Virus record (IMG/VR): IMGVR_UViG_3300048850_000049
Location: 1-55,863 of that record
Reading direction: 5' to 3' (one strand)
Origin: a virus
Taxonomy: Duplodnaviria > Heunggongvirae > Uroviricota > Caudoviricetes
Length of the DNA stretch: 55,863 bases
Part shown: positions 1 to 55,863 of the stretch, one piece after another
Layout: the number at the start of each line of letters is the position of its first letter
Numbering within the stretch: position 1 is the stretch's first letter
The notes under the pieces: model-generated
Database searches by the model: none
Told to the model about the DNA's origin: nothing
Seen by the model: only the letters and a program-made list of their open reading frames with translations
Program-made: the position numbers and the translations under genes

Positions 1-332
1 ACCTGATGTTCCAGGACGGATGGACGGTTTCAGCCGGTATCGGCCACAAATTCAACGAGCAGTGGAGCGGATCGGCGCAGATCAGCTGGGATCGCGGCAC
101 GTCCACCGGCCTGACCACCCAGACCGATACCTATCTGTTGTCAGGCGGTGTTGCCTATTCGCCGAACAAGAATGTCGAGCTTCGCGTCGGGGGTGCCGTT
201 GGTATCCTAACGGCCGGCTCCTTTGGACCAACGGATTGCCCAGGCAATCAGCCATGCGGCACGGAAGTGACCTACGACTTCGGCGATGACTTTGTGTCGG
301 CGCTGTCGATCTCCGGCAAGGTCAAGTTCTGA
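1..332 (+). CDS. fadL: OmpP1/FadL-family outer-membrane beta-barrel, C-terminal part (5' truncated by the window)
   Basis: GWTVSAGIGHKFNEQWSG...WDRGTS...GVAYSP..NVELR beta-strands; terminal Phe (GKVKF); frame open at the window start. Confidence 0.75.
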   Translation, partial: LMFQDGWTVSAGIGHKFNEQWSGSAQISWDRGTSTGLTTQTDTYLLSGGVAYSPNKNVELRVGGAVGILTAGSFGPTDCPGNQPCGTEVTYDFGDDFVSALSISGKVKF

Positions 333-766
333 TCGTCTGTGGGGCCAGGATACATCGTAAACGGTATCTTGGCCTCATAAAGAATGTTCCGCACACTGTA
401 GCGTGAGCAGTGATGCTTATAAGCAATCTCCGCTGCAGCCATGCCCTTCTTTGCATCCTCGATAACAAGCTCCCGATCGATGACGCCTGAAACAGGCACA
501 TCGAGGAGCTCGCAGCGCTGCAGAGCCTTCTTGATTGTTGCGTAGCTCCGCCCGCCGAGTGCAATCCCTATATCTGTCAAAGTTACATCACGCATCCGAG
601 TCCAGATAGCGGCGATCGCATCGTCGCGCACGCCGCCGATGAATGTATCCCTGGTCCTGTCCTTCAGATCCTTGCTGGATAATCCGTTCTGACCAGCCAC
701 AGCGCTGATGATATCTTCCATGGACGGATCTACCAGGTCGTCGAGTGTATTAGCTTTGTTGTTCAT
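272..766 (-). CDS. Stand-alone DnaA domain IV (DnaA-box-binding HTH)-like protein with an extra C-terminal HTH-like segment
   Basis: IISAVAGQNGLSSKDLKDRTR...RDDAIAAI...TLTDIGIALGGRSYATI matches the Bac_DnaA_C pattern (SLxxIGxxFGGRDHTTV). Confidence 0.65.
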   Translation of the reverse strand: MNNKANTLDDLVDPSMEDIISAVAGQNGLSSKDLKDRTRDTFIGGVRDDAIAAIWTRMRDVTLTDIGIALGGRSYATIKKALQRCELLDVPVSGVIDRELVIEDAKKGMAAAEIAYKHHCSRYSVRNILYEAKIPFTMYPGPTDDQNLTLPEIDSADTKSSPKS

Positions 767-953
767 GCAATATTCCGGGACTCAGGTTTGTCTACCCGAA
801 TATCTATTCAACTCTCGATTGTATATGGTTTTCTGAAACAGGTCACTTGTGCCCGTAAGGGGGAAACCTAGTGTTAAGTTCCTGCTGATCCCAATCGGTT
901 CCCTTCGATTTCGCTGCTAAAATATAGCTATTCGCAACGAAACGAGGGCTGAA

Positions 954-1079
954 ATGACCATCTTGCATGACATGCCTACAGCCGCTGTAGACATTCCGGG
1001 GCTTGACGACGAAGAGCAGATTGGGGATTACAGCGGTGCCTGGATCCGTCAGTGGTTCGAGGCTTGGGGAACAGCATGA
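954..1079 (+). CDS. Small hypothetical protein (41 aa, MTILHDMPTAAV...WFEAWGTA)
   Basis: Translated by hand; GAGGG RBS upstream; follows a promoter-like stretch at 904-945. Confidence 0.4.
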   Translation: MTILHDMPTAAVDIPGLDDEEQIGDYSGAWIRQWFEAWGTA

Positions 1080-1169
1080 GTAGCATAGTCGATCGGTTTC
1101 TCACCGCGATCATCGTGGGTGGAGGTATGTTTGTAGCTTGGGCATTTCTGGATTTTTGGTGGTGAGAAT

Positions 1170-1481
1170 ATGACAGAGGAAGAGAGAGCGCTGCTGGAGC
1201 AGATGACCGCCGACCTTGTGAAGGAGGTGGACGAGGACGACAAGGTGGAGAAGCTCAAAGCGAACGAGCAATCCAAATATCTAGCAGCCTCATACGACAG
1301 GTTTTCAACCGGAGCGTTTATTGCGGCTCTGATCGCCTCGGGATTCACGATTACAACAAGCGGTTCTCTCTGGCCTAGACATATTTTGGTGATTTACGGG
1401 AGTCTGTGTATACTCTGGTTTTCAGTCGCCATCTTCCTACATTATCAGGGGAGAGTGGTGTTGGCGAAAGGACTTAGGTAA
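1170..1481 (+). CDS. Small membrane protein (charged N-terminus, 2 TM)
   Basis: Hydrophobic segments GAFIAALIASGFTI and HILVIYGSLCILWFSVAIFL; stop overlaps the next start. Confidence 0.6.
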   Translation: MTEEERALLEQMTADLVKEVDEDDKVEKLKANEQSKYLAASYDRFSTGAFIAALIASGFTITTSGSLWPRHILVIYGSLCILWFSVAIFLHYQGRVVLAKGLR

Positions 1482-1924
1482 TGACAGTGATGATCGTATT
1501 GGCATTCGTTTTGCCGCTCATCATAGCGGTCGGAGCTCATTTTTCTACAAGATCTGTAGTTAAGGAGACCGAAGCGGCTAAGTCGCGAGTAGCTAAGCTT
1601 CGCGGCAGAATTAAAGAAAACCGTCAGAAACTTATGAATTCTCAGCGGGAAAAATCGTCAATGGATACCATTTGGGAGCAGATGAGTAAGGACTTTGTTC
1701 CGCCCCCTTCGTTTGCTGAACGGATGGGAAGCGGCGTTGCTGTGCCTAACGAGCCTTTTCCTGGCGGAACCAACCTCTTTTTTGACGACATATGCTCCAA
1801 TGTGATGATAGGCTCCAATCACCCGAGCCAGCCAAAAAGGCCGGTGATATTGGTCGTTACGCCCGATGGCAAATCAGGCGCATCGGTTGTTCGCGGGCAA
1901 ATCGTCGGAGCCAAGCTCGCATAA
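1481..1924 (+). CDS. Membrane-anchored coiled-coil protein
   Basis: N-terminal TM followed by a basic coiled coil; translationally coupled to 1170..1481. Confidence 0.55.
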   Translation: MTVMIVLAFVLPLIIAVGAHFSTRSVVKETEAAKSRVAKLRGRIKENRQKLMNSQREKSSMDTIWEQMSKDFVPPPSFAERMGSGVAVPNEPFPGGTNLFFDDICSNVMIGSNHPSQPKRPVILVVTPDGKSGASVVRGQIVGAKLA

Positions 1925-1949
1925 CCAATCAATCAACGCTGGGACAGAA

Positions 1950-1976
1950 GTTAACGGCGGATTACCCGCCGTTAAC
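1950..1976. terminator. 11-bp perfect inverted repeat (terminator or hairpin)
   Basis: GTTAACGGCGG-attac-CCGCCGTTAAC just after the 1924 stop. Confidence 0.5.
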
Positions 1977-2020
1977 CATTTATTAATCCTTTAAATCAAG
2001 CCTTTATTAACATTAGCGGC

Positions 2021-2073
2021 GCCGCTCGTTACCTGCCGCACTCCAAGCGCTCATTCGCTATATTCAGAACATC
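2021..2073 (+). promoter_or_regulatory. Early-type promoter, copy 1
   Basis: 26-bp block (22/26 identical to 2717-2742), then CTATATT -10 and AACATC; 2045-2107 lacks GG/CC. Confidence 0.55.
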
Positions 2074-2426
2074 AAGAGCGAACGAAAAAGAACGAGCACG
2101 CAAATGACCTGGAAAGAGCTTTGAGGGTGGCTACCTCGACCACAAACGAGCCCGGCTGAGAGAAGGTCGTGAAAAACATACGGTAAAGCCTGTCGCAGCG
2201 GACAGCATATAATTCCGATAGTCGCCCCTCAGTCATGAGAACCTGGGTGAAACCATCCCTCCCCGTATGCCTCACAAGGTCTGGTCCTGTATCGGCCACA
2301 GGTGTTGTCACGGGTTTCGCTTGATTGCTCACGATCCGCACCCTTCGTTGAACTGCACCTGCGGCAGGACTCAAAGGGCAACGTCAACTCGGTGCGAGAT
2401 CAATGAACAATCGTGGAGATAGAGCG

Positions 2427-2714
2427 ATGTCCGACCGCATCACTACCCTCAAAGCCTTGCTGGACCATTGCAAGACAGCCGGCTGGGTTATGGTTTGCTA
2501 CCATGACGATCCGCTCGATCCTGATTATGCGGGCTCGGATCCGAAGGCTGCCTACAAGGCACTCACTGACTGCGACGAGATGTATCTCCGCATCCATGAT
2601 CCGCTATTCGATGAGCGCGTCGGGATTGCCTATATCGTCAACGAGCCCGGCCTGCCGGAGGGTGAGCAGATCAACAACTACGGCGGGCTTAAGCTGTCGG
2701 AGCTGCTTGACTAA
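2427..2714 (+). CDS. Hypothetical early protein
   Basis: GGAG RBS before ATG 2427 (MSDRITT...). Confidence 0.7.
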   Translation: MSDRITTLKALLDHCKTAGWVMVCYHDDPLDPDYAGSDPKAAYKALTDCDEMYLRIHDPLFDERVGIAYIVNEPGLPEGEQINNYGGLKLSELLD

Positions 2715-2716
2715 AA

Positions 2717-2768
2717 GCCGCTCATCGCCTGCCGCTCTCCAATCGCGCTTTTGTTAAAAAGAAACATC
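2717..2768 (+). promoter_or_regulatory. Early-type promoter, copy 2
   Basis: GCCGCTCATCGCCTGCCGCTCTCCAA repeat of 2021-2046, AACATC at 2763; 2741-2791 lacks GG/CC. Confidence 0.5.
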
Positions 2769-2793
2769 AGCAACGCAGAGAGCGAGCAACGCC

Positions 2794-3114
2794 ATGAAAG
2801 AGATTAAAGAAACCGAATACACCGAAGCCTATAGCGAAGATGCTATGCGCGAAGCCTTCGAGATTTTCGTGCAAATGCACGCCTATTTCGAAGTCCTCGA
2901 TACAACATCGGGTATCATCGGACACCTGGACCGCTGGTCCAATAACAAGTTCTACAACGCCTCTGCCTATTTTCAGCATGACGGCGCGAAATACGCTTTC
3001 GAGCGCGCCGAAGAAGCCGGCAAGCTGACGACCACCTATTATCGGTTCGACAACCTCGCCGAGGCTGCTGCCTTCGCCGCAAAGCTATTGACCGAAGTTG
3101 AGGAGGGTGTGTGA
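2794..3114 (+). CDS. Hypothetical protein
   Basis: First ORF of a tightly coupled operon (2794-4951). Confidence 0.75.
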   Translation: MKEIKETEYTEAYSEDAMREAFEIFVQMHAYFEVLDTTSGIIGHLDRWSNNKFYNASAYFQHDGAKYAFERAEEAGKLTTTYYRFDNLAEAAAFAAKLLTEVEEGV

Positions 3115-3326
3115 TGCCGTTTACACCGCGCAAGTCTTACGAGACGGACGATCGCCACGAAATGCGGCTCTCGGATGAGGACCAGGCGAAGATTCGCCGC
3201 GGTCGCTGGAAGGCTGAGGTGACGGATCTCAACACGGGCATTCGTTACGAGGTCAAAGGCGCTTCCTGCGGTCTGCCGCGGTGCTTCTGTGACGCCGTGG
3301 TCACGAAGGAGTTCGCCTGCTCATGA
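3114..3326 (+). CDS. Hypothetical protein with a C-terminal CGLPRCFCDA Cys motif
   Basis: GAGGAGGG RBS; start/stop overlaps on both sides. Confidence 0.7.
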   Translation: MPFTPRKSYETDDRHEMRLSDEDQAKIRRGRWKAEVTDLNTGIRYEVKGASCGLPRCFCDAVVTKEFACS

Positions 3327-3718
3327 ACCCGCACGACCTCGCCCAGCAGATGATTGCGAAGATCGAGGAGAGCTACGTGATGGCGTGGAACGGTCGCGGC
3401 ATCATTCAAAAGCCGTTCTTCCATATGTCCTGGCACTTCTTCGACCGTCGCCTGGGCGATGTGGTGCGCGAGCGTGTCTTCTCCGTAGAGGCGATCGAGA
3501 TCGATGAAGAATACCAGCGAAAAGGTATTCTGACAGCCTTCATCAAGATCCTCCTCGAGGACGACAGGCGGCCGGCGATCCCAATGCGGTTCATTCACTT
3601 CAAGGATTGCGGTCCGGACCTTTGCAGGCTGTTGCAACGCCTTCACTTTCATCGCCACCCGGTCGGACCAGGAACTGATTACTGGCATCCGGTCACAGGA
3701 CAAAAGGAACTACTATGA
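3323..3718 (+). CDS. GNAT-fold acetyltransferase-like protein
   Basis: VEAIEIDEEYQRKGILTAFIKIL resembles GNAT motif A (Q/RxxGxG/A). Confidence 0.55.
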   Translation: MNPHDLAQQMIAKIEESYVMAWNGRGIIQKPFFHMSWHFFDRRLGDVVRERVFSVEAIEIDEEYQRKGILTAFIKILLEDDRRPAIPMRFIHFKDCGPDLCRLLQRLHFHRHPVGPGTDYWHPVTGQKELL

Positions 3719-4098
3719 ACATTGAACCGAAGACCCTCGAGCACTCCAAATGGCTCTGGGACCTGGCACAGAATGAAGATCGTTCCGCGGAAGAGCGAAA
3801 GCGCCTGCGTGAGATCGCGGTGCTCATGCAATACCGCCCTGATATCAACATGAAGGGTGATTTTCAGTTCGAAGTTGGCAAGACCTACCTCACGCGCGGT
3901 GGGAAGCTGGTCAAGATCATCAACAAGACCGATACAAAGGGCTACGAGTGCGTCCAGGGCAATGACATGAACCCTGAGACCGGCTACCGCTACAGCCGCT
4001 CTACGGGCACCGCTGACCAGGGGCGCTGCACCGGTTCGCCGGGTGACAGCCCGAACAATCTTCTCCCGATCGAGGTCATCGACCCGAGGATCTCATAG
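3715..4098 (+). CDS. Hypothetical phage protein
   Basis: Coupled ORF; FEVGKTYLTRGGKLVKI SH3-like motif common in phage proteins. Confidence 0.7.
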   Translation: MNIEPKTLEHSKWLWDLAQNEDRSAEERKRLREIAVLMQYRPDINMKGDFQFEVGKTYLTRGGKLVKIINKTDTKGYECVQGNDMNPETGYRYSRSTGTADQGRCTGSPGDSPNNLLPIEVIDPRIS

Positions 4099-4101
4099 GC
4101 T

Positions 4102-4281
4102 ATGATCCGTCCTGACCTCGAGCCGGGCTTCTGGTGTGTTTACAACCCGTCAAAGAGCGCGGTCGGAGCCTTGTTGCAGCGCCCGGCAACCGCTATCACA
4201 GCGGACAGCCTGGCGAGCGCCTACATGCAAGACTTCCGGGCAAGTCGAACAAGGGAGAAGACCAGTGACAAGCCGAAATGA
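4102..4281 (+). CDS. Small hypothetical protein (59 aa, MIRPDLEPGFWCVYNP...)
   Basis: Translated by hand; fills the gap in the operon. Confidence 0.4.
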   Translation: MIRPDLEPGFWCVYNPSKSAVGALLQRPATAITADSLASAYMQDFRASRTREKTSDKPK

Positions 4282-4291
4282 AGTCAATAAG

Positions 4292-4495
4292 ATGATTGGT
4301 AACGCCATACTGCGCGACGGCCAGCTCGACAGCGAGTCCTCGATCGGGCAAGCGAATGACGGGACATTGTTCCTGCGGCTTCGCGACCAGGTGTTCCGGA
4401 TCGAGGTTACTGAAAAAGACCAGGTCATCGATCATGCGATGGCGATGGAAGAAGCCGAGAAGTTCATGAACGCCTTGCCACACACGTTTAAGTAG
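4292..4495 (+). CDS. Hypothetical protein (MIGNAILRDG...)
   Basis: Internal ATG of track ORF 4136..4495. Confidence 0.55.
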   Translation: MIGNAILRDGQLDSESSIGQANDGTLFLRLRDQVFRIEVTEKDQVIDHAMAMEEAEKFMNALPHTFK

Positions 4496-4505
4496 GGAAG
4501 CAAAG

Positions 4506-4724
4506 ATGCCAAAATACACGGTTGAGATACGGCAAGTCGGGATCGAGGCAGATAGTCCTATCGATGCGGCCATGAAGATCGCGTCCCTGATCGTCCAGAT
4601 GCAAACAGTTAACGTTATGGACGTGATCGATGAAAACGGCACCAGACACGCGATAGAGTTGACCGTTGAACAGACCTATCTGGCGATCGCGGATGCAAAT
4701 GCAATCAGAGCAACGCTAGGATGA
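4506..4724 (+). CDS. Small hypothetical protein, paralog of 4721..4951
   Basis: YTVEIRQVGIEADSPIDAAMK. Confidence 0.7.
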   Translation: MPKYTVEIRQVGIEADSPIDAAMKIASLIVQMQTVNVMDVIDENGTRHAIELTVEQTYLAIADANAIRATLG

Positions 4725-4951
4725 CGACCTACCGAGTAGCAACCTATGTCACCCTCGAGGCGGATAATCCGAAGGAAGCGGCGATGAAAGCCTTTGTGCT
4801 TCACGACGAGATGACCCCTGAGGACTTTGAGGTTGTCTCTCTTCCGGATATCAATGCTGTCGAGATCACCCTCGAGCATGAGGATAAGGACGAAGCCAGG
4901 GCCCAGCAGAGGGCTGGAGCCTACTTCCGAACCACGAACCTCAGGGACTAA
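4721..4951 (+). CDS. Small hypothetical protein, paralog of 4506..4724
   Basis: YRVATYVTLEADNPKEAAMK. Confidence 0.7.
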   Translation: MTTYRVATYVTLEADNPKEAAMKAFVLHDEMTPEDFEVVSLPDINAVEITLEHEDKDEARAQQRAGAYFRTTNLRD

Positions 4952-4955
4952 AACA

Positions 4956-4983
4956 AAAGGCGCCCTACCCGGCGCCTTTCTCT
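4956..4983 (+). terminator. Rho-independent terminator
   Basis: AAAGGCGCC-ctaccc-GGCGCCTTT followed by pyrimidines. Confidence 0.7.
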
Positions 4984-5000
4984 TACCTGCATGTCACCCA

Positions 5001-5032
5001 CGGCTATCCAGCTAGATGGCTAACCAGCTGTC
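5001..5032. repeat. 8-bp tandem array (parS-like)
   Basis: cggctatc cagctaga tggctaac cagctgtc. Confidence 0.45.
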
Positions 5033-5109
5033 GCGGGCGGATCCCATGCGACAATCTAGCTCCTTTGGGTGATTCGACTCTCGGCGAATCATTTCCAATA
5101 TAGGCAGCC

Positions 5110-5454
5110 ATGAACGATCAAACCTGGAAAGATGTGGAGATTGAGCACCTGGCCGTGCAGACCACGACCCTCGGGCGTATGCGCGTGTGCCAGACCGTGC
5201 GCGACCTTGCAGAGCAACTCCTCTACGACTGGCCGGACGAACCTGGTGAAAAGCACCTTAAGGCGCGTGAAGCCTGTATAGCCGCGCTCGAGGGCAAACT
5301 CTCGCCTGGCGTCTGCAGAATTGCCTTCCTGGAAGCGGCACAGGAGGACGGCGTGTGGACCATGGCGCCTAATCGACCTGAGCACGTCCCCGGCTACACA
5401 CCGCCTAGATGGAGCAACAAGCGCACAAGTCCATGGCGCCGCGGTAAACGATAG
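5110..5454 (+). CDS. DUF982-family protein
   Basis: V..TVRDLAEQLLYDWP...GEKHLKAREACIAALEG....AFLEAAQE typical of this rhizobial family. Confidence 0.75.
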   Translation: MNDQTWKDVEIEHLAVQTTTLGRMRVCQTVRDLAEQLLYDWPDEPGEKHLKAREACIAALEGKLSPGVCRIAFLEAAQEDGVWTMAPNRPEHVPGYTPPRWSNKRTSPWRRGKR

Positions 5455-5463
5455 CCTTTCGAC

Positions 5464-5497
5464 CTTGACTCCATAGGAATTTGTTCTCTATTTGTTC
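5464..5497 (+). promoter_or_regulatory. Sigma70 promoter overlapped by an alphaproteobacterial LexA (SOS) box
   Basis: CTTGAC at 5464; GTTC-tctattt-GTTC at 5483-5497 covers the -10 region, 3 nt before ATG 5501. Confidence 0.75.
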
Positions 5498-5500
5498 TCC

Positions 5501-5749
5501 ATGGTGAGACCAAAACACATGAGTCAGGTTCCGGACAACCGGAGATTCTCGGATCTGAGAGGCTTTGAGGATCTATACGGCTATTGCAGCGTCTGCGGCA
5601 GGAAGAGCCAGCTCAACAAATACGCCCTAGGGAAGCAATACGGCACCGAGACCTACATCAACAGCCTCAAGGGCAAGCTTCGCTGTGCAAGCGCCCAATG
5701 CGGCAACGTGAATGGCAATGTATTCGGAACGGTCAACCAGGGTCGTTAG
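5501..5749 (+). CDS. SOS-regulated small Cys-rich (Zn-binding) protein; candidate antirepressor or inducer
   Basis: CSVC...CASAQC; LexA box immediately upstream. Confidence 0.6.
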   Translation: MVRPKHMSQVPDNRRFSDLRGFEDLYGYCSVCGRKSQLNKYALGKQYGTETYINSLKGKLRCASAQCGNVNGNVFGTVNQGR

Positions 5750-6071
5750 GACAGAATGCCTGAAAGAGGGATTCTGTAACGAGGAAGGCCGCTCCGTATC
5801 CTCGCATTTCCGGATGAGCGGCAAGATGATTCTTCACCACGTCCACGATCTGTTGACCTTGAACTTTGTTCTTGATGCAGTATGGCCGACCGGTTCCAAG
5901 CCTCTGGTTCTCCAGCAAATCATAAACGCCAAAGATATAACCGCGACAGAGACCGTCAGCGACCTCGTTATTCAGAGTGCAAGCCTTGTGAAGCGTATTT
6001 CCGTCATAGAGATCCGCACGCGCCGGAATACTCGCTGCAACCATGGCAGCAATCAGTAGAAGACGCCTCAT
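5733..6071 (-). CDS. Rap1a/Tai-family immunity protein (exported)
   Basis: Signal peptide; GNTLHKAC...CRGYIFGVYD...YC...QQIVDVVKNHLAAHPE...AAFLVTESLFQAFCP. Confidence 0.75.
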   Translation of the reverse strand: MRRLLLIAAMVAASIPARADLYDGNTLHKACTLNNEVADGLCRGYIFGVYDLLENQRLGTGRPYCIKNKVQGQQIVDVVKNHLAAHPEMRGYGAAFLVTESLFQAFCPNDPG

Positions 6072-6129
6072 TCCCCACCCCCTGTTATAAGCGCATGTGT
6101 CATTCGATCCGCAGCGCTGTCAACTCAGA

Positions 6130-6363
6130 CTAGAACCGAGCCTTCCTGAATACGCGCCTAGGTGGCTCTGGTAGATCCTTAGGGTCGACGTCCACAAATC
6201 TCGACGCCTTGTAAGGCTTGCGAATACCCCTATTGGCACGGATCGTAATCTCGCCATTGAAGCGCCGCAGCACCAGGTAGAGCTTACCTTCAGTGAGATA
6301 GTCCGAGCCCGTGGCATCGATGCACCGGACATATTCAGGCCGATCGGGATAATAGACACCCAT
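6130..6363 (-). CDS. Hypothetical small SH3-like protein
   Basis: VRCIDATGSDYLTEGKLYLV motif; coupled to the upstream ORF. Confidence 0.6.
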   Translation of the reverse strand: MGVYYPDRPEYVRCIDATGSDYLTEGKLYLVLRRFNGEITIRANRGIRKPYKASRFVDVDPKDLPEPPRRVFRKARF

Positions 6364-6587
6364 TAAGGTTCAAGGTCCAAGGCTTGCTGAGAGATGGCAG
6401 CGGCGAGATTGCGGATACCCCGCCTTACCTCTTCCTCCGCCCAGCCTACAGCAACAGCCTCATCATGCAGGGCGACAAAGCCTGTCCGGTTTTCGATCGC
6501 CTCAAGAAAGTCCTGCTCCATCGCTTCCTCACAAGCAAGCTCCCGGTCCGGATGACCTTCAGGCAATTTAGGCGGCAATACAGCCAT
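6363..6587 (-). CDS. Conserved rhizobial-type hypothetical protein
   Basis: GGAG RBS; HPDRELACEEA...AVGWAEEEV..GIRNLA. Confidence 0.65.
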   Translation of the reverse strand: MAVLPPKLPEGHPDRELACEEAMEQDFLEAIENRTGFVALHDEAVAVGWAEEEVRRGIRNLAAAISQQALDLEP

Positions 6588-7582
6588 GACAGATCTCCAA
6601 ACCTTTACATCAAACCTGCCCAACCTTTACATCCGGCAAGCTTAGGCCACTCGAGGCCGCCTAAACAGCTATTTCAGGACCGGCCGATGTAAACGTTGCG
6701 ACCTGCAAAAAGCTCCAAAAACCTGACCAACGTTTACACTACCTTTCCACTATCTTGACGAGAACACCCGTTTTCAGCTTTTTTCGATTTTAGGCAAGGC
6801 AAACAGACACAAGAACCTCAATCATCAAAAGACTCATAGAAGCTCATAGAGAGCGACCAGCGTAGTGAGACGAGCACCGAAGCGTCTACGACAACCCTCG
6901 CAGTCACAGACGAACGTCGTAAGAACCCGATACGCCAGACACAGCAAGGGTTGAATACATATTCGACAGAGAGACCGATTGAAGCCCGACTAGTCGGTAG
7001 CCTAGAGAACATAGAGAACCAACAGAGAGAGAACACCCCAAGAACGAACCATGACGCAAGAGAGGAGCCCTTGAGAGAGTATGCCAGGGAGAGATATGAG
7101 TGGAGGGGAGAGATTGAGGGAATAGTTTGTGAGGAGGTATGCGGCCGCGCCTCGGTTCTCCAACGCCTTCCAACCAAGCCCACGACCTCCCGTGCCGATC
7201 CGCGGATAACCATGGCACCAACTGCCCTCGCCTGCCCTGATTGTCATCCAAGATGACCTGCGTTAGACAGAATCAACGAGATAGAGCGATGTCACCCGGA
7301 TCGTTCTCAAAGCGGAGCGCGCAAGCGTCCCTCTTTCTTCGTAGTTGCTGATCTTGCCGTCGGGTGCGAGCGAGACACCTTAAAGGCGCGTTGGTCTAAT
7401 CGGCTGACGCGCCTCTTTTCATGTCGGGGAATGGGTAGCTTTCCATATACCGGAGATCAGGATTCTCGACCTTATGGATCGCCGCGCCTTCCGATCTGCC
7501 GGACCTTTTCCTATGGCTGACAGAGGAGGTTCGCCCTACGTTATTTATTACCTAACGTATATTAAGGTTTAAGAAGGTAAGT

Positions 7583-7640
7583 AATAGACGATAGATGGAC
7601 GGGAACGGATAGCTCTCCGGCGCAACGGTTCGCGTCCGCA
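7583..7640 (+). repeat. ~58-bp dispersed repeat shared with 20664-20719
   Basis: AATAGACGATAGATGGACGGGAA...TCCGGCGCA.CG(G)TTCGCGTCCGCA. Confidence 0.8.
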
Positions 7641-7782
7641 TGACCCAAGGCACTCCACGGAGACCCGTGGCTGCAATAGACCTTCCCCGCTTCCGGCAAA
7701 CAACGCCCATGTATAGGACATAGGGCCGTGGCTCCCTGCCGTGATTACCCTATGCCGCCCCGTCCCTCACCACTACTACCCC

Positions 7783-7852
7783 TAGAATTCGCTTGCTATT
7801 GTCTAAACATCGAAAGCGCAGTGACTTTCGAACAACAAAAGCAACACTTTTA
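7783..7852 (+). promoter_or_regulatory. Early-type promoter and leader of 7864..8838
   Basis: TATTGT -10, then GTCTAAACATCGAAA (7801-7815), identical to the minus-strand 10910-10896; 70 bp without GG/CC. Confidence 0.6.
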
Positions 7853-7863
7853 GGAGAAAGACC

Positions 7864-8838
7864 ATGACCAAGAATTCCAAGAAGAACGCCGCAATCGTCG
7901 CCCCAACAACTGTTGATACACTGCCGGATATGACTTCCTTCTTCAATCAGGCTGCCGAAGCCGTCGTCGAGATGGGTGCTGAAGCCCAGGCACTCGCCGA
8001 GATCGAGGCCCAGGAGGCTCACGACGCCGCTCTCAAGCAGGCTGAGGCCAATGCCCTTGCGGCCGCTGAGAAGGATCGTCCGCTGGAGACCTTCGAAGGC
8101 GAGACCGGTTACTGGACGCAGACGGACGAAGGCCCGGTCTGGACCAAGGTCGAGGCTACTGTCGAAGAGGCCAGCGAAGATCCGGCCGACCTGCCTGTCA
8201 TCGACCATGTGCCCGGCGACCTGAAGGTGATGAAGAACAACTTCACCCTCGAGCAGAAGGAAGAGAAGAAGGGCGAGATCGTGTCCGAGTTCGCCAACCG
8301 CAAGGCGTATGAAGCCTCGCTGCCGGGTCTGTCCTCGAAGATGCTGCCCAATCTCGAAGCCGAGGAGAAGAAGATGGCGACGATCGGCGCTGCAGGTCTG
8401 TTCCTGGCGATGGATGTCGATCCGAACTTCATCAACCGCGAGGTGTCGACCGGTTCACGCTTCAACGTCTACGCCTTCCAGAAGGTCAACGACCTGATCG
8501 TTGCACTCGACGGCGGGTTCATGCAGAACGCCATCAACCGGGCGATCGTGACCTCGCTCTTCAACTTCCGGGACGCAGGCATTCCCTTCACCGGCGTTGC
8601 AGCACTCGCAGCCGCATCCGACAAGGTGAAGGCTGACCGGGCGATCACCAAGCACCTGGTTCGTCACACGGTCTCGGCGAATACGGCGTCTACCCAGAAG
8701 TCCTCGACGATGGTCGCTCTGAAGGCGCTCGGTGTCATCACCAACTCCGGCACGCGTGGTCACGAGGTCTGGACCTTGACCGATACGCCTGCAACGCGCC
8801 GGCTCGAAGAGGTCGTCCGGGGCAAGATTGCAGCCTAA
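7864..8838 (+). CDS. Early protein with an acidic Ala-rich N-terminus and a conserved C-terminal domain (possible wHTH); paralog of 10212..10820
   Basis: AGGAG RBS; strong codon bias; shared motifs listed in findings; ends KIAA. Confidence 0.85.
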   Translation: MTKNSKKNAAIVAPTTVDTLPDMTSFFNQAAEAVVEMGAEAQALAEIEAQEAHDAALKQAEANALAAAEKDRPLETFEGETGYWTQTDEGPVWTKVEATVEEASEDPADLPVIDHVPGDLKVMKNNFTLEQKEEKKGEIVSEFANRKAYEASLPGLSSKMLPNLEAEEKKMATIGAAGLFLAMDVDPNFINREVSTGSRFNVYAFQKVNDLIVALDGGFMQNAINRAIVTSLFNFRDAGIPFTGVAALAAASDKVKADRAITKHLVRHTVSANTASTQKSSTMVALKALGVITNSGTRGHEVWTLTDTPATRRLEEVVRGKIAA

Positions 8839-8860
8839 CAACTGATCTGAGGGGAAGATG

Positions 8861-8890
8861 GGGCAGGCTTGCGAGCTTGCCCTTTCTTTT
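8861..8890 (+). terminator. Rho-independent terminator
   Basis: GGGCAGGCT-tgcg-AGCTTGCCC-TTTCTTTT. Confidence 0.75.
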
Positions 8891-8909
8891 GGACCTGGCT
8901 CAAGGGGAC

Positions 8910-8947
8910 GGGGAACGGCTTAGGATCAAGGGATCCGCGGTCAGGAA
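8910..8947 (+). repeat. 38-bp G-rich repeat, copy 1
   Basis: 34/38 identical to 9755-9792. Confidence 0.8.
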
Positions 8948-9107
8948 CGGGCACGGCCTCATCCGAGGCCCTTCCCCTTCTAGGCCAGGCCCTTCCGGCC
9001 CGCGGCCCTCCTCGGCCAACCGTGGCACACCAGCCAACACCACTATTAACCCGTGAGTGCCATTTGCGATGATTAGTCTCGACAACAGCACAAACGGAGC
9101 AAAGACC

Positions 9108-9251
9108 ATGAAAGACATTTTCAAGAACGACCGGATCCTCTCCCTCATCGACCTGGCCGAAGATATGCTCGGCCTGTTGGCCCTCGTGCTCTTCGTCATC
9201 GCCGTTGCAGCCGTCGGTGCCGCATTCACACCTGAAGCTTTACCTGTATAA
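9108..9251 (+). CDS. Small single-TM protein
   Basis: GGAG RBS; MLGLLALVLFVIAVAAVGAAF. Confidence 0.6.
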   Translation: MKDIFKNDRILSLIDLAEDMLGLLALVLFVIAVAAVGAAFTPEALPV

Positions 9252-9256
9252 GCCTG

Positions 9257-9288
9257 TAGCTAAATAGCTATTTAGCTAATAATCTAAC
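9257..9288. repeat. 8-bp tandem array (parS-like)
   Basis: tagctaaa tagctatt tagctaat aatctaac. Confidence 0.55.
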
Positions 9289-9326
9289 AATGTAAACAGC
9301 AACTTAGCTAGAAACGGAGACTACAA

Positions 9327-9659
9327 ATGTCCTACACGACCGAGATCTTCACGAGCCGTGCAATCAAAGACGCCGCAAACGCCCTCGACGTGCTTCAGGC
9401 TGCACAACAGCACAAACTGCCCGCTGACGCCAAGAAGCACGCCCTGCTCGCCGTCGTCATGAAGGAAGCTGCCGATCGGTTTCAGAAGCTCGCCTCGCAG
9501 CAGTCGTCGCTGTCGCCTGACGAATTCTTCCGTGCAGCCTTCGAGCGTGTGCGTGCAACGCGGGCAGAACAGGCGCTCATCGCCAAGTCGCGCCGTGAAA
9601 AGCGCGAGCGTGACACCGCTGCGCGTGAAATGTTCCTCGCTGATCTCGCCGCAGCGTAA
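9327..9659 (+). CDS. Hypothetical helical early protein
   Basis: GGAG RBS; biased codons; ends DLAAA. Confidence 0.8.
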   Translation: MSYTTEIFTSRAIKDAANALDVLQAAQQHKLPADAKKHALLAVVMKEAADRFQKLASQQSSLSPDEFFRAAFERVRATRAEQALIAKSRREKRERDTAAREMFLADLAAA

Positions 9660-9687
9660 GGCACTCAAGGGCTCATAGCCTAGCGAT

Positions 9688-9720
9688 AGCCGCTACTCAG
9701 CAAGGGTAGCGGCTGTTTGT
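9688..9720 (+). terminator. Rho-independent terminator
   Basis: AGCCGCTAC-tcagcaagg-GTAGCGGCT-GTTTGT. Confidence 0.6.
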
Positions 9721-9754
9721 GGGCTCACTGGGAGGGCACGGACCATGCGGTTTA

Positions 9755-9792
9755 GGGGAACGGCTTAGGGTCAAGGGACTCACGGTCAGGAA
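9755..9792 (+). repeat. 38-bp G-rich repeat, copy 2
   Basis: GGGGAACGGCTTAGGGTCAAGGGACTCACGGTCAGGAA. Confidence 0.8.
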
Positions 9793-9969
9793 AAATCCCT
9801 TAGGGGTCGGGCTCCGCCGAGCGCCCTTCCGGGCAATCGGCTAAAGGGCTGCCCCTCGCCTGGGCTAACCGCGGGGTTCCTTGGCGTGCCGCGGTCAAGC
9901 CTGGTCCGGAGGAATGGGGAAAGGGGTCGTGAGGAACGGGTAGGTAGGGCCTATAGGGGTGTGCGCCTG

Positions 9970-9994
9970 CCCCTACCCCTGCCCCGCGCGCCCC
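9970..9994 (-). other. Four-tract G-quadruplex motif
   Basis: Minus strand reads GGGG-CGCGC-GGGG-CA-GGGG-TA-GGGG. Confidence 0.55.
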
Positions 9995-10164
9995 GCGTCA
10001 TGCGCTTGCGCAGTCTCGATAGTGCTTCGGATATATGCTCATTCGCTCATAGAGCGTCACAGACGCGTTTTCACGTCATTTGCGAGTATCGCGTGCTCAT
10101 CGCTCTATACGCTTGCCAGCGACTCTTAAAATCGATTGTCTCAAATAGCATTCTGACAAACAGC

Positions 10165-10189
10165 AAAAAGCGCTCATATAGAGCGCTTT
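10165..10189 (-). terminator. Terminator of 10212..10820; its stem contains no GG or CC
   Basis: Minus strand AAAGCGCTC-tatat-GAGCGCTTT-TTG. Confidence 0.7.
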
Positions 10190-10211
10190 CTGTTTTCGGT
10201 GTTTGCAGTGA

Positions 10212-10820
10212 TTATGCTGCAATCTCGCTTTCTTCGCTTTCGCTTTCTTCATCGCTTTCAACTTCGATCATCTCGCAATCGATTGCGAAAGCAGCGCACA
10301 ACGCTTGCGCAAGCGATGTTAGCGTGACGTTGTAAGCGTTCTTGATGTCATGACGTGCATTGATGATATTGAGCGTTACAAGCGCGTCACGTGACGTTTG
10401 CGACTGTGCTGCAATCGTTTCAGCTGTTTGAATGATGTTGCGCTGAAAAACTACATGCTTGACGCTTTCGTCTACTTTCGTGTCACGCGAGATTGACGCT
10501 TCGATCATCGCTTGCGTCAACACTACGTCATGACGATAGCAATTGATTGCAGTTCTGAAAATCGCATATGTGTTTTCGTTCAAGTCTTTCGCGTTGAGCG
10601 CTACTGCTTGCGAAGCAAACTTGACTACTTTCTCACATGCATACATTGCACGTGTAAAGCGAGATGCGTCGACGCTTGCGTCACTTAGCAATGCTGCAAG
10701 CTTATCGTTCGCAAGCATAGTGCGAAGCTTTAGCATCTTCTTTTCATTAGATGCACTGCAATCGTTCTTCTTAGCTTCATCAAGACGTGCAGTCATTGCA
10801 GTGAAATAAACATTAGACAT
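10212..10820 (-). CDS. GG/CC-free gene; 202-aa protein without Gly, Pro or Trp; paralog of 7864..8838
   Basis: Has its own promoter, RBS (AGAAGAAAGAG) and terminator; motif homology to 7864..8838; ends EIAA. Confidence 0.85.
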   Translation of the reverse strand: MSNVYFTAMTARLDEAKKNDCSASNEKKMLKLRTMLANDKLAALLSDASVDASRFTRAMYACEKVVKFASQAVALNAKDLNENTYAIFRTAINCYRHDVVLTQAMIEASISRDTKVDESVKHVVFQRNIIQTAETIAAQSQTSRDALVTLNIINARHDIKNAYNVTLTSLAQALCAAFAIDCEMIEVESDEESESEESEIAA

Positions 10821-10895
10821 TTTGATATCTCTTTCTTCTAGCGTTAATGAGCGTTGCTTGCTCGACTTCGAAACGACTGCTTTCTGCGTTGTTCG

Positions 10896-10938
10896 TTTCG
10901 ATGTTTAGACTTTAGTGGAAGTCTTAGAACGTGTCGAA
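10896..10938 (-). promoter_or_regulatory. Promoter of the GG/CC-free gene
   Basis: TTCGAC-N18-TAAAGT, then CTAAACATCGAAA as at 7801-7815. Confidence 0.6.
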
Positions 10939-10998
10939 TGATCTGATGGGGATGCCTTCTGTGCGCCGACCACTCCGGTCAACCTAACCTCCCATGCC

Positions 10999-11038
10999 TA
11001 GCCAAGTAGCCACTTAGACATCTAGCCAGGTATCCATT
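10999..11038. repeat. 8-bp tandem array (parS-like)
   Basis: tagccaag tagccact tagacatc tagccagg tatccatt. Confidence 0.6.
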
Positions 11039-11099
11039 TCCGGTAAGTGCCCTCCCCTACCCCGACCAGCGTTGACGCTTGATCCTATCCTCCCATGGA

Positions 11100-11131
11100 T
11101 AGCTCTTTAGCCATTTAGATGCCTAGCTGAA
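11100..11131. repeat. 8-bp tandem array (parS-like)
   Basis: tagctctt tagccatt tagatgcc tagctgaa. Confidence 0.55.
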
Positions 11132-11133
11132 CA

Positions 11134-11151
11134 TAAGTAAGCATTTACTTA
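11134..11151. promoter_or_regulatory. 18-bp palindromic operator upstream of the tRNA operon
   Basis: TAAGTAA-gcat-TTACTTA. Confidence 0.85.
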
Positions 11152-11179
11152 TTTCCCTGAGGATGGTAGGAAGGAAATA

Positions 11180-11255
11180 CGCGAGATAGCTCAGATGGTA
11201 GAGCGGCGGGCTCATAACCCGCATGTCGTTGGTTCAAGTCCAGCTCTCGCCACCA
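11180..11255 (+). tRNA. tRNA-Met(CAU), initiator-type, encoded CCA
   Basis: 76-nt cloverleaf; C1xC72 mismatch, G2:C71, C3:G70, A73; GGG:CCC in the anticodon stem; TTCAA T-loop. Confidence 0.93.
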
Positions 11256-11278
11256 ATTGAAGCAGGACCGGAGTTTTC

Positions 11279-11713
11279 ATGTCCCATAACCCCTACAAGG
11301 CTCTCGTCTGCAAGGGTTCCCTTGCCCTCAACAGTGGCTGCGGACGCTGCGAGCGCTGCAAGGAAGAGCAGGCAGAGCTTGCCGAGAAGTCCGATGTTCA
11401 CCAGATTTCCGCGCTGAGCGCCAACATGGGCTCGATTGCCGTCGGTCAGCAGGATCTGTTCGACAAGGTTTCTCACCTTGGCCTGCCTGTCGCCGGCTAC
11501 AAGAAGGTTCAGCCGCCTCACCTGGTTGCCCTGGTCAACGAGAACAAGGTTCTGGAAGAGAAGATCCTTCGCCAGATCGATAAGCATGTCACCTTCGGCC
11601 CGGAGCTTGACCAGCGTGCCGTCGCCCTTGCCCGAACCGCGATTCAGGAAGCCTTCATGTGGCTCAACCGCGGCGTATTCCAGCCTTCTCGTCTCGATGG
11701 AGACCTCGAATGA
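11279..11713 (+). CDS. Acb2/Tad1-like nucleotide-sponge domain with an N-terminal Cys-rich extension
   Basis: GYKK..LVNENKVLEEKILRQID..DQRAVALARTAIQEAFMWLNRGVFQP; N-terminal CKGS....GCGRCERC. Confidence 0.65.
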   Translation: MSHNPYKALVCKGSLALNSGCGRCERCKEEQAELAEKSDVHQISALSANMGSIAVGQQDLFDKVSHLGLPVAGYKKVQPPHLVALVNENKVLEEKILRQIDKHVTFGPELDQRAVALARTAIQEAFMWLNRGVFQPSRLDGDLE

Positions 11714-12156
11714 GCGTCGTCGTCTATTCCGACGGCGTAATGGTCGCAGATAGCCGTGCTTACTCGGGTTCAACGCATCCTATTGGCAGCAAGATGAAGA
11801 TTCATCGGCTCGATGACGGTTCGCTTCTGGGCGTCACGTCCAACCAGGTCGGTTTGCCGGAAGCCTTCAGGATGTGGATCGAGAATGGAGCCGATCGCGA
11901 AGACATCGTGCCTAATGAGCCTTCCTTCGAGGCGCTCCACGTTCTTAAGGATGGCAGTGTCTACCTCTACGAGGACGGTTACACGCCCTCCGGACCCTTG
12001 GTCGGGCAGCATTTCGCCATCGGTTCGGGCAAGAAGTATGCCTATGGCGCTCTTTTGGCCGGGGTTTCCGTGGTTAAGTCCGTCGAGGTCGCCATTGAGG
12101 CCGATCTCTTCTGCGGCGGGCCGATCTCCAAGCTCTCTCTTTCCGACAATGAATAG
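11710..12156 (+). CDS. Proteasome/HslV-like Ntn-hydrolase
   Basis: (M)SVVVYSDGVMVADSR, KIHRL, FAIGSG. Confidence 0.65.
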   Translation: MSVVVYSDGVMVADSRAYSGSTHPIGSKMKIHRLDDGSLLGVTSNQVGLPEAFRMWIENGADREDIVPNEPSFEALHVLKDGSVYLYEDGYTPSGPLVGQHFAIGSGKKYAYGALLAGVSVVKSVEVAIEADLFCGGPISKLSLSDNE

Positions 12157-12201
12157 CTATCCAGCCACTTAGCCATTTAGACACATAGCCAGAAAGCCAG
12201 A
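12154..12201. repeat. 8-bp tandem array, 6 units (parS-like)
   Basis: tagctatc cagccact tagccatt tagacaca tagccaga aagccaga. Confidence 0.65.
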
Positions 12202-12205
12202 TAAA

Positions 12206-12424
12206 ATGACCTATAGCTTCAAGCACCGCCTCTACGAGACTCTCCATCTTTCGATCGTCTTTATCGCGGTCGCCGTGGTTATCATGTTCGGAGCGGTAAT
12301 CATCCCGCTTGCCATGCTTGTGTTCTTCGGCTCGATCTTCGTGCTCTGGGCGGTTCTCAACTCGGTCTACTGGATCAAGCGCTTCATTGCCATCTTCCGG
12401 CGCTACTGGCGCGAATTCTTCTAA
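12206..12424 (+). CDS. Small membrane protein
   Basis: Long hydrophobic hairpin with a basic C-terminus. Confidence 0.65.
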   Translation: MTYSFKHRLYETLHLSIVFIAVAVVIMFGAVIIPLAMLVFFGSIFVLWAVLNSVYWIKRFIAIFRRYWREFF

Positions 12425-12430
12425 ACGACG

Positions 12431-12460
12431 AAGGCCCGGTCAAACCCGGGCCTTTTTCTT
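12431..12460. terminator. Terminator between convergent genes
   Basis: AAGGCCCGG-tcaaac-CCGGGCCTT-TTTCTT. Confidence 0.75.
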
Positions 12461-12499
12461 AGCTCTATGGCTGAATAGCCACATGGATGAATAGCTATT
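12460..12499. repeat. 8-bp tandem array at the 3' end of the par operon (parS-like)
   Basis: tagctcta tggctgaa tagccaca tggatgaa tagctatt. Confidence 0.6.
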
Positions 12500-12752
12500 T
12501 GGCTTTTTGCTCACGTTTCCAGGCTTCGAAGCAGGCGGCCAACAGTTCGTGCATCGAGACCCGGTTGATCGTGGCTGCCATCTTGAATTCGTGGTGCCAG
12601 TCCTGCGGCATGTTGAAGGTCATGCCAATATGGGTCTTGGTCTTCATGTTGTCGGCCGCATCAACCTTTGTCGGGGCCATTGTCTGCGGCAGGAATGTGC
12701 TGCCTTTCTTCGGAGGAGGCGCGACCGAGGCCCGTGTTTTCTGCTCAGTCAT
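12495..12752 (-). CDS. Ribbon-helix-helix centromere-binding protein (type Ib, ParG-like)
   Basis: Flexible N-terminus, then MTFNMPQDWHHEFKMAATINRVSMHELL; directly downstream of parA. Confidence 0.75.
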   Translation of the reverse strand: MTEQKTRASVAPPPKKGSTFLPQTMAPTKVDAADNMKTKTHIGMTFNMPQDWHHEFKMAATINRVSMHELLAACFEAWKREQKAK

Positions 12753-13396
12753 GCCGCTTCTCCCATTTCATTGATCATTTCCACGATCTCGGCCGCGACC
12801 AGATCGGCAATCTCTTCCAGCCGCGCCGTATTCAGACCCTGGACCTCTGACAGGGCGTATCCGTGGTTCTGGGACTTCTGGTAGCTGTGTTTAAGTTCGA
12901 TATTCTGCCTAGCCACGCGGAATTCGCTTAGGAACTCCCGCGCTTCGTTGACCGCAAGCTTGCTGTCGGTGATCTTGGTCAGGACGAAAATGATCCGGTT
13001 CTGCCGGACACCTTTGGCGACGAGCTCCTTGGCAAACGCCAGCTGCGGCGCCAGATCGTCCAGGGAAAGCCCCGTCGGAACGACAACCAGGTCCGATGCA
13101 AGGGCGATATCGAGCGATGTCTGGTCAGAGTCAGGCTTACCGTCAGCCACAACCAGGTTCACACGCTCACGTTTGAGTGCTGAGGGTTGGGTAAATGGCT
13201 GGGCAGCGATCGCCGGCTCGATGTTATTCGCCGCACGCATTTCGGCCCAATTGCTCGATGTAAGCTGGGTTGTGTTGAAGTCGGCGATCTTAACTGTCCA
13301 ACCGCTGACAGCGTAGGTTCTGGCGATCAGGCGGGCGAGGGTGGATTTGCCAACCCCGCCTTTCTGGGACAGACAGGAGATGATCAGATCAGCCAT
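12749..13396 (-). CDS. parA: ParA partition ATPase (short, type Ib)
   Basis: Deviant Walker A KGGVGKST; ADFNTTQ; VVADG; VVVPTG...DL. Confidence 0.9.
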   Translation of the reverse strand: MADLIISCLSQKGGVGKSTLARLIARTYAVSGWTVKIADFNTTQLTSSNWAEMRAANNIEPAIAAQPFTQPSALKRERVNLVVADGKPDSDQTSLDIALASDLVVVPTGLSLDDLAPQLAFAKELVAKGVRQNRIIFVLTKITDSKLAVNEAREFLSEFRVARQNIELKHSYQKSQNHGYALSEVQGLNTARLEEIADLVAAEIVEMINEMGEAA

Positions 13397-13397
13397 G

Positions 13398-13445
13398 TAT
13401 CTATTTCCCTAAATAGCTATTTGTGGAACTAGATAATTGGCTACC
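13398..13445 (-). repeat. 8-bp array over the parA promoter (autoregulation or parS)
   Basis: Minus strand tagccaat tatctagt tccacaaa tagctatt tagggaaa tagataca. Confidence 0.5.
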
Positions 13446-13464
13446 TGATTCAGGTTAACAGAGT

Positions 13465-13926
13465 CTATAGACCGAAGATGCCATCCATTCTCTTTTCGTC
13501 CATTCGGCGCATCATTTCCTCGCGATCGGGCTCGCTGTCGGCCGGAGTAAACCAGTCCATGTCGAAGATCCGGTCAAGGAGATCGACATCGACCACGATC
13601 ACATTCCACGAATAGGTCGTGGTGCAGAGGTTATTATTCTCGGTTTTCTCGACAGTCGCCGGGTCGACCTTGTTCAAACGCAAAATATGGGCCACGGCAT
13701 CCGGACCGCCCATGCAGGCCTCACGATCCTCGATAGAAACTGCCCGCTTGCCCATCCTAAGCACCAGGCGCTCAACCGTCGGGAAGGGGCAGGGCGTCGA
13801 GGCATCCAGTCGAGCAGAAAATGAGGGAAGCGGATCGTCCATGATGTTAACGACGATTTCGCGTGCGCCGGGGCGAGGGGAGAGATTTGCCTCTCCCACA
13901 ATCCGGTTTTTCAACCAGACCTGCAT
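13465..13926 (-). CDS. Hypothetical protein
   Basis: Start overlaps the stop of the kinase gene. Confidence 0.65.
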   Translation of the reverse strand: MQVWLKNRIVGEANLSPRPGAREIVVNIMDDPLPSFSARLDASTPCPFPTVERLVLRMGKRAVSIEDREACMGGPDAVAHILRLNKVDPATVEKTENNNLCTTTYSWNVIVVDVDLLDRIFDMDWFTPADSEPDREEMMRRMDEKRMDGIFGL

Positions 13927-14477
13927 CAGTCGTGGCTTTCGATCGCAAGAACGAGCTTGGATGCGAGATCCTTGCGCGCTTCTTCCGGCGACAGACCGCG
14001 CGCCAGGCCGTCATTCTGGATTACCGCGTGAGCGTGCTTCTCGTTGTAGGTGTCGAACTCATACCGGGATTCACCAGCAAGAGGATTACGGATCTCAAGA
14101 ACCAGCGCGCCCTGGTTGCGCCAGTAGAGGCCCTGTTCACGCCGAACGGATCCAAAGACCGACAAAGCACCCTTCGGCCGGGCGTTGTGGCTCATGATCG
14201 GGATGATGTCGCCACCGAACTTTTCTTCGAAAGCGTTGCCGATCTCGCCGAGGATTTCGCGCACCGTCCATTCACGACCGTTGATGACGACCGTTTCGAG
14301 CTTGCCTTCCTGGGTGAAGACCTGATCGTGGGTGAGGCCGAAGTAATCGATGGCGATCATGCGCAGCGGCCGGCCGTCGTCGGCTACTTCGTGGCCGTAG
14401 ATTTCATGGATAATTTCCGAGGCAATGGTCTTGCCGGAAGTGGGATTGCCGCAAAGGGCGATGATCTTCGGGGGCAT
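13926..14477 (-). CDS. Deoxynucleoside monophosphate kinase
   Basis: IIALCGNPTSGKT P-loop; PLRMIA; VREILGEIG; VRREQ. Confidence 0.8.
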   Translation of the reverse strand: MPPKIIALCGNPTSGKTIASEIIHEIYGHEVADDGRPLRMIAIDYFGLTHDQVFTQEGKLETVVINGREWTVREILGEIGNAFEEKFGGDIIPIMSHNARPKGALSVFGSVRREQGLYWRNQGALVLEIRNPLAGESRYEFDTYNEKHAHAVIQNDGLARGLSPEEARKDLASKLVLAIESHD

Positions 14478-14489
14478 ATAGACTCCTGT

Positions 14490-14507
14490 TAAGTAATTAC
14501 TTACTTA
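14490..14507. promoter_or_regulatory. 18-bp palindromic operator
   Basis: TAAGTAA-ttac-TTACTTA. Confidence 0.85.
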
Positions 14508-14543
14508 CAGGTTATAGCGAGATCATCGGGTCGAGCGCATAAA

Positions 14544-14583
14544 TAGCTGGATAGGTATCCAGCTACTTAGCTATTTATCTACG
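14544..14583. repeat. 8-bp tandem array (parS-like)
   Basis: tagctgga taggtatc cagctact tagctatt tatctacg. Confidence 0.55.
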
Positions 14584-14767
14584 AGGAAAGAGCTTCCTTG
14601 GTGTCGTCTTCGCCTGCCAGAATCTGCAGGCGCGAGGTCAGGGAGCGATTGCGGCGCCGAAGCTCCTCGTTTTCCTCCTCAAGCTTCCGGATCTGCCCGT
14701 GCAGGTAGTCCGCGGAGAGAACCGAATGACCGCGTTCGTTGAAGAAGTGGACAGGATTGACGTTCAT
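14579..14767 (-). CDS. Small coiled-coil protein (MNVNPVHFF...)
   Basis: Start 1 nt after the helicase stop; IRKLEEENEELRRRN. Confidence 0.6.
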   Translation of the reverse strand: MNVNPVHFFNERGHSVLSADYLHGQIRKLEEENEELRRRNRSLTSRLQILAGEDDTKEALSS

Positions 14768-14768
14768 G

Positions 14769-16343
14769 TCAGGCGGCCTTGCGTTCGAACAGATCCCAGG
14801 GGAAGTTCTGGTTGGCGGGTAGAATACCCTCGGCAAAGCCCGGCGTCTGCCGGATGATGCCTTCGCGCTTACGAGCATGTTCGCGCAGGGTATTGTTCAG
14901 GTTGATCGAATAGTCGGCGATGAACGTGACATTCGGACCCTTCTTCTTATAGCGCAAACCCCGGCCGATGCGCTGACGAAGTTCGACCTCGGCCTTCATT
15001 CCTCCACCCAGCTGCACCAGGCCGATCGCCGGGCAATCGACACCGACATCGAGGATCTTGGTGCCAATCACGAAGTCGATCTCGCCGGCTGCCAGCTGAC
15101 GCAGCATCTCCTTGCGTTCGTCCTGGTCGTTCTCGCCGCGCAGGAAGACGCCCTTCAGACCGTGCTTGCGATAAAGCTCAAGGATCTTGTCGCCATGTGC
15201 CGTGCGCGAGACCAGGGTGAGCACGGGCAGGCCGTAACGCTTTGCCATCAGGGCATCTTCGAGCATCCGGCCGTGCAGCGTGTCACCGTTCACATAGCCC
15301 AGCGTATAGGCACGCTCGAAAGGGGAGGACTTGTGCAAGCCCTTCGGCGCCTCGCAGTCCCTGAACGAGAAGTAAGGCTTCGCAAGAATTCCGCGCTCGA
15401 TGAGGAGAGATTCCGGAATATCGATCAGCACAGGACCAAACGCTGCCATCAGACGCATATTGTCTGCAGCCGAGTCCTTCATGAAAGGCGTAGCGGTGAG
15501 GGCGACCCGGATCGTCGCATTCTTGCAGTGACGCAGGATCTCGTAATAGGAGGTGCCGCCCGCTTCATGGGCTTCTTCACCGATCACGACCTCGATGAGC
15601 GATAGAAACTTGATGATTGCATCACGGCGCTTGGTCTTGGCGTCGAAACGAGCCTGGGCGAGCTTTAGAATGTCCTCGCGCTTCATGTCGGCATCCTTCT
15701 TCTTGGAAAGATGCTGCGACTTCACCACGGCCCGGATCTCAACGTCGATCTTCGGCTCTTCCAGGGACTGCACCAGAGTCTGAACCATGCCGAGGTTGAC
15801 GCCGCGCACGAAGCGCAGTTCTCCGTCGCCGATCTGACCGGTGTTCAGGCCGATTTCCTTCAGCTGGTCGTCCATCTGATAGAGGAGAATCCCGCGCGTC
15901 GTCAGGAACAGCGTCATGCGCCGGTAGCGCGCCATGATCAGCTTTGCGATCTTCGACTTTCCGCCGCCCGTGGCAACGCGGATGATGCCAGCGCCATACT
16001 TCTCGACCTGGCGAAGCGCCTTCATCTGGTAGTCGTAGTTCGGATTGTCATTGCCGAACTCGTCAACGATCGGGTTTTCAGGACCAAGCGGCTCGGCGTG
16101 CGGCCGGGCAACCTCATAGACCGTGTGTCCGATGCGCTCCATCTCCGACTTCACCAGGTAGGCAAAGCCGGCGGGAAAGGTCTGCTTGTTGACGTTGAAG
16201 AAGGATGAGGTGCCGGACCAGTTACCGATCCCGTTCGACTCGACCTTGTAGGAGAGGAGATTGTTGACGAATGCGCTGACTTCCTTGGTCGGCTCTCGCA
16301 GCTGGGCAACAACTGCGTTGCGGGCGATCGTGGCGACGGCCAT
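14769..16343 (-). CDS. Superfamily 2 helicase (UvsW/T5 D10-like)
   Basis: ATGGGKS, GEEAH, TATP, DVGVD, QRIGRGLR. Confidence 0.9.
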   Translation of the reverse strand: MAVATIARNAVVAQLREPTKEVSAFVNNLLSYKVESNGIGNWSGTSSFFNVNKQTFPAGFAYLVKSEMERIGHTVYEVARPHAEPLGPENPIVDEFGNDNPNYDYQMKALRQVEKYGAGIIRVATGGGKSKIAKLIMARYRRMTLFLTTRGILLYQMDDQLKEIGLNTGQIGDGELRFVRGVNLGMVQTLVQSLEEPKIDVEIRAVVKSQHLSKKKDADMKREDILKLAQARFDAKTKRRDAIIKFLSLIEVVIGEEAHEAGGTSYYEILRHCKNATIRVALTATPFMKDSAADNMRLMAAFGPVLIDIPESLLIERGILAKPYFSFRDCEAPKGLHKSSPFERAYTLGYVNGDTLHGRMLEDALMAKRYGLPVLTLVSRTAHGDKILELYRKHGLKGVFLRGENDQDERKEMLRQLAAGEIDFVIGTKILDVGVDCPAIGLVQLGGGMKAEVELRQRIGRGLRYKKKGPNVTFIADYSINLNNTLREHARKREGIIRQTPGFAEGILPANQNFPWDLFERKAA

Positions 16344-16388
16344 TTAATTTCCTTCAAACTTGCCTATTGCGTTCTTCGGTGGTTATAG

Positions 16389-16406
16389 TAAGTAATCACT
16401 TACTTA
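16389..16406. promoter_or_regulatory. 18-bp operator in the divergent helicase/ParB promoter region
   Basis: TAAGTAA-tcac-TTACTTA. Confidence 0.85.
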
Positions 16407-16412
16407 TTCGGA

Positions 16413-17171
16413 ATGGACCTTATGCGCAAGATTGAATATCTGAATGTGCCCGTCTCGGCTCTTCGGAAGAACCCCTGGAACACCAATCGGGTCAGCCCTG
16501 ACAACGAGCTTAAGATCCGGAAATCGCTTGAACGGAACGGCATGTTCAAGCCGATTGTCGTTCGCGAAACTCCGGTCGTCGGTGTCTATGAAATCTTGGG
16601 CGGGGAGCACCGCTGGGAGCAGGCGATCGAGCTTGGCGAGTCTGAGGTTCCTGTCGCGAACCTTGGCGTCATCTCTGACAAGCAGGCGAAAGAGATCGGA
16701 CTTATCGACAATGCGCGCTATGGCGCTGACGATACGCTTGGGTTGGCTGAGATCCTGAAGGAAATTGGTGACGTTCCGGAATTGCAAGGTTTTCTCCCTT
16801 ATGGGCAGGCTGACATTGACGCGATTTTCTCAGCTTCAGTTATAGCGCTCGACGACTTGGAGATTGACGAGAACTTCGAAAAGTCTGCCGATACGGAGGA
16901 GGACAGCGCGCCTTTGCCGAAGGTTCCGAAGACGCACGCCGTCATGCGCTTCAAGATCCCGCTCGGAGACGCTGAACGCCTGACTGCGGCGATCGCAAAG
17001 ACCCAGAAGGACCACGGCTATACGACCGAGGATGATCTGACGAACGCAGGTGATGCCCTGGTTCACCTTCTCGGCGACCACCTGACGCGTCCGGCCGCAG
17101 CGAGCGGCTATAAGGACGACAACCTCGAGGCAATCCTCGACGATGCCCTCAAGAACCCGGAAGCCCTGTAA
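16413..17171 (+). CDS. ParB/Srx N-terminal domain protein 1 (packaging or modification associated)
   Basis: LRKNPWNTN...PIVV...YEILGGEHRWEQA. Confidence 0.85.
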   Translation: MDLMRKIEYLNVPVSALRKNPWNTNRVSPDNELKIRKSLERNGMFKPIVVRETPVVGVYEILGGEHRWEQAIELGESEVPVANLGVISDKQAKEIGLIDNARYGADDTLGLAEILKEIGDVPELQGFLPYGQADIDAIFSASVIALDDLEIDENFEKSADTEEDSAPLPKVPKTHAVMRFKIPLGDAERLTAAIAKTQKDHGYTTEDDLTNAGDALVHLLGDHLTRPAAASGYKDDNLEAILDDALKNPEAL

Positions 17172-17172
17172 A

Positions 17173-17838
17173 ATGAGCGAAGTCACTCACGCCGTAGAAA
17201 TTGTCGAACTCAGCTGGCTGAAGCCTTACGAGGCCAATGCCAAGAAGCACCCGCCGGAGCAGGTCACGACGATTGCCAATTCTATCAAGAAGTTTGGCTG
17301 GACCTCGGTCATCATCGTCTGGAAGGATGGAACTGTCATTGCAGGTCATGGCCGGCGCCTTGCCGCTATCGAACTCGGCCTGAAGAAGATCCCGGTCATT
17401 GTAAGGCGTGACCTTACAAAGGCTCAGGCAGACGCTCTGCGCCTGGCTGACAACCGTGTGGCCGGGACTGAATACGACCAGGCCGCGATCCAGATGGAAC
17501 TGCAGCGCCTCTCGGAGGAGCTTGACGGCTCATTTGAACTCAGTGATCTCGGCTTTACCGTCAAGGAACTCGACTTCTCGCTCTCGGAGCTCGGTGAGAT
17601 CGACGAGGACTTCTTTGTCGACAACATTTCCGAAGCCGTCGAAGACCAGAAGAGCGACAACGAACGCAAGGTCGAAACGACCGATGACACGGCCGCTCCC
17701 GTCGGCGACGCCCTCGGCTTCAAGCGCGTGACCATCGAGCAGAGCCGCAAGCTCAAGGGTCTCATGTCCAACATCGAAGCAAAGACTGGTCGCAAGGGTG
17801 TAGAAGCCCTGATTTACGTCCTTTCTGACGCCGCTTAA
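17173..17838 (+). CDS. ParB/Srx N-terminal domain protein 2
   Basis: LKPYEANAKKH...FGWTSVIIV..VIAGHGRRLAA...ALRLADNR. Confidence 0.85.
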   Translation: MSEVTHAVEIVELSWLKPYEANAKKHPPEQVTTIANSIKKFGWTSVIIVWKDGTVIAGHGRRLAAIELGLKKIPVIVRRDLTKAQADALRLADNRVAGTEYDQAAIQMELQRLSEELDGSFELSDLGFTVKELDFSLSELGEIDEDFFVDNISEAVEDQKSDNERKVETTDDTAAPVGDALGFKRVTIEQSRKLKGLMSNIEAKTGRKGVEALIYVLSDAA

Positions 17839-17840
17839 CA

Positions 17841-17858
17841 TAAGTAAGAGCTTACTTA
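17841..17858. promoter_or_regulatory. 18-bp palindromic operator
   Basis: TAAGTAA-gagc-TTACTTA. Confidence 0.85.
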
Positions 17859-18263
17859 ATGACCGATAATGTGATCTCCCTCGGCACTCGCCGGCCCTAC
17901 ACCGAAGAACTTCGCGAAAAGCACCAGGCTATCGAGAAGGAAAAGCACGACGAGGATGAAATCACGAAGCTGACCAAGGAGTGTCTGCTCGACAGTCTTG
18001 CCAAGCTGACCAAGCTTGCCGAGTCCGGACGCCTTGAGAGCCTCATCATCGCCGGCCGTGACGGTCACTCCGGGCTCTTTCTCACCGACATGGTGTTTCC
18101 TGGCGAGAGCAAGTTTAACCAGCACGCCTTCTCCTACGTCGGTCTCCTGGAGACCCTAAAGCTCGAGATGGCCGACTGCGCAATGATGTCTCCGGTCCTT
18201 GGCCTCGATGGCAAGGAGATCAATCCGCACATCGAATACGTTGAAGAAGGCGAGATGGACTGA
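17859..18263 (+). CDS. Hypothetical protein
   Basis: Coupled to the ABC ATPase gene. Confidence 0.75.
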   Translation: MTDNVISLGTRRPYTEELREKHQAIEKEKHDEDEITKLTKECLLDSLAKLTKLAESGRLESLIIAGRDGHSGLFLTDMVFPGESKFNQHAFSYVGLLETLKLEMADCAMMSPVLGLDGKEINPHIEYVEEGEMD

Positions 18264-18901
18264 TGGAATATACGATCAACCGCAAGTTCACGACCTCGGT
18301 CGAGCGCACGCCGCGTGTGCTGGAGATTGCCGAAGGCTTTGGCCTCGGTCTGTCCGAGAAGGAATTTGTCGTCTACGACAACCTCAAGATCGACGTGAAC
18401 CAGGGCGATGTCGTCTATATCACCGGTCAGTCAGGATCCGGAAAGTCGCTTCTTTTGAAGGATCTGTCCGCGCAGATGGCAGGGCAGGGGCTCAAGGTCG
18501 CCGATCTCAACAAGGTGGAGCTCGAGGAGCGCCCGGTGATTGAACTCGTCGGCGAGACCATCGGCGAGGCGACCGATCTCCTGGCGAAAGCCGGGATCTC
18601 AGACGCCTGGATCTATATTCGCAAGCCTTCGGAGCTCTCGGACGGCCAGCGCTACCGCCTGAAGCTCGCCTATCTCATGGCCTCTGACGCAGATATTTGG
18701 ATCGCTGACGAATTCGGAGCCGTTCTCGATCGTGTAACGGCCCGTGTGGTTGCCTTCTCCATGCAGAAGGTCGCCCGGCGCCTCGGCAAGACCTTCATGG
18801 TCGCAACCACGCATACCGACCTCAAGGACGAGCTCGGACCCTCTCTCACCATTACCAAGCGCTTCCGCGAAAAGGTGGAAGTTGAAGGAGCTGCATCTTG
18901 A
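18263..18901 (+). CDS. Soluble ABC-type ATPase with no permease partner
   Basis: GQSGSGKS, LSDGQ signature, IADEF, TTH H-loop. Confidence 0.9.
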   Translation: MEYTINRKFTTSVERTPRVLEIAEGFGLGLSEKEFVVYDNLKIDVNQGDVVYITGQSGSGKSLLLKDLSAQMAGQGLKVADLNKVELEERPVIELVGETIGEATDLLAKAGISDAWIYIRKPSELSDGQRYRLKLAYLMASDADIWIADEFGAVLDRVTARVVAFSMQKVARRLGKTFMVATTHTDLKDELGPSLTITKRFREKVEVEGAAS

Positions 18902-19092
18902 GCAACTTAGTAACCACTCGCGATATCGTCATTCCTGCGGGCACTGAAGTCGGTCCCGGTCCCTCGAAGTCCGTATATCATACGCCTCATGGCGAGGTTG
19001 TGATCGCGTTCGACAAGGACACGACCGGTTCGCTGCGCTTTGATCTCGAAGAAGCTGTCCAGCTTGGTCTGGTGAAGTCCAATGCAGGTTAA
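18898..19092 (+). CDS. Small hypothetical protein
   Basis: Overlapping start/stop chain. Confidence 0.65.
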   Translation: MSNLVTTRDIVIPAGTEVGPGPSKSVYHTPHGEVVIAFDKDTTGSLRFDLEEAVQLGLVKSNAG

Positions 19093-19240
19093 CATCACTC
19101 TCCGGGACGCCGTCCAGGAGCGCATCTTCGGTGTGGCGGAATCGAAGATCTCGGGCGAGATTTACGTCGTCCGTGACAACAACAACGTGTTCTACATGTT
19201 CCCGCTTCGCAACGTCATCAAGATCGAGGAACGTCCGTGA
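19082..19240 (+). CDS. Small hypothetical protein (52 aa, MQVNITLRDAVQERIF...)
   Basis: Translated by hand; overlaps neighbours. Confidence 0.55.
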   Translation: MQVNITLRDAVQERIFGVAESKISGEIYVVRDNNNVFYMFPLRNVIKIEERP

Positions 19241-19368
19241 CCGACCTCGTAACCTGGAGTCTTTTCTTGTTCGCGCTGATCTGCTGGGCAGTGCGTGAAG
19301 AACTGCGCGCTCGGAAGCGCTCTAATCGGTCAGGCAAGCGCAAGGGCAGCGATCATGACGTTTCCTGA
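19237..19368 (+). CDS. Small TM peptide (43 aa)
   Basis: GTG start in a GTGA overlap; LVTWSLFLFALICWAV then a basic tail. Confidence 0.45.
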   Translation: MTDLVTWSLFLFALICWAVREELRARKRSNRSGKRKGSDHDVS

Positions 19369-20221
19369 CACCGAGACGCTTATCGAACGCAAAACTGCTC
19401 CCCGAGCTTCTTTCGCGCTCGCGAATGAAATGTTCGTGGAGCGCGGATCCAAGGCTGACTGGGAGCTTCTGCACGATCTGCATTACAAGGCTGAAGGTCT
19501 GCCGATCGGACCTCAGTTCTGGAAGCTGACGCTCGAGGGCCAGACCATCGGCGTGCTCGTCGTCGGGCAGCCGAAGGGCATGTTGAAGGAGCGCCATATC
19601 GTGTTCCCCAATCTCAAGCCTGGGTCCGGCGACACGAGGCTCACGAACACGAACCGCTATCACTACATCAACGGCAATTTCCGTGTGGTCTCGCGCTTCG
19701 TCATCGACACGATGTTCCGCGGCATTGGCGCTGGCTACCGGATGATGAACCTGGTCTCGCGTATGGACGGTCACACGTTCATGGAGATCCAGTCGTCCAT
19801 GTCGAAGTTCAACGCCTTCGGCCAGAAGGCAGGCTTCAAGTTCGTCAAGCCAATGAATGCCAACATGTTCGAGCAGGGCATGAAGTTCTTTCGCCTGAAC
19901 TTCGACGCCACGCCTCAGGACTATGAGGCGATCGTAGCCGAGCTTGAAGGATCCGGGCGCCGGGAGCAGCTGATCGAGGCTTGCAAGCACTTCTATTTCA
20001 AGAACTCCGCTCTCGAGAACACCGGCAAGGCCCGCGACCGGGCAGATGAGCGTGCGGCGGCCATGACGCCGCGTGATCTCATTAAGGGTATTCAGCAGAT
20101 GAGCCTGGCATCGCCGATGTATGGCATCTTCAAGAACCCTGACAAGGGCCGGGAGCTGCCGGAACGATTGCATCTGACTGCATTCGATCGCCAGAAGCCG
20201 ACTGAAAGGATTGTGCTGTGA
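19355..20221 (+). CDS. GNAT-fold protein, Mom-like (candidate DNA base-modifying enzyme)
   Basis: N-terminal LHY motif, TIGVLVVG, SRFVIDTMFRGIGAG acyl-CoA motif. Confidence 0.7.
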   Translation: MTFPDTETLIERKTAPRASFALANEMFVERGSKADWELLHDLHYKAEGLPIGPQFWKLTLEGQTIGVLVVGQPKGMLKERHIVFPNLKPGSGDTRLTNTNRYHYINGNFRVVSRFVIDTMFRGIGAGYRMMNLVSRMDGHTFMEIQSSMSKFNAFGQKAGFKFVKPMNANMFEQGMKFFRLNFDATPQDYEAIVAELEGSGRREQLIEACKHFYFKNSALENTGKARDRADERAAAMTPRDLIKGIQQMSLASPMYGIFKNPDKGRELPERLHLTAFDRQKPTERIVL

Positions 20222-20355
20222 TCAAGCCTAGCGAGTGGGAACCTTCTCCGCTGTTGAAGCGCGTCTTCGGACGTGAGCGCCGCCGTGTGAGCGAGCCCGT
20301 GTTCTTTCTGGGCTTCCACATCACCTCCCGGCGCATCTGGGAGTATCGTTCATGA
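20218..20355 (+). CDS. Small hypothetical protein (45 aa)
   Basis: GTG start and TGA stop overlap both neighbours. Confidence 0.45.
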   Translation: MIKPSEWEPSPLLKRVFGRERRRVSEPVFFLGFHITSRRIWEYRS

Positions 20356-20603
20356 AGCCGCGCCGCACTGAGAAGCAAAAGGAGATCATGGGTCTCATTC
20401 TGCGCGCGGCCGGCAATGGCACGTTCCTGACCACGACCGAGATCCACGAGCAGGTTTCCTACGAGGCAAGCTACGGCGCCATCCGGGTGTCCATTCGCTT
20501 CCTGGTAGGGCAGGGGATGCTGGAGCGGCGATCCGCCGGACAGTTTACTCACCTGGTTCCCACCTTGAAAGGATACGATTGGTTTCGGCCGGCAGCATCC
20601 TGA
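20352..20603 (+). CDS. Winged-helix DNA-binding protein
   Basis: LTTTEIHEQV..SYGAIRVSIRFLVGQGMLER...LVPTLKG. Confidence 0.7.
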   Translation: MKPRRTEKQKEIMGLILRAAGNGTFLTTTEIHEQVSYEASYGAIRVSIRFLVGQGMLERRSAGQFTHLVPTLKGYDWFRPAAS

Positions 20604-20687
20604 ATTCCCGTCCATCTATCGTCTATTTATCTTATCTGTTATAGTAAGTAATTAATTACTTATAATAGACGATGAATGGACGGGAAT
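20604..20687. repeat. 24-bp inverted repeat enclosing an 18-bp operator, upstream of terS
   Basis: 20604-20627 vs 20664-20687 (22/24); TAAGTAA-ttaa-TTACTTA at 20645-20662; TATAAT at 20661. Confidence 0.8.
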
Positions 20688-20753
20688 AACGAAGGTCCGG
20701 CGCATCGTTCGCGTCCGCAGAAATAAGTAATTACTTACATTTGGAAGAAGAGA

Positions 20754-21416
20754 ATGTCTGAAGAAGTCGAGGTGAAGGAAGAAGTAAAGGAAAGCTCCGG
20801 CAATACCGGCCGGCGCCTCACTGATGCTGAATTCGCCGAAGCACGCGAACTCTACGAACTGGGCACTGCTGGGCTAGTTGACCTTGCCAGCCAGTTCGGC
20901 GTTACGCGCCAGGCACTCTCGGCTCGACTGAAGAACGCTGGAGCGATCAAGGGCTCGCGGGCCCACGAGGTAGCTGCTGCGGCAAAGAAGGGCGTCACCG
21001 GTGCTGCATCGGCGTCTGGGGCATCATCCGTCGACAGGTTTGCGGACAGGCGCTCTGAATGGATCGAGGAAACCCGCATCAGCGGCGTTCGCCAGCTCAA
21101 GCTTGCGCGTCAGCTCGCCCAGAAGATCGTCCAGGACAATCTGGCTGCCGGCACTCCGATGGCGGCCACCGACGACGATCTGAAGGCGCTTGGCCGCTTT
21201 AACAAGATCCTTGTCGACAATCTTGAAGCCGCGCTCACCCTCTTGCAGGCCGATACCCACGTTGATGAGAGCGACCTTCCGGTGCTGAGCATCGAGGATC
21301 TGACCAACGAGGAGATCCTGAAGCATCACAAGGGCACCGGCGCGCTTCCCGAAGACGCCACGCTCGAAGACATGCTCGCCGGCGAGGCTGACCCCGAGAT
21401 CGAAATCGATGTCTAA
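20754..21416 (+). CDS. Terminase small subunit
   Basis: N-terminal HTH (ARELYELG..LVDLASQFGVTRQALS); directly upstream of the large subunit. Confidence 0.75.
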   Translation: MSEEVEVKEEVKESSGNTGRRLTDAEFAEARELYELGTAGLVDLASQFGVTRQALSARLKNAGAIKGSRAHEVAAAAKKGVTGAASASGASSVDRFADRRSEWIEETRISGVRQLKLARQLAQKIVQDNLAAGTPMAATDDDLKALGRFNKILVDNLEAALTLLQADTHVDESDLPVLSIEDLTNEEILKHHKGTGALPEDATLEDMLAGEADPEIEIDV

Positions 21417-22680
21417 GGTCGTCACCTCCCTCAAGCTCCACAAGCTGCAGAAGGTCGTCATGAACGACGGCCATCGCTTCCGCGTGGTTGTTGCCGGGCG
21501 CCGGTGGGGCAAGACGCAGGTCTCCAAGATCTCGCTCATCAAGTATGCCGCGATGCGCCAGAAGATGTTGATCTGGTATGTCGCGCCTACCTACGCGATG
21601 GCGCGCGATCTTATGTGGAAGTCGCTCAAGCTTTCCATGCCGCGGGAATGGATTCGTTCGGTCCACGAGACGCGCATGGAGATGCAGCTCATCAATGGCT
21701 CCGAAATCTCGCTGAAGGGCGCAGACAAGCCGGACTCGCTGCGCGGTGTCGGTCTTGATTTCGTTGTTATCGATGAAGCCCAGGATATCCGCGAGGAGAC
21801 CTGGGAAGAAGTTCTGATGCCGACGCTCGCCACGACCAACGGCCGGGCGCTCTTCATCGGCACCCCGAAGTCTTATAACTGGCTGTATCACCGGTTCATG
21901 CTGGGTCAGCGCGGCCCGATGGTGAAGGATCACCGCGGCAAGCTCGTCAAGAATGAATGGATGAGCTGGCAGTTTCCGACCATCTCTTCACCGTTTATTC
22001 CTCGCAAGGAGATTGAGGCGCGTCGCCGTGACATGGATCCTCGCTCATTCCGCCAGGAGTTCGAGGCTTCGTTCGAAACGATGTCCGGTCGCGTCTACTA
22101 TCCGTTCGATCGCACGGAGCATGTGGGCGATTTTCCGTTCAACCCGACGCTGCCGATCTACATCGGGATGGACTTTAACATCGATCCGATGTCTTCGGTC
22201 ATCATCCAGGAGCAGTCGAGCGGCGAGATCTGGGTGGTTGACGAGGCTGTGCTCTACGGATCGAACGTCCAGGAGACGGCGGACGAGCTCTCACGCCGCT
22301 ACTTCCGGCACTTCAACCAGATCTCGATCTATCCGGATCCTGCAGGCAACAACCGCAACCACGACCGCGGCGAGACCTCGCTCGATATCTTGCGGGAAGC
22401 CGGGTTCAACAAGATCTACTTCAAGCGCAAGCATCCGGCCGTCCAGGATCGTGTCAATGCTGTGAACCGTCTTCTGCGCACGGCAGAGGGCGATGTGCGG
22501 CTGCGCGTCAACAGCACCTGCCGCAAGTTCATCGATTCACTGGAGCAGACTATCTACAAGGAAGGCACCAACGAGGTCGACAAGAAGCAGGGTGCCGAGC
22601 ACGCAACCGACGCTTTCGGCTATTATGCAGATTTCCGTCACCCCATGCGCAAGTCGAAGATCCTGGGTGTTTCGATTTAG
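21409..22680 (+). CDS. Terminase large subunit
   Basis: AGRRWGKT, IDEAQD, IGTPK, GMDFN, YPDPAG, HATDAFGY. Confidence 0.95.
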   Translation: MSKVVTSLKLHKLQKVVMNDGHRFRVVVAGRRWGKTQVSKISLIKYAAMRQKMLIWYVAPTYAMARDLMWKSLKLSMPREWIRSVHETRMEMQLINGSEISLKGADKPDSLRGVGLDFVVIDEAQDIREETWEEVLMPTLATTNGRALFIGTPKSYNWLYHRFMLGQRGPMVKDHRGKLVKNEWMSWQFPTISSPFIPRKEIEARRRDMDPRSFRQEFEASFETMSGRVYYPFDRTEHVGDFPFNPTLPIYIGMDFNIDPMSSVIIQEQSSGEIWVVDEAVLYGSNVQETADELSRRYFRHFNQISIYPDPAGNNRNHDRGETSLDILREAGFNKIYFKRKHPAVQDRVNAVNRLLRTAEGDVRLRVNSTCRKFIDSLEQTIYKEGTNEVDKKQGAEHATDAFGYYADFRHPMRKSKILGVSI

Positions 22681-22689
22681 GCTTGATTG

Positions 22690-22707
22690 TAAGTAAGTGA
22701 TTACTTA
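22690..22707. promoter_or_regulatory. 18-bp operator in the portal promoter spacer
   Basis: CTTGAT upstream, TAAGTAA-gtga-TTACTTA, TACAAT overlapping. Confidence 0.85.
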
Positions 22708-22733
22708 CAATACGCCGAAACAGGAAATATCTT

Positions 22734-24353
22734 ATGTCGCAGACTTCGACCGATGAACTGAGGGCTTTCTATGATCGCCGGCATCCCGGCTTCATGGAAG
22801 CGGTCTCGCATTGGCGTTTCCTGGAAGCTGCCCATCGGGGCGGCCGCGAATGGTTTTCGAGCAACATCTTCCGCTATTTCAAGGAAGGCGAAAAAGAGTT
22901 CGGCAACCGCCTCGATCGCGCCTATCGCTTCAATCACACCAAGGAAGTGGTCGAGCTTGTCCAGAAGTATCTCTTTAAGGGTGAGATCACCCGCAACACG
23001 TCTGACGCGCCTGATGTCGTAAACCAGTTCTGGAAGAAGACGACGCGCGGCGGAATGGGAATCGACCAGTTCATGCGCCTGGTCTCGGTAGCCAATTCCG
23101 TGGGCGGCCGGGTTGCGATTGTGGTCGACAACAATTTCCAGGCAGAGGTCGAGGTCGCAAGCGGGGAGGGCGGAGCAACCGTTACCCGACCTGTGTCGAT
23201 CGCCGAAGCCAAGGCACAGAATTACCGGATCTATACCTATACGGTCCCCGTAAAGGACATTCTCGACTTTGCCTTCGATGAAGACGGCGACGGCGAGCTG
23301 TTGTGGATCAAGCTGCGTGAAGTCGTGCGCGATGACCACAATCCTTTCACCTCTACCGGCGACCTGATCGAGCGTATCCGTCTTTGGACGCGCACGGGCT
23401 GGGAGCTCTACCAGGAAGTCGAGACCGGTCAGACCGTCCTTATCGGCGGGGCCAAGGTGCCTGAAAAGAAGGTTGAGCTGGTCGACTTCGGCTATCACAG
23501 TCTTTTGCGTGTGCCTGTGTTTCTCGCCGACCACACGATCGGTGAGGATCCTTATCGCGTCTCGGGACTGATCGATGACATCGCCTATCTCGACCGGGCA
23601 GTGGCAAACTACCTGTCGAACCTTGATGCGATCATCCAGGATCAGACCTTCTCCCAGCTTGCGATCCCGTCCCAGGCGGTCCAGCAGGGGGACGACATGT
23701 TCAACAAGGTGCTCGAAATGGGCACCAAGCGGATCTTCGTCTACGACGCGGGCGCCGGTTCCTCGGCCAAGCCCGAATACCTGTCTCCCGATCCTAAGCA
23801 GGCCGGCGTCATCCTGTCGGTCATCAACAAGATCATCAACGAAATCTACCACACGATCGGTCTCGCCGGCGAACGCACCAAGGAAGACAATGCCGTTGGC
23901 ATCGATAACTCCTCGGGTGTCGCCAAGGCGTATGATTTTGAGCGGGTGAACTCGCTTCTGCTGGCAAAGGCTCAGTCCTGTCAGAACGCGGAAAACTGGA
24001 TGGTTGATATGGTTTTGGCCTGGGCCGGCGAACCGCCTGCCAAGGAGAAGCTGGTCACGTATCCGTCCACCTTCGACATCATGGGTCTGAACGACGAGCT
24101 TGTTACCGCCGAGGCGTTGGCAAAGCTCCAGGCTCCGATCGAGGTGCGGCGCGAGCAGATGCGGTCAACGGTCGACAAGATCTTCCCGCAGTTGAAGGCC
24201 GAACTTCGCAAGAAGCTCGAAGCCGACATCGACAAGTGGCTGGAGGGCACTGACATCCTCCTGCCTCCCACTGGATTTGGCGCGAAATCGCCTGCAGCCC
24301 CGAACCGTCAGGGCGAAGTGACCAAGAATACTACCAAGGCCGCAGCCAAGTAA
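22734..24353 (+). CDS. Portal protein
   Basis: 539 aa after terL; RFNHTKEVV, IAYLDRAVAN, SSGVAKAYDF. Confidence 0.85.
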   Translation: MSQTSTDELRAFYDRRHPGFMEAVSHWRFLEAAHRGGREWFSSNIFRYFKEGEKEFGNRLDRAYRFNHTKEVVELVQKYLFKGEITRNTSDAPDVVNQFWKKTTRGGMGIDQFMRLVSVANSVGGRVAIVVDNNFQAEVEVASGEGGATVTRPVSIAEAKAQNYRIYTYTVPVKDILDFAFDEDGDGELLWIKLREVVRDDHNPFTSTGDLIERIRLWTRTGWELYQEVETGQTVLIGGAKVPEKKVELVDFGYHSLLRVPVFLADHTIGEDPYRVSGLIDDIAYLDRAVANYLSNLDAIIQDQTFSQLAIPSQAVQQGDDMFNKVLEMGTKRIFVYDAGAGSSAKPEYLSPDPKQAGVILSVINKIINEIYHTIGLAGERTKEDNAVGIDNSSGVAKAYDFERVNSLLLAKAQSCQNAENWMVDMVLAWAGEPPAKEKLVTYPSTFDIMGLNDELVTAEALAKLQAPIEVRREQMRSTVDKIFPQLKAELRKKLEADIDKWLEGTDILLPPTGFGAKSPAAPNRQGEVTKNTTKAAAK

Positions 24354-24450
24354 CCGACTGAGCCTGCCATCGATCCGGCTCGAGATACTGAGCCAACCAG
24401 ACTACCGCCTACCCGAAACAGTCCGAGAAAATGGACATAGGAGAACTAGC

Positions 24451-25296
24451 ATGACCCCTGAAGAAATCGCCGCAAAGGCCGCTGCTGACGCTGCCGCTGC
24501 TGAGACTGCCGCTGCCGAAGCTGCCGCTGCTACCGCTACCGCAGAAGCTGCTGCCGCAAAGGAACTCGAAGAAGCTGAAGCTGCTGCTGCAGCCGCACTC
24601 GACGCTGGCAAGGATAGCGTTGCGCTCGCTGCCGAAAAGGCCAAGCTGCTGCGCGAAGTGATGGAAAAGAAGACCAAGCTGAAGGAAGCCGAAAAGAAGG
24701 CAACCGATGCAGCCGCTGCACTTGCAGCCTATGAGGGTGTGGATCCCGCCAAGGTCAAGGAGCTCCTGAAGAAGGAGAAGGACGCTGAAACGACCGCTGC
24801 TGAGGCACGCGGCGATTTCGATCGCGTCAAGTCCATGATGGCCGAGGAGCACACCAAGGAGAAGAAGTCGCTCGAGGACCGCATCAAGGATCTTGAAGGT
24901 GCTCTCTCCGGCAAGGACGAAGCCATCAACACGCTGACCATCGGCAACGACTTCGGTTCCTCGACCTATATCAAGGAGCACCTGACGCTGACGCCTGCGA
25001 AGTCTCGCCAGCTTTACGGCTCTCACTTTGAGACCGAGGACGGCCGCTCTGTTGGTTACGACAAGCCGAAGGGTGCGGCGAACCGCACGAAGCTGGTCAA
25101 TGCATCCGGTGATCCGTTGCCGTTCGACGAGGCGTTCAAGCGTATTATCGATGCCGATCCGGACAAGGAAACGCTTCTGAAGGCCAAGGTTGTTCCTGGC
25201 TCGGGATCGAATTCCAACCAGACGAAGACGGTCGAAAAGAAGACCGCTGCTGGTTTGTCGGGCGTCGATCGTATCCGGGCATCCTTCGGAAAGTAG
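24451..25296 (+). CDS. Capsid scaffolding protein
   Basis: Ala-rich coiled coil with C-terminal PGSGS motif, between portal and capsid genes. Confidence 0.8.
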   Translation: MTPEEIAAKAAADAAAAETAAAEAAAATATAEAAAAKELEEAEAAAAAALDAGKDSVALAAEKAKLLREVMEKKTKLKEAEKKATDAAAALAAYEGVDPAKVKELLKKEKDAETTAAEARGDFDRVKSMMAEEHTKEKKSLEDRIKDLEGALSGKDEAINTLTIGNDFGSSTYIKEHLTLTPAKSRQLYGSHFETEDGRSVGYDKPKGAANRTKLVNASGDPLPFDEAFKRIIDADPDKETLLKAKVVPGSGSNSNQTKTVEKKTAAGLSGVDRIRASFGK

Positions 25297-25375
25297 TCAA
25301 TTCCTGACTTATAGCGGAAAAAGTAAGCAACTGCTTATTTTTTTCCTTGCGTAATAGCCTGTCGTTGGACTATGG

Positions 25376-25393
25376 TAAGTAAGTGCTTACTTA
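25376..25393. promoter_or_regulatory. 18-bp operator upstream of the capsid gene
   Basis: TAAGTAA-gtgc-TTACTTA. Confidence 0.85.
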
Positions 25394-25440
25394 TCTGGTC
25401 CACGACGGGCCATTTGCATTTGAAAATAGGAGACTAGAAT

Positions 25441-26340
25441 ATGCCGCTTCTGATGACCGAAGCCGCCAAGCTGGCTGAAGACGATCGCCAGCGCGGCATT
25501 ATCGAGGAACTCCTCGACAAGGACGAATTTTTCGCCCTCGTGCCTTTCGTAAAGGCCAAGGACGACACGTTCAGTTATACGCGTGAAAAGGCTCTGCCTG
25601 GCGCGGGCTGGATCGATCCCTACGATGACATCGAGGAAAGCACTGGTGAAGTCGAGAACGTAAGCACCAAGCTTAAGATTCTCGCAGGCCAGTTCGACAT
25701 CGCCAACTTCATCTCTGAAGTTAAGGCCGATATGTATGACCAGATTGCCGTCCAGGCGAAGTTCAAGATCAAGGCCGTTGGCCGCGATTTCAAGAACGTT
25801 CTGATCAACGGTGACTCGACGGTTGACGGTAAGACTTTCGACGGTCTGCGCAAGCTGATCGTTCCTGGTCAGACGCTGACTGCCGGCGTAAACGGCGCTG
25901 CACTTGCCTATGCTGCCCTCGACGAATTGAAGGATGCGGTTCCTCTTGGTGCCGACTTCTACATGATGCGCTCGGAAGTATGGCGCAACATTCGCGAACT
26001 GAACCGTCTGCACGGTGGTAACACCGCCGAAATGATGATGGTCGAGAACTTCGGCGCCCCGATGCGTTTCTATGATGGCCTGCCGGTTATCATCAACGAT
26101 TACATCGAGAAGGACGAAGTGCAGGGCACGAGCTCCGCAACGACTTCGATCTACGCGGTCCGCGCAAACGAAGTTGACGGCTTCCACGGCCTCTGGGCTG
26201 GTGATGGCGCCGGTGTCCGCCTCGAGGAAGTTGGCCTGAACTTCAACAAGGACAGCACTCGCTGGCGCGTTAAGTGGTATTGCGGTGCGGCTCTGCGCGC
26301 AACGCACGCTGTAGCCCGCCTCAAGGGCGTGTTGATTTAA
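25441..26340 (+). CDS. Major capsid protein (HK97 fold)
   Basis: AGGAG RBS; strong codon bias; FDGLRKLI, DFYMM, GLPVIIND, RWRVKWY. Confidence 0.9.
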   Translation: MPLLMTEAAKLAEDDRQRGIIEELLDKDEFFALVPFVKAKDDTFSYTREKALPGAGWIDPYDDIEESTGEVENVSTKLKILAGQFDIANFISEVKADMYDQIAVQAKFKIKAVGRDFKNVLINGDSTVDGKTFDGLRKLIVPGQTLTAGVNGAALAYAALDELKDAVPLGADFYMMRSEVWRNIRELNRLHGGNTAEMMMVENFGAPMRFYDGLPVIINDYIEKDEVQGTSSATTSIYAVRANEVDGFHGLWAGDGAGVRLEEVGLNFNKDSTRWRVKWYCGAALRATHAVARLKGVLI

Positions 26341-26349
26341 GGTTGAACT

Positions 26350-26397
26350 TAAGTAATTGATTACTTACAATGGGCGGGTTTGACCCCGCCCATTTTG
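26350..26397 (+). promoter_or_regulatory. 18-bp operator followed by a terminator hairpin
   Basis: TAAGTAA-ttga-TTACTTA (26350-26367); ATGGGCGGG-tttgac-CCCGCCCAT-TTT. Confidence 0.8.
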
Positions 26398-26442
26398 CTA
26401 TCTGGACTCCCCGTCATCCCGCAATTGAACAGGATCTAACCA

Positions 26443-27171
26443 ATGGAAATGAAGAAGCTCAAGGTCGTGACTACGCGCATGGCCGGCTATACCGGTGTTC
26501 TCGGACCCGTCCGCTTCAAGGACGGCGTATCCGAAGAATACCTGCCGCGCCACATTCGCGATCGCATGGCCGCTGCCATGGAGTTGATCGAGGTCGACCA
26601 GGACGGCAACGAACAGCCTGCCGGCGCTCAGCATCGCCTGCTTCGCGAATACAAGGAACGCGCTCCGAAGCTCGAGCCGCTCGTGCGCCAGACGGACGCT
26701 GAAAAGACGCTCGAATTGACCAAGGCTGCTCTGAACGCAACCAAGGTTCCGACGCTTGAGACCCGTGACGGACTTGAGAAGATCGCCGAGAAGGGCGGAA
26801 TCAAGGCTTTGCGCGAGATTGGCGTCAAGTGGAACGTCAAGCACCGCTCTATTCCGACGCTGATCGAGATGATCCTCGACGCTCAGGAAAAGGGTATTGC
26901 CGCACGCAACAAGAAGCTTGCCGACAAGATCGCCCAGGAGAACGAGAAGCTCCAGACGACCGCGCCCCAGGCTGAAGTTGCCGAGACCGAAGTCGCCAAG
27001 GGCGATGTCCCTCCGGCTGAACCTGTTGCAGGCGGCAACATCGAGCGTCCTGACGAAACCGTAACGCCGCGCACTGCCAACGCCGCTGAAAAGGTATCCG
27101 CTGCTCTCGCGGCCGCTGCTTCTACCGGCGACCTTGCAGCTTCGCTCAGCACCGAACAGGACGCGGAGTAA
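26443..27171 (+). CDS. Virion-associated hypothetical protein
   Basis: Position after the capsid gene; biased codons. Confidence 0.75.
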   Translation: MEMKKLKVVTTRMAGYTGVLGPVRFKDGVSEEYLPRHIRDRMAAAMELIEVDQDGNEQPAGAQHRLLREYKERAPKLEPLVRQTDAEKTLELTKAALNATKVPTLETRDGLEKIAEKGGIKALREIGVKWNVKHRSIPTLIEMILDAQEKGIAARNKKLADKIAQENEKLQTTAPQAEVAETEVAKGDVPPAEPVAGGNIERPDETVTPRTANAAEKVSAALAAAASTGDLAASLSTEQDAE

Positions 27172-27174
27172 TCC

Positions 27175-27996
27175 ATGAAGTTCTATCCCGAGGACTATAG
27201 CGTCGAGGTTGTGGTTGGTTTTACCGACCTCAACGGCGCTCCTGTGATCCCGACCAAGATCATCGCCCGTCTCTGGGACGGTGACGATCAGCTTATCGCG
27301 GATTTCGGTGAACTCCCTTTCGATATCGCGGCCGGCGAGAAGTCGATCACGGTTCCGAAGCAGTTCAATATCCTCGGCGATGGAGAGATCCGGGCGGCCC
27401 GTATCCTGCGCATCGAACTTCAGACGGACGCCGGCTCAATTCGGCGCCCGTTTTCCTACGCGATCGAGGCAGAACAGCGCCTCGAATTGCTAACCAATAC
27501 TTTTGCCTCGCTTGAAGCTGCCGAGTTCCTGGCACTCGATATGCCGAACGCTACCGGCTGGAAGGTCGCCTCAGAGGATCAGAAGCTCGCGGCTTTGACT
27601 GAAAGCTTCCGCCGGCTGACCCAGATCCCGATGAAGTTTCCGACCTATGGGCCTGGAAACGTATATTCGGACTACAACACGATCGCCCCGCGCGACCTCC
27701 TGGAAGAAACCATCATCCAGCGCGACCAGTGGGGCGAGCTGACGATTGACGAATACGAGACGAAGTTTCCGGCGCATTTCAAGAAGGCTTTGCGGCGCGC
27801 TCAGTTCATCGAGGCAAACGAGCTCCTGCAGGGCGATAACGTCACCCAGAAGCATCGCTCTGGCATCGTGACGGAAACGATCGGTGAAAGCTCGATCACG
27901 CTCAGGGCAGGGCGGGTCGATTACGGCGTTGCCTCCCAGACCCTGCAGGCCCTGGTCGGCTATATCTATTTCAACATGAGGATCGTTCGCGCGTGA
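27175..27996 (+). CDS. Head-tail adaptor-like protein
   Basis: NTFASLEAAEF..., ALRRAQFIEA, ETIGESS motifs; position. Confidence 0.65.
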   Translation: MKFYPEDYSVEVVVGFTDLNGAPVIPTKIIARLWDGDDQLIADFGELPFDIAAGEKSITVPKQFNILGDGEIRAARILRIELQTDAGSIRRPFSYAIEAEQRLELLTNTFASLEAAEFLALDMPNATGWKVASEDQKLAALTESFRRLTQIPMKFPTYGPGNVYSDYNTIAPRDLLEETIIQRDQWGELTIDEYETKFPAHFKKALRRAQFIEANELLQGDNVTQKHRSGIVTETIGESSITLRAGRVDYGVASQTLQALVGYIYFNMRIVRA

Positions 27997-28742
27997 TCCC
28001 TCACAAGCTCAGCGAGGCTGCGGACGCCGCAGCTTCCCGATACGACCTCCTGGCATCGACGTTTGAGGCGCAGTTCAAGACTGCGCTTCTCTCGCCTCAG
28101 TTCGGCTATGCCGGACAGCAGCTGGCTATCTACAACGACGCCTATGAAGCTGCCGGAGAGTATTTCACTCGCGACAAGGAAGAGATGGCTGGCGCCGTCT
28201 TGGAAATCGCTGAGAACGCTCATCAGCGCGCAAAGCAGAAGATCGCGAGCATTGACGCAAGCGGCCTGTCGGACGCAGCCCTCGAGCATCTGGGCGAGTC
28301 GCAGACGTATTTATCGAACGAGATCGCTGCTCAGGTGCATCGCGACATCGCAAACATGCGTCATTCGCTACAAAAGACGGTTCTGGACGTGGGTATGATC
28401 GCTCGCAGCCGGCGCATCCCGCAGCGCCAGGCGCAGATCGCCTGGGTAATGAACCGGGCTGAAGACCTGGAACTGGCCTTTGTGGATCGCCGCGGCCGCA
28501 GGACGCCGACCCGCACGTTCATTCGCTCTGTCTATCGCCAGACGCTTCTATCGGTTCACAACGAGATCGTCCTTCATACGATCGCCGATCATGGTCTCGA
28601 GCACGCCGCGGTGATGAAGCTGGAAGATGGTGTCGAAAAGCAGGTCGAGCGCATTGCCCTGACCGACTATGCCGACGCACGCGCGGTCTACTTCCACCCG
28701 AACGCAAATACCTATCTTGACGTGGAGACCGATGATGTTTGA
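27993..28742 (+). CDS. Head morphogenesis or hypothetical virion protein
   Basis: Coupled ORF; FVDRRGRR motif. Confidence 0.65.
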   Translation: MIPHKLSEAADAAASRYDLLASTFEAQFKTALLSPQFGYAGQQLAIYNDAYEAAGEYFTRDKEEMAGAVLEIAENAHQRAKQKIASIDASGLSDAALEHLGESQTYLSNEIAAQVHRDIANMRHSLQKTVLDVGMIARSRRIPQRQAQIAWVMNRAEDLELAFVDRRGRRTPTRTFIRSVYRQTLLSVHNEIVLHTIADHGLEHAAVMKLEDGVEKQVERIALTDYADARAVYFHPNANTYLDVETDDV

Positions 28743-29082
28743 ACCCAATGTTGTCGGCAAGCTTGCCAAGCTCGTAGGCCGCGATGTTCATGCCCGGCCG
28801 ACGTTCGCAGAGCCGATCGATTGCCCTTTCGGCATCGTTAATCTCAATGTCGGCGCTGAGAAGACCATTGTTCGTGCAGACAGCTCCGCCTCCCGCGGAT
28901 CTGCCGACGAGATCTCCGCCGTGCGCGCTAAGATCCTGATTGCCAAGTATATCGATGTCACGATCGGCGATCGCTTCGAGTTCGAGGGCATGAAGTTCCT
29001 GATCGCCTCGAAACACGTCCGTCGCTCGATCCTCGGATCCGTTGACCATTTCGAATGCGATATGGAGATCGTGCCGGCATGA
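28732..29082 (+). CDS. Head-closure (stopper)-like protein
   Basis: ~116-aa beta-rich ORF; IGDRFEFEG; position. Confidence 0.6.
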   Translation: MMFEPNVVGKLAKLVGRDVHARPTFAEPIDCPFGIVNLNVGAEKTIVRADSSASRGSADEISAVRAKILIAKYIDVTIGDRFEFEGMKFLIASKHVRRSILGSVDHFECDMEIVPA

Positions 29083-29573
29083 AGACCAGGATGAAGCTTA
29101 CCGGAATGGCTGAATTGCGCGTCGAGCTTCGCCAGCTTGCCGTTCGCGTGCCTGATGGCGCGCGCAAGGTCATGCACCGGTCAGCTGAGATCATTGTCGA
29201 GGAGGCAAAGCTCAATGCGCCGCGCGACTGGGGCAACCTTGAGGACGCGATCCGGATCATCAAGGACTACACCGGCGTCAACGGGCGTCTGCAGATCGAT
29301 ATCGGCATTGTTCCTACCGGCTCCGAGATGGGCGAGAACGGTCCTATCAGTGTGGACCGATTCAACATCTATGCTGCCTTGGTCCACGAGAACTACGAAA
29401 CCCACGTCGCCTACGTGAAAGGGCCCGGCAAGGGCACGCTTGCGAAGATGGCAGCAAATCCAGGACGCAAGATCGGCTCCGGCTTCTTGAGCAGGGCGGC
29501 CGCTGAAGAAGAACCAAGGCTCGCACGCAAGACGATCGCGGCGATTGACCGGACCATCAAGGAAGTAATGTAA
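29079..29573 (+). CDS. HK97 gp10-like neck/tail protein
   Basis: LTGMAELRVEL...AKLNAPRDWGNLEDAI...YAALVHE...FLSRA. Confidence 0.75.
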   Translation: MKTRMKLTGMAELRVELRQLAVRVPDGARKVMHRSAEIIVEEAKLNAPRDWGNLEDAIRIIKDYTGVNGRLQIDIGIVPTGSEMGENGPISVDRFNIYAALVHENYETHVAYVKGPGKGTLAKMAANPGRKIGSGFLSRAAAEEEPRLARKTIAAIDRTIKEVM

Positions 29574-29989
29574 TGATTTTCGACATCCTGGAAAAGAAGC
29601 TCACCGACTCCGGCCTGGTCGTTCCGGGTGCATCCCTCTTTCGCGGCACCATGCCTGCAGAATGCACGGTAGGCGTGATGATCCGGACGCCGCTGACCGG
29701 CGTCGATATCGATCCATTCATCGAGGGTTGGCACAAGACGCAGATCCAGGTCATCACCCGTCATACCGATCCGGTGGAAGGCGAGCGCCTGGCTGCCGCC
29801 GTATGCAAGGTGCTCCTGGTTGATGCGGTCGAGTTCCATGAGGCATCGGCCGAGCGCGGCCCGGCTCATATAAACATTTTCTACCCCGCAACGCTGCCGA
29901 TCCAGTATCCGCGTCTTGAGGGTAACGGGCTCGAGTTTTCGCAGCACTTCACTGCTGCATTCGGGTTCAAGCCTAGCTGGCGTGCGTGA
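29573..29989 (+). CDS. Tail terminator-like protein
   Basis: Position before the tail tube gene; IQVITRH. Confidence 0.65.
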   Translation: MIFDILEKKLTDSGLVVPGASLFRGTMPAECTVGVMIRTPLTGVDIDPFIEGWHKTQIQVITRHTDPVEGERLAAAVCKVLLVDAVEFHEASAERGPAHINIFYPATLPIQYPRLEGNGLEFSQHFTAAFGFKPSWRA

Positions 29990-30013
29990 TAGCTAGATAG
30001 CTGGAAAGCTAAA
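29990..30013. repeat. 8-bp tandem array, 3 units (parS-like)
   Basis: tagctaga tagctgga aagctaaa. Confidence 0.45.
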
Positions 30014-30067
30014 AGTAACCGCTGACTTAATTTGGTGGTTGTCAAGTCCCGTCCGTTTGCGGTATTG

Positions 30068-30085
30068 TAAGTAATGACTTACTTA
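30068..30085. promoter_or_regulatory. 18-bp operator upstream of the tail tube gene
   Basis: TAAGTAA-tgac-TTACTTA. Confidence 0.85.
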
Positions 30086-30127
30086 CTTCGTCCGAGGTGG
30101 ACGGAGTTATGATCAAGGAGAATTCAC

Positions 30128-30958
30128 ATGGCATCGTCCACCGAGAACGTAAAGCTCGGCGTATGCAACGTTCTCTTCGACGGCGTAGATCTTGGTTTTA
30201 CCAAGGGCGGTGTTGAAGTGGAAGTTGCCACGTCCACTCACGAAATTACTGTCGACCAGATGGGCGAGACCCCGATTGGCGAAATCATCACGGGCCGCAC
30301 GGTCTCCGCGACTGTTCCGCTGGCCGAGACGACTCTCGACAACCTGGTTGCCATTATGCCTGGCTCCGAGCTGATCTCCGATGGCTCCAAGGCTACCGGC
30401 ACTGTGACCTTCTCGACCGCTGCTCCGGCAAACGGCGACAAGATCACTCTCGATGCCACGGACTTTACCTTTAAGACCGTGCCTGTCGGATCCACCGATA
30501 TGGGTATTCCTGCAACGATCGGTGCCGCTGCGGCTGCGCTTGCTGCAAAGATCAATGCTTCGCCTATCCCGTTCGTCGCTTCGGCCAATGCTGCCGTTGT
30601 CACGATCACCGCAAAGACCCGCGGCGTCGCCGGCAACGTGACTGTCGCCAAGACGGCCGTGACGCCTGCGAACATCACCACGACCAACCTCACGGGCGGC
30701 GTCGACGCGACCAAGGCTCAGGTCAAGGTTTCGAACGGCGTCAACATCAACTTGCTCAAGCTCGCAAAGACCCTGGTCCTGCGTCCCAAGGGCACGAATG
30801 GTGAAGACGACTTTACGATCCTGCGGGCCATGTGCCCCGGCGCCGTGAACTTTGCCTACCAGTTCGACAACGAGCGCGTCTTCAACGCAGCCTTCAAGGG
30901 TTACGCCCTCGATGACGGCAGCCTGTTTGCGCTCGGCGACGTGACTGCAACGGCCTAA
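30128..30958 (+). CDS. Major tail tube protein with an inserted ~110-aa domain
   Basis: LGVCNVLFDGVDLGFTKGGVEVE...DQMGETPI and C-terminal FDNERVFNAAFKG. Confidence 0.85.
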   Translation: MASSTENVKLGVCNVLFDGVDLGFTKGGVEVEVATSTHEITVDQMGETPIGEIITGRTVSATVPLAETTLDNLVAIMPGSELISDGSKATGTVTFSTAAPANGDKITLDATDFTFKTVPVGSTDMGIPATIGAAAAALAAKINASPIPFVASANAAVVTITAKTRGVAGNVTVAKTAVTPANITTTNLTGGVDATKAQVKVSNGVNINLLKLAKTLVLRPKGTNGEDDFTILRAMCPGAVNFAYQFDNERVFNAAFKGYALDDGSLFALGDVTATA

Positions 30959-30982
30959 CGGTCCGAGCATTCTGAAGATCAC

Positions 30983-31020
30983 GACCGGCGCCTCTCACCA
31001 GGGACGCCGGTCATTTTTCT
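30983..31020 (+). terminator. Rho-independent terminator
   Basis: GACCGGCG...CGCCGGTC-ATTTTTCT. Confidence 0.65.
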
Positions 31021-31051
31021 CCAACCAACACTCAACCTAAGAGAGTCACCT

Positions 31052-31408
31052 ATGACCAAGGTTATCAACATTGCCGCCCTTCGTAAGCCTCCGGCTGTCA
31101 AGATCGAGACTGAAGACGGCAAGTCGCATGAAATGGTTCCGGCAACGGTCGAGACGTTCCTGGAGAACCTGAAGGAAATCGAAGATCTCGGTCTCGACGC
31201 TTCACCGATCAAGGAAGCCGAGCTGACCATCCGGGCAATTCATCGCGCGTTTCCGACGCTGACCGAGAAGCAGATCAAGGGCTGGACCCTCGATGTTCTC
31301 AAGACGCTCTACGAGATGATTCTTGGTGTGAACGGTGAGGTTGTGTCTACGGACCCGGCAGTCATCGAAGAGGCCAAGAACTCGGGAAACGTCGCGCCGG
31401 CGGTATAA
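31052..31408 (+). CDS. Tail assembly chaperone (gpG-like)
   Basis: Between tube and TMP genes; in-frame slippery G GGA AAC at 31384-31390. Confidence 0.8.
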   Translation: MTKVINIAALRKPPAVKIETEDGKSHEMVPATVETFLENLKEIEDLGLDASPIKEAELTIRAIHRAFPTLTEKQIKGWTLDVLKTLYEMILGVNGEVVSTDPAVIEEAKNSGNVAPAV

Positions 31409-31755
31409 GCCAGATCGACTTCGGCCTCCTGTTTTGCAGGGTCATGGCTGAATACGGTTTTACCGTCGATGACGTTCTAAATCTGTCGATCAAGCGGTTC
31501 TGGTTCATCTCGAACATGATTGACCGGCTGCGCGCGGAAAAGGATCTCCGACAGATCCAGTTATTAGGGTCGGTCGGCAGCCCTGAAGCTTACAAGGCTG
31601 CTCACGACTATCTCAAGGACCAGGTTGGTCAGGTTTGGGTGCTCGAGGTTGAAGCTCCGACGGAGTTCAAGATCGATCCCGATACTGGTCTGGATCCGGA
31701 CTTTGACAGGGCTGGTCTGCGGGCAATGAAGATGAAGATCGCTGCTGCCCGTTGA
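31384..31755 (+). CDS. Tail chaperone gpGT-like extension via -1 programmed frameshift
   Basis: The -1 frame after GGGAAAC is open (RRAGGISQIDFGLLFCRVMAEYGF...) into ORF 31444..31755. Confidence 0.8.
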   Translation, partial: GKRRAGGISQIDFGLLFCRVMAEYGFTVDDVLNLSIKRFWFISNMIDRLRAEKDLRQIQLLGSVGSPEAYKAAHDYLKDQVGQVWVLEVEAPTEFKIDPDTGLDPDFDRAGLRAMKMKIAAAR

Positions 31756-31757
31756 TC

Positions 31758-31775
31758 TAAGTAAGTGCTTACTTA
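31758..31775. promoter_or_regulatory. 18-bp operator upstream of the TMP gene
   Basis: TAAGTAA-gtgc-TTACTTA. Confidence 0.85.
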
Positions 31776-31789
31776 TGGAAGACGGGTAA

Positions 31790-34700
31790 ATGACCGCAAT
31801 TCGCGTTGAACTTGAACTGGCAGATGGCTCCTTTACGACTGGCATCCTTCGGGCAGGCCAGTCGCTTGCCCAGTTCAATCAGCAGCTTATCCGCACCAAT
31901 CCCCAGCTTGCTGCTATTGCAGCCAACGGCGGCAATGTCATTTCGTCCATGCAGCGTATGGACGGCTCTACCAAGGGCTTCCTGTCTACCCTTCGCGATG
32001 TATCGATTGTCACCGGCCTTGTGTCGCTTGGCATGTCGAAGCTCTCCAGTGCGGCCAATGGATGGGCTGGAGACATCGTTCGCGTCAATGCCGAGATGGA
32101 ACGCCTTACCTTCCAGATGAAGGCAATGGCCACGACTTCCAACCCGTTGAAGGAAGCCGGCGACAATGTGAAGTATCTGCGCGAGCAGGCTGCACAGATG
32201 CCTTTCTCGCTCAAGACTATCACTTCAGGCTTCGTCAAGCTCAAGGCTACCGGCACCGACCCTATGGGTGGCTCGCTCAATGCGATCGCCGACGGCATCG
32301 CAGCCTTTGGTGGCACTGACGAGTCCTTCAACCGCACCATTCTCGGTATCACCCAGGCCGCTGGTAAGGGCGTCCTGCAGATGGAAGAGCTGCGTCAGCA
32401 GATCGGCGAGTCGATGCCGATCGCCATGCAGCTGCTTGCCCGTTCTATGGGACTGACCGTTGGTCAGCTGGCGAAGGAGATCTCGACCGGCACGGTCGCT
32501 GCTCGCCCTGCGCTTGAGATGCTCTATAAGGAGCTCGATCGGGCTTACGGTGGCACTGCTCAGCGCATGATGCAGAGCTTCTCCGGGCAGATCACTCAGC
32601 TTCATACCAATATGACGAACCTTGCGACCTCTGAAGGTGGCAGGGGCTTCTTCGACCAGGTTAAGTCGCAGCTTGTCGACATCAACCAGTTCCTGTCCGG
32701 CGACATGGCCCAGAAAATGGCGATGACGTTCGGCCAGGGCCTTTCCAGCATCGTATCGGGGCTGCGCACTGCCGTCGTTTCCGTCTGGGAGTTCCGTGAG
32801 GAGCTCACGCGTGCCGGCGTCGTTATCGCCGGTGGTCTCGGTATCATCGCCTTGACGCGCGGCCTGTCCTCTCTGACTGCCGCTCTTCAGACGAGCGCCC
32901 TGACCTGGGGCATCTTCCGCACCAATATGGCTTCTGCCTGGTCGAACCTTGCTCTGGGCGTCAGTGGTATGCGTTCGCTTTCGACCGTCGCTATTGGTGC
33001 GCAGTTTGCATCGATGGGACTTGGTCAGGCCGTAGGTGCCGTTGCCGCAGGTATTTCCGGTCTTGCTCCGCTCATCGTTGGCGCCGGTATGGCTGCCTGG
33101 GCGGCCGCAGAATATTTCGGTCTGCTCTCCGACAAGACCAACGAAGCTTATGAGGCTCTCGTCAAGTATGGCGCTGAGTCCAAGAAGGTTGCGCAGGACA
33201 CCATCTCCGCGAAGGAGAAGCAGCTCGAGGATCGCATTGCTGCCATGGAAAAGGCCGCGACGATGGCCTCGCCTGGTGCCTGGGATAGCAAGATTGCTGA
33301 GACGCGGGCAGAGCTTGCAGCGCTTCGTGCATCTGCGCCAAAGTTCGTAGATGACGCGGCCAAGCGCGAGTCGCAGAAGGCCCTCGAAAGCTTCAAGATC
33401 CAGCTGTCTGACCTTACGGCCGAAAATCAGCGCGCATACCGCGAAGACCAGACCAATCGCGACACCGCGTATAACGAGGATCTCGCCAAGACTGCCGAGA
33501 ATGAGCAGTCGAAGTCGGAACTGCGCCGCAAGTATGAGGCAGGCACGCTCGAGGCTCAGAAGAAGCTCTCGTCGGGTATCATCGATGTTTATGACAACCA
33601 GCTCAAGGCGCTCAACGAGCTCCTGGTGAATGCTGACGCGGACGGTCGCAAGTCGATCCGTGAGCGCATGGACTTCGTCAACGAACTGCGCATTACCGAA
33701 TTCAACCGTCTGAAGGCCATCGACGAATACAAGTTTGGCGCTCCTAAGACGGCTGCAGGCGGAGACGAGAAGAAGGCACTCGAGCGCGGCGACAACGAAC
33801 TCGAACGCTTGCAGCGCGATATCGCCGGCATCAAGGCGGAACTCAGCGGCGCATCCTCCGCGATGGCTGAGATGCAGGTGCGTATCGAGAACGGCGATTT
33901 CGGCTCCATCAAGGAGGGCGGCGCAGAGGTTGCCAAGCTTCATCAGGAACTGCTCGACGCTGCCGGCGCAAAGGAAGCGCTCGATAAGGTCATGAAGGGC
34001 AACCAGAAGGCCGACCAGGACCTCGACAAGCTCAAGAGCGACCTTCGCGAAAAGGAACTCGAACTGCTGGAACGCCAGCAGGGCAGGGATCTGAACGACG
34101 CCGAGAAGATGCGTCTTCGGCTCGACAACGGCGGATATGACGGTCTTGGAACCTTCGAGAACATCCAGAAGGCACTGAGCGGCGTCGTCGGTGCGATGAA
34201 TGCCCAGGGTGAAGCGGCCAATCAGGTCGGCACCGTCATGCGCCAGAATACGTTTGGCGATCAGACCGTTCAGCGTGTCGATAGCGTCACCTCGGCCGTC
34301 AAGCGCCTGACCGATCAGGTCGGCTCGCTCGTGACCGGGATGGGCGCTGCCGATTTCAACAAGTTCGGCCAGGGGATCTCGAGCGGCATCTCGGGCGGCC
34401 TTGGCGCCGGCACGACCGCTATCCGCCAGTTCTCCGGTTCGCTGCTTGAATTGATTGCCAAGGGCGAGAGCGGTGGCAACTACAATGCAACCCTCGACAA
34501 CGGCGCCTGGACGGGCGGCGGGAAGAACCTTGTCGGTATGCAGCTGAAGGACGTTCGGGATCTTCAGCGCATGATGCTGGCGAACCCTGGCAACCGCGCC
34601 AAGTATGGCAATGGCAAGGGCTCATCTGCTCTCGGCAAGTATCAGATCGTCGGCCAGACGCTTGAAGGTCTGATGAAGGAAATGGGCCTGAACGGTTCCG

Positions 34701-36439
34701 AACTCTTCGATGAGAAGATGCAGGACCAGATGGCTATGCGCCTGCTCAACCGTCGCCAGGGCCAGGGCCTCGAGGGTATGCGCAACGAATGGACTTCGCT
34801 GCGCAACGTGCCGGACGATGTGCTTCAGCGTGCCCTGAATAGCGCAGGCAATGGACCGACTGTCGAGCGTGCTGCCGGCTATCAGAACCCGATGACCAAT
34901 GCACCGGCACTTGCCGGCTCACTGGCACCTATTCCTCAGTATCAGCCGACGATCATCGACAACCAGATCGAGAAGACCGCGGAGCTGCGCAAGGAACTCG
35001 AGGAAACCAGCAAGCGCTACCAGGATCTTGGCAAGCGCACCAGCGACCAGGATCTCGCAGAATGGATCACCAAGACCGGCACTGAAACGAAGGAGCTCGG
35101 CAAGGACGCCGACGACACCGGCAAGCGTTACAACGCACTGGTCAAGGCCATCGCTTCCGGCAAGTTCGACAAGGCCGGCAACCCGGAAGACCGTAACCCT
35201 GAAGCTGCGCGCTTCAAGGACGCGATCGCCGCTGCCAAGGAATATGACCGCGTCGAAAAGGCCGTAAACGAGAACAAGAAGCTTCGCGGCCAGACCGATA
35301 AGGATCTGGAGAAGTTCGAAGAGCGGCGCCTGGAACTCAATCGCCGTATCGCCGAACAGCAGAAGCTTGCGGCAAATCCTGACTACAAGCCCGACAGCCA
35401 GGAGCTTCAGCGCCTGACGACGGATCTCGACGATTATGCGCAGAAGATGCTGGAGCTTTCGGGCGGCGACAAGAGCGCTACGGCCTACAAGCAGGCGCTC
35501 GATCTTCGCTCAAATCTCCTGCGTAACCAGAACCATCTTGAACTGACCGAACAGCAGGCAAAGCTCGCCAAGGAAACGCGCTCTAACGAAGACGCTCTGC
35601 TTACCCAGACGCAGCTCCGTCAGCGCGAGATGGCCCGTCAGCTTCAGATCGTCGACGAGTGGGTCGAGAAGGCCCGCAAGTCCGGCATGGACGAGGTTCA
35701 GATCACCGAGACCGCAGAAGCGTCGAAGGCCGCTATCCGGGCAAAGTATGCCCAGGAAATGTCGCCGATGCAGAAGCAGTTCAAGGAGTGGGGCGACCTG
35801 CAGGGCAACCTCTCGCAGGCATCCGCCAAGTGGATGGACTCGCTTGCAGGCGGTGTGTCCGATCTCATCATGGGCACTGGCGATCTTCGCGGCGTCATTC
35901 AGGGCATCCTGAAGGACATGGTGAATATGGGCGTCAAGTATCTGATGTCCGGGATGATGGGTAGCAAGGGCGGCCAGCCTGCAGCAGGCAAGGGCGGAGG
36001 TGGCAAGAAGGCCGCTTCTACTGTTGCCTCGGGCGGCAAGAAGGCGATGTTCCCGACCGCCCATACGGGCGGCGTGATCGGTTCCGGCTCCCTGATCCCC
36101 AAGATGGCTCATTCTGCGATCTTCTCGGGCGCGCCGAAGTTCCACACGGGCGGCATCGTTGATGGTCTGATGCCTTCAGAAGTGCCGATCATCGCCAAGA
36201 AGGGCGAGGGTGTCTTCACGCCGGAACAGATGTCGGCAATGGGCGGCTTCCAGCAGACGCAGGCATTCCAGATCAACGCACCGATCACTGTCAATGGCTC
36301 TGCAGGCACGCCTGAACAGAACACCGACCTTGCCAGCAAGATGGCGAAGGAAATGGAGACCTCGATGCGTGGTCTCGTCGCCGACGAGCTCCGCAAGCAG
36401 ACGAAGCCCGGTAACTTTATGAACACGAGGAGCCGCTGA
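31790..36439 (+). CDS. Tape measure protein with an embedded lysozyme-like domain
   Basis: GITQAAGKGVLQMEELRQQIGE tape-measure motif; GESGGNY...ALGKYQI...FDEKMQDQMA; C-terminal FHTGG...EVPIIAKKGE. Confidence 0.93.
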   Translation: MTAIRVELELADGSFTTGILRAGQSLAQFNQQLIRTNPQLAAIAANGGNVISSMQRMDGSTKGFLSTLRDVSIVTGLVSLGMSKLSSAANGWAGDIVRVNAEMERLTFQMKAMATTSNPLKEAGDNVKYLREQAAQMPFSLKTITSGFVKLKATGTDPMGGSLNAIADGIAAFGGTDESFNRTILGITQAAGKGVLQMEELRQQIGESMPIAMQLLARSMGLTVGQLAKEISTGTVAARPALEMLYKELDRAYGGTAQRMMQSFSGQITQLHTNMTNLATSEGGRGFFDQVKSQLVDINQFLSGDMAQKMAMTFGQGLSSIVSGLRTAVVSVWEFREELTRAGVVIAGGLGIIALTRGLSSLTAALQTSALTWGIFRTNMASAWSNLALGVSGMRSLSTVAIGAQFASMGLGQAVGAVAAGISGLAPLIVGAGMAAWAAAEYFGLLSDKTNEAYEALVKYGAESKKVAQDTISAKEKQLEDRIAAMEKAATMASPGAWDSKIAETRAELAALRASAPKFVDDAAKRESQKALESFKIQLSDLTAENQRAYREDQTNRDTAYNEDLAKTAENEQSKSELRRKYEAGTLEAQKKLSSGIIDVYDNQLKALNELLVNADADGRKSIRERMDFVNELRITEFNRLKAIDEYKFGAPKTAAGGDEKKALERGDNELERLQRDIAGIKAELSGASSAMAEMQVRIENGDFGSIKEGGAEVAKLHQELLDAAGAKEALDKVMKGNQKADQDLDKLKSDLREKELELLERQQGRDLNDAEKMRLRLDNGGYDGLGTFENIQKALSGVVGAMNAQGEAANQVGTVMRQNTFGDQTVQRVDSVTSAVKRLTDQVGSLVTGMGAADFNKFGQGISSGISGGLGAGTTAIRQFSGSLLELIAKGESGGNYNATLDNGAWTGGGKNLVGMQLKDVRDLQRMMLANPGNRAKYGNGKGSSALGKYQIVGQTLEGLMKEMGLNGSELFDEKMQDQMAMRLLNRRQGQGLEGMRNEWTSLRNVPDDVLQRALNSAGNGPTVERAAGYQNPMTNAPALAGSLAPIPQYQPTIIDNQIEKTAELRKELEETSKRYQDLGKRTSDQDLAEWITKTGTETKELGKDADDTGKRYNALVKAIASGKFDKAGNPEDRNPEAARFKDAIAAAKEYDRVEKAVNENKKLRGQTDKDLEKFEERRLELNRRIAEQQKLAANPDYKPDSQELQRLTTDLDDYAQKMLELSGGDKSATAYKQALDLRSNLLRNQNHLELTEQQAKLAKETRSNEDALLTQTQLRQREMARQLQIVDEWVEKARKSGMDEVQITETAEASKAAIRAKYAQEMSPMQKQFKEWGDLQGNLSQASAKWMDSLAGGVSDLIMGTGDLRGVIQGILKDMVNMGVKYLMSGMMGSKGGQPAAGKGGGGKKAASTVASGGKKAMFPTAHTGGVIGSGSLIPKMAHSAIFSGAPKFHTGGIVDGLMPSEVPIIAKKGEGVFTPEQMSAMGGFQQTQAFQINAPITVNGSAGTPEQNTDLASKMAKEMETSMRGLVADELRKQTKPGNFMNTRSR

Positions 36440-36792
36440 TGGCACTGCCTACTTTCGAACCGCCCATCGGTCCCTCGCCGGGCACGAGCCACAAGCCGAA
36501 CGTCAATCTCTGGGAGGCTGAGTTCGGCGACGGCTATTCGCAGCCTTCTCCCAAGGGCATCAACCACATCAAGAAGACGAGTTCGCTCGCCTGGAAGGTT
36601 CTGACGACTGAGCAGATGCACGAGATCGTGGATTTCTTCGAGCGCATGGGCGGCAATCAGCCGTTTTTCTACAAGCCGTTCGGCGAGAAGAACGCAATCA
36701 AGTGGACTTGCAAGGAGTGGCAGGCGGACACCGACGAGGGCATTTGGTCAGTTTCGGCGACCTTCGTTCAGAGCTTCACTTCGGCGATATAA
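36439..36792 (+). CDS. Distal tail protein (lambda gpM-like)
   Basis: FGDGYSQ..PKGIN, FFERMGGNQPF. Confidence 0.88.
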   Translation: MALPTFEPPIGPSPGTSHKPNVNLWEAEFGDGYSQPSPKGINHIKKTSSLAWKVLTTEQMHEIVDFFERMGGNQPFFYKPFGEKNAIKWTCKEWQADTDEGIWSVSATFVQSFTSAI

Positions 36793-36811
36793 GCAATTCC
36801 TTACTTTTCCC

Positions 36812-36840
36812 TTGTATGTAAGTAAGCACTTACTTATAAT
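36812..36840 (+). promoter_or_regulatory. Sigma70 promoter with the operator in its spacer
   Basis: TTGTAT-N17-TATAAT; TAAGTAA-gcac-TTACTTA at 36819-36836. Confidence 0.85.
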
Positions 36841-36865
36841 CGGGCTTCAATTCAGAGGCCCGAAC

Positions 36866-37576
36866 TTGTCCCTTATTCAGTCTGAAGCCCAGAACCTTGC
36901 CCCTACCGGCATCATCTCGCTGTTCACCGTCGACTCCACGTCGCTGGGTGGACCGCTGATGTATTTCGTCATGGGTTCAGACAGCGACAGCCCTGTGGCT
37001 TTTGGTGGAGTCGAATATCAGCCGATCGATGTCGAGTTCAACGGCCTCGAAACGTCTGGCGCTGGCGCTCTTCCTACTCCGAAGATCCGTATCTCGAATG
37101 TCGACGGCCTGGCGCAGGCACTTGTCTCGACCTATGGCGAGCTTCTCGGCTGCACGCTCTATCGAGTTCGCACCTACAAGCGCTTCCTCGACGGCCAGCC
37201 TGATGCAGATCCCGAAGCCTTCTACGGCCCTGACATCTTCCGCTTCGAGCGTAAGACCTCGGAGAATGGCGTCTATATCGAATGGGAGCTCTCGGCATCC
37301 ATTGACCAGGAGGGCAAGCAGCTTCCCGGTCGCACGATCATCCGCAACACCTGCCTGTGGCGCTACCGCTACTTCAACAACTCGGTAGGTGGCTTCGACT
37401 ATTCGAAGGCTCAGTGTCCCTACACGGGCAGCCAGAGCTACGACATCAACGATTTGCCGGTCTCTGATCCTTCCAAGGACGTTCCTTCGCGTCGTCTCGG
37501 CTGCTGCCGTGCACGCTTCGGTGAGAAGAACCCGCTGCCTTTCGGTGGCTTCCCCGGCGTCCAGAGGGTTTCATAA
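36866..37576 (+). CDS. Tail tip protein (lambda gpL-like)
   Basis: TTG start with GAGG RBS; RVRTYKRFLDG, CLWRYR, CPY...CC..RFG..PFGGFPG. Confidence 0.88.
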   Translation: MSLIQSEAQNLAPTGIISLFTVDSTSLGGPLMYFVMGSDSDSPVAFGGVEYQPIDVEFNGLETSGAGALPTPKIRISNVDGLAQALVSTYGELLGCTLYRVRTYKRFLDGQPDADPEAFYGPDIFRFERKTSENGVYIEWELSASIDQEGKQLPGRTIIRNTCLWRYRYFNNSVGGFDYSKAQCPYTGSQSYDINDLPVSDPSKDVPSRRLGCCRARFGEKNPLPFGGFPGVQRVS

Positions 37577-38370
37577 TGACCTATCCGTTCAAGGAGGCGT
37601 TCGAGGACGCCAAGGATCATGCACGTCGCGAGTATCCGAAGGAGTCTTGCGGTCTCATCGTCAAGGGCAAGTATTACGCCTGCGAGAATATCGCTGACGA
37701 TCCGGCAAGGCATGACGAGGGCAACGTCAATTGCGGCTGCCAGCTGTGCTCTTTCGAGATTAACCCGAAGGTCTATGCGACCTATGAGATGCGCGGCCCG
37801 ATCGATGTTGTGGTGCATTCGCACCCGAACGGTCCTTACTATCCTTCGCTCGCCGACATGGAAGGCCAGGCGCTGACTGCGAAGACCTGGGCAATTCTTT
37901 GTCTCGATGAGGAACGCGCCTTCGACAAGCCCGTGATGTGGGGCGGCGATTTGCCGATCCCGCCGATCGTCGGCCGTGAGTTCATGCACGGCATCACCGA
38001 TTGCTACGCGATCATCAAGGACGCCTACGCTCTCGGCAAGGACAAGCTTGCTGAACAGGGCGTCGTCTGGCCGTTCTTGCCGATCACGCTTCCTGACTGT
38101 CCGCGTGAAGACGCCTGGTGGGAAGGTGAGCGCGATCTTTACGAGGAGAACTTCGAAAAGGCCGGTTTCATCGAAGTTACCGATCCTAAGCCTGGCGATG
38201 TCTTCCTGATGAAGATCCGCTCTTCCAAGAACAATCATGGTGGCCTGCTGGTCGGCGAGGGTTTGATCCTGCACCACCTGCCGTCACGCCTGTCTCGCCG
38301 CGAGCCTGCGGGGCTCTGGGGCCGTCAGGCGTCGAAGTGGCTGCGCTACAAGGGAGCGACCTATGCGTAA
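37576..38370 (+). CDS. Tail assembly protein (lambda gpK-like, JAB/MPN + NlpC/P60)
   Basis: YPKESCG, HSHP, SLAD; GREFMHGITDCY; PGDVFLM..NHGG..LHH. Confidence 0.9.
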   Translation: MTYPFKEAFEDAKDHARREYPKESCGLIVKGKYYACENIADDPARHDEGNVNCGCQLCSFEINPKVYATYEMRGPIDVVVHSHPNGPYYPSLADMEGQALTAKTWAILCLDEERAFDKPVMWGGDLPIPPIVGREFMHGITDCYAIIKDAYALGKDKLAEQGVVWPFLPITLPDCPREDAWWEGERDLYEENFEKAGFIEVTDPKPGDVFLMKIRSSKNNHGGLLVGEGLILHHLPSRLSRREPAGLWGRQASKWLRYKGATYA

Positions 38371-39016
38371 GGTCTATCTCTACGGCGCACTCGCTGACAC
38401 TTACGGCAAGGAATTCAGCCTCGATGTTTCGACGGCCGGCGAGGCTATTCGTGCCCTCAGCGCCAACTTTCCGAAGTTCATGAAGGATATCCGTGACGGC
38501 GCCTGGCACGTTGTTCGCGGCAAGGATATCGATAAAGGCATGTCGCTCGACAAGGACGACATCGCAGCGTTTCGCCTTGGCCGTAATGCCGATCTGCACA
38601 TTCTTCCCTACGTCGCCGGGTCCAAGCGCGGCGGGCTTCTCAAGATCATTCTCGGCGTCGTTCTGATCGGTGCCGCATTCGCCCTGACCGGCGGGGCGCT
38701 CGCAACCGGTATCGGCGCAACCGGCAGTCTGTTGGGCGGCATCACCGGCACGCAGGTCGCGCTCTTCGGCGCCGCAATGGCGCTCGCCGGCATCTCCTCG
38801 TTGCTGACGCCTGAAGAGAAGGCTGAGAAGGAAGATGGTTCCGCATCATTCACGATGGCTGGACCTGGCAGCACGTCTGACCAGGGCGCGCCTGTTCCTC
38901 TCGTCTATGGCGAAGTCATCACCGGTGGAGTGCTCATCTCGGGCGGCGTCGACATCGAACGCATCGCCGTCACCGGCAGCGGTGGCGGGTCTGTAGGGTC
39001 AGGTGGCAAGAAGTGA
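38363..39016 (+). CDS. Tail assembly protein (lambda gpI-like)
   Basis: LYGALADTYG, QGAPVPLVYGE. Confidence 0.9.
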   Translation: MRKVYLYGALADTYGKEFSLDVSTAGEAIRALSANFPKFMKDIRDGAWHVVRGKDIDKGMSLDKDDIAAFRLGRNADLHILPYVAGSKRGGLLKIILGVVLIGAAFALTGGALATGIGATGSLLGGITGTQVALFGAAMALAGISSLLTPEEKAEKEDGSASFTMAGPGSTSDQGAPVPLVYGEVITGGVLISGGVDIERIAVTGSGGGSVGSGGKK

Positions 39017-42000
39017 TTACTTTCCGTTCTCATAGCGATACCGCGATCGCAACGAACGCACTCGTCCAGGTCACTCCCGCCCGTATTCGTGGTTCGGGAG
39101 GCGGTGGAGGGAAGGGCGGCGGAAGCGGCGCGTCCAATGACAAGAACACCATGCGCTCGCGGGCTCGCTTCCGGCTGATCGAAGCCGTCTCCGAAGGTCC
39201 GATCGCGGGTCTCGTCAATGGCGAGCAGTCAATCTATTTCGACCAGACGCCGCTCAAGAACGCAGATGGCACCTATAATTTCAAGGAAGTCGTCTGGAAG
39301 GACCATAAGGGAACTGCCGATGAGGGCTACTTCAACGGTCACTCGGCTGTTGAAACGCCGGTCAGCGTTGAAACCCAGGTTCGCAAGTCCGTCGGTGACG
39401 TGCAGCGCACCATCGTTGATGAGAACGCCGATGCCGTTCGTGTCATCATGCGCGTTCCCTCGCTCGTCAAGCAGGATGACAAGGGCGGTCTGAAGGGCAC
39501 CAATCTTTCCTATGCTATCGACGTGCGCGCCTTCAACGGCTCGTGGACGACTGCGGTCACGAATGAGCTGAACAAGGAAAAGGCGCTTTCGCCCTTTCAG
39601 ATGGATCACCGCATTGATCTGCCCCAGGATGGTTCGCCCTGGGATATTCGCGTTCGCCGCATCACCGACGACTCAACCGACGACAAGCTCCAGAATGATC
39701 TGTTCTGGGAAGGCTATGTCGTTCTGGTCGAAGGCAAGTTCACCTATCCGTTCACCGCTGCCTTCGCAATGGAAGGCAACGCGGAAGAGATGGGTTCCAA
39801 CATCCCGCCGCGCAGTTACCACATCCGCGGCCTGCTCGTTCACGTCCCCTCGAATTACAATCCCCTCACGCGCGTCTATACCGGCGTCTGGGATGGCTCC
39901 TTTAAGATCGCCTGGACCAACAACCCGGCCTGGATCTTCTACGACCTTATCGTCAATGATCGCTATGGCCTCGGTGAGTTCATCACGCCCGAGATCGTCG
40001 ACAAGTGGTCGCTCTACACGATCGCCCAGTATTGCGACCAGCAGGTTAAGTCCGGCTTCCGCAATGGCGACACGGGCGCGGATATCTACGAGCCCCGCTT
40101 CACCTATAACGGCGTCATCAACACCAAGGATGAAGCCTTCTTCGTGCTTCAGACGATCACGAAGGCCTGGCGCGGCATGGCCTACTGGGCAATGGGCCAG
40201 GTTTTTGCTGCAGCCGACATGCCTGCAGATCCGGTTCGCCTGGTCTCGCCGGCAAACGTTATCGGTGGTGACTTCGAATATGCAGGAACCGCCCTTAAGG
40301 CCCGGCACTCGGTCGTCATGGTCAAGTGGAACAATCCCGACGACTTCTACCGGCCCGACACCGAGGTCGTCATTGATAGTAAGCTGCTGCACAAGAACGG
40401 CTGGCGCGAAAAGACCGTTCAGCTTCAGGGCTGCACGACGCGTGGTCTCGCGCATCGCTTCGGCAAGTGGGTCATCGACAGCGAGCAGAACGAAACCGAC
40501 ACGCTGACCTATTCGGCGTCCTGGGATCACGCAGAGGTGCGGCCCGGTGAAATCGTTGCAGTCTCGGATCCGCGTAAGGCTCAGATTCGCGCATCTGGCC
40601 GCATCGTCTCCCATCATGGCCTTCAGTTGGAGCTCGATTCCGACTTCGAATGGAATGAAGGGGAAACCTATCAGCTGATGCTGACCCTGCCTTCCGGCGA
40701 GATCGAGACCAAGCCGATCCTGGCGTTCCTCGACGATCGCACGGTGCGCGTGTCCTCAGCCTTCTCCAATGAAGCCCAGCCCGACGCGATGTGGACCATC
40801 AAGGGATCGGATATTGCGCCGCGCCTTTACCGCGTTCTCAATGTCGAGGAGAGCGAGCCCAACATCTTCAAGATCACGGCGCTGTTCCATGATCCCTCGA
40901 AGTATGCCCGCGTCGAAGAAGGTATCGTCTTCACGCCGCTTCCCTATGACCGTCCTTCCAAGCTTGTTTCCCCGCCGACGAACCTTCTCGTCAAGGAAAC
41001 CGGCTTTATTACCAACGGCAAGGAATACCATTCCCTGACGCTCTCCTGGACTGCACCGCAGAACCAGCTGGTGCGCGGCTTCATCGTGTCGGTCGATACG
41101 CCTGAAGATGGCTCTTTCTCGCTTGGATCAACTGACGCTGCGTTTTTCGAGACGCCGAACACCACGTCCGGCACCTACAAGTTCTATGTTCAGACGATCG
41201 GCTACACCGGCGCGATCTCCGAAGCGGCCACGATCGAGTTCGAAGCTGTGGGCGCAGAAGGTTATGCTCGCCCGACCGTTACCAATCTCGAGCTTGTCGA
41301 CAGGCCGGAAAGCCTTGAGTTCACTGGCCGCGACCTCAAGTTCCGCTGGAAGAACAATTTCGCCCTGACTAAGGACGGCCCGCTCGATAGCGAGTCCTCT
41401 CCGCATTACGTCTTCAATTCGGTCAAGCTCTATCACGGCGGAACCGGAGAACTTCTGCGCACCGAGCGCGTCGTCGGCTCCGGCTATGTCTATGATATCG
41501 GCTCGAACCGCGCTGATTGCGCAAGGCTCGGTCATGCCACGCCGACGCGCGTGGTCCGCGTCGACGTTACGGTCTCTGACGTGTTCGGGCGCACTTCGGA
41601 TGCGGTGAGCCGCGTCTTCTCCAATCCCGTGCCTGCGCCGGTGGTGCCTTCCTACAACGTCGTCGGTTCGACCATCTTCTTCAGCTACGAGATCCCGGCC
41701 GATCCCGATCTGGCAGGTGTCCTCATCTGGCGCGAGCTTAATCCTGAAATCGATGTCGATACGATGCTGCCGTTCTACGACGGTCTCGACAATATGCTCA
41801 CCATCCCTGGCGAGCCCGAGACGGTCTACTTCTTCAAGATGGCTGCCTATGACAGCTTCGGCAAGGAAGGTCTGAACTACGGTCCCGAATTCTTCATCAC
41901 CACGCTGAGTGACGGTGCCGACTCGGAGCCGCCTGCTACGCCGACTGGTCTCGACGTTACGTCCGAGATCGGCATCGACGGCCGTGCCCGCGTCACCGCC

Positions 42001-43743
42001 ATCTGGAATGCGAATACTGAAGAAGACCTGGCCGGTTACGATCTCGAGATCAAGCAGGCGAGCGGCAACTTCGTATCTTATCCGACTGCCAATAATGTAT
42101 TCGAATTCGATAGTCTTCCTGGCCTCGTCTACAGCTTTCGGCTGCGCGCACGCGACAAGAACGCCAATGCGTCGCCGACGACGAATGTCCTGATCCATAC
42201 GGTCGCAAAGGACATCGTTCCCCCGGCCGCTCCGACGGCTTTGACCATCTCGACCGGTCTGACCGCGTTCTGGCTTTCCTGGATCAACCCGGCTGATCTT
42301 GACCTCGATCATATCGAGATCCTCGAGGGCGTCACGAACGTCTCGGCTGACGCTACGGTCATCGGCACGTCTGCTGGAACGTCCTTTGCGCGCACTGGCC
42401 TTGAGAGCAACGCACAGCGCTTCTACTGGGTTCGAGCAGTCGATACGTCAGGCAACACGTCGGCGCTCTCCCTGATCGCTCAGGGCACGACTGCAACGCT
42501 TCCTGACGCTAAGCGCATTTCAATCTCTGGCCTCGTGCTTACGCCGAACTCCCCGAGCGCTAACAAGGTCGCGTGGGGCGCTTTCAGCATTACCTATGGC
42601 GTGCCGGGCGGCGTTCCGACCACGAAGTCGATTGAAGCGAGCAACGTTACCTGGACGGTTGGATCGCTCTATCTCTACTACGTCGAAGGCGAGACGATTC
42701 TTCGCTCGACGGCCGATGTCGCGACCATCTTCACGCAGTCCGGCCACCCGATCGGCGTCTACCGCGGGGGAACTGATATTCAGTTGACCGACGGCAAGAC
42801 CATGATCGACGGCAACAACGTTATCACCGGCACGATTGGCGCCCAGCAGCTCGTGGTTAATGATGCGATCATCACCAACAGCTTGCAGCTGAAGGATGCC
42901 GTTATTACCTCGGCGAAGATTGAGAACCTCTCGGCCGACAAGCTCACTGCCGATACGACGATCTCCAACACGATCATCGTCGGGGGAGGCGATACGCTTG
43001 CAACGATCCGCGATCGCGCCGCTGACCCGGCCTCGCGCGTCAACGAGGGCGCAACGCTTATCGAGCCTGGTAAGATCCTGATCGCTGGCGAAACCTCGCT
43101 TGAGAGCTGGCGCGCGGGCGCTGATCTGACCGAAATTAACGGTGGCTCTGTTGCGGCCAACACGCTGAAGGCAAATTCGGCCGTGATCGGTATGCGCGGC
43201 ATCACGATCGACGGCATCACTTTCGAGCATAACAGCCCGTCCGCTAACCGTGTCTCCTGGACGGCGGGCACGATCGCTTACACTGACGATGCAGGCGCAA
43301 GCGTCACCCGTGCGATCACCGCTTCGAATGCGCTGTGGTCAGCTGGCACGCTCTATCTTTACTGGGTCAAGGGCGCGACGACGATTTCGACTTCGACTGA
43401 CTTTGCAACGGCCAATGACGACAACAACGTTGTCCTTGGCTGCTACAAGGGCGGCATCTTCCTGTTCGCCTCTTATGGTCGCACGGTTATTGACGGTGGG
43501 CAGATCAAGACGCAGAGCATCACGGCCAATCAGATGACGGTTGGTTCGGTAACGGCTCAGACGATCAGCGTAACTTCGCTTGCTGCAATCAGTGCAAATC
43601 TTGGCGCCGTCACTGCAGGTTCGCTCAACATCAATAACCGTTTCATCGTGGATAGCGCAGGCAACCTGACCGTTCGTTCTGCAACGACTGGCGCACGCCT
43701 CGAAATCACCAGCACGTATATCCTCATGGTGGATGCCACCTGA
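39013..43743 (+). CDS. Central tail fibre / tip attachment protein (lambda gpJ-like) with FN3 domains
   Basis: SEGPIAGL, WTNNPAWIFYDL, DKWSLYTIAQYCD, RPGEIVAVSD; PATPTGL and PAAPTAL FN3 starts. Confidence 0.95.
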   Translation: MITFRSHSDTAIATNALVQVTPARIRGSGGGGGKGGGSGASNDKNTMRSRARFRLIEAVSEGPIAGLVNGEQSIYFDQTPLKNADGTYNFKEVVWKDHKGTADEGYFNGHSAVETPVSVETQVRKSVGDVQRTIVDENADAVRVIMRVPSLVKQDDKGGLKGTNLSYAIDVRAFNGSWTTAVTNELNKEKALSPFQMDHRIDLPQDGSPWDIRVRRITDDSTDDKLQNDLFWEGYVVLVEGKFTYPFTAAFAMEGNAEEMGSNIPPRSYHIRGLLVHVPSNYNPLTRVYTGVWDGSFKIAWTNNPAWIFYDLIVNDRYGLGEFITPEIVDKWSLYTIAQYCDQQVKSGFRNGDTGADIYEPRFTYNGVINTKDEAFFVLQTITKAWRGMAYWAMGQVFAAADMPADPVRLVSPANVIGGDFEYAGTALKARHSVVMVKWNNPDDFYRPDTEVVIDSKLLHKNGWREKTVQLQGCTTRGLAHRFGKWVIDSEQNETDTLTYSASWDHAEVRPGEIVAVSDPRKAQIRASGRIVSHHGLQLELDSDFEWNEGETYQLMLTLPSGEIETKPILAFLDDRTVRVSSAFSNEAQPDAMWTIKGSDIAPRLYRVLNVEESEPNIFKITALFHDPSKYARVEEGIVFTPLPYDRPSKLVSPPTNLLVKETGFITNGKEYHSLTLSWTAPQNQLVRGFIVSVDTPEDGSFSLGSTDAAFFETPNTTSGTYKFYVQTIGYTGAISEAATIEFEAVGAEGYARPTVTNLELVDRPESLEFTGRDLKFRWKNNFALTKDGPLDSESSPHYVFNSVKLYHGGTGELLRTERVVGSGYVYDIGSNRADCARLGHATPTRVVRVDVTVSDVFGRTSDAVSRVFSNPVPAPVVPSYNVVGSTIFFSYEIPADPDLAGVLIWRELNPEIDVDTMLPFYDGLDNMLTIPGEPETVYFFKMAAYDSFGKEGLNYGPEFFITTLSDGADSEPPATPTGLDVTSEIGIDGRARVTAIWNANTEEDLAGYDLEIKQASGNFVSYPTANNVFEFDSLPGLVYSFRLRARDKNANASPTTNVLIHTVAKDIVPPAAPTALTISTGLTAFWLSWINPADLDLDHIEILEGVTNVSADATVIGTSAGTSFARTGLESNAQRFYWVRAVDTSGNTSALSLIAQGTTATLPDAKRISISGLVLTPNSPSANKVAWGAFSITYGVPGGVPTTKSIEASNVTWTVGSLYLYYVEGETILRSTADVATIFTQSGHPIGVYRGGTDIQLTDGKTMIDGNNVITGTIGAQQLVVNDAIITNSLQLKDAVITSAKIENLSADKLTADTTISNTIIVGGGDTLATIRDRAADPASRVNEGATLIEPGKILIAGETSLESWRAGADLTEINGGSVAANTLKANSAVIGMRGITIDGITFEHNSPSANRVSWTAGTIAYTDDAGASVTRAITASNALWSAGTLYLYWVKGATTISTSTDFATANDDNNVVLGCYKGGIFLFASYGRTVIDGGQIKTQSITANQMTVGSVTAQTISVTSLAAISANLGAVTAGSLNINNRFIVDSAGNLTVRSATTGARLEITSTYILMVDAT

Positions 43744-44117
43744 TGACCAATCGCGTGTTTATGGGTGTCTTTCAGGGCGACATGCGGCTTCGTATCTCGA
43801 AGCCTGGCTTTGACGTGATGAATGCCGGTCTGACCGCCGAACAGCTTGCTTTTGATAGTGCATGGGGCCGTCTTGGCAAGGTTTGGATGAAGGGCGCTGT
43901 CACTCTGAGCAGCAACCAGTCGATCGTCATTCCATTCGGCCGCACCTTCACCGCAGCCCCCATGATCGTGGTCTTCTCAGATGTGCGCTGGGTCTACAAT
44001 ACTCCCGGCTACAAGAGCGTTCCTGCAACCCAGATCTCATCATCTGCGACCTCGATGACGCTTTCTCTCCCGGTGACGAACACCACGACCTACTATTATT
44101 TCGTGCTGGAGAGCTGA
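43743..44117 (+). CDS. Small tail-tip-associated protein, paralog 1
   Basis: NR...RISKPGFDV..A....LAFDS. Confidence 0.75.
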   Translation: MTNRVFMGVFQGDMRLRISKPGFDVMNAGLTAEQLAFDSAWGRLGKVWMKGAVTLSSNQSIVIPFGRTFTAAPMIVVFSDVRWVYNTPGYKSVPATQISSSATSMTLSLPVTNTTTYYYFVLES

Positions 44118-44118
44118 C

Positions 44119-44484
44119 ATGGCGAACCGCGTAATTCTCGGTAATCCTGGTGCCGGCTTCCTTTTCAAGATTTCACGTCCCGGCTTTGATGTCCTGACCG
44201 CCGGCAATGACAATCTCATGTTCGACGGCATCAACCCCCTAATGCAGCTCGTGCAGAAGGGAATTGCGACCGTTCCTGTCGGTGGTGAAAATACCTGGAC
44301 CTACGTGGACGTTGCGATTGCCGATCAGGGTTTCTTTCCCCTCGTTCTCATTTTCGCCGGGCTCACGAACGCGGCAAGTATTGAATACCTTTCGAATGCG
44401 GTCATCAGGCTTGGCGCCGTCCACACGGTAGGTGCGTCGACCATCCCGGTTCATTACCTCGTCACCAATCAGAGGTTTGGCTGA
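44119..44484 (+). CDS. Small tail-tip-associated protein, paralog 2
   Basis: NR...KISRPGFDVLTA..NLMFDG. Confidence 0.75.
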   Translation: MANRVILGNPGAGFLFKISRPGFDVLTAGNDNLMFDGINPLMQLVQKGIATVPVGGENTWTYVDVAIADQGFFPLVLIFAGLTNAASIEYLSNAVIRLGAVHTVGASTIPVHYLVTNQRFG

Positions 44485-44487
44485 AAA

Positions 44488-44925
44488 ATGTCGAATCGTC
44501 TTATCTGGAACTCTGATCTGCTCCGCGTTGGTCGTCCCGGCGCCGATGTTTTGACGGCTGGCTATGATGATCTTTTGTTCACGTCCGAGCGAGGCGGCCT
44601 AAAGGTTATTGTCGAAGGCATCATCAACGTCCCGGCTGGCGATGGAACCAACAGGTTCGGCGAGGTTGCCGTTCCCTACGGAAAGGCCTTCAGTGGCCGT
44701 CCCTGGTGGTTTTTCAATGCCGGGTTCACGACCTCGGAGTGGAGGACGCTTGGCATCATGAGCTACACCACTCCTGGCAACGAGGCGACAGGGTTTGGCA
44801 TTTCATACGGACGCAGTTTCAGCACCCCCTTCGACGCGCCTGATCAGCTCATCATGACGTGGACCTCTCGGGCCCAGACGGCAGGCGGGGTTTGCCGTTA
44901 CCGCGTGGTCGACATCGATACTTAG
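44488..44925 (+). CDS. Small tail-tip-associated protein, paralog 3
   Basis: NR...RVGRPGADVLTA..DLLFTS. Confidence 0.75.
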   Translation: MSNRLIWNSDLLRVGRPGADVLTAGYDDLLFTSERGGLKVIVEGIINVPAGDGTNRFGEVAVPYGKAFSGRPWWFFNAGFTTSEWRTLGIMSYTTPGNEATGFGISYGRSFSTPFDAPDQLIMTWTSRAQTAGGVCRYRVVDIDT

Positions 44926-44934
44926 GAGAATGAA

Positions 44935-45435
44935 ATGATCGTAGAATACGACGACGACGGCCGCATCTCGCATATTATCCACGACCCTGTTCATGAGAGC
45001 ATCGTGGGAACCTTGCATGAAATGGGCAGGCAGTTCCTCGATTTAGCAACGATCCCCTGGCCGCCCCAGCCTGTGATCGACAAGGCCACGGGCGAACCCA
45101 TGATCGACGAGGACAGCGGGGCGATTATTGTTGCCTCTCAGGGTTACGACTCGCCGTCCGTGGATGGTGAATCGCAGTATGTGCTCGACGGAGCCATCGA
45201 GCCGCGGCCTACTTTCAAGGCTCCGGAGCTCGTCGAGATTGTCGCCGACGACGTTGACGAAAAGGTCATTGAGAACCTGCCTGAGAACGCCACGCTTCTC
45301 GTCGATGGTGAGATGCACCAGCTTGATGGCACCACGCTGACGATCGCCTCTGACATGCCGGCTGAATATGAGATTCGGATCCAGAAGTTTCCCTTCATCG
45401 AACGCACTGTAAAGGTGATTGCACATGCGGCTTAA
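44935..45435 (+). CDS. Hypothetical tail-associated protein
   Basis: AGGAG RBS; MIVEYDDDGRI, YVLDGAIEPRP. Confidence 0.75.
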   Translation: MIVEYDDDGRISHIIHDPVHESIVGTLHEMGRQFLDLATIPWPPQPVIDKATGEPMIDEDSGAIIVASQGYDSPSVDGESQYVLDGAIEPRPTFKAPELVEIVADDVDEKVIENLPENATLLVDGEMHQLDGTTLTIASDMPAEYEIRIQKFPFIERTVKVIAHAA

Positions 45436-45835
45436 TCTGAAGAAGAACCTGCCGGCGCTGCGTGCCGCAGCATATAGCGCCATCGACGCCGAAGCGGAGC
45501 AGCTGCGCCTGCAGTTTATCACGCCCGGCGACGGCCAGGCCATGACTTATCAGCAGAAGAAGCTCGAGGCTGAGGCTTATCTTGCCAACACGTCGATCTC
45601 TCCGGCCGAAATCCCGCATATCAGCCTCGAAGCTGAAATCAACGGTTATACGTTGATGGAGCAGGCGAGCCTGGTCGTCATCTTGAACTATCAGTGGCAG
45701 CAGATCTCCGCGCTCATTGAGAAGGTTCGCATGACGGCAAAGAGCGCCGTTAATGTTGCCGCAAACCCTCGGTCGATCGATGAGGCAGCGATTGTAGATT
45801 GGTCATCAGTATTGGAGCTTGCAAGTCGCTCCTGA
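45425..45835 (+). CDS. DUF4376-like tail fibre chaperone
   Basis: IDAEAEQLRLQFITPGDGQAMTYQQK..EA. Confidence 0.7.
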   Translation: MRLNLKKNLPALRAAAYSAIDAEAEQLRLQFITPGDGQAMTYQQKKLEAEAYLANTSISPAEIPHISLEAEINGYTLMEQASLVVILNYQWQQISALIEKVRMTAKSAVNVAANPRSIDEAAIVDWSSVLELASRS

Positions 45836-45892
45836 ACCATAGGGTAGGGGCCTATTAGGATGGTTTTTGTTGCAACTGCTCCCCATATATAG

Positions 45893-45910
45893 TAAGTAAG
45901 AACTTACTTA
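45893..45910. promoter_or_regulatory. 18-bp operator upstream of the lysis cassette
   Basis: TAAGTAA-gaac-TTACTTA. Confidence 0.85.
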
Positions 45911-45930
45911 TTCGTGGACTGGAGATAACA

Positions 45931-46302
45931 ATGGCGTCCCTGCCCAGCATTTCCGTAAATAAGGAGACGATTGGTCTTCTGATGGGCGTCTTCGGCGTTA
46001 TCTCAACCGGAATTGGCGTTTACAACTGGCTGCTTGCCGGCCGCGCTGAAAATGCTCCGGTCGTTCAGGAAATTGTTCTGAAGAACCACGAACAGGATCA
46101 GCGCCTCGATCGCACCGACGAAGATCGGGCTCGCTTCAATGAAAATATCAAGGATCTATCGAGCAAGACCGGTGATCTCAAGGAGGCTGTCGTCAAGCTG
46201 ACGACGGTTATCGAAGAGAACGGCAAGGTCACGAAGAAGGCCGAATACTTCTCGCCCATGATGACCCCGAGCCATCGGCCGATCAGCGTCGAGGTGCAGT
46301 GA
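45931..46302 (+). CDS. TM + coiled-coil protein (holin- or antiholin-like)
   Basis: One N-terminal TM; first gene of the lysis operon. Confidence 0.6.
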   Translation: MASLPSISVNKETIGLLMGVFGVISTGIGVYNWLLAGRAENAPVVQEIVLKNHEQDQRLDRTDEDRARFNENIKDLSSKTGDLKEAVVKLTTVIEENGKVTKKAEYFSPMMTPSHRPISVEVQ

Positions 46303-46532
46303 TGAACCTGCATCCTGACTGGAAGAAGATCCTCAAGCACGCACTGTCCGTGAAGCTATTCATCGCTGCTGCCGCTCTGTCCGGTATCGAGGCGCTTCTG
46401 CCCTACCTTCCGGCATTCATGACCATCGATCCCATTTGGCTCGCGATTGCTACCCCGCTCACTTGCGCCCTCGGCATCTACTTCCGGCTCGTTGCGCAAA
46501 AGTCCGTCTCAGGAGACGACCATGCCGATTAA
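46302..46532 (+). CDS. Holin
   Basis: HPDWKKILKHALSVKL + 2 TM, directly before the endolysin. Confidence 0.7.
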   Translation: MNLHPDWKKILKHALSVKLFIAAAALSGIEALLPYLPAFMTIDPIWLAIATPLTCALGIYFRLVAQKSVSGDDHAD

Positions 46533-47139
46533 CAAGATCGTTTCGACCAAGCGCGGCAAGGCTGCTATTGCAGGCGCAATCATCGCTGCTGTTGCAAGCG
46601 GATGGACGACTTATACCTCCTCGCGTGCAGTCGTCCCGGCAACCGTTCAGTCCGCGATCGCCCAGGGCATGACCCCTCCCGCCGTTGCGCTTGCCGTTGA
46701 GAAGTTGATCAAGCCTTGGGAAGGTCTGAAGCTCGTCGCCTACAAGGACATCGTCGGTGTCTGGACGATCTGCTACGGCGAAACGGAAGGTGTGAAGCCT
46801 GGAATGCGAATGACTGCGCTTGAGTGCGAAGCCATGCTGATCAAGCGCGTAACCAAGGACTATTACCTTCCGCTTGTTAATGGCGTTTCAGGCTTTGCAA
46901 AGGCACCCGTGAGTGTTCAGGCGTCACTGACCTCTGGCGCCTATAACTTCGGCGTCTCTGCAGCCAAGAAGTCGACGGCTGCCCGCTGGATCTCTGCCGG
47001 AAATTACCGGGCTGCGTGTGAAGCACAGACTGCCTTCAACAAGGCAGGCGGCAAGGTTGTGAAGGGCCTGGTGCTGCGCCGTGAGATGGGCGACGCCAAC
47101 CGTCTTGGCGAGGCTGAACTATGCGTGTCGGGTCTCTGA
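46522..47139 (+). CDS. Endolysin, GH24 lysozyme with a SAR-like N-terminus
   Basis: WEG..AYKDIVGVWTICYGET catalytic E-D-T; SGAYNFG; GLVLRR. Confidence 0.92.
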   Translation: MPINKIVSTKRGKAAIAGAIIAAVASGWTTYTSSRAVVPATVQSAIAQGMTPPAVALAVEKLIKPWEGLKLVAYKDIVGVWTICYGETEGVKPGMRMTALECEAMLIKRVTKDYYLPLVNGVSGFAKAPVSVQASLTSGAYNFGVSAAKKSTAARWISAGNYRAACEAQTAFNKAGGKVVKGLVLRREMGDANRLGEAELCVSGL

Positions 47140-47486
47140 TGCTCGGAAAGCTTATTCCTCCCCAGTTCATGCTCACCGCCTATCTGATCGCAGCCGTTGC
47201 GGTCGCGGGCGTCGGCTACTGGATCTACGACACGATCTATGACCGCGGCTGGGACGCGCATGTCGTCATTTCCGAAAAAGAAAAGGCCGCACAGCTGGCC
47301 GCAAACAACCAGGCGATCGCTATCGCCGAGAAGGGCTTGCGTGAGGATATCGCGCTGCTCTTGGTCGATAAGGAGAAGCTTGAAAATGATGTCGCTCGCC
47401 TCGATGCGGAAGCCGCTGCAGATCCTGACGCTCATTCTGGTGGCATCAAGCGCGACAGCGTGCGCCGCATTAACACCGTCCGCTAA
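47139..47486 (+). CDS. Inner-membrane spanin (Rz-like)
   Basis: N-terminal TM + coiled coil after the endolysin. Confidence 0.8.
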   Translation: MLGKLIPPQFMLTAYLIAAVAVAGVGYWIYDTIYDRGWDAHVVISEKEKAAQLAANNQAIAIAEKGLREDIALLLVDKEKLENDVARLDAEAAADPDAHSGGIKRDSVRRINTVR

Positions 47487-47724
47487 GGCTCCGATTGATC
47501 TGCCGAAGCTGCCTGTCGAACTAACGTGCAAGGTGACGGACCAGAACTGCAAGCCGCCTTGCCCTTACGGCGTGCTGGTTCCGGATCGCGACATCAACCA
47601 GGCTGAAGCGGAGGTTTACTGGCGCCAGGACCGCAAGAGTCTGAAGTTTTGCCGGGACTCCCTCAATCTCGCTTTGGACTTCTACGAAGACTTGCGCACG
47701 AGGCTCAATCCGCCGGAAGATTGA
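47404..47724 (+). CDS. Outer-membrane spanin lipoprotein (Rz1-like), overlapping the i-spanin
   Basis: MRKPLQILTLILVASSATA-C lipobox; Pro-rich. Confidence 0.8.
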   Translation: MRKPLQILTLILVASSATACAALTPSAKAPIDLPKLPVELTCKVTDQNCKPPCPYGVLVPDRDINQAEAEVYWRQDRKSLKFCRDSLNLALDFYEDLRTRLNPPED

Positions 47725-47797
47725 TCCATCGTTCGTCTAGTAATCTTATCTATAACTAAAGTCATATACAGTATATGACGATGAATGGACGGGAATT
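47725..47797. repeat. Second copy of the inverted-repeat element, enclosing a different palindrome
   Basis: TCCATCGTTCGTCTA...TCTTATCT...GTCATATAC-a-GTATATGAC...GATGAATGGACGGGAAT. Confidence 0.7.
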
Positions 47798-47798
47798 C

Positions 47799-49637
47799 AT
47801 GTCTGTTATTGCCTCTGAAGATCGCTTCGTAACCGTCTATAACGACACGGAAAACTATCCGAACCTTACCGATGTAGCTCTTGAGCTTGGTATCTCATAT
47901 CAGACCGTCCGCAATCGCTCTGCGCTTCTGAGGGCACGTCTGCGGCGCGGCGAAGATGTTCCCGTCCTGATCTCTCGTGTCGTCCAGGCAAAGGAGAAGG
48001 ATCCCGAAGCTCCGGTCAATCACGCCAATGCACGCGCTGACCTCCTCCGCTCCGACATTCACCAGCTCCTCACCTCTTCGCGATATCCTGTCATCAACCC
48101 GGAAGCCATCACCATCGATAGCTATATCGGCAAGAAGTATGACAGGCTCACCGGCAAGACCACGCCGGTAGAGGGAACGCCTCGGACCTGGCTTTCCGAT
48201 ACGCTGCGCGCCGAACCTGTAGAAGACCCTCGCGGCCGTGTTTTCATTCTCACCGGCGCTCAGAACGACGCAGAAGTGGATCTGCCTTTCTGGGAGAACC
48301 TTCAGGCATATGCAACCTTCCGCGATGCTGACCTCGTTGTAGGACCTGGCACTTACGAGACGCAGTGGTGGAGTGAGAGCAACCCGTCGGTGCGCTCGTA
48401 TGCTCCTGAGATCGAGGAATATCTGTGCTTCGGCCAGATGCCGATCGGCGACAACTTCGTCTTCTGCGGCGAAATGAACATGCTGCCGACCGCAAGCCGT
48501 CCGATTAGTGATCTGACCACGTATTCGCAGGGCCGCTGGGGCGTCTTCCCGCACGCCAAGGTCCAGTTGAAGTCTGTGCCGTCGACTGATCCCAATCAGC
48601 AGGCCCACCAGGTTATGACGACTGGTCTTGTCACCAAGCCGAAGATCATTCCCCGGAAGGCAGGCATCAAGTCGATCTTCCATCATCAGCTTGCCGCTGT
48701 GCTCGTGGAGTTCGACCATGACGGCGATCTATTCTGCCGGCATTTGATTGCCGACAAGGACGGCTCCTTCTGTGATCTCGAATTCTTCGTCAAGGATGGG
48801 GAAGTGACGGTCGATGAGGAACAGGTCGAACTCATGGTCATGGGCGATCTGCATTCAGACAAGGAAGATCCGAAGAACTTCGATGCTACCTTTCGGGCGC
48901 CGAATTCGATCACCAAGACGCTCAAGATCCGCCGGGCAGTTGCGCACGATATCTTCGACAACTATCGCCGCAACCATCACCACGTCCATGACAACGCCTA
49001 TTCTTATGAAGTTGCGGTGCGCGGCCGCGATAGCGTTCTCGAAGAGATCCGGGGCGTCGTTAATATCCTCAAGGAGCTGCGGGAGACGGTTGCTGTAACG
49101 GTCATCGAATCCAATCACGACATCGCCCTCGAGCGCTACGTCAAGGAGGGCCGCTATAGGAACGACGGGATCAACATTCGTCTCGGTCTCCAGCTTGAAG
49201 ACGCCTATCTCGCGTGGCGCGAGGAAGTGGCAGAAGCTCTCGATGCTGCTCTCCCGGTTCGCTCGTTCTCGCTGCTCGAATACGCGGTCAACATGGCTGC
49301 AGAGAGGGACGGCGACGATCTGAGCGATGTCGAATGGGTTCATGATGGCTATTCGTATGTCGTCAACGGCGTCGAATGTGGCAATCACGGCTTTCGCGGC
49401 GCCAATGGTGCGCGCGGCACCGTCGCAGGCTTCGCTCAGCTCGGCCGGAAGATGAACATCGGCGACAAGCACTCTCCCGAGATCTGCGATGGCGTCTATG
49501 TGTCTGGCGTAATGAACCTGCGCCAGGGTTACAACAAGGGGCCGTCCGGCTGGGCCGTCACCCACACGTTCCAGTATAATAACGGAAAGCGAACCCTCAT
49601 TACGTTCCAGAATGGCAAGTGGCGTGCATTTATTTAG
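47799..49637 (+). CDS. T5 A1-like protein: N-terminal HTH + calcineurin-like metallophosphoesterase
   Basis: FILTGAQN..FWENL, LPTASRP, PHAKVQL, MTTG, KAG..FHH; GDLH, HD, SNHD, NHG, GDKH. Confidence 0.7.
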   Translation: MSVIASEDRFVTVYNDTENYPNLTDVALELGISYQTVRNRSALLRARLRRGEDVPVLISRVVQAKEKDPEAPVNHANARADLLRSDIHQLLTSSRYPVINPEAITIDSYIGKKYDRLTGKTTPVEGTPRTWLSDTLRAEPVEDPRGRVFILTGAQNDAEVDLPFWENLQAYATFRDADLVVGPGTYETQWWSESNPSVRSYAPEIEEYLCFGQMPIGDNFVFCGEMNMLPTASRPISDLTTYSQGRWGVFPHAKVQLKSVPSTDPNQQAHQVMTTGLVTKPKIIPRKAGIKSIFHHQLAAVLVEFDHDGDLFCRHLIADKDGSFCDLEFFVKDGEVTVDEEQVELMVMGDLHSDKEDPKNFDATFRAPNSITKTLKIRRAVAHDIFDNYRRNHHHVHDNAYSYEVAVRGRDSVLEEIRGVVNILKELRETVAVTVIESNHDIALERYVKEGRYRNDGINIRLGLQLEDAYLAWREEVAEALDAALPVRSFSLLEYAVNMAAERDGDDLSDVEWVHDGYSYVVNGVECGNHGFRGANGARGTVAGFAQLGRKMNIGDKHSPEICDGVYVSGVMNLRQGYNKGPSGWAVTHTFQYNNGKRTLITFQNGKWRAFI

Positions 49638-49646
49638 GACCGGTAT

Positions 49647-49664
49647 TAAGTAAGCACTTACTTA
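49647..49664. promoter_or_regulatory. 18-bp operator overlapping TATAAT
   Basis: TAAGTAA-gcac-TTACTTA(TAAT). Confidence 0.85.
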
Positions 49665-49723
49665 TAATCCAACTTTCTGGTAATTTATGGGCTTAACCTG
49701 ACCACGAGAGAATTGCCGCTTCA

Positions 49724-50074
49724 ATGTCATACAATCAGTATCTCCAGGGTAAGGCTATTCAGGCCGGATTTGAATGGCGTCTTAAGATCAAGATCGTCTC
49801 TCCGGCCCTCGCTGTCTTTCCAACGACCGCTAAGTTCACTGCTCAGGTGCGCGACACGCCGGACTCGAGTGTCAAGGTAGAGCTTTCGAGTGATGCCGGC
49901 ACGATCATCCGCGTCGACGGAAATACCATTGAGCTTGTCATCAAGAGCACCGACTCGGCCGACTGGTCTGAGGGCACGGTCGTAATGGACGTAATCCGAA
50001 CGGATCTTTCTCAGTTGATCCACCTTGGCTTTGACCTGGAGATCCCGGTTAAGCGCCCCGTGACGAGGGTCTGA
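49724..50074 (+). CDS. Baseplate-upper / fibre-attachment-like beta protein
   Basis: FTAQVRDTP..VELSS.AGTI...IELVI..VMDVIR; precedes the fibre gene. Confidence 0.65.
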   Translation: MSYNQYLQGKAIQAGFEWRLKIKIVSPALAVFPTTAKFTAQVRDTPDSSVKVELSSDAGTIIRVDGNTIELVIKSTDSADWSEGTVVMDVIRTDLSQLIHLGFDLEIPVKRPVTRV

Positions 50075-52458
50075 TGTCCGAAGATCTTGTAATCAATTAC
50101 GCCTCGGACATTCTGGTGAAAGTCCGGCACAATCAGGAAGTCTACGTTGAACTCTCCTTGCAGGGTCCTCAGGGGCCGCAGGGTGAAAAGGGCGAACACG
50201 GCGAACTGACCCCGGAGCTTGCGCAGGCCCGGGACGATGCAATCGCCGCTGCTGTTGTTGCCGAGTCCGCCAAGACTGATGCCGAGACCGCTCGAACCGG
50301 CGCGGAGAACGCCCAGACGGCCGCTGCTGATAGCGCAACTGCTGCCGACACGTCAGCTACGGCTGCTGCTAGTGCGAAGTCCGGCGCTGATACCGCCAAG
50401 ACCGCTGCTGAAACTGCCCGTGATGCCGCCCAGACTTCACAGACGGCTGCTGCAACCTCTGCAACGAATGCAGCCGGATCCGCAACCTTTGCCGATGAAG
50501 TGGCCGATGACGTTGTTGCCGCACTCACGGCTGCCGAGACCGCACGCGATATGTCCGTTCAGGCGAAGACCGATAGCCAGACGGCCCGCGATGCCTCTGT
50601 TGCAGCAAAGACGGCTTCTGAGACCGCCCGTGATAGCGCAACTGCATCAAAGGATGCGGCCGCGACTTCCGCGACCGACGCCGATGCAAGCAAGACTGCG
50701 GCTGCGACGAGCGCTGCCGACGCTGATGCCAGCGAAGCAAATGCGCTTGCCAGCAAGAATGCTGCGGCTCTCTCTGCGACTGCAGCGGCGGATTCAGAAA
50801 CTAACGCCGATCTCGCAAAGCTCTCCGCCCAGGGGAGTGCAACTGCAGCATTGGGCTCAAAGAACGCGGCCGAGTTAGCGCAGACTGCTGCCGAATTGGC
50901 GCGTGATGATGCCATTGCTGCTGAAGTTGCCGCTGCTGCGTCAGAAACCGCAGCTCTTAGTTCGGAAACGGCTGCAGAAGGCTCAGCTATTGCTGCCGCC
51001 GTAAGTGCCGCGGCTGCTGCTGACTCCGCGGCCTCTATTGAACCCTCGTCCTTGCAGGTTCGCGCCGAGAAGAACCAGCCTGGTGGATATTCCGGCCTCG
51101 GTCCTGATGGTAAGCTCGATATCAATCAGCTGCCTCCGCTTGGTGGACTCGCCGGTAAGGAAACCGTTTCCACGATCGACATCGATGATAAGGCCGTCAC
51201 CCTTGCAAAGCAGGCTGATGTTGCGACGGCTGTGCTCATGGGCCGTGTCAGTGCCGGAACCGGCAACCAGGAGGCACTGACGCCGGCACAGGTGAGGTTC
51301 CTGCTGGCGCTTGAGCAGACGAACAACACTTCAGACGCGGACAAGCCTATCTCGACTGCACAGGCTGCGGTGAATGCATTGAAGGCGCCGCTTGCGTCTC
51401 CGGAGTTCACGGGTGTTCCTACTGCTCCTACTGCCGCACTTGGCACGAGCACGACGCAGATCGCCTCGACCGCGTTCGTTCGCAGCGAAGTTCAGTCGAT
51501 TGTCGGCGCTGCTCCGGAAGCCCTGAACACTCTTCAGGAAATTGCCGCTCAGCTTGCGTCCGACTCGAATGCTCTCGCCGCGATTACCACTTCGCTGTCT
51601 GGAAAGATGAGCAAGTCGGCAAATCTGTCCGACATGACCGATTACGACGCGGCGTGGACTAACCTTGGTCTTGGCACCGCTGCGGCCATGAATTGGGAAG
51701 ACTTCGCGCTTTCAAGTCACGTTCATGCAGCAGCAACCGCAACCGTAAATGGTTTCATGACCGGTGCGCAGTTCACGAAGCTCGCCGGTATCGAAGCGCT
51801 TGCTGACCAGACGGATTTGACGAATGTGCAGGCTGCTCTGACGAGTAAGGCTGCCGTAGCTCCCATTGATGCTCATGAGCTTTACTCAAGCGCCGGCAAG
51901 TTCACCTGGGCAACGCTCAAGTCCACGCTGAAGACCTATTTCGATACGATCTATCAAACCGCTGCAGCCGTTGCCGCACAGATCGCAACGGCGACCGGCG
52001 GCGACATGACGGGAAATGCATATCCGCGCAATAGCGTCGGCACGAAGATGAATTTTGTGTTTTCCGGACAGACTGGTCAGCCCAGTTGGTTATGGGGAAC
52101 GACTGACGGCGCGAATATGCTTGTCTGGAACCCTGCCAACTTCAATGTGACCTCTGTTGGCGGTCAGACCTATGCTCAGATTGCCGCAACCATTGAGGCA
52201 CGCGCGAAAGCATGGGGATATGACAGTGTTCCTACGGCAGTCGCAATCATGCGCGCCGGAGGTCTGGGCTGCTACGCATTGATGACTTCCGATACCTCGC
52301 TGACCGTCAACCAGGGAATTGCGGGAGCCTCAGTTCATTGGGCCAACGCGACTGGCTTTAATCAGGGCAACGGTGGCAGCGGGTCTTACGTTTGCCTCGG
52401 CGATGCATCTGGATCCAGTGCACCCGGTCGAACCACCGTCTTTTTGCGTTACGCTTAG
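50074..52458 (+). CDS. Side tail fibre protein
   Basis: GPQGPQGEKG; long Ala/Ser/Thr repeats; KAPLASPEFTGVPTAPTA...QIASTAFV; APEALNTLQEIA. Confidence 0.88.
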   Translation: MSEDLVINYASDILVKVRHNQEVYVELSLQGPQGPQGEKGEHGELTPELAQARDDAIAAAVVAESAKTDAETARTGAENAQTAAADSATAADTSATAAASAKSGADTAKTAAETARDAAQTSQTAAATSATNAAGSATFADEVADDVVAALTAAETARDMSVQAKTDSQTARDASVAAKTASETARDSATASKDAAATSATDADASKTAAATSAADADASEANALASKNAAALSATAAADSETNADLAKLSAQGSATAALGSKNAAELAQTAAELARDDAIAAEVAAAASETAALSSETAAEGSAIAAAVSAAAAADSAASIEPSSLQVRAEKNQPGGYSGLGPDGKLDINQLPPLGGLAGKETVSTIDIDDKAVTLAKQADVATAVLMGRVSAGTGNQEALTPAQVRFLLALEQTNNTSDADKPISTAQAAVNALKAPLASPEFTGVPTAPTAALGTSTTQIASTAFVRSEVQSIVGAAPEALNTLQEIAAQLASDSNALAAITTSLSGKMSKSANLSDMTDYDAAWTNLGLGTAAAMNWEDFALSSHVHAAATATVNGFMTGAQFTKLAGIEALADQTDLTNVQAALTSKAAVAPIDAHELYSSAGKFTWATLKSTLKTYFDTIYQTAAAVAAQIATATGGDMTGNAYPRNSVGTKMNFVFSGQTGQPSWLWGTTDGANMLVWNPANFNVTSVGGQTYAQIAATIEARAKAWGYDSVPTAVAIMRAGGLGCYALMTSDTSLTVNQGIAGASVHWANATGFNQGNGGSGSYVCLGDASGSSAPGRTTVFLRYA

Positions 52459-52467
52459 GAGAACCAC

Positions 52468-52998
52468 ATGACGCCCGAGCAGCTGGCACAGCACGCCGCA
52501 ATGTTTCCGAACCTTGTGGGTGCAAATTACCCTTACAGGAACGTCTCTGACCTGGTTTGGGCGAACGCGGAGCACACCGCGATTAACTGCCTCGTCGACT
52601 TTGACAATATCGACGGCAATGATCTCACTAAATACACCGCAACGCCCACCGATATCACGCTGCACTCGGTTGAGATTTTCAATCGTGCGGTAAATTTGGA
52701 ATTTGGACCTATCGCGCCCTACGTTCCGCCGACGCCTGAGCAGTTGCGTGAGAGGATGCCTTCACTGACGCATCGGGAACTATGGCTTGCTGGGCTTGAA
52801 ATCGGTATTCGTGAAAGTGACGCACTCGCCCTCATCAATTCGATCCCCGATGACTATCAGCGAGAGGCCGCTATGATCGAGTTTACCAAGAGTTCAACCG
52901 TTAAGCGGACTCATCCGCTCGTGGTCGCGCTGCTCGCGGGTGTTGGCCTTGAAGACTATGAAGCTGATGCCCTTTGGATGCGCGCTGTTACTGGCTAA
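52468..52998 (+). CDS. Tail fibre assembly chaperone
   Basis: WANAEHTAINCLVDF..YTATPTD..GPIAPYVPP. Confidence 0.75.
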   Translation: MTPEQLAQHAAMFPNLVGANYPYRNVSDLVWANAEHTAINCLVDFDNIDGNDLTKYTATPTDITLHSVEIFNRAVNLEFGPIAPYVPPTPEQLRERMPSLTHRELWLAGLEIGIRESDALALINSIPDDYQREAAMIEFTKSSTVKRTHPLVVALLAGVGLEDYEADALWMRAVTG

Positions 52999-53002
52999 TT
53001 AG

Positions 53003-53020
53003 TAAGTAAGCTCTTACTTA
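53003..53020. promoter_or_regulatory. 18-bp operator upstream of phoH
   Basis: TAAGTAA-gctc-TTACTTA. Confidence 0.85.
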
Positions 53021-53082
53021 TTCTTAGGCTTTCGGTTACAGTGGGAACGTCAACATACCTCCCCAATCGGAGCCATCCAGAA

Positions 53083-53829
53083 ATGTCCAAGATGAAGAAG
53101 TCCGTCGCACGCCATACTCGCCGCGACGAACGTTCGCGTATGCGTAACGACTCCAATTTAGTTGCGTCCCTCGATCGATCCCTGCCGGCACGGCCGTCGC
53201 AGGCCCGCCGTGAGCCGGTAAAGCCGCTCACCAATGGACAGAAGCGTTACGACTCCGCGATGAAGTCTTCGGACATTGTATTCGGTGTTGGTCCTGCAGG
53301 CACGGGTAAGACTTGGTTCGCCGTGCAGCGCGCAGCAGAAGCCCTCAATGCCGGCGAAATCTCCAAGATCTATGTCACTCGGCCGGCTGTCGAAGTAGAG
53401 CGCAGTCTGGGCTTTCTTCCGGGTGATCTGGCTGAAAAGTATGCCCCTTATTTGATTCCGCTCGAGGAAGCCTTCAAGGAAGCCTTCGGCGCCAGCAAGT
53501 ATGAATACCTTCTCAAGAACAAGACCATTGAGGCCATTCCTCTGGCCTTCATGCGCGGCCGCACTCTGAAGGACAGCTGGACTCTTGCCGACGAAATGCA
53601 GAACGCCACGAAGGGCGAGTTCAAGATGTTTCTCTCTCGCATTGGTGAGAATGCCAAGTTTATCGTCAATGGCGATCCCCGTCAGATCGATAACGGCATC
53701 ACTTCCGGCCTGGCTGATGCAATCGATCGCATCGGCGAACATAACCAGGTGTCTGTGATCCAGTTCACCCGTGACGAGATCGTCCGTTCGGGCCTGTGCC
53801 AGGACATCGTTGAAGCTTACGAATACTGA
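53083..53829 (+). CDS. phoH: PhoH-family ATPase
   Basis: GPAGTGKT, TRPAVE..LGFLPG, LAFMRGRT, DEMQN, GDPRQID, IVRS. Confidence 0.93.
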   Translation: MSKMKKSVARHTRRDERSRMRNDSNLVASLDRSLPARPSQARREPVKPLTNGQKRYDSAMKSSDIVFGVGPAGTGKTWFAVQRAAEALNAGEISKIYVTRPAVEVERSLGFLPGDLAEKYAPYLIPLEEAFKEAFGASKYEYLLKNKTIEAIPLAFMRGRTLKDSWTLADEMQNATKGEFKMFLSRIGENAKFIVNGDPRQIDNGITSGLADAIDRIGEHNQVSVIQFTRDEIVRSGLCQDIVEAYEY

Positions 53830-53838
53830 TCCTTCAGG

Positions 53839-53870
53839 CGAGCGCGGTCATCCCCGCGCTCGTCAATTTC
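53839..53870 (+). terminator. Probable terminator
   Basis: CGAGCGCGG-tcatcc-CCGCGCTCG. Confidence 0.55.
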
Positions 53871-53925
53871 TGCGTTTCCGCGTCTGTCGCGCTATAACTC
53901 ATGACAGAACAACGAAAGACCAGTT

Positions 53926-54678
53926 ATGTCGCATCTGATTACCGCATTTACTACTGAACTCGAAGCCGAGCGCGTTGATACGCTCGAAAACGATTATATC
54001 GTTTCCAATTTCATCAACACCGAATTTCAGGGCTATGACCGGCAGGGCTGGGAGAAGAAGTGGTTCGACTACCGTCACATGACGACCCTGCAGGCAACGC
54101 ACGCTTACATGGAAGCTTACACCGGCGTTTATCAGCGCATCTATGCCCGCGAGTTTGACCGCGAACGCGCCGAGTTTATCAAGCCCCTCAACTTCGACCT
54201 GATCCTTGCCGCGCTCCGCCCCGGCGCTCAGGCAGACAAGGCGAAAGTCACGAAGGCCAAGAAGCAGCTAGTCGGATGCTGGCGCGGCCGTCAGATCGCT
54301 GACATGCTCTGTATGCCCTATGCTGTGTATCTCGACTGCGTTTTCACCTACAGAATGCGCGCCTGGAAGCAGAACAACATGCCGCAGCCGTCCCATCTGT
54401 ATCATCGCATCGATGTCGAAAAGACCGCTGATCGATGGGAAGAACTCAAGGCATCGCGTCTCTATCTGGCCGAGCATTCTGCCTATCTCGTTCAAAATTA
54501 CGAGGATCTCCAGCAGCAGAACGACTACCACGAATACCTATTCGGGCTGGCTGAAATGCGCCAGAACGCGCCTTTTTATATCGCCACGTTCATTGAGGAA
54601 CATCGTTTGCCGCTCGACAAGGCACGGGCTCGATATGACGATCACGTTTGGAACCAGGTAGAGAGCTACCTGCAGTAG
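53926..54678 (+). CDS. Hypothetical replication-region protein
   Basis: 250-aa ORF immediately upstream of the replicative helicase; WFDYRHM motif. Confidence 0.75.
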   Translation: MSHLITAFTTELEAERVDTLENDYIVSNFINTEFQGYDRQGWEKKWFDYRHMTTLQATHAYMEAYTGVYQRIYAREFDRERAEFIKPLNFDLILAALRPGAQADKAKVTKAKKQLVGCWRGRQIADMLCMPYAVYLDCVFTYRMRAWKQNNMPQPSHLYHRIDVEKTADRWEELKASRLYLAEHSAYLVQNYEDLQQQNDYHEYLFGLAEMRQNAPFYIATFIEEHRLPLDKARARYDDHVWNQVESYLQ

Positions 54679-54730
54679 TCCCACAGCGATATCGCTATAA
54701 CAAGAATGTGCGTTTTTACGCTTGCTGTTA

Positions 54731-54748
54731 TAAGTAAGCACTTACTTA
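54731..54748. promoter_or_regulatory. 18-bp operator upstream of the helicase gene
   Basis: TAAGTAA-gcac-TTACTTA. Confidence 0.85.
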
Positions 54749-54765
54749 TGGAAAAGGAGCTATCT

Positions 54766-55863
54766 GTGACTGATGAGGTAGCACAGTTCGAATTTGACCA
54801 GAGTTTTCAGACGAAGATCGCCGCGCTGTTTCTGCGCGACACGACCTTCGCGATGAAGGTCAAGGACTTGATCCGGCCGGAATACTTTACCGAAGATGCG
54901 ACCGGAACCCTTATCCGTATCGTTCAGGAGCATGTGAAAACCTATCGCTCCGTTCCCGACTTGAAGATCCTGCCGACGATCCTGAGGGATGAGATCGCGG
55001 CAAAGCGCATCCGGCCCGATATGGTCGACGCTGTGAAGAAGATGGTGAAGGAAGCGATCACCGCAAACCTTTCTAACCCTGATTACGTCACGGACAAGGT
55101 AAGCGACTTCGCCAAGACCCAGGCGATCATTCAGGCGATGGAGAAGTCCATTCCGCTGCTCGAGAAGGGTGAGTTCGCCAAGATCGCCACGATCATGAAG
55201 GAGGCGGGCGCTGTCGGCGCAGTGCTTGACGGTGGCGACTACGATTACTTTGCCGAAATTGGTGCCAGGACGCAGGAGCGACACGACCTAAAGGCCGGCA
55301 AGATCATCCGTAATGGCATCACGACCGGCTACTCGGCACTCGACGCTCATCTCTATCACTTCGGATGGGGCCGTAAGGAACTCTCCTGCATGATGGGTGC
55401 GGCCAAGGCCGGTAAGTCGATGTCCCTTGGTGACTTCGGCAAGAACGCCTCTATGGCCGGCTATAACGTTCTCTACGACAGCCTCGAGGTGGCGAAAGAG
55501 ATCATCGCCGGCCGCGTTGATGCGGCGCTCTCCGATACGATGATGCGGGAGCTGCACAAGGATCCTGACAAGGTCAAAGCGCAAATCGAGGCGATCGCGG
55601 CCAAGTCGGGTCATTTCAAGCTGCGCGATCACGCTTCCGGCACGTTGAAGCCCTCGCAGCTGCACCGCCTGATCGATAACTATCGCGCTGACGGGATCAT
55701 CTTCGATCTGGTCATTGTCGACTATGCCGACATCATGGCAGCTGAATATCGCTCGGACTCGCTGCAGGAAAACCTGCGCACGATCTACATTGATCTGCGC
55801 GCGCTCGCCCACGAACTGAATTGTGCCGTTCTGACGGCAACGCAGACCAATCGTGATGGCGCG
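54766..55863 (+). CDS. DnaB-like (SF4) replicative helicase, 3' truncated by the window
   Basis: AAGGAG RBS + GTG; translated by hand: MGAAKAGKS Walker A, SLE, IVDYADIM, TATQTNR; absent from the ORF track because no stop lies in the window. Confidence 0.88.
   Translation, partial: MTDEVAQFEFDQSFQTKIAALFLRDTTFAMKVKDLIRPEYFTEDATGTLIRIVQEHVKTYRSVPDLKILPTILRDEIAAKRIRPDMVDAVKKMVKEAITANLSNPDYVTDKVSDFAKTQAIIQAMEKSIPLLEKGEFAKIATIMKEAGAVGAVLDGGDYDYFAEIGARTQERHDLKAGKIIRNGITTGYSALDAHLYHFGWGRKELSCMMGAAKAGKSMSLGDFGKNASMAGYNVLYDSLEVAKEIIAGRVDAALSDTMMRELHKDPDKVKAQIEAIAAKSGHFKLRDHASGTLKPSQLHRLIDNYRADGIIFDLVIVDYADIMAAEYRSDSLQENLRTIYIDLRALAHELNCAVLTATQTNRDGA

Follow-up and report, generated by a model that had tools for sequence, protein, structure and literature searches.

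We describe an ancient pair of genes, here called gene A and gene B, in a Rhizobium phage-plasmid. Both are copies of the same winged-helix protein gene, and the second has been recoded, together with its transcription unit, under lasting selection, so that no GG/CC step is left between its -10 box and the neighbourhood of its terminator. Each gene forms a monocistronic unit, the private promoter and 5′-terminal hairpin design being the same in the two, and their proteins are real, remote paralogues. The two open reading frames, already claimed by a first-pass annotation of the window (the whole 55,863-nt stretch of DNA that was analysed), are both present (Table 1), and the scan was extended to the complete genome of 119,863 bp.

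Table 1. Features of the gene A and gene B region, in window positions
Feature	Position	Strand	Details
Gene A promoter-proximal element	7797..7831	+	-10-like TATTGT 7797-7802; 15-mer 7801-7815; hairpin 7810-7831
Gene A	7864..8838	+	324 aa; acidic variable N-terminal extension (~residues 1-125), then conserved basic module
Terminator-like hairpin and T tract after gene A	8860..8893	+	Pattern scan only
Conserved 110-aa gene between A and B	9327..9659	+	C-terminus -AAA; partly GG/CC-depleted
Terminator-like hairpin of gene B	10164..10192	-	Stem of GCGC steps, without GG or CC
GG/CC-free tract	10200..10916		719 bp; flanking GG/CC start at 10198 and 10917
Gene B	10212..10820	-	202 aa; ~180-aa module corresponding to the A C-terminal domain, plus acidic tail (~residues 183-199)
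Gene B promoter and leader	10868..10937	-	-35 TCGACA 10937-10932; -10 TAAAGT 10914-10909; 15-mer 10910-10896

The tract that covers gene B, which starts at the -10 box and ends close to the terminator, is the only long GG/CC-free one in the genome, where the next longest run is 87 bp, and the 170 bp that follow it (10029-10198) contain just three GG/CC. Genome-wide, GG/CC is mildly low (observed/expected ~0.8) and gene A has a normal content (0.82), while gene B has none, as opposed to a mean of 23.5 and a minimum of 12 at codon junctions in 2000 codon-order shuffles. The ban on the gene B unit has deprived the protein of all its Gly, Pro and Trp residues (0 of each). Replacement of Gly/Pro positions in the purged copy had been noticed in the first-pass annotation, where it was attributed to a DNA-level constraint overriding protein conservation. 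The replacement is real, e.g. the invariant G290 of A-type proteins corresponds to N151 in B, and GG/CC is also missing at the codon junctions of gene B. Moreover, one lineage nested within the purged clade has relaxed and regained GG/CC at synonymous sites first: at this locus (L034) 63 of the 66 GG/CC regained lie at codon positions 2-3 and codon junctions, and the second-copy protein has only 3 Gly/Pro/Trp. Such a combination of synonymous regain and a protein still nearly free of Gly, Pro and Trp indicates that the constraint acts on the nucleic acid. The leaks seen in the nearly purged copies are strongly biased on the sense strand, with 58 CC versus 3 GG once L037 (16 GG, 14 CC) is set aside. 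The constraint may thus be tied to one strand and to RNA instead of being symmetric on the DNA, although a preference for the codons ACC, GCC and TCC could also explain this bias. The neighbouring early genes are partly depleted of GG/CC too, the gene lying between A and B having an observed/expected ratio of 0.44 (0.45-0.57 in relatives), which fits a cost paid for each site.

The purge is a trait of the whole group and not of this element only. In the comparison set of 27 related viral contigs having a second copy, 23 second copies carry 10 GG/CC or fewer in ~590 bp, as compared to 63-118 in the first copies, and both GG and CC are absent from 17 of the 27. The second copy is always found downstream of A, in convergent orientation in 18 contigs and in tandem in the remaining 9, so the convergent arrangement, which had been put forward as defining the pair, does not hold as such. 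The elements pLM21S1, RHEph10, B1VFA, V1VFA-S and RHph_X66 (PMC4447125, PMC5537653, PMC12509600) belong to the same family as the phage-plasmid studied, and their A and B orthologues are annotated as hypothetical proteins (e.g. B1VFA_058 and B1VFA_061). The pair, the common leader and the GG/CC-free tract are not mentioned in PMC12509600, nor in the passages on pLM21S1 of PMC4447125 and PMC5537653. Our literature search on phage genes free of GG dinucleotides found nothing relevant.

Common ancestry of A and B is not evident from simple sequence comparison. BLASTP gives a weak match (29% identity over 104 aa, E 0.15), within the genome the single-profile HMM of each family matches its own gene alone without linking A to B, and the winged-helix similarity, at a Z of 7-8, is generic. 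These three observations are what could be said for the two proteins being non-homologous, with a winged-helix arrangement in common and motif matches due to chance. We nevertheless consider this extremely improbable. Profile alignment with hhalign gave an E of 1e-4 for the full-length proteins; with the C-terminal domain of A against B it was 3.2e-6 (probability 88%), the alignment being colinear across 171 columns that include the N-terminal helical domain. AlphaFold models of A and B (pLDDT 89.8 and 86.3) have helices and strands in the same order, and they retrieve each other with Foldseek, at TM 0.68 and E 3e-6 in one direction and at E 1e-5 in the reverse; the best non-self match of each (rank 2) in a set of 2.3 million AFDB clusters is the family of the other, and the nearest ESM Atlas clusters of both are identical. 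Intermediate second copies from the relatives match both HMMs, with ~100-115 bits for the A profile and ~35-56 bits for the B profile, and synteny is conserved, the second copy being always 0.6-5.8 kb downstream of A. The similarity proposed on the basis of short ordered motifs is thus significant by profile and by predicted structure. In the trees, a single branch sets the first copies apart, and its support is 100/100 (17 rows) or 98 (55 rows). One old duplication is the best explanation for A and B. The long divergence (only 17-19% identity) with both copies kept suggests that their roles are distinct rather than redundant.

The two units also share their 5′ ends. The common 15-mer GTCTAAACATCGAAA reported in both leaders is exact at 7801-7815 (+) and 10896-10910 (-). 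By our own estimate ~1.5 inverted repeats of 15 nt are expected by chance in 56 kb, so its occurrence is not rare by itself; rather, it counts for its matching placement in the two units and its conservation in relatives, where an equivalent motif is found. In both units it overlaps the -10/start region and forms the 5′ arm of the leader hairpin, and the -10-like box and the hairpin are shared too. The hairpin of gene A is TCGAAAG-N8-CTTTCGA (7810-7831), and that of gene B (10901-10868) has arms of 9 bp and a loop of 16 nt. They would begin ~1-2 nt past the transcript start, the -10 box and start site of gene A being predictions from sequence. Among relatives the leader stem varies on both sides (TCGAAAG/CTTTCGA, TCAGA/TCTGA, TCAAGACG/CGTCTTGA). 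Nowhere else in the genome is a gene preceded by this promoter and leader; the leader motif does recur at 119361 and 113393, but within coding sequence and without promoter context, and these copies were dismissed as chance matches.

Each unit ends with its own terminator-like hairpin, and ~1.4 kb, containing two genes, separates the ends of the two coding regions. A face-to-face convergent switch of the P2/186 type was considered and rejected on account of this gap, the separate hairpins and the tandem arrangement in 9 of the 27 relatives.

The C-terminal half of both models is wHTH-like, as had been anticipated. According to DSSP both have the order H-H-(insert)-H-E-E-H, i.e. a three-helix core followed by a β-hairpin wing, and the conserved module of A (~195 aa) is composed of a helical domain and a winged helix. 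In VIA-align comparisons of the predicted models, winged-helix matches reached a Z of 7-8.3 (rmsd 2.5-3.1 over 73-88 residues), a generic level that speaks for the fold only and from which no function follows. The helix-helix-helix-wing order of B residues 76-180, and of the equivalent part of A, is common with AF1382 (2qvo), BigR (3pqk) and the winged-helix domains of kleisins and cullins. Yet A and B have no sequence relation to MarR/ArsR-type or other winged-helix proteins, and unlike these proteins they have a helical domain added at the N-terminus and, ahead of the third helix, an insert of 20 residues. The module, with a pI of ~9.4 in A and 8.6 in the B core, is basic and most likely nucleic-acid binding, as judged from the sequence. 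Thr/Gln/Ser residues are conserved in the third helix, and the A and B families are dissimilar at exposed positions of the helix that is putatively used for recognition. The predicted complex between the A C-terminal domain and B scored 0.06, the mark being 0.32, a result that speaks neither for nor against an interaction. Searches of Pfam, PHROGs, PDB sequences and Foldseek-PDB with both proteins returned no usable match. They represent a new protein family without Pfam coverage, comprising 384 clusters at 50% identity; phages and phage-plasmids of 110-120 kb from alphaproteobacteria are where the module typically occurs.

The C-terminus is -IAA in both proteins, as first noted. A terminal -AA is found in 161 of 202 A-type (80%) and 29 of 45 B-type (64%) proteins; in the genome itself it is common (20 of 159 ORFs, 13%), which makes it weak as a signal specific to the pair. 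The ssrA tag and Caulobacter CtrA carry ssrA-like C-terminal -LAA/-AA degrons recognized by ClpXP, for which a free Ala-Ala end, usually after a non-polar residue, is characteristic. A and B both have such an end, and across their families the terminal Ala-Ala is conserved and often preceded by a non-polar residue. In contrast to these degrons, it is known here from the C-terminal sequence, in a phage where 13% of ORFs share it.

Taking these observations together, the reading we favour, whose chance of being right we put at slightly short of even, is that one duplication, private leaders and a selected purge have produced a copy B that is expressible under a GG/CC-reading activity and a free copy A for conditions without it. 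Here we infer DNA binding, ClpXP turnover, transcription starts and expression timing alike. A and B would be switched on together, the leader hairpin design would stabilise their mRNAs, and the proteins may be short-lived through the conserved -AA end acting as a ClpXP-type tag. Some activity reading GG/CC, on the DNA or on the transcript, would disable ordinary genes and leave B expressible, while A, the unconstrained copy with its added acidic N-terminal arm, would work when such activity is absent. Perhaps, and this is tentative, an undescribed phage or host activity reads GG, most strictly on the sense strand, either in DNA or in nascent RNA, and silences every gene with such a step, the pair serving as a built-in sensor or fail-safe. 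If true, a second copy written in a 17-amino-acid alphabet would keep one early winged-helix regulator expressible and offer a handle for finding the GG reader.

We know of no enzyme reading GG/CC in these phages or their hosts, and none emerged from the searches of the genome. Selection that clears a recognition word from a segment needed functional has precedents: the first-step-transfer DNA of phage T5 is free of restriction sites, phages are depleted of PAMs and ACA-less mRNAs resist MazF. Gene B resembles these cases in that respect; unlike them, it avoids a dinucleotide, on both strands alike, which forces out three amino acids, and the ban is limited to one transcription unit adjoined by an unconstrained paralogue. 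A defence reading dinucleotides in transcripts does exist, since CmdT of the CmdTAC system ADP-ribosylates the adenine of GA dinucleotides in single-stranded mRNA (PMC11618068). By reading a transcript dinucleotide and blocking translation, it fits the stricter exclusion of sense-strand GG in the second copies. However, its dinucleotide is another one, and in gene B CC is banned too and the tract takes in bases that are not transcribed; our analysis linked no CmdT-like gene to these phages.

Among the other explanations, it is rather unlikely, though worth considering, that A and B have different jobs, for instance as regulator and antagonist or on different targets, with the purge serving the job of B alone and A not being its later replacement. 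B could then be produced while a host defence, or a shut-off by the phage, acts on GG-containing transcripts, for which CmdT and the stricter exclusion of GG than CC from the sense strand can be invoked. The old split with both copies kept in nearly all lineages, the family-specific exposed positions of the recognition helix and the acidic region, an N-terminal arm in A and a C-terminal tail in B, agree with such a division as well. On the other hand, the same promoter and leader design argues for joint rather than opposed control, and a single RNA-level reader does not explain the absence of both GG and CC in 17 of the 27 second copies, nor a tract that takes in the untranscribed -10 region at one end and continues ~40-130 bp beyond the predicted terminator at the other.

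The first-pass annotation regarded B as a bootstrap copy working from modified DNA, with the full-length copy working later. Spelled out, modification (or nicks or lesions) at GG/CC of the virion DNA would block the host RNA polymerase, B would be expressed from the incoming DNA and A would follow once replication yields unmodified DNA. That the tract spans the unit from the -10 box to the terminator region is what would be expected if blocks to transcription matter. The partial depletion of neighbouring genes of the same early, operator-free region is in line with this, as are the fixed ends and 3.6-3.9 kb terminal repeats of the relatives (3,605 bp in B1VFA; PMC12509600); these phages also have genes for two ATP-dependent ligases and for a protein with a WGR domain, which would suit end or nick repair but are a lead only. 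Yet no match to PF00145, PF01555, PF02086, PF01702, PF01507 or PF00303 was found in the complete 119.9-kb genome, control genomes being positive. No C5, N4/N6 or D12-class (Dam-type) methyltransferase, TGT/DpdA, PAPS-reductase/DndC or ThyA-type family is therefore detectable in it, within a search that covers known enzyme families and that a novel enzyme type could escape. In the candidate cluster beside the terminase (16.4-20.6 kb), ParB_N and an ABC-type ATPase were all that showed up. If the block came from template-strand lesions, template GG, hence sense CC, would be excluded most strictly, whereas it is sense CC that leaks first, and elements of this kind also live as plasmids (pLM21S1; PMC4447125). 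We regard the bootstrap explanation as improbable. The same low standing is given to evasion of a host weapon with a very short word, such as a CC/NGG PAM or a frequent-cutting nickase or nuclease, from which the first-contact gene would be guarded. An exclusion that concerns both strands, works per site and is graded in neighbouring genes would suit it, relaxation in few lineages is expected if some hosts lack the weapon, and the DNA of T5 that enters first and PAM depletion are its precedents. Nonetheless, one guarded gene cannot save a genome that is cut elsewhere, and the purge persists at GC contents from 46 to 67% and in elements from Rhizobium, Sinorhizobium and Ancylobacter, so that one weapon common to all would be needed.

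Whatever the reader is, the pair constitutes a natural control experiment in which one module is encoded both freely and under a GG/CC ban. It demonstrates that, throughout a phage group, a rule at the nucleic-acid level can deprive a folded protein of three amino acids and keep them out, and the relaxed lineages indicate that the ban can be lifted. Relaxed elements are IMGVR_UViG_3300046474_000274, 3300022749_000077 and 3300037566_000044. The reader becomes testable by recoding B in cultured Rhizobium phages (B1VFA, V1VFA-S, RHph_X66) and by comparing strict with relaxed genomes.

It is also worth mentioning that the pair sits in a part of the phage-plasmid without the dispersed repressor-operator palindrome, and that tRNA-Met was the only Rfam match over positions 5500-12000. 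Arrays of CCATGG around the normal copy are not evident: the genome has 13 such sites, ~36 being expected, and just a small cluster of them at 5360-5499. Finally, soil metatranscriptome contigs match A (8170-8570) and B (10205-10638) at 99% identity or higher, matches that are no proof of transcription, strand or level and in which stretches without cover carry no meaning.

A pair of ancient paralogues, one free (gene A) and one without GG/CC dinucleotides (gene B), is confirmed to have been kept across a large group of phages and phage-plasmids. In this genome, a complete virus record of 119,863 bp of which the window is the initial 55.9 kb, GG and CC are absent between 10198 and 10917; elsewhere in the genome no GG/CC-free run exceeds 87 bp, and the other dinucleotide classes gave no comparable word-free tract genome-wide. 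The B protein has no Gly, Pro or Trp. In 2000 codon-order shuffles of B, the mean number of GG/CC at codon junctions was 23.5 and the minimum 12, versus 0 observed, which indicates that a rule applies to every frame of the nucleic acid and goes beyond amino-acid choice. GC and CG steps are raised instead (observed/expected 1.94 and 1.65). The tract begins 3 bp ahead of the -10 box and extends to 14 bp beyond the B stop codon, where a lone GG/CC (start 10198) parts it from another GG/CC-free run, 82 bp long, which includes the terminator hairpin, and depletion extends ~130 bp past the predicted B terminator. Partial depletion also affects the genes lying between A and B, at observed/expected 0.11-0.57 vs ~0.8-0.9 elsewhere, which fits a cost of GG/CC per site.

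Features of the A/B region and GG/CC-free tracts over the second (B-type) copy of related elements
Feature	Genome or contig	Position	Strand	Length	Remark
Gene A	this genome	7864..8838	+	324 aa	
A -10-like box	this genome				TATTGT; spacing to shared 15-mer same as B's -10; -35 weaker
A terminator-like hairpin	this genome	8860..8883			
Gene B	this genome	10212..10820	-	202 aa	
B promoter, sigma-70-like	this genome	10937..10909			TCGACA-17-TAAAGT; predicted from sequence
B terminator-like hairpin	this genome	10192..10164			stem of GCGC steps only
tRNA-Met	this genome	11180-11255			after 44-nt repeats and palindrome at 11135
GG/CC-free tract	B1VFA			851 bp	
GG/CC-free tract	X66			432 + 336 bp	
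GG/CC-free tract	L007			776 bp	more distant contig
GG/CC-free tract	L009			755 bp	more distant contig
GG/CC-free tract	L011			693 bp	Ancylobacter contig, 63% GC
GG/CC-free tract	L013			1003 + 266 bp	
GG/CC-free tract	L015			903 bp	104-kb contig, 46% GC

The homology of A and B is not convincing by BLASTP (29% identity over 104 residues, E 0.15), and with single-profile HMMER on this genome alone neither family profile reaches the other's gene. It is established by profile-profile comparison, structural models, reciprocal structure matches, ESM Atlas neighbours and intermediate sequences. With 45 B-type and 56 A-type homologues aligned, full-length A matched B at E 1e-4, and trimming A to its conserved C-terminal module improved this to E 3.2e-6 (probability 88%), with 171 columns aligned colinearly across almost all of B. 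The AlphaFold models (B: pLDDT 89.8, pTM 0.84; A: pLDDT 86.3) have an identical series of helices and strands from A residue 129 on. Among 2.3 million AFDB clusters, the top non-self match of the B model was a 325-aa protein 70% identical to A (residues 134-320, TM 0.68, E 3e-6); conversely, the A model had as its second match the B orthologue of the same accession series (E 1e-5), and the next entries in both lists are four shared, more distant proteins of ~200 aa. In the ESM Atlas, A and B are nearest to identical unnamed clusters. Moreover, many second copies in 27 related viral contigs are intermediate, with ~100-115 bits to the A profile and ~35-56 bits to the B profile. The paralogy proposed by the first-pass annotation, with its expected C-terminal winged helix, is thus borne out.

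In a 17-row tree, a single branch separates all A-type modules from all B-type proteins (100/100), and in a tree of 55 rows from IMG/VR one branch (SH-aLRT 98) sets the 28 first (A-type) copies apart. This topology suggests that the pair goes back to one ancient duplication; the longer branches belong to the second copy. The second copy always lies downstream of A, at 0.6-5.8 kb (27 contigs). The convergent arrangement initially described holds in 18 of these contigs and is replaced by a tandem one in 9, so that convergence is a trait of the Rhizobium-phage branch and does not define the system. Short A-type genes of ~210 aa that lack the long N-terminal arm also occur, and no purged gene lies within 8 kb of at least one of them, which adjoins a ParA gene.

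Across the 27 second copies, GG/CC per ~590-bp module amounts to 0 in 17, 1-10 in six, ~30 in two and 61-66 in two, first copies having 63-118. The unpurged second copy of contig L034 sits inside a purged clade (support 99) and is a relaxation of the purge in progress. Its GG/CC fall at codon positions 1-2 (3), 2-3 (30) and junctions (33), its GC is 62% vs 50% in the strictly purged sister L036, and its protein has just 3 Gly, Pro and Trp in total. The DNA has regained GG/CC in a protein still nearly free of these residues, so the loss of these residues is left over from a rule at the nucleotide level, as the claim of a DNA constraint overriding the protein had it, and the rule can lapse. The relaxed lineages L034 (2036-2635 of IMGVR_UViG_3300022749_000077, 66 GG/CC) and L026 (12007-12591 of IMGVR_UViG_3300046474_000274, 30) may help to find what vanished along with the purge. 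In nearly purged copies, excluding L037 (16 GG, 14 CC), leaks comprise 58 sense-strand CC vs 3 GG, the CC in ACC, GCC and TCC codons; either GG on the sense strand is the more strictly avoided, or these codons are the first to return through codon preference. In three IMG/VR relatives (L038, L040, L049), GG/CC-free tracts reach 1.4-1.5 kb, exceeding the second copy, and several genes are thus under the rule in some lineages.

As to what reads GG/CC, B had been regarded as a bootstrap copy for modified DNA. The complete genome has no C5, N4/N6 or D12-class (Dam-type) methyltransferase and no TGT/DpdA, PAPS-reductase/DndC or ThyA-type family, control genomes being positive, and in the cluster adjoining the terminase Pfam identifies two ParB_N proteins and an ABC-type ATPase and nothing else. 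There is thus at present no enzyme behind modified virion DNA, and the tests run do not support this version. Perhaps GG is read on RNA, which is conceivable by analogy with CmdT, a defence that reads the dinucleotide GA on mRNA (PMC11618068); however, GG and CC are both absent, the -10 region included, and a reader acting on a duplex feature fits better. Under a GG/CC-directed activity, B would be the copy that remains expressible, a role that we infer with moderate confidence.

The identical 15-mer reported in both leaders is present and exact, at 7801-7815 (+) and 10896-10910 (-). For both A and B, the transcript start inferred in every relative lies 1-2 nt ahead of a hairpin. Both arms of this hairpin vary from genome to genome, and its loop length is unlike between A and B; this pattern favours an RNA 5' stem-loop over a dimer-bound operator. 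Such 5'-terminal stabiliser hairpins are known, and this one may stabilise both mRNAs. A GCAAC-rich stretch follows and, in B genes, a purine-rich ribosome-binding site without GG (GAAAGAGA). No further gene of the genome has this promoter/hairpin design, and the regulation is private to, and common to, A and B.

In the predicted models, the shared module consists of a helical domain and a winged helix, matching many winged-helix domains at a generic level (Z up to 8.3). It is basic (pI ~9.4 in the A family, 8.6 in the B core), and beyond it A carries a variable, acidic N-terminal arm and B an acidic C-terminal tail. An -AA terminus, resembling ClpXP tags, ends 80% of A-family and 64% of B-family members; it is weighted lightly, since 20 of the 159 ORFs of this phage (13%; ~1-2% expected from alanine frequency, a rough estimate) end likewise, ParA-like, helicase-like and recombinase-like genes included. 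The A family (384 clusters at 50% identity, E 0.001 or better) is without relatives in Pfam, PHROG or PDB.

The relatives of this genome, Rhizobium siphophages B1VFA, V1VFA-S and RHph_X66 (~72-76% nucleotide identity in this region), represent phage-plasmids with RepC and ParA/ParB, in which both orthologues are entered as hypothetical proteins; B1VFA has fixed ends with a terminal repeat of 3,605 bp (PMC12509600). The palindrome AAGTAA-N4-TTACTT, likely a repressor operator, occurs at ~35 dispersed sites (at most 1 mismatch) from 11135 to 114358, and at none in the 16 kb from 114.4 kb over the record junction to 11.1 kb, which contain A, B and many small genes. The first site lying ~200 bp upstream of the B promoter, the pair is placed in an operator-free control region adjoining the partition genes. 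Between that promoter and this site lies a 44-nt direct repeat (10983-11026 and 11084-11127, 75% identity). Just past the promoter region are genes for an Acb2/Tad1-hairpin-domain protein (11279-11713; E 2.7e-15 to PF24729, a family of anti-CBASS/Thoeris sponges) and for a peptidase of the HslV family (11659-12156), in an order kept in relatives.

The spacers 8850-9050 and 9660-10010, beside the purged unit, are of opposite character, with dense G-runs and C-runs and GC up to 65%; they have no match in Rfam and share a 38-nt direct repeat (8910-8947 and 9755-9792, 89% identity; GGGGAACGGCTTAGG...). Soil metatranscriptome contigs match portions of A and of B, a weak hint of expression. A 292-nt soil RNA library contig matches 7069-7360 at 99% or better, within a 1.2-kb stretch upstream of A in which no convincing ORF was seen, and may come from a small RNA or from a small gene that escaped annotation. 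CCATGG, scarce genome-wide (13 sites vs ~36 expected), is found at 5360, 5431 and 5499, spaced 68-71 bp.

Follow-up and report, generated by a model that had tools for sequence, protein, structure and literature searches.

A transcription unit purged of GG and CC dinucleotides in a T5-sized phage-plasmid: extent, conservation and candidate causes

Restriction-modification, CRISPR and Ssp systems stop T5-like phages only through targets in the terminal repeat that is injected first (PMC5389539, PMC10644984), and Davison proposed that the first-step DNA of T5 is devoid of sites for T5's own DNA-degrading enzyme (10.1101/866236). The leading end of T7, with gene 0.3 (ocr), and the early-injected region of the Autographiviridae (PMC12455610) follow a similar logic, in which first-entering DNA with inward, host-type promoters carries an anti-defence gene needed before the rest is exposed. 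Selection can also strip from phage genomes the short word that a DNA-targeting system needs, as in restriction-site and PAM avoidance; precedents are the depletion of the CC PAM of type I-F systems in Pseudomonas phages (PMC12174588) and the study of Kupczok and Bollback in 2014 (PMC4246573). These known cases are statistical, extend over whole genomes and concern words of 2-6 bp.

Immunity through a missing short word exists for RNA as well: mRNAs without ACA escape MazF. On the DNA side, chlorella viruses possess enzymes that read only 2-4 bp, Nt.CviPII at CCD and CviQI at GTAC; Nt.CviPII, together with M.CviPII, shows that a virus can destroy host DNA with a near-dinucleotide, CC-centred enzyme, while the chlorella viruses protect themselves by methylation. 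T4 RegB cuts GGAG in Shine-Dalgarno sites (PMC1702504), and influenza PA-X spares viral mRNAs (10.1101/2022.07.08.499385).

The locus described here lies in a 55,863-nucleotide stretch of DNA from a virus of the Caudoviricetes (IMG/VR record IMGVR_UViG_3300048850_000049, positions 1 to 55,863), referred to below as the window; genome-wide counts refer to the 119,863-bp genome. An earlier note, made from the letters alone, had singled out a transcription unit without GG or CC and proposed that it is the first gene to be expressed. The unit and its surroundings are organized as follows:

7131..7140, plus strand: GAGGAGGTAT, in the place that corresponds by homology to where the terminal repeat is predicted to begin; related, in inverted form, to the motif of the opposite boundary
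7864..8838, plus strand: distant paralog P0046, 324 aa, with an N-terminal extension, ending in -IAA
9327..9659, plus strand: 110-aa member of the 060 family, a convergent neighbour with -AAA at its C-terminus
9700..9994: very GG/CC-dense spacer with G/C runs and inverted repeats, separating two convergent units
9995..10163: GG/CC-poor tail beyond the terminator, 2 sites, with ATGAGC/TAGAGC-type repeats
10164..10192, minus strand: intrinsic terminator, its stem made of GCGC/CGCG steps only and free of GG/CC
10198..10917: GG/CC-free zone by site counts, covering -10 box, leader, CDS and terminator
10212..10820, minus strand: CDS of the purged gene P0001, 202 aa, 0 Gly/Pro/Trp, with an acidic tail ending in -IAA
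10830..10840, minus strand: GG-free ribosome-binding site AGAAGAAAGAG, kept in relatives
10909..10937, minus strand: sigma-70-like promoter TCGACA-17-TAAAGT, whose spacer (TCTAAGACTTCGA in relatives) is unusually conserved
10948..10956, minus strand: GGCATCCCC motif, about 10 nt upstream of the -35 box, present in nearly all lineages and marking the upstream edge of the clean zone
10983-10992 and 11084-11093, minus strand: two copies of GGAGGWTAGG (repeat D2), in relatives almost confined to the locus

A second GGCATCCCC copy, at 92499, was discarded because it sits in a tRNA-like island and has no similar promoter. P0046 has a normal GG/CC content (15 sites per 100 bp) and a leader of the same type as that of P0001; its sequence relation to P0001 is weak (hhalign E = 0.014, probability 3%), and its assignment as a paralog is based mainly on fold similarity (rank 2, TM 0.67) and on the shared leader.

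Positions 10200-10916 (717 bp) indeed hold 0 GG and 0 CC by count, as had been reported from reading by eye, and the estimate of about 70 expected sites was close: the complete 719-bp gap 10198-10917, with a GC content of 44.6%, should contain 71.8 sites according to its base composition. GG/CC sites occur at 12.8 per 100 bp in the 119,863-bp genome. Across the whole of it the gap is unique, the second-longest GG/CC gap, away from the locus, measuring 72 bp, and none of the other dinucleotide classes shows a comparable one; at the genome density, the chance of such a gap is P ~ e^-92. Only three sites (10029, 10116 and 10198) are found in 9995-10199, and site density is high on either side (9700-9999, 24-34 per 100 bp; 10900-11099, 14-21 per 100 bp), both in line with the earlier description. 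Site 10198 is placed between stop codon and terminator, while 10917, the first site upstream, falls between the promoter elements TCGACA and TAAAGT, in their spacer; the clean zone thus starts by the -10 box, itself GG/CC-free, as had been claimed. The Shine-Dalgarno sequence without GG, the clean terminator stem and a CDS without Gly, Pro or Trp were all found.

The protein lacks these three amino acids because all GG and CC are gone from the unit, and the purge goes further than the protein. Synonymous recoding of the Gly/Pro/Trp-free protein gives 53.5±5.8 GG/CC sites, with a minimum of 31 in 20,000 trials, against 0 observed. Permuting its own codons among synonymous positions still yields 16.6±2.9 sites and never reaches zero (junction P < 5e-5); the purge therefore also involves codon junctions and untranslated parts. 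As recoding and permutation demonstrate, the cause of the purge is selection on the nucleic acid. A general avoidance of restriction sites within the unit was rejected, since palindromes such as GCGC (55 observed, 57.6 expected) and TCGA (35 observed, 30 expected) are near or above expectation, and so was minimisation of RNA structure (MFE -236.5 kcal/mol, z = -2.7). Rho, with its 5'-YC preference, was rejected as the agent because TC is plentiful in the unit. Contigs of the source metagenome and of one metatranscriptome reveal neither ends nor strand; one from an RNA library spans 10205-10638 and may be DNA carry-over.

Relatives, in which the earlier note proposed to look for the depletion, retain it as far as matches with profile E-values of ~1e-4 and over genomes whose GC content spans 41-63%. 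Gly, Pro and Trp are all missing in 69 of the 110 cluster representatives. The zero-site unit measures 851 bp in B1VFA and 1279 bp in V1VFA-S, and even very distant members have zero-site units of 756, 907 and 1490 bp; summed over ten units, 8,483 bp contain 0 GG/CC sites. The clean zones of relatives are between 693 and 1490 bp long and are enlarged in steps of whole genes. The purge respects the limits of transcription: in the relatives L005 and L006 the clean zone begins in the promoter and stops 10-60 bp past the terminator. Additional purged cargo is present in the same compartment (gene 038 of V1VFA-S and two L005 genes), and in V1VFA-S the place homologous to the tail 9995..10163 is taken by an extra purged gene. 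Outside the phage the purge is lost, a chromosomal relic having 36 GG/CC sites in 414 bp. Retention throughout the superfamily implies that some factor reads the GG/CC word on DNA or RNA.

The AlphaFold2 model of P0001 (pLDDT 89.4, pTM 0.84) shows a winged helix at residues ~76-180, which align to many winged-helix domains with middling scores (Z 6.5-8.3, rmsd 2.2-3.1 Å); we are confident that the predicted fold is a winged helix of no known family. Kleisin, MarR and ORC winged helices were considered as specific relatives and dismissed, the resemblance being generic with no subfamily standing out, and Foldseek against the PDB gave no match at E < 0.001. The putative recognition helix, ETIAAQSQTSRDAL, is nearly invariant in the alignment of relatives; the net charge is about -7, with acidity limited to the tail. 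P0001 has no Pfam or PHROG family, Atlas yields only unnamed clusters, and a by-eye search of the alignment for HEPN and PD-(D/E)XK nuclease motifs revealed none that was convincing. A tblastn search with P0001 against 50,697 phage records retrieved three Rhizobium phages only.

Where the unit lies in the virion DNA can be approached through B1VFA and V1VFA-S, whose published terminal repeats are 3605 and 3939 bp long (PMC12509600). In the whole of this genome pair only one placement reproduces both lengths; it would put the unit at the outer edge of a 3.6-kb direct terminal repeat, with the promoter reading inward. In B1VFA this repeat would extend from ~39.63-39.81 kb to ~43.24-43.41 kb. Locus-specific motifs occur at both predicted boundaries, and the GGAGGWTAGG copies of B1VFA homologous to those of the window fall within the interval predicted for the end of the repeat. 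The unit thus probably occupies the physical tip of the DNA of this Rhizobium-type phage-plasmid, and the idea of a first-expressed gene fits this predicted place. From the presumed DNA end to the promoter there would be 100-170 bp of GG/CC-rich sequence. Two other signals were not accepted as terminal repeats: the double depth at positions 1-127 of the window reflects two co-assembled strains, and the 'direct terminal repeats' annotated by IMG/VR in genomes G001 and G003 are assembly overlaps of 127 bp and 95 bp.

The resemblance to T5 and the Tequintavirus group is one of layout. Both are siphophages of ~120 kb with direct terminal repeats, and in both the repeat contains small genes without known function, grouped into two units of opposite orientation, next to a repeat-rich non-coding stretch; the T5 repeat is 10 kb long, whereas that of the phage-plasmid is 3.6 kb and only partly purged. 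Their proteins show no sequence or profile relation, homologs of A1, A2 and Dmp not being found. T5 has an ordered array of DnaA boxes in its injection-stop region (10.1101/866236), but the phage-plasmid locus has no such array: no cluster of TKATCCACA (at most 1 mismatch) occurs near it, and the window has 18 matches for 15.7 expected. Unlike in T5, the word avoided is a dinucleotide and its avoidance is total, at the cost of three amino acids. The remaining genome still avoids restriction sites, in contrast to T5, and blanket protection is not evident; since many 6-bp restriction sites are avoided everywhere in the genomes, the product would give no T5-like blanket protection against nucleases. 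The same genomes also display avoidance of the classical type, directed at GTAC and at 6-bp palindromes, but the purge differs from it in being complete and confined to one transcription unit. As to T7, ocr is a DNA mimic and P0001 a predicted winged helix without homology to it. We know of no dinucleotide purge in T7.

The reading that we prefer, tentatively and a little short of calling it probable, is that P0001 is a pioneer (pre-early) gene of a T5-sized phage-plasmid, purged to evade an activity that requires GG/CC. The unit would read inward from the repeat's outer edge, no more than about 150 bp away from a physical end of the DNA, and long-lasting purifying selection has stripped it of GG/CC at the nucleic-acid level. 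An activity that needs GG/CC on DNA, or on DNA under transcription, would then find no target there. As the 15,000 GG/CC sites elsewhere in the genome could not be purged, a countermeasure or regulator would be made from the one untouchable gene. Its product, probably a short-lived winged-helix protein and most likely DNA-binding, would act first and protect, license or switch on the remaining genome. The agent may be a nuclease, a nickase, a deaminase or a binder, either host-encoded or phage-delivered. Escape from a GG/CC-directed activity had been the third alternative of the earlier note, and it remains the best reading. Several observations sit uneasily with it: the GG/CC asymmetry of the relaxed lineages described below is not what a purely strand-symmetric agent of double-stranded DNA would leave, and the stretch between the presumed DNA end and the promoter is rich in GG/CC. 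The genome-wide avoidance of 6-bp sites, the missing DnaA-box array, the absence of a T5 sequence relative and the gene-content comparison described below, which gave no candidate, also count against it. To our knowledge, no agent with GG/CC specificity has been described, and the analysis found none. DarT1, considered as a G-directed agent on single-stranded DNA, was set aside because it has no sequence motif (PMC11543638).

An unlikely alternative places the conflict at the level of RNA, the mRNA being hidden from a GG-reading factor of single-stranded RNA, an endoribonuclease or a translational repressor like RegB. It might be an abortive-infection nuclease of the host or a shut-off nuclease of the phage, and translation would persist through the GG-free ribosome-binding site. 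As with the mRNAs that escape RegB, PA-X or MazF, the transcript would be immune by lacking a short word, and its Shine-Dalgarno sequence has been rebuilt without GG: the AGAAGAAAGAG core AGAAAG replaces the usual one and, with the right spacing, is able to pair with CUUUCU, in the distal 3' tail encoded by the hosts' 16S rRNA gene. The clean zone matches the transcript, and genes for RNA repair (RtcB, an Rnl-like ligase) and for tRNAs occur in the family, as expected under an RNA-level conflict. Moreover, sense GG is the lasting constraint where the purge has relaxed. In G001 sense CC has returned to 28 sites for 48.7 expected while sense GG stands at 2 for 22.8 expected (P = 0.001), and G002 has 10 sense CC and 0 sense GG (P = 0.01); these two lineages hint at a transcription-linked or RNA-level component. 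Neighbouring repeat genes on the opposite strand are likewise depleted only in their own sense GG, the 060-family neighbour having 6 for 16 expected with normal CC. Yet CC is purged as fully as GG in nearly all lineages, for which a single RNase specificity is insufficient, and in contrast to the RegB, PA-X and MazF cases the purge includes non-transcribed tails past the terminators, a pattern more in keeping with a DNA compartment than with a transcript. The opposite asymmetry also occurs, in Chelativorans (3 GG, 0 CC) and in one L006 gene (0 CC, 4 GG), and the RNA is not unstructured, as its z-score indicates. We know of no such GG-reading RNase in these hosts or phages.

A less probable cause is erosion of PAMs, the unit being the sole DNA exposed to CRISPR before protection sets in, so that CC/GG PAMs (type I-F, or II-C Cas9 of the N4CC type) would have been lost from both strands. 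No other well-known two-letter word turns every sequence context into a target as a PAM does; T5 immunity arises only from protospacers in the first-injected repeat, with escape through PAM or seed mutations (PMC5389539), and the Pseudomonas phages cited above show the I-F PAM depleted. In the host order, Cas9 (counted whatever its PAM) was found in 33 of 301 sampled genomes, but type I-F in 4 of 301 only. Types I-C (30/301) and I-E (12/301) are as common, and their PAMs are not depleted in the units, where TTC/GAA occurs 383 times for 382 expected and AAG/CTT 469 times for 338 expected. The purge is universal over host families and over 41-63% GC, and PAM erosion does not predict the strand asymmetry; the PAM-free DNA that the earlier note had entertained has accordingly lost ground.

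Of similarly low probability is a weapon of the phage itself, a virion-delivered or pre-early nuclease or nickase cutting host DNA at GG/CC, about every 7 bp, so that phage DNA inside the cell at that stage would have to be free of the site, as Davison proposed for A1 and the first-step DNA of T5. A co-inherited agent accounts for a purge across all hosts, and this family, unlike the chlorella viruses, has no methyltransferase for self-protection. Six whole genomes from different host families, moreover, contain no GTAC at all where 95-171 are expected, which is what a phage-borne GTAC enzyme would leave. No nuclease candidate was found, though, the product of the purged gene has no nuclease fold, and the remaining phage genome would have to stay outside the cell or be protected. 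Nor is there a matching gene loss in the two relaxed lineages: comparison of gene content between a relaxed genome and purged ones gave no candidate agent, and of the genes lost in G001 only the Rnl-like ligase B1VFA_006 and the MazG-like ORF B1VFA_153 fit, both rejected because a fully purged Ancylobacter element also lacks them.

The earlier note favoured a bulky modification of GG/CC in virion DNA that blocks transcription, with the unmodified gene read first by host RNA polymerase, and held that a ParB/ABC/GNAT cluster probably adds it. This would explain the local exemption and its limits at the transcription unit and, if the cytosines of CC were modified, lesions in the template strand would make sense GG the stricter constraint. 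The cluster, upstream of the terminase gene, does contain two ParB_N proteins and a soluble ABC-type ATPase, with a helicase, by Pfam; the GNAT part did not stand, the only PF00583 match being sub-threshold (13.5 bits) and outside the cluster at 3458-3649, and the other ORFs of the cluster have no Pfam family at E < 0.01. In four complete genomes of the family we found no GNAT, no N4/N6 or C5 methyltransferase, and no TGT/DpdA, thymidylate-synthase-like or hydroxymethylase-type enzyme. GG/CC palindromes (AGGCCT, CCCGGG, GGGCCC, TGGCCA, CCATGG) are avoided genome-wide, which means that such sites are cleavable; a bulky adduct would make this avoidance unnecessary. B1VFA and V1VFA-S were also sequenced from a standard Illumina library made by enzymatic fragmentation, with even coverage except in the repeats (PMC12509600). 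We thus regard modification as improbable.

Some physical property of terminal DNA (packaging or ejection might, for instance, disfavour A-philic GG/CC steps) would suit a unit at the end of the terminal repeat, but is hardly credible for a clean zone of 693-1490 bp that grows by whole genes and follows promoters and terminators, next to a very tip and an adjoining spacer that are extremely GG/CC-rich. An attack on, or early scarcity of, Gly, Pro and Trp tRNAs is the least credible of all: it agrees with the amino acids missing from the protein and with the Trp-like tRNA gene that adjoins the purged gene in relatives, and is refuted as sole cause by the absence of GG/CC at codon positions 2-3, junctions, leader, terminator and tail.

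Returning to the evasion of a GG/CC-requiring activity, the loss of a whole dinucleotide at the cost of three amino acids and of a normal ribosome-binding site speaks for very strong and very old selection. The footprint of the purge is a negative image of a molecular activity and tells experimenters what to seek. The system is tractable, since both phages, B1VFA and V1VFA-S, are in culture on Rhizobium leguminosarum hosts, and it offers natural controls: a normal paralog with the same type of promoter in the same repeat, lineages relaxed for CC and strict for GG, and a decayed chromosomal copy. It is conceivable, if somewhat less likely than not, that Hyphomicrobiales or these phages possess an undescribed activity specific for the GG/CC dinucleotide, and that a phage antidote or regulator gene at the first-entering end was recoded to be invisible to it; a nuclease, a nickase, a deaminase or an enzyme directed at RNA would qualify, and its effect would probably be coupled to transcription or depend on the strand. 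Finding the agent would reveal an immune or takeover enzyme of a new type, which might also serve as a two-base-specific reagent. If the unit marks the first-entering DNA, the two-stage logic of T5 would extend to phage-plasmids, and the purge would provide a sequence signature for leading-end anti-defence genes in metagenomes.

The viral genome, a contig of 119,863 bp with 56.3% GC whose first 55.9 kb make up the window, contains neither GG nor CC at 10198-10917, where about 72 such sites would be expected from base composition and about 92 from genome density. The GG/CC-free stretch reported in the earlier note is therefore real and, from a gap count over the full contig, unique genome-wide: outside the locus, the longest site-free gap after this one measures 72 bp, and gaps of this kind are seen for no other dinucleotide class. 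The three sites counted at 9995-10199 and the GG/CC-dense flanks are also as described there. The first upstream site falls in the spacer of TCGACA-17-TAAAGT, which sets the promoter-side edge, and the zone encloses a GG-free ribosome-binding site, a coding sequence (10820-10212, minus strand) for a 202-aa protein lacking Gly, Pro and Trp, and a terminator stem made of GCGC/CGCG steps. CG and GC are plentiful, as had been noted, being over-represented 1.6-2.3x in the unit, so G and C as such are not avoided. Beyond the clean zone come a tail and then an extremely GG/CC-dense spacer. Other features of this region are the following:

9965-9994: four C-runs on the plus strand, directly after the GG/CC-poor tail; on the sense strand of the gene GGGG-N5-GGGG-N2-GGGG-N2-GGGG, quadruplex-capable, at the exact clean-zone border, and without clear conservation in relatives
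9257-9310, 10998-11040 and 11096-11127: TAGCYA-like hexamer arrays of 8-bp periodicity, one upstream of the small convergent 060-family gene and others in the interval that separates the purged gene from the tRNA genes; they resemble clustered binding sites for a single protein
11138-11155 and 11180-11255: dispersed operator palindrome of TAAGTAA-N4-TTACTTA type, directly 5' of tRNA-Met(CAT) and in divergent orientation to the purged gene
10205-10638: exact match of a 435-nt soil metatranscriptome contig to the purged gene; other contigs of the same library match scattered window genes, which may reflect expression or DNA carry-over

The genome belongs with the Rhizobium siphophages B1VFA, V1VFA-S and RHph_X66, a lineage with phage-plasmid features (described for B1VFA and V1VFA-S in PMC12509600). 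Their orthologs share 75-78% amino-acid and about 70% nucleotide identity with the window gene, and have clean zones of 851 bp (B1VFA), 1279 bp (V1VFA-S) and 768 bp with one site (RHph_X66). Homologs at 42-57% identity, from metagenomes, an Ancylobacter plasmid-like contig (63% GC), Chelativorans and a 41% GC genome, have zones of 693-823 bp with zero sites, except for the Chelativorans copy with three; the zones of three very remote members (profile E-values between 1e-10 and 1e-4) span 756, 907 and 1490 bp. The depletion is thus kept in related phage-plasmids, where the earlier note had proposed to look for it: ten divergent units, pooled to 8,483 bp, hold 0 sites. A profile search of 1.8 billion representatives found 110 clusters, 69 of which wholly lack Gly, Pro and Trp while 15 have one to three such residues. 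Two controls are available. On a Rhizobium ruizarguesonis replicon, adjoining genes for Fic, a resolvase and an IS481-type transposase, a truncated, decaying copy (L008:6001-6414) contains 36 sites over its 414 bp. In a family member whose composition is normal, 111 sites are present and the ribosome-binding site is GGAG. The N-terminal part of the decaying copy is still GG/CC-poor and so preserves the purge as a molecular fossil.

All lineages closely related to the window share a conserved block in which the clean zone starts; its elements are, in order:

GGCATCCCC
about 10 nt
-35-like TTGNNN
conserved spacer TCTAAGACTTCGA
TAAAGT
leader beginning CTAAACATCGAAA

At the other end, the zone stops 10-60 bp past the terminator at a recurring GGGGCRTCCC motif in two relatives (L005 and L006); in the other lineages it runs 150-600 bp further through a tail with ATGAGC/TAGAGC repeats, and in V1VFA-S it spans an inserted second gene, likewise purged. 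In one divergent lineage (L004:961-1224) the GG/CC-poor tail that follows the purged gene is taken up by about four tandem units of ~25 nt, containing TATGCAAGATCGTGAATGTGTGACA. The ribosome-binding site in most lineages is AGAAAG, ~10-11 nt 5' of the ATG. Because the 16S genes of two host genomes end in CACCTCCTTTCTAAGGA, AGAAAG can pair with the distal CUUUCU in an extended Shine-Dalgarno geometry, with the GGAGG core abandoned; the mature 16S end of the hosts presumably includes UUUCU.

The purge is the result of selection on nucleic acid. When the protein was fixed and codons were redrawn synonymously from genome usage, 53.5±5.8 sites were obtained (minimum 31 in 20,000 trials), and shuffling the codons of the gene itself between synonymous positions left 16.6±2.9 junction sites, never zero; codon- or tRNA-level explanations therefore fail as sole cause. 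Palindromes of 4 and 6 bp other than the GG/CC type are at expectation within the unit, so that general restriction-site avoidance is rejected there. The purged transcript is not unstructured (z = -2.7).

The termini of B1VFA and V1VFA-S are fixed and carry direct terminal repeats of 3,605 bp and 3,939 bp, reported with no coordinates (PMC12509600). We mapped B1VFA base by base onto V1VFA-S and scanned every start for a 3,605-bp window matching 3,939±2 bp. A single solution exists genome-wide (start 39631-39809, end 43235-43413, corresponding to 3,940 bp), the difference in length being due to a 332-bp insertion behind the purged gene. The predicted repeat therefore holds ~600 bp of non-coding DNA and, besides a paralog and two small genes, the purged gene, whose promoter would lie at most ~150 bp from the outer edge, pointing inward. 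Boundary motifs give independent support to this placement: GGAGGWTAGG occurs in these genomes almost only at the locus, with two copies inside the predicted repeat-end interval, and an inverted GAGGAGGTAT is unique and located at the predicted start. The Ancylobacter element has the same locus architecture. From these sequence comparisons we infer that the unit sits at the repeat edge, near a DNA end.

In the confident AlphaFold2 model of the purged protein (pLDDT 89.4, pTM 0.84) the N-terminal half is helical and residues ~76-180 fold as a winged helix, which matches many winged-helix domains (Z 6.5-8.3) with no specific family standing out. Family members differ hardly at all in the helix preceding the wing (ETIAAQSQTSRDAL), suggesting that the nucleic-acid target is conserved. 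A distant paralog, extended at its N terminus, is encoded by the convergent gene 7864-8838, whose GG/CC content is normal and whose leader is of the same type. Nearly all repeat-encoded proteins, and most members of the family alignment, end in -AA:

10212-10820, minus strand, purged protein: IAA
7864-8838, plus strand, paralog: IAA
9327-9659, plus strand, 060 family: AAA
L002:3675-3932, in a relative: YAA
L005:7081-7422, in a relative: CAA

These ends resemble the C-terminal signal in the ssrA tag that ClpXP recognises, and suggest programmed instability, by which early proteins would be short-lived. In L006 a gene with an Acb2/Tad1-hairpin domain (4329-4700), encoding a sponge-type anti-defence protein, lies upstream of the purged unit at a distance of about 1.3 kb and fits an anti-defence neighbourhood.

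Among the agents that could impose the purge we rank first a DNA-level activity, of the host or delivered by the phage, and second an RNA-level reader of GG. The latter is favoured by two viral contigs, G001 (complete, 121 kb) and G002, in which the purge is partly lost and the protein is still almost free of Gly, Pro and Trp. Sense CC in G001 numbers 28 against 48.7 expected and sense GG 2 against 22.8, while G002 has 10 CC and 0 GG (binomial P for the asymmetry 0.001 and 0.01, respectively); in the neighbouring genes of the repeat, which lie on the opposite strand, GG is depleted on the sense strand of each gene itself (ratios 0.21-0.45) and CC is not. The two constraints are thus separable and track transcription direction, which is suggestive of an RNA-level component or of a template/non-template-strand effect. 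However, Chelativorans and one L006 gene show the opposite asymmetry and codon usage pulls towards C-ending codons, so the pattern is not conclusive.

Synteny of the G001 locus is intact. The only genes missing in G001 and kept by purged relatives were considered as the agent and rejected, because the Ancylobacter element, although fully purged, lacks them too. One gene deleted in G001 and absent from that element encodes an Rnl-like RNA ligase of 203 aa that carries the KxDG motif of nucleotidyl-transferases (97454-98014 of the viral genome, beyond the window, and 4840-5451 of B1VFA); it adjoins an HD phosphohydrolase gene and would be a second RNA-repair set besides RtcB.

In third place, PAM erosion, anticipated in the earlier note as PAM-free DNA, is possible if a Cas9 with a CC PAM drives the purge. 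Among 301 sampled host-order genomes, Cas9 is found in 33, Cas8c (type I-C) in 30, Cse1 (type I-E) in 12 and Cas7f (type I-F) in 4; the PAMs of I-C and I-E are not depleted in purged units, and this reading would require that no CRISPR type other than Cas9 is of importance.

Ranked last is a bulky GG/CC modification added by a ParB/ABC/GNAT cluster, since two ParB_N proteins were identified in the cluster together with an ABC-type ATPase and a helicase, but no GNAT, and neither N4/N6 and C5 methyltransferases nor TGT/DpdA or thymidylate-synthase-like enzymes were found in four complete genomes. Moreover, GTAC is absent from six complete genomes (the present one, G001, G003, G004, B1VFA and V1VFA-S), the Ancylobacter element among them, against 95-171 expected per genome from trinucleotide frequencies; its absence whatever the host family suggests that a restriction system specific for GTAC is very widespread or, alternatively, that the phages carry a GTAC enzyme. 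Palindromes of 6 bp are also avoided genome-wide, in sets that differ by lineage and might be used to mark the restriction repertoires of hosts:

Present genome: GACGTC, GCATGC
G001: AGGCCT, CACGTG, CAGCTG, CCCGGG, GACGTC
B1VFA group: AGGCCT, GGGCCC, GTGCAC, CCATGG, TGGCCA

Since GTAC and these palindromes are avoided, the DNA is exposed to restriction enzymes, and several avoided sites contain GG/CC (AGGCCT, CCCGGG, GGGCCC, TGGCCA, CCATGG) and are hence cleavable, which argues against a bulky adduct.

The best-supported logic is that of a target-free pioneer gene. Some candidate activity would read GG/CC; because 15,000 sites would be beyond the power of the phage to remove, the gene acting first would have been made invisible and placed at a DNA end. 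T5-like phages offer a precedent: they are sensitive to R-M, CRISPR and Ssp only via targets in the first-injected terminal repeat (PMC5389539, PMC10644984), and Davison proposed that T5 first-step DNA is without sites for T5's own DNA-degrading enzyme (10.1101/866236).
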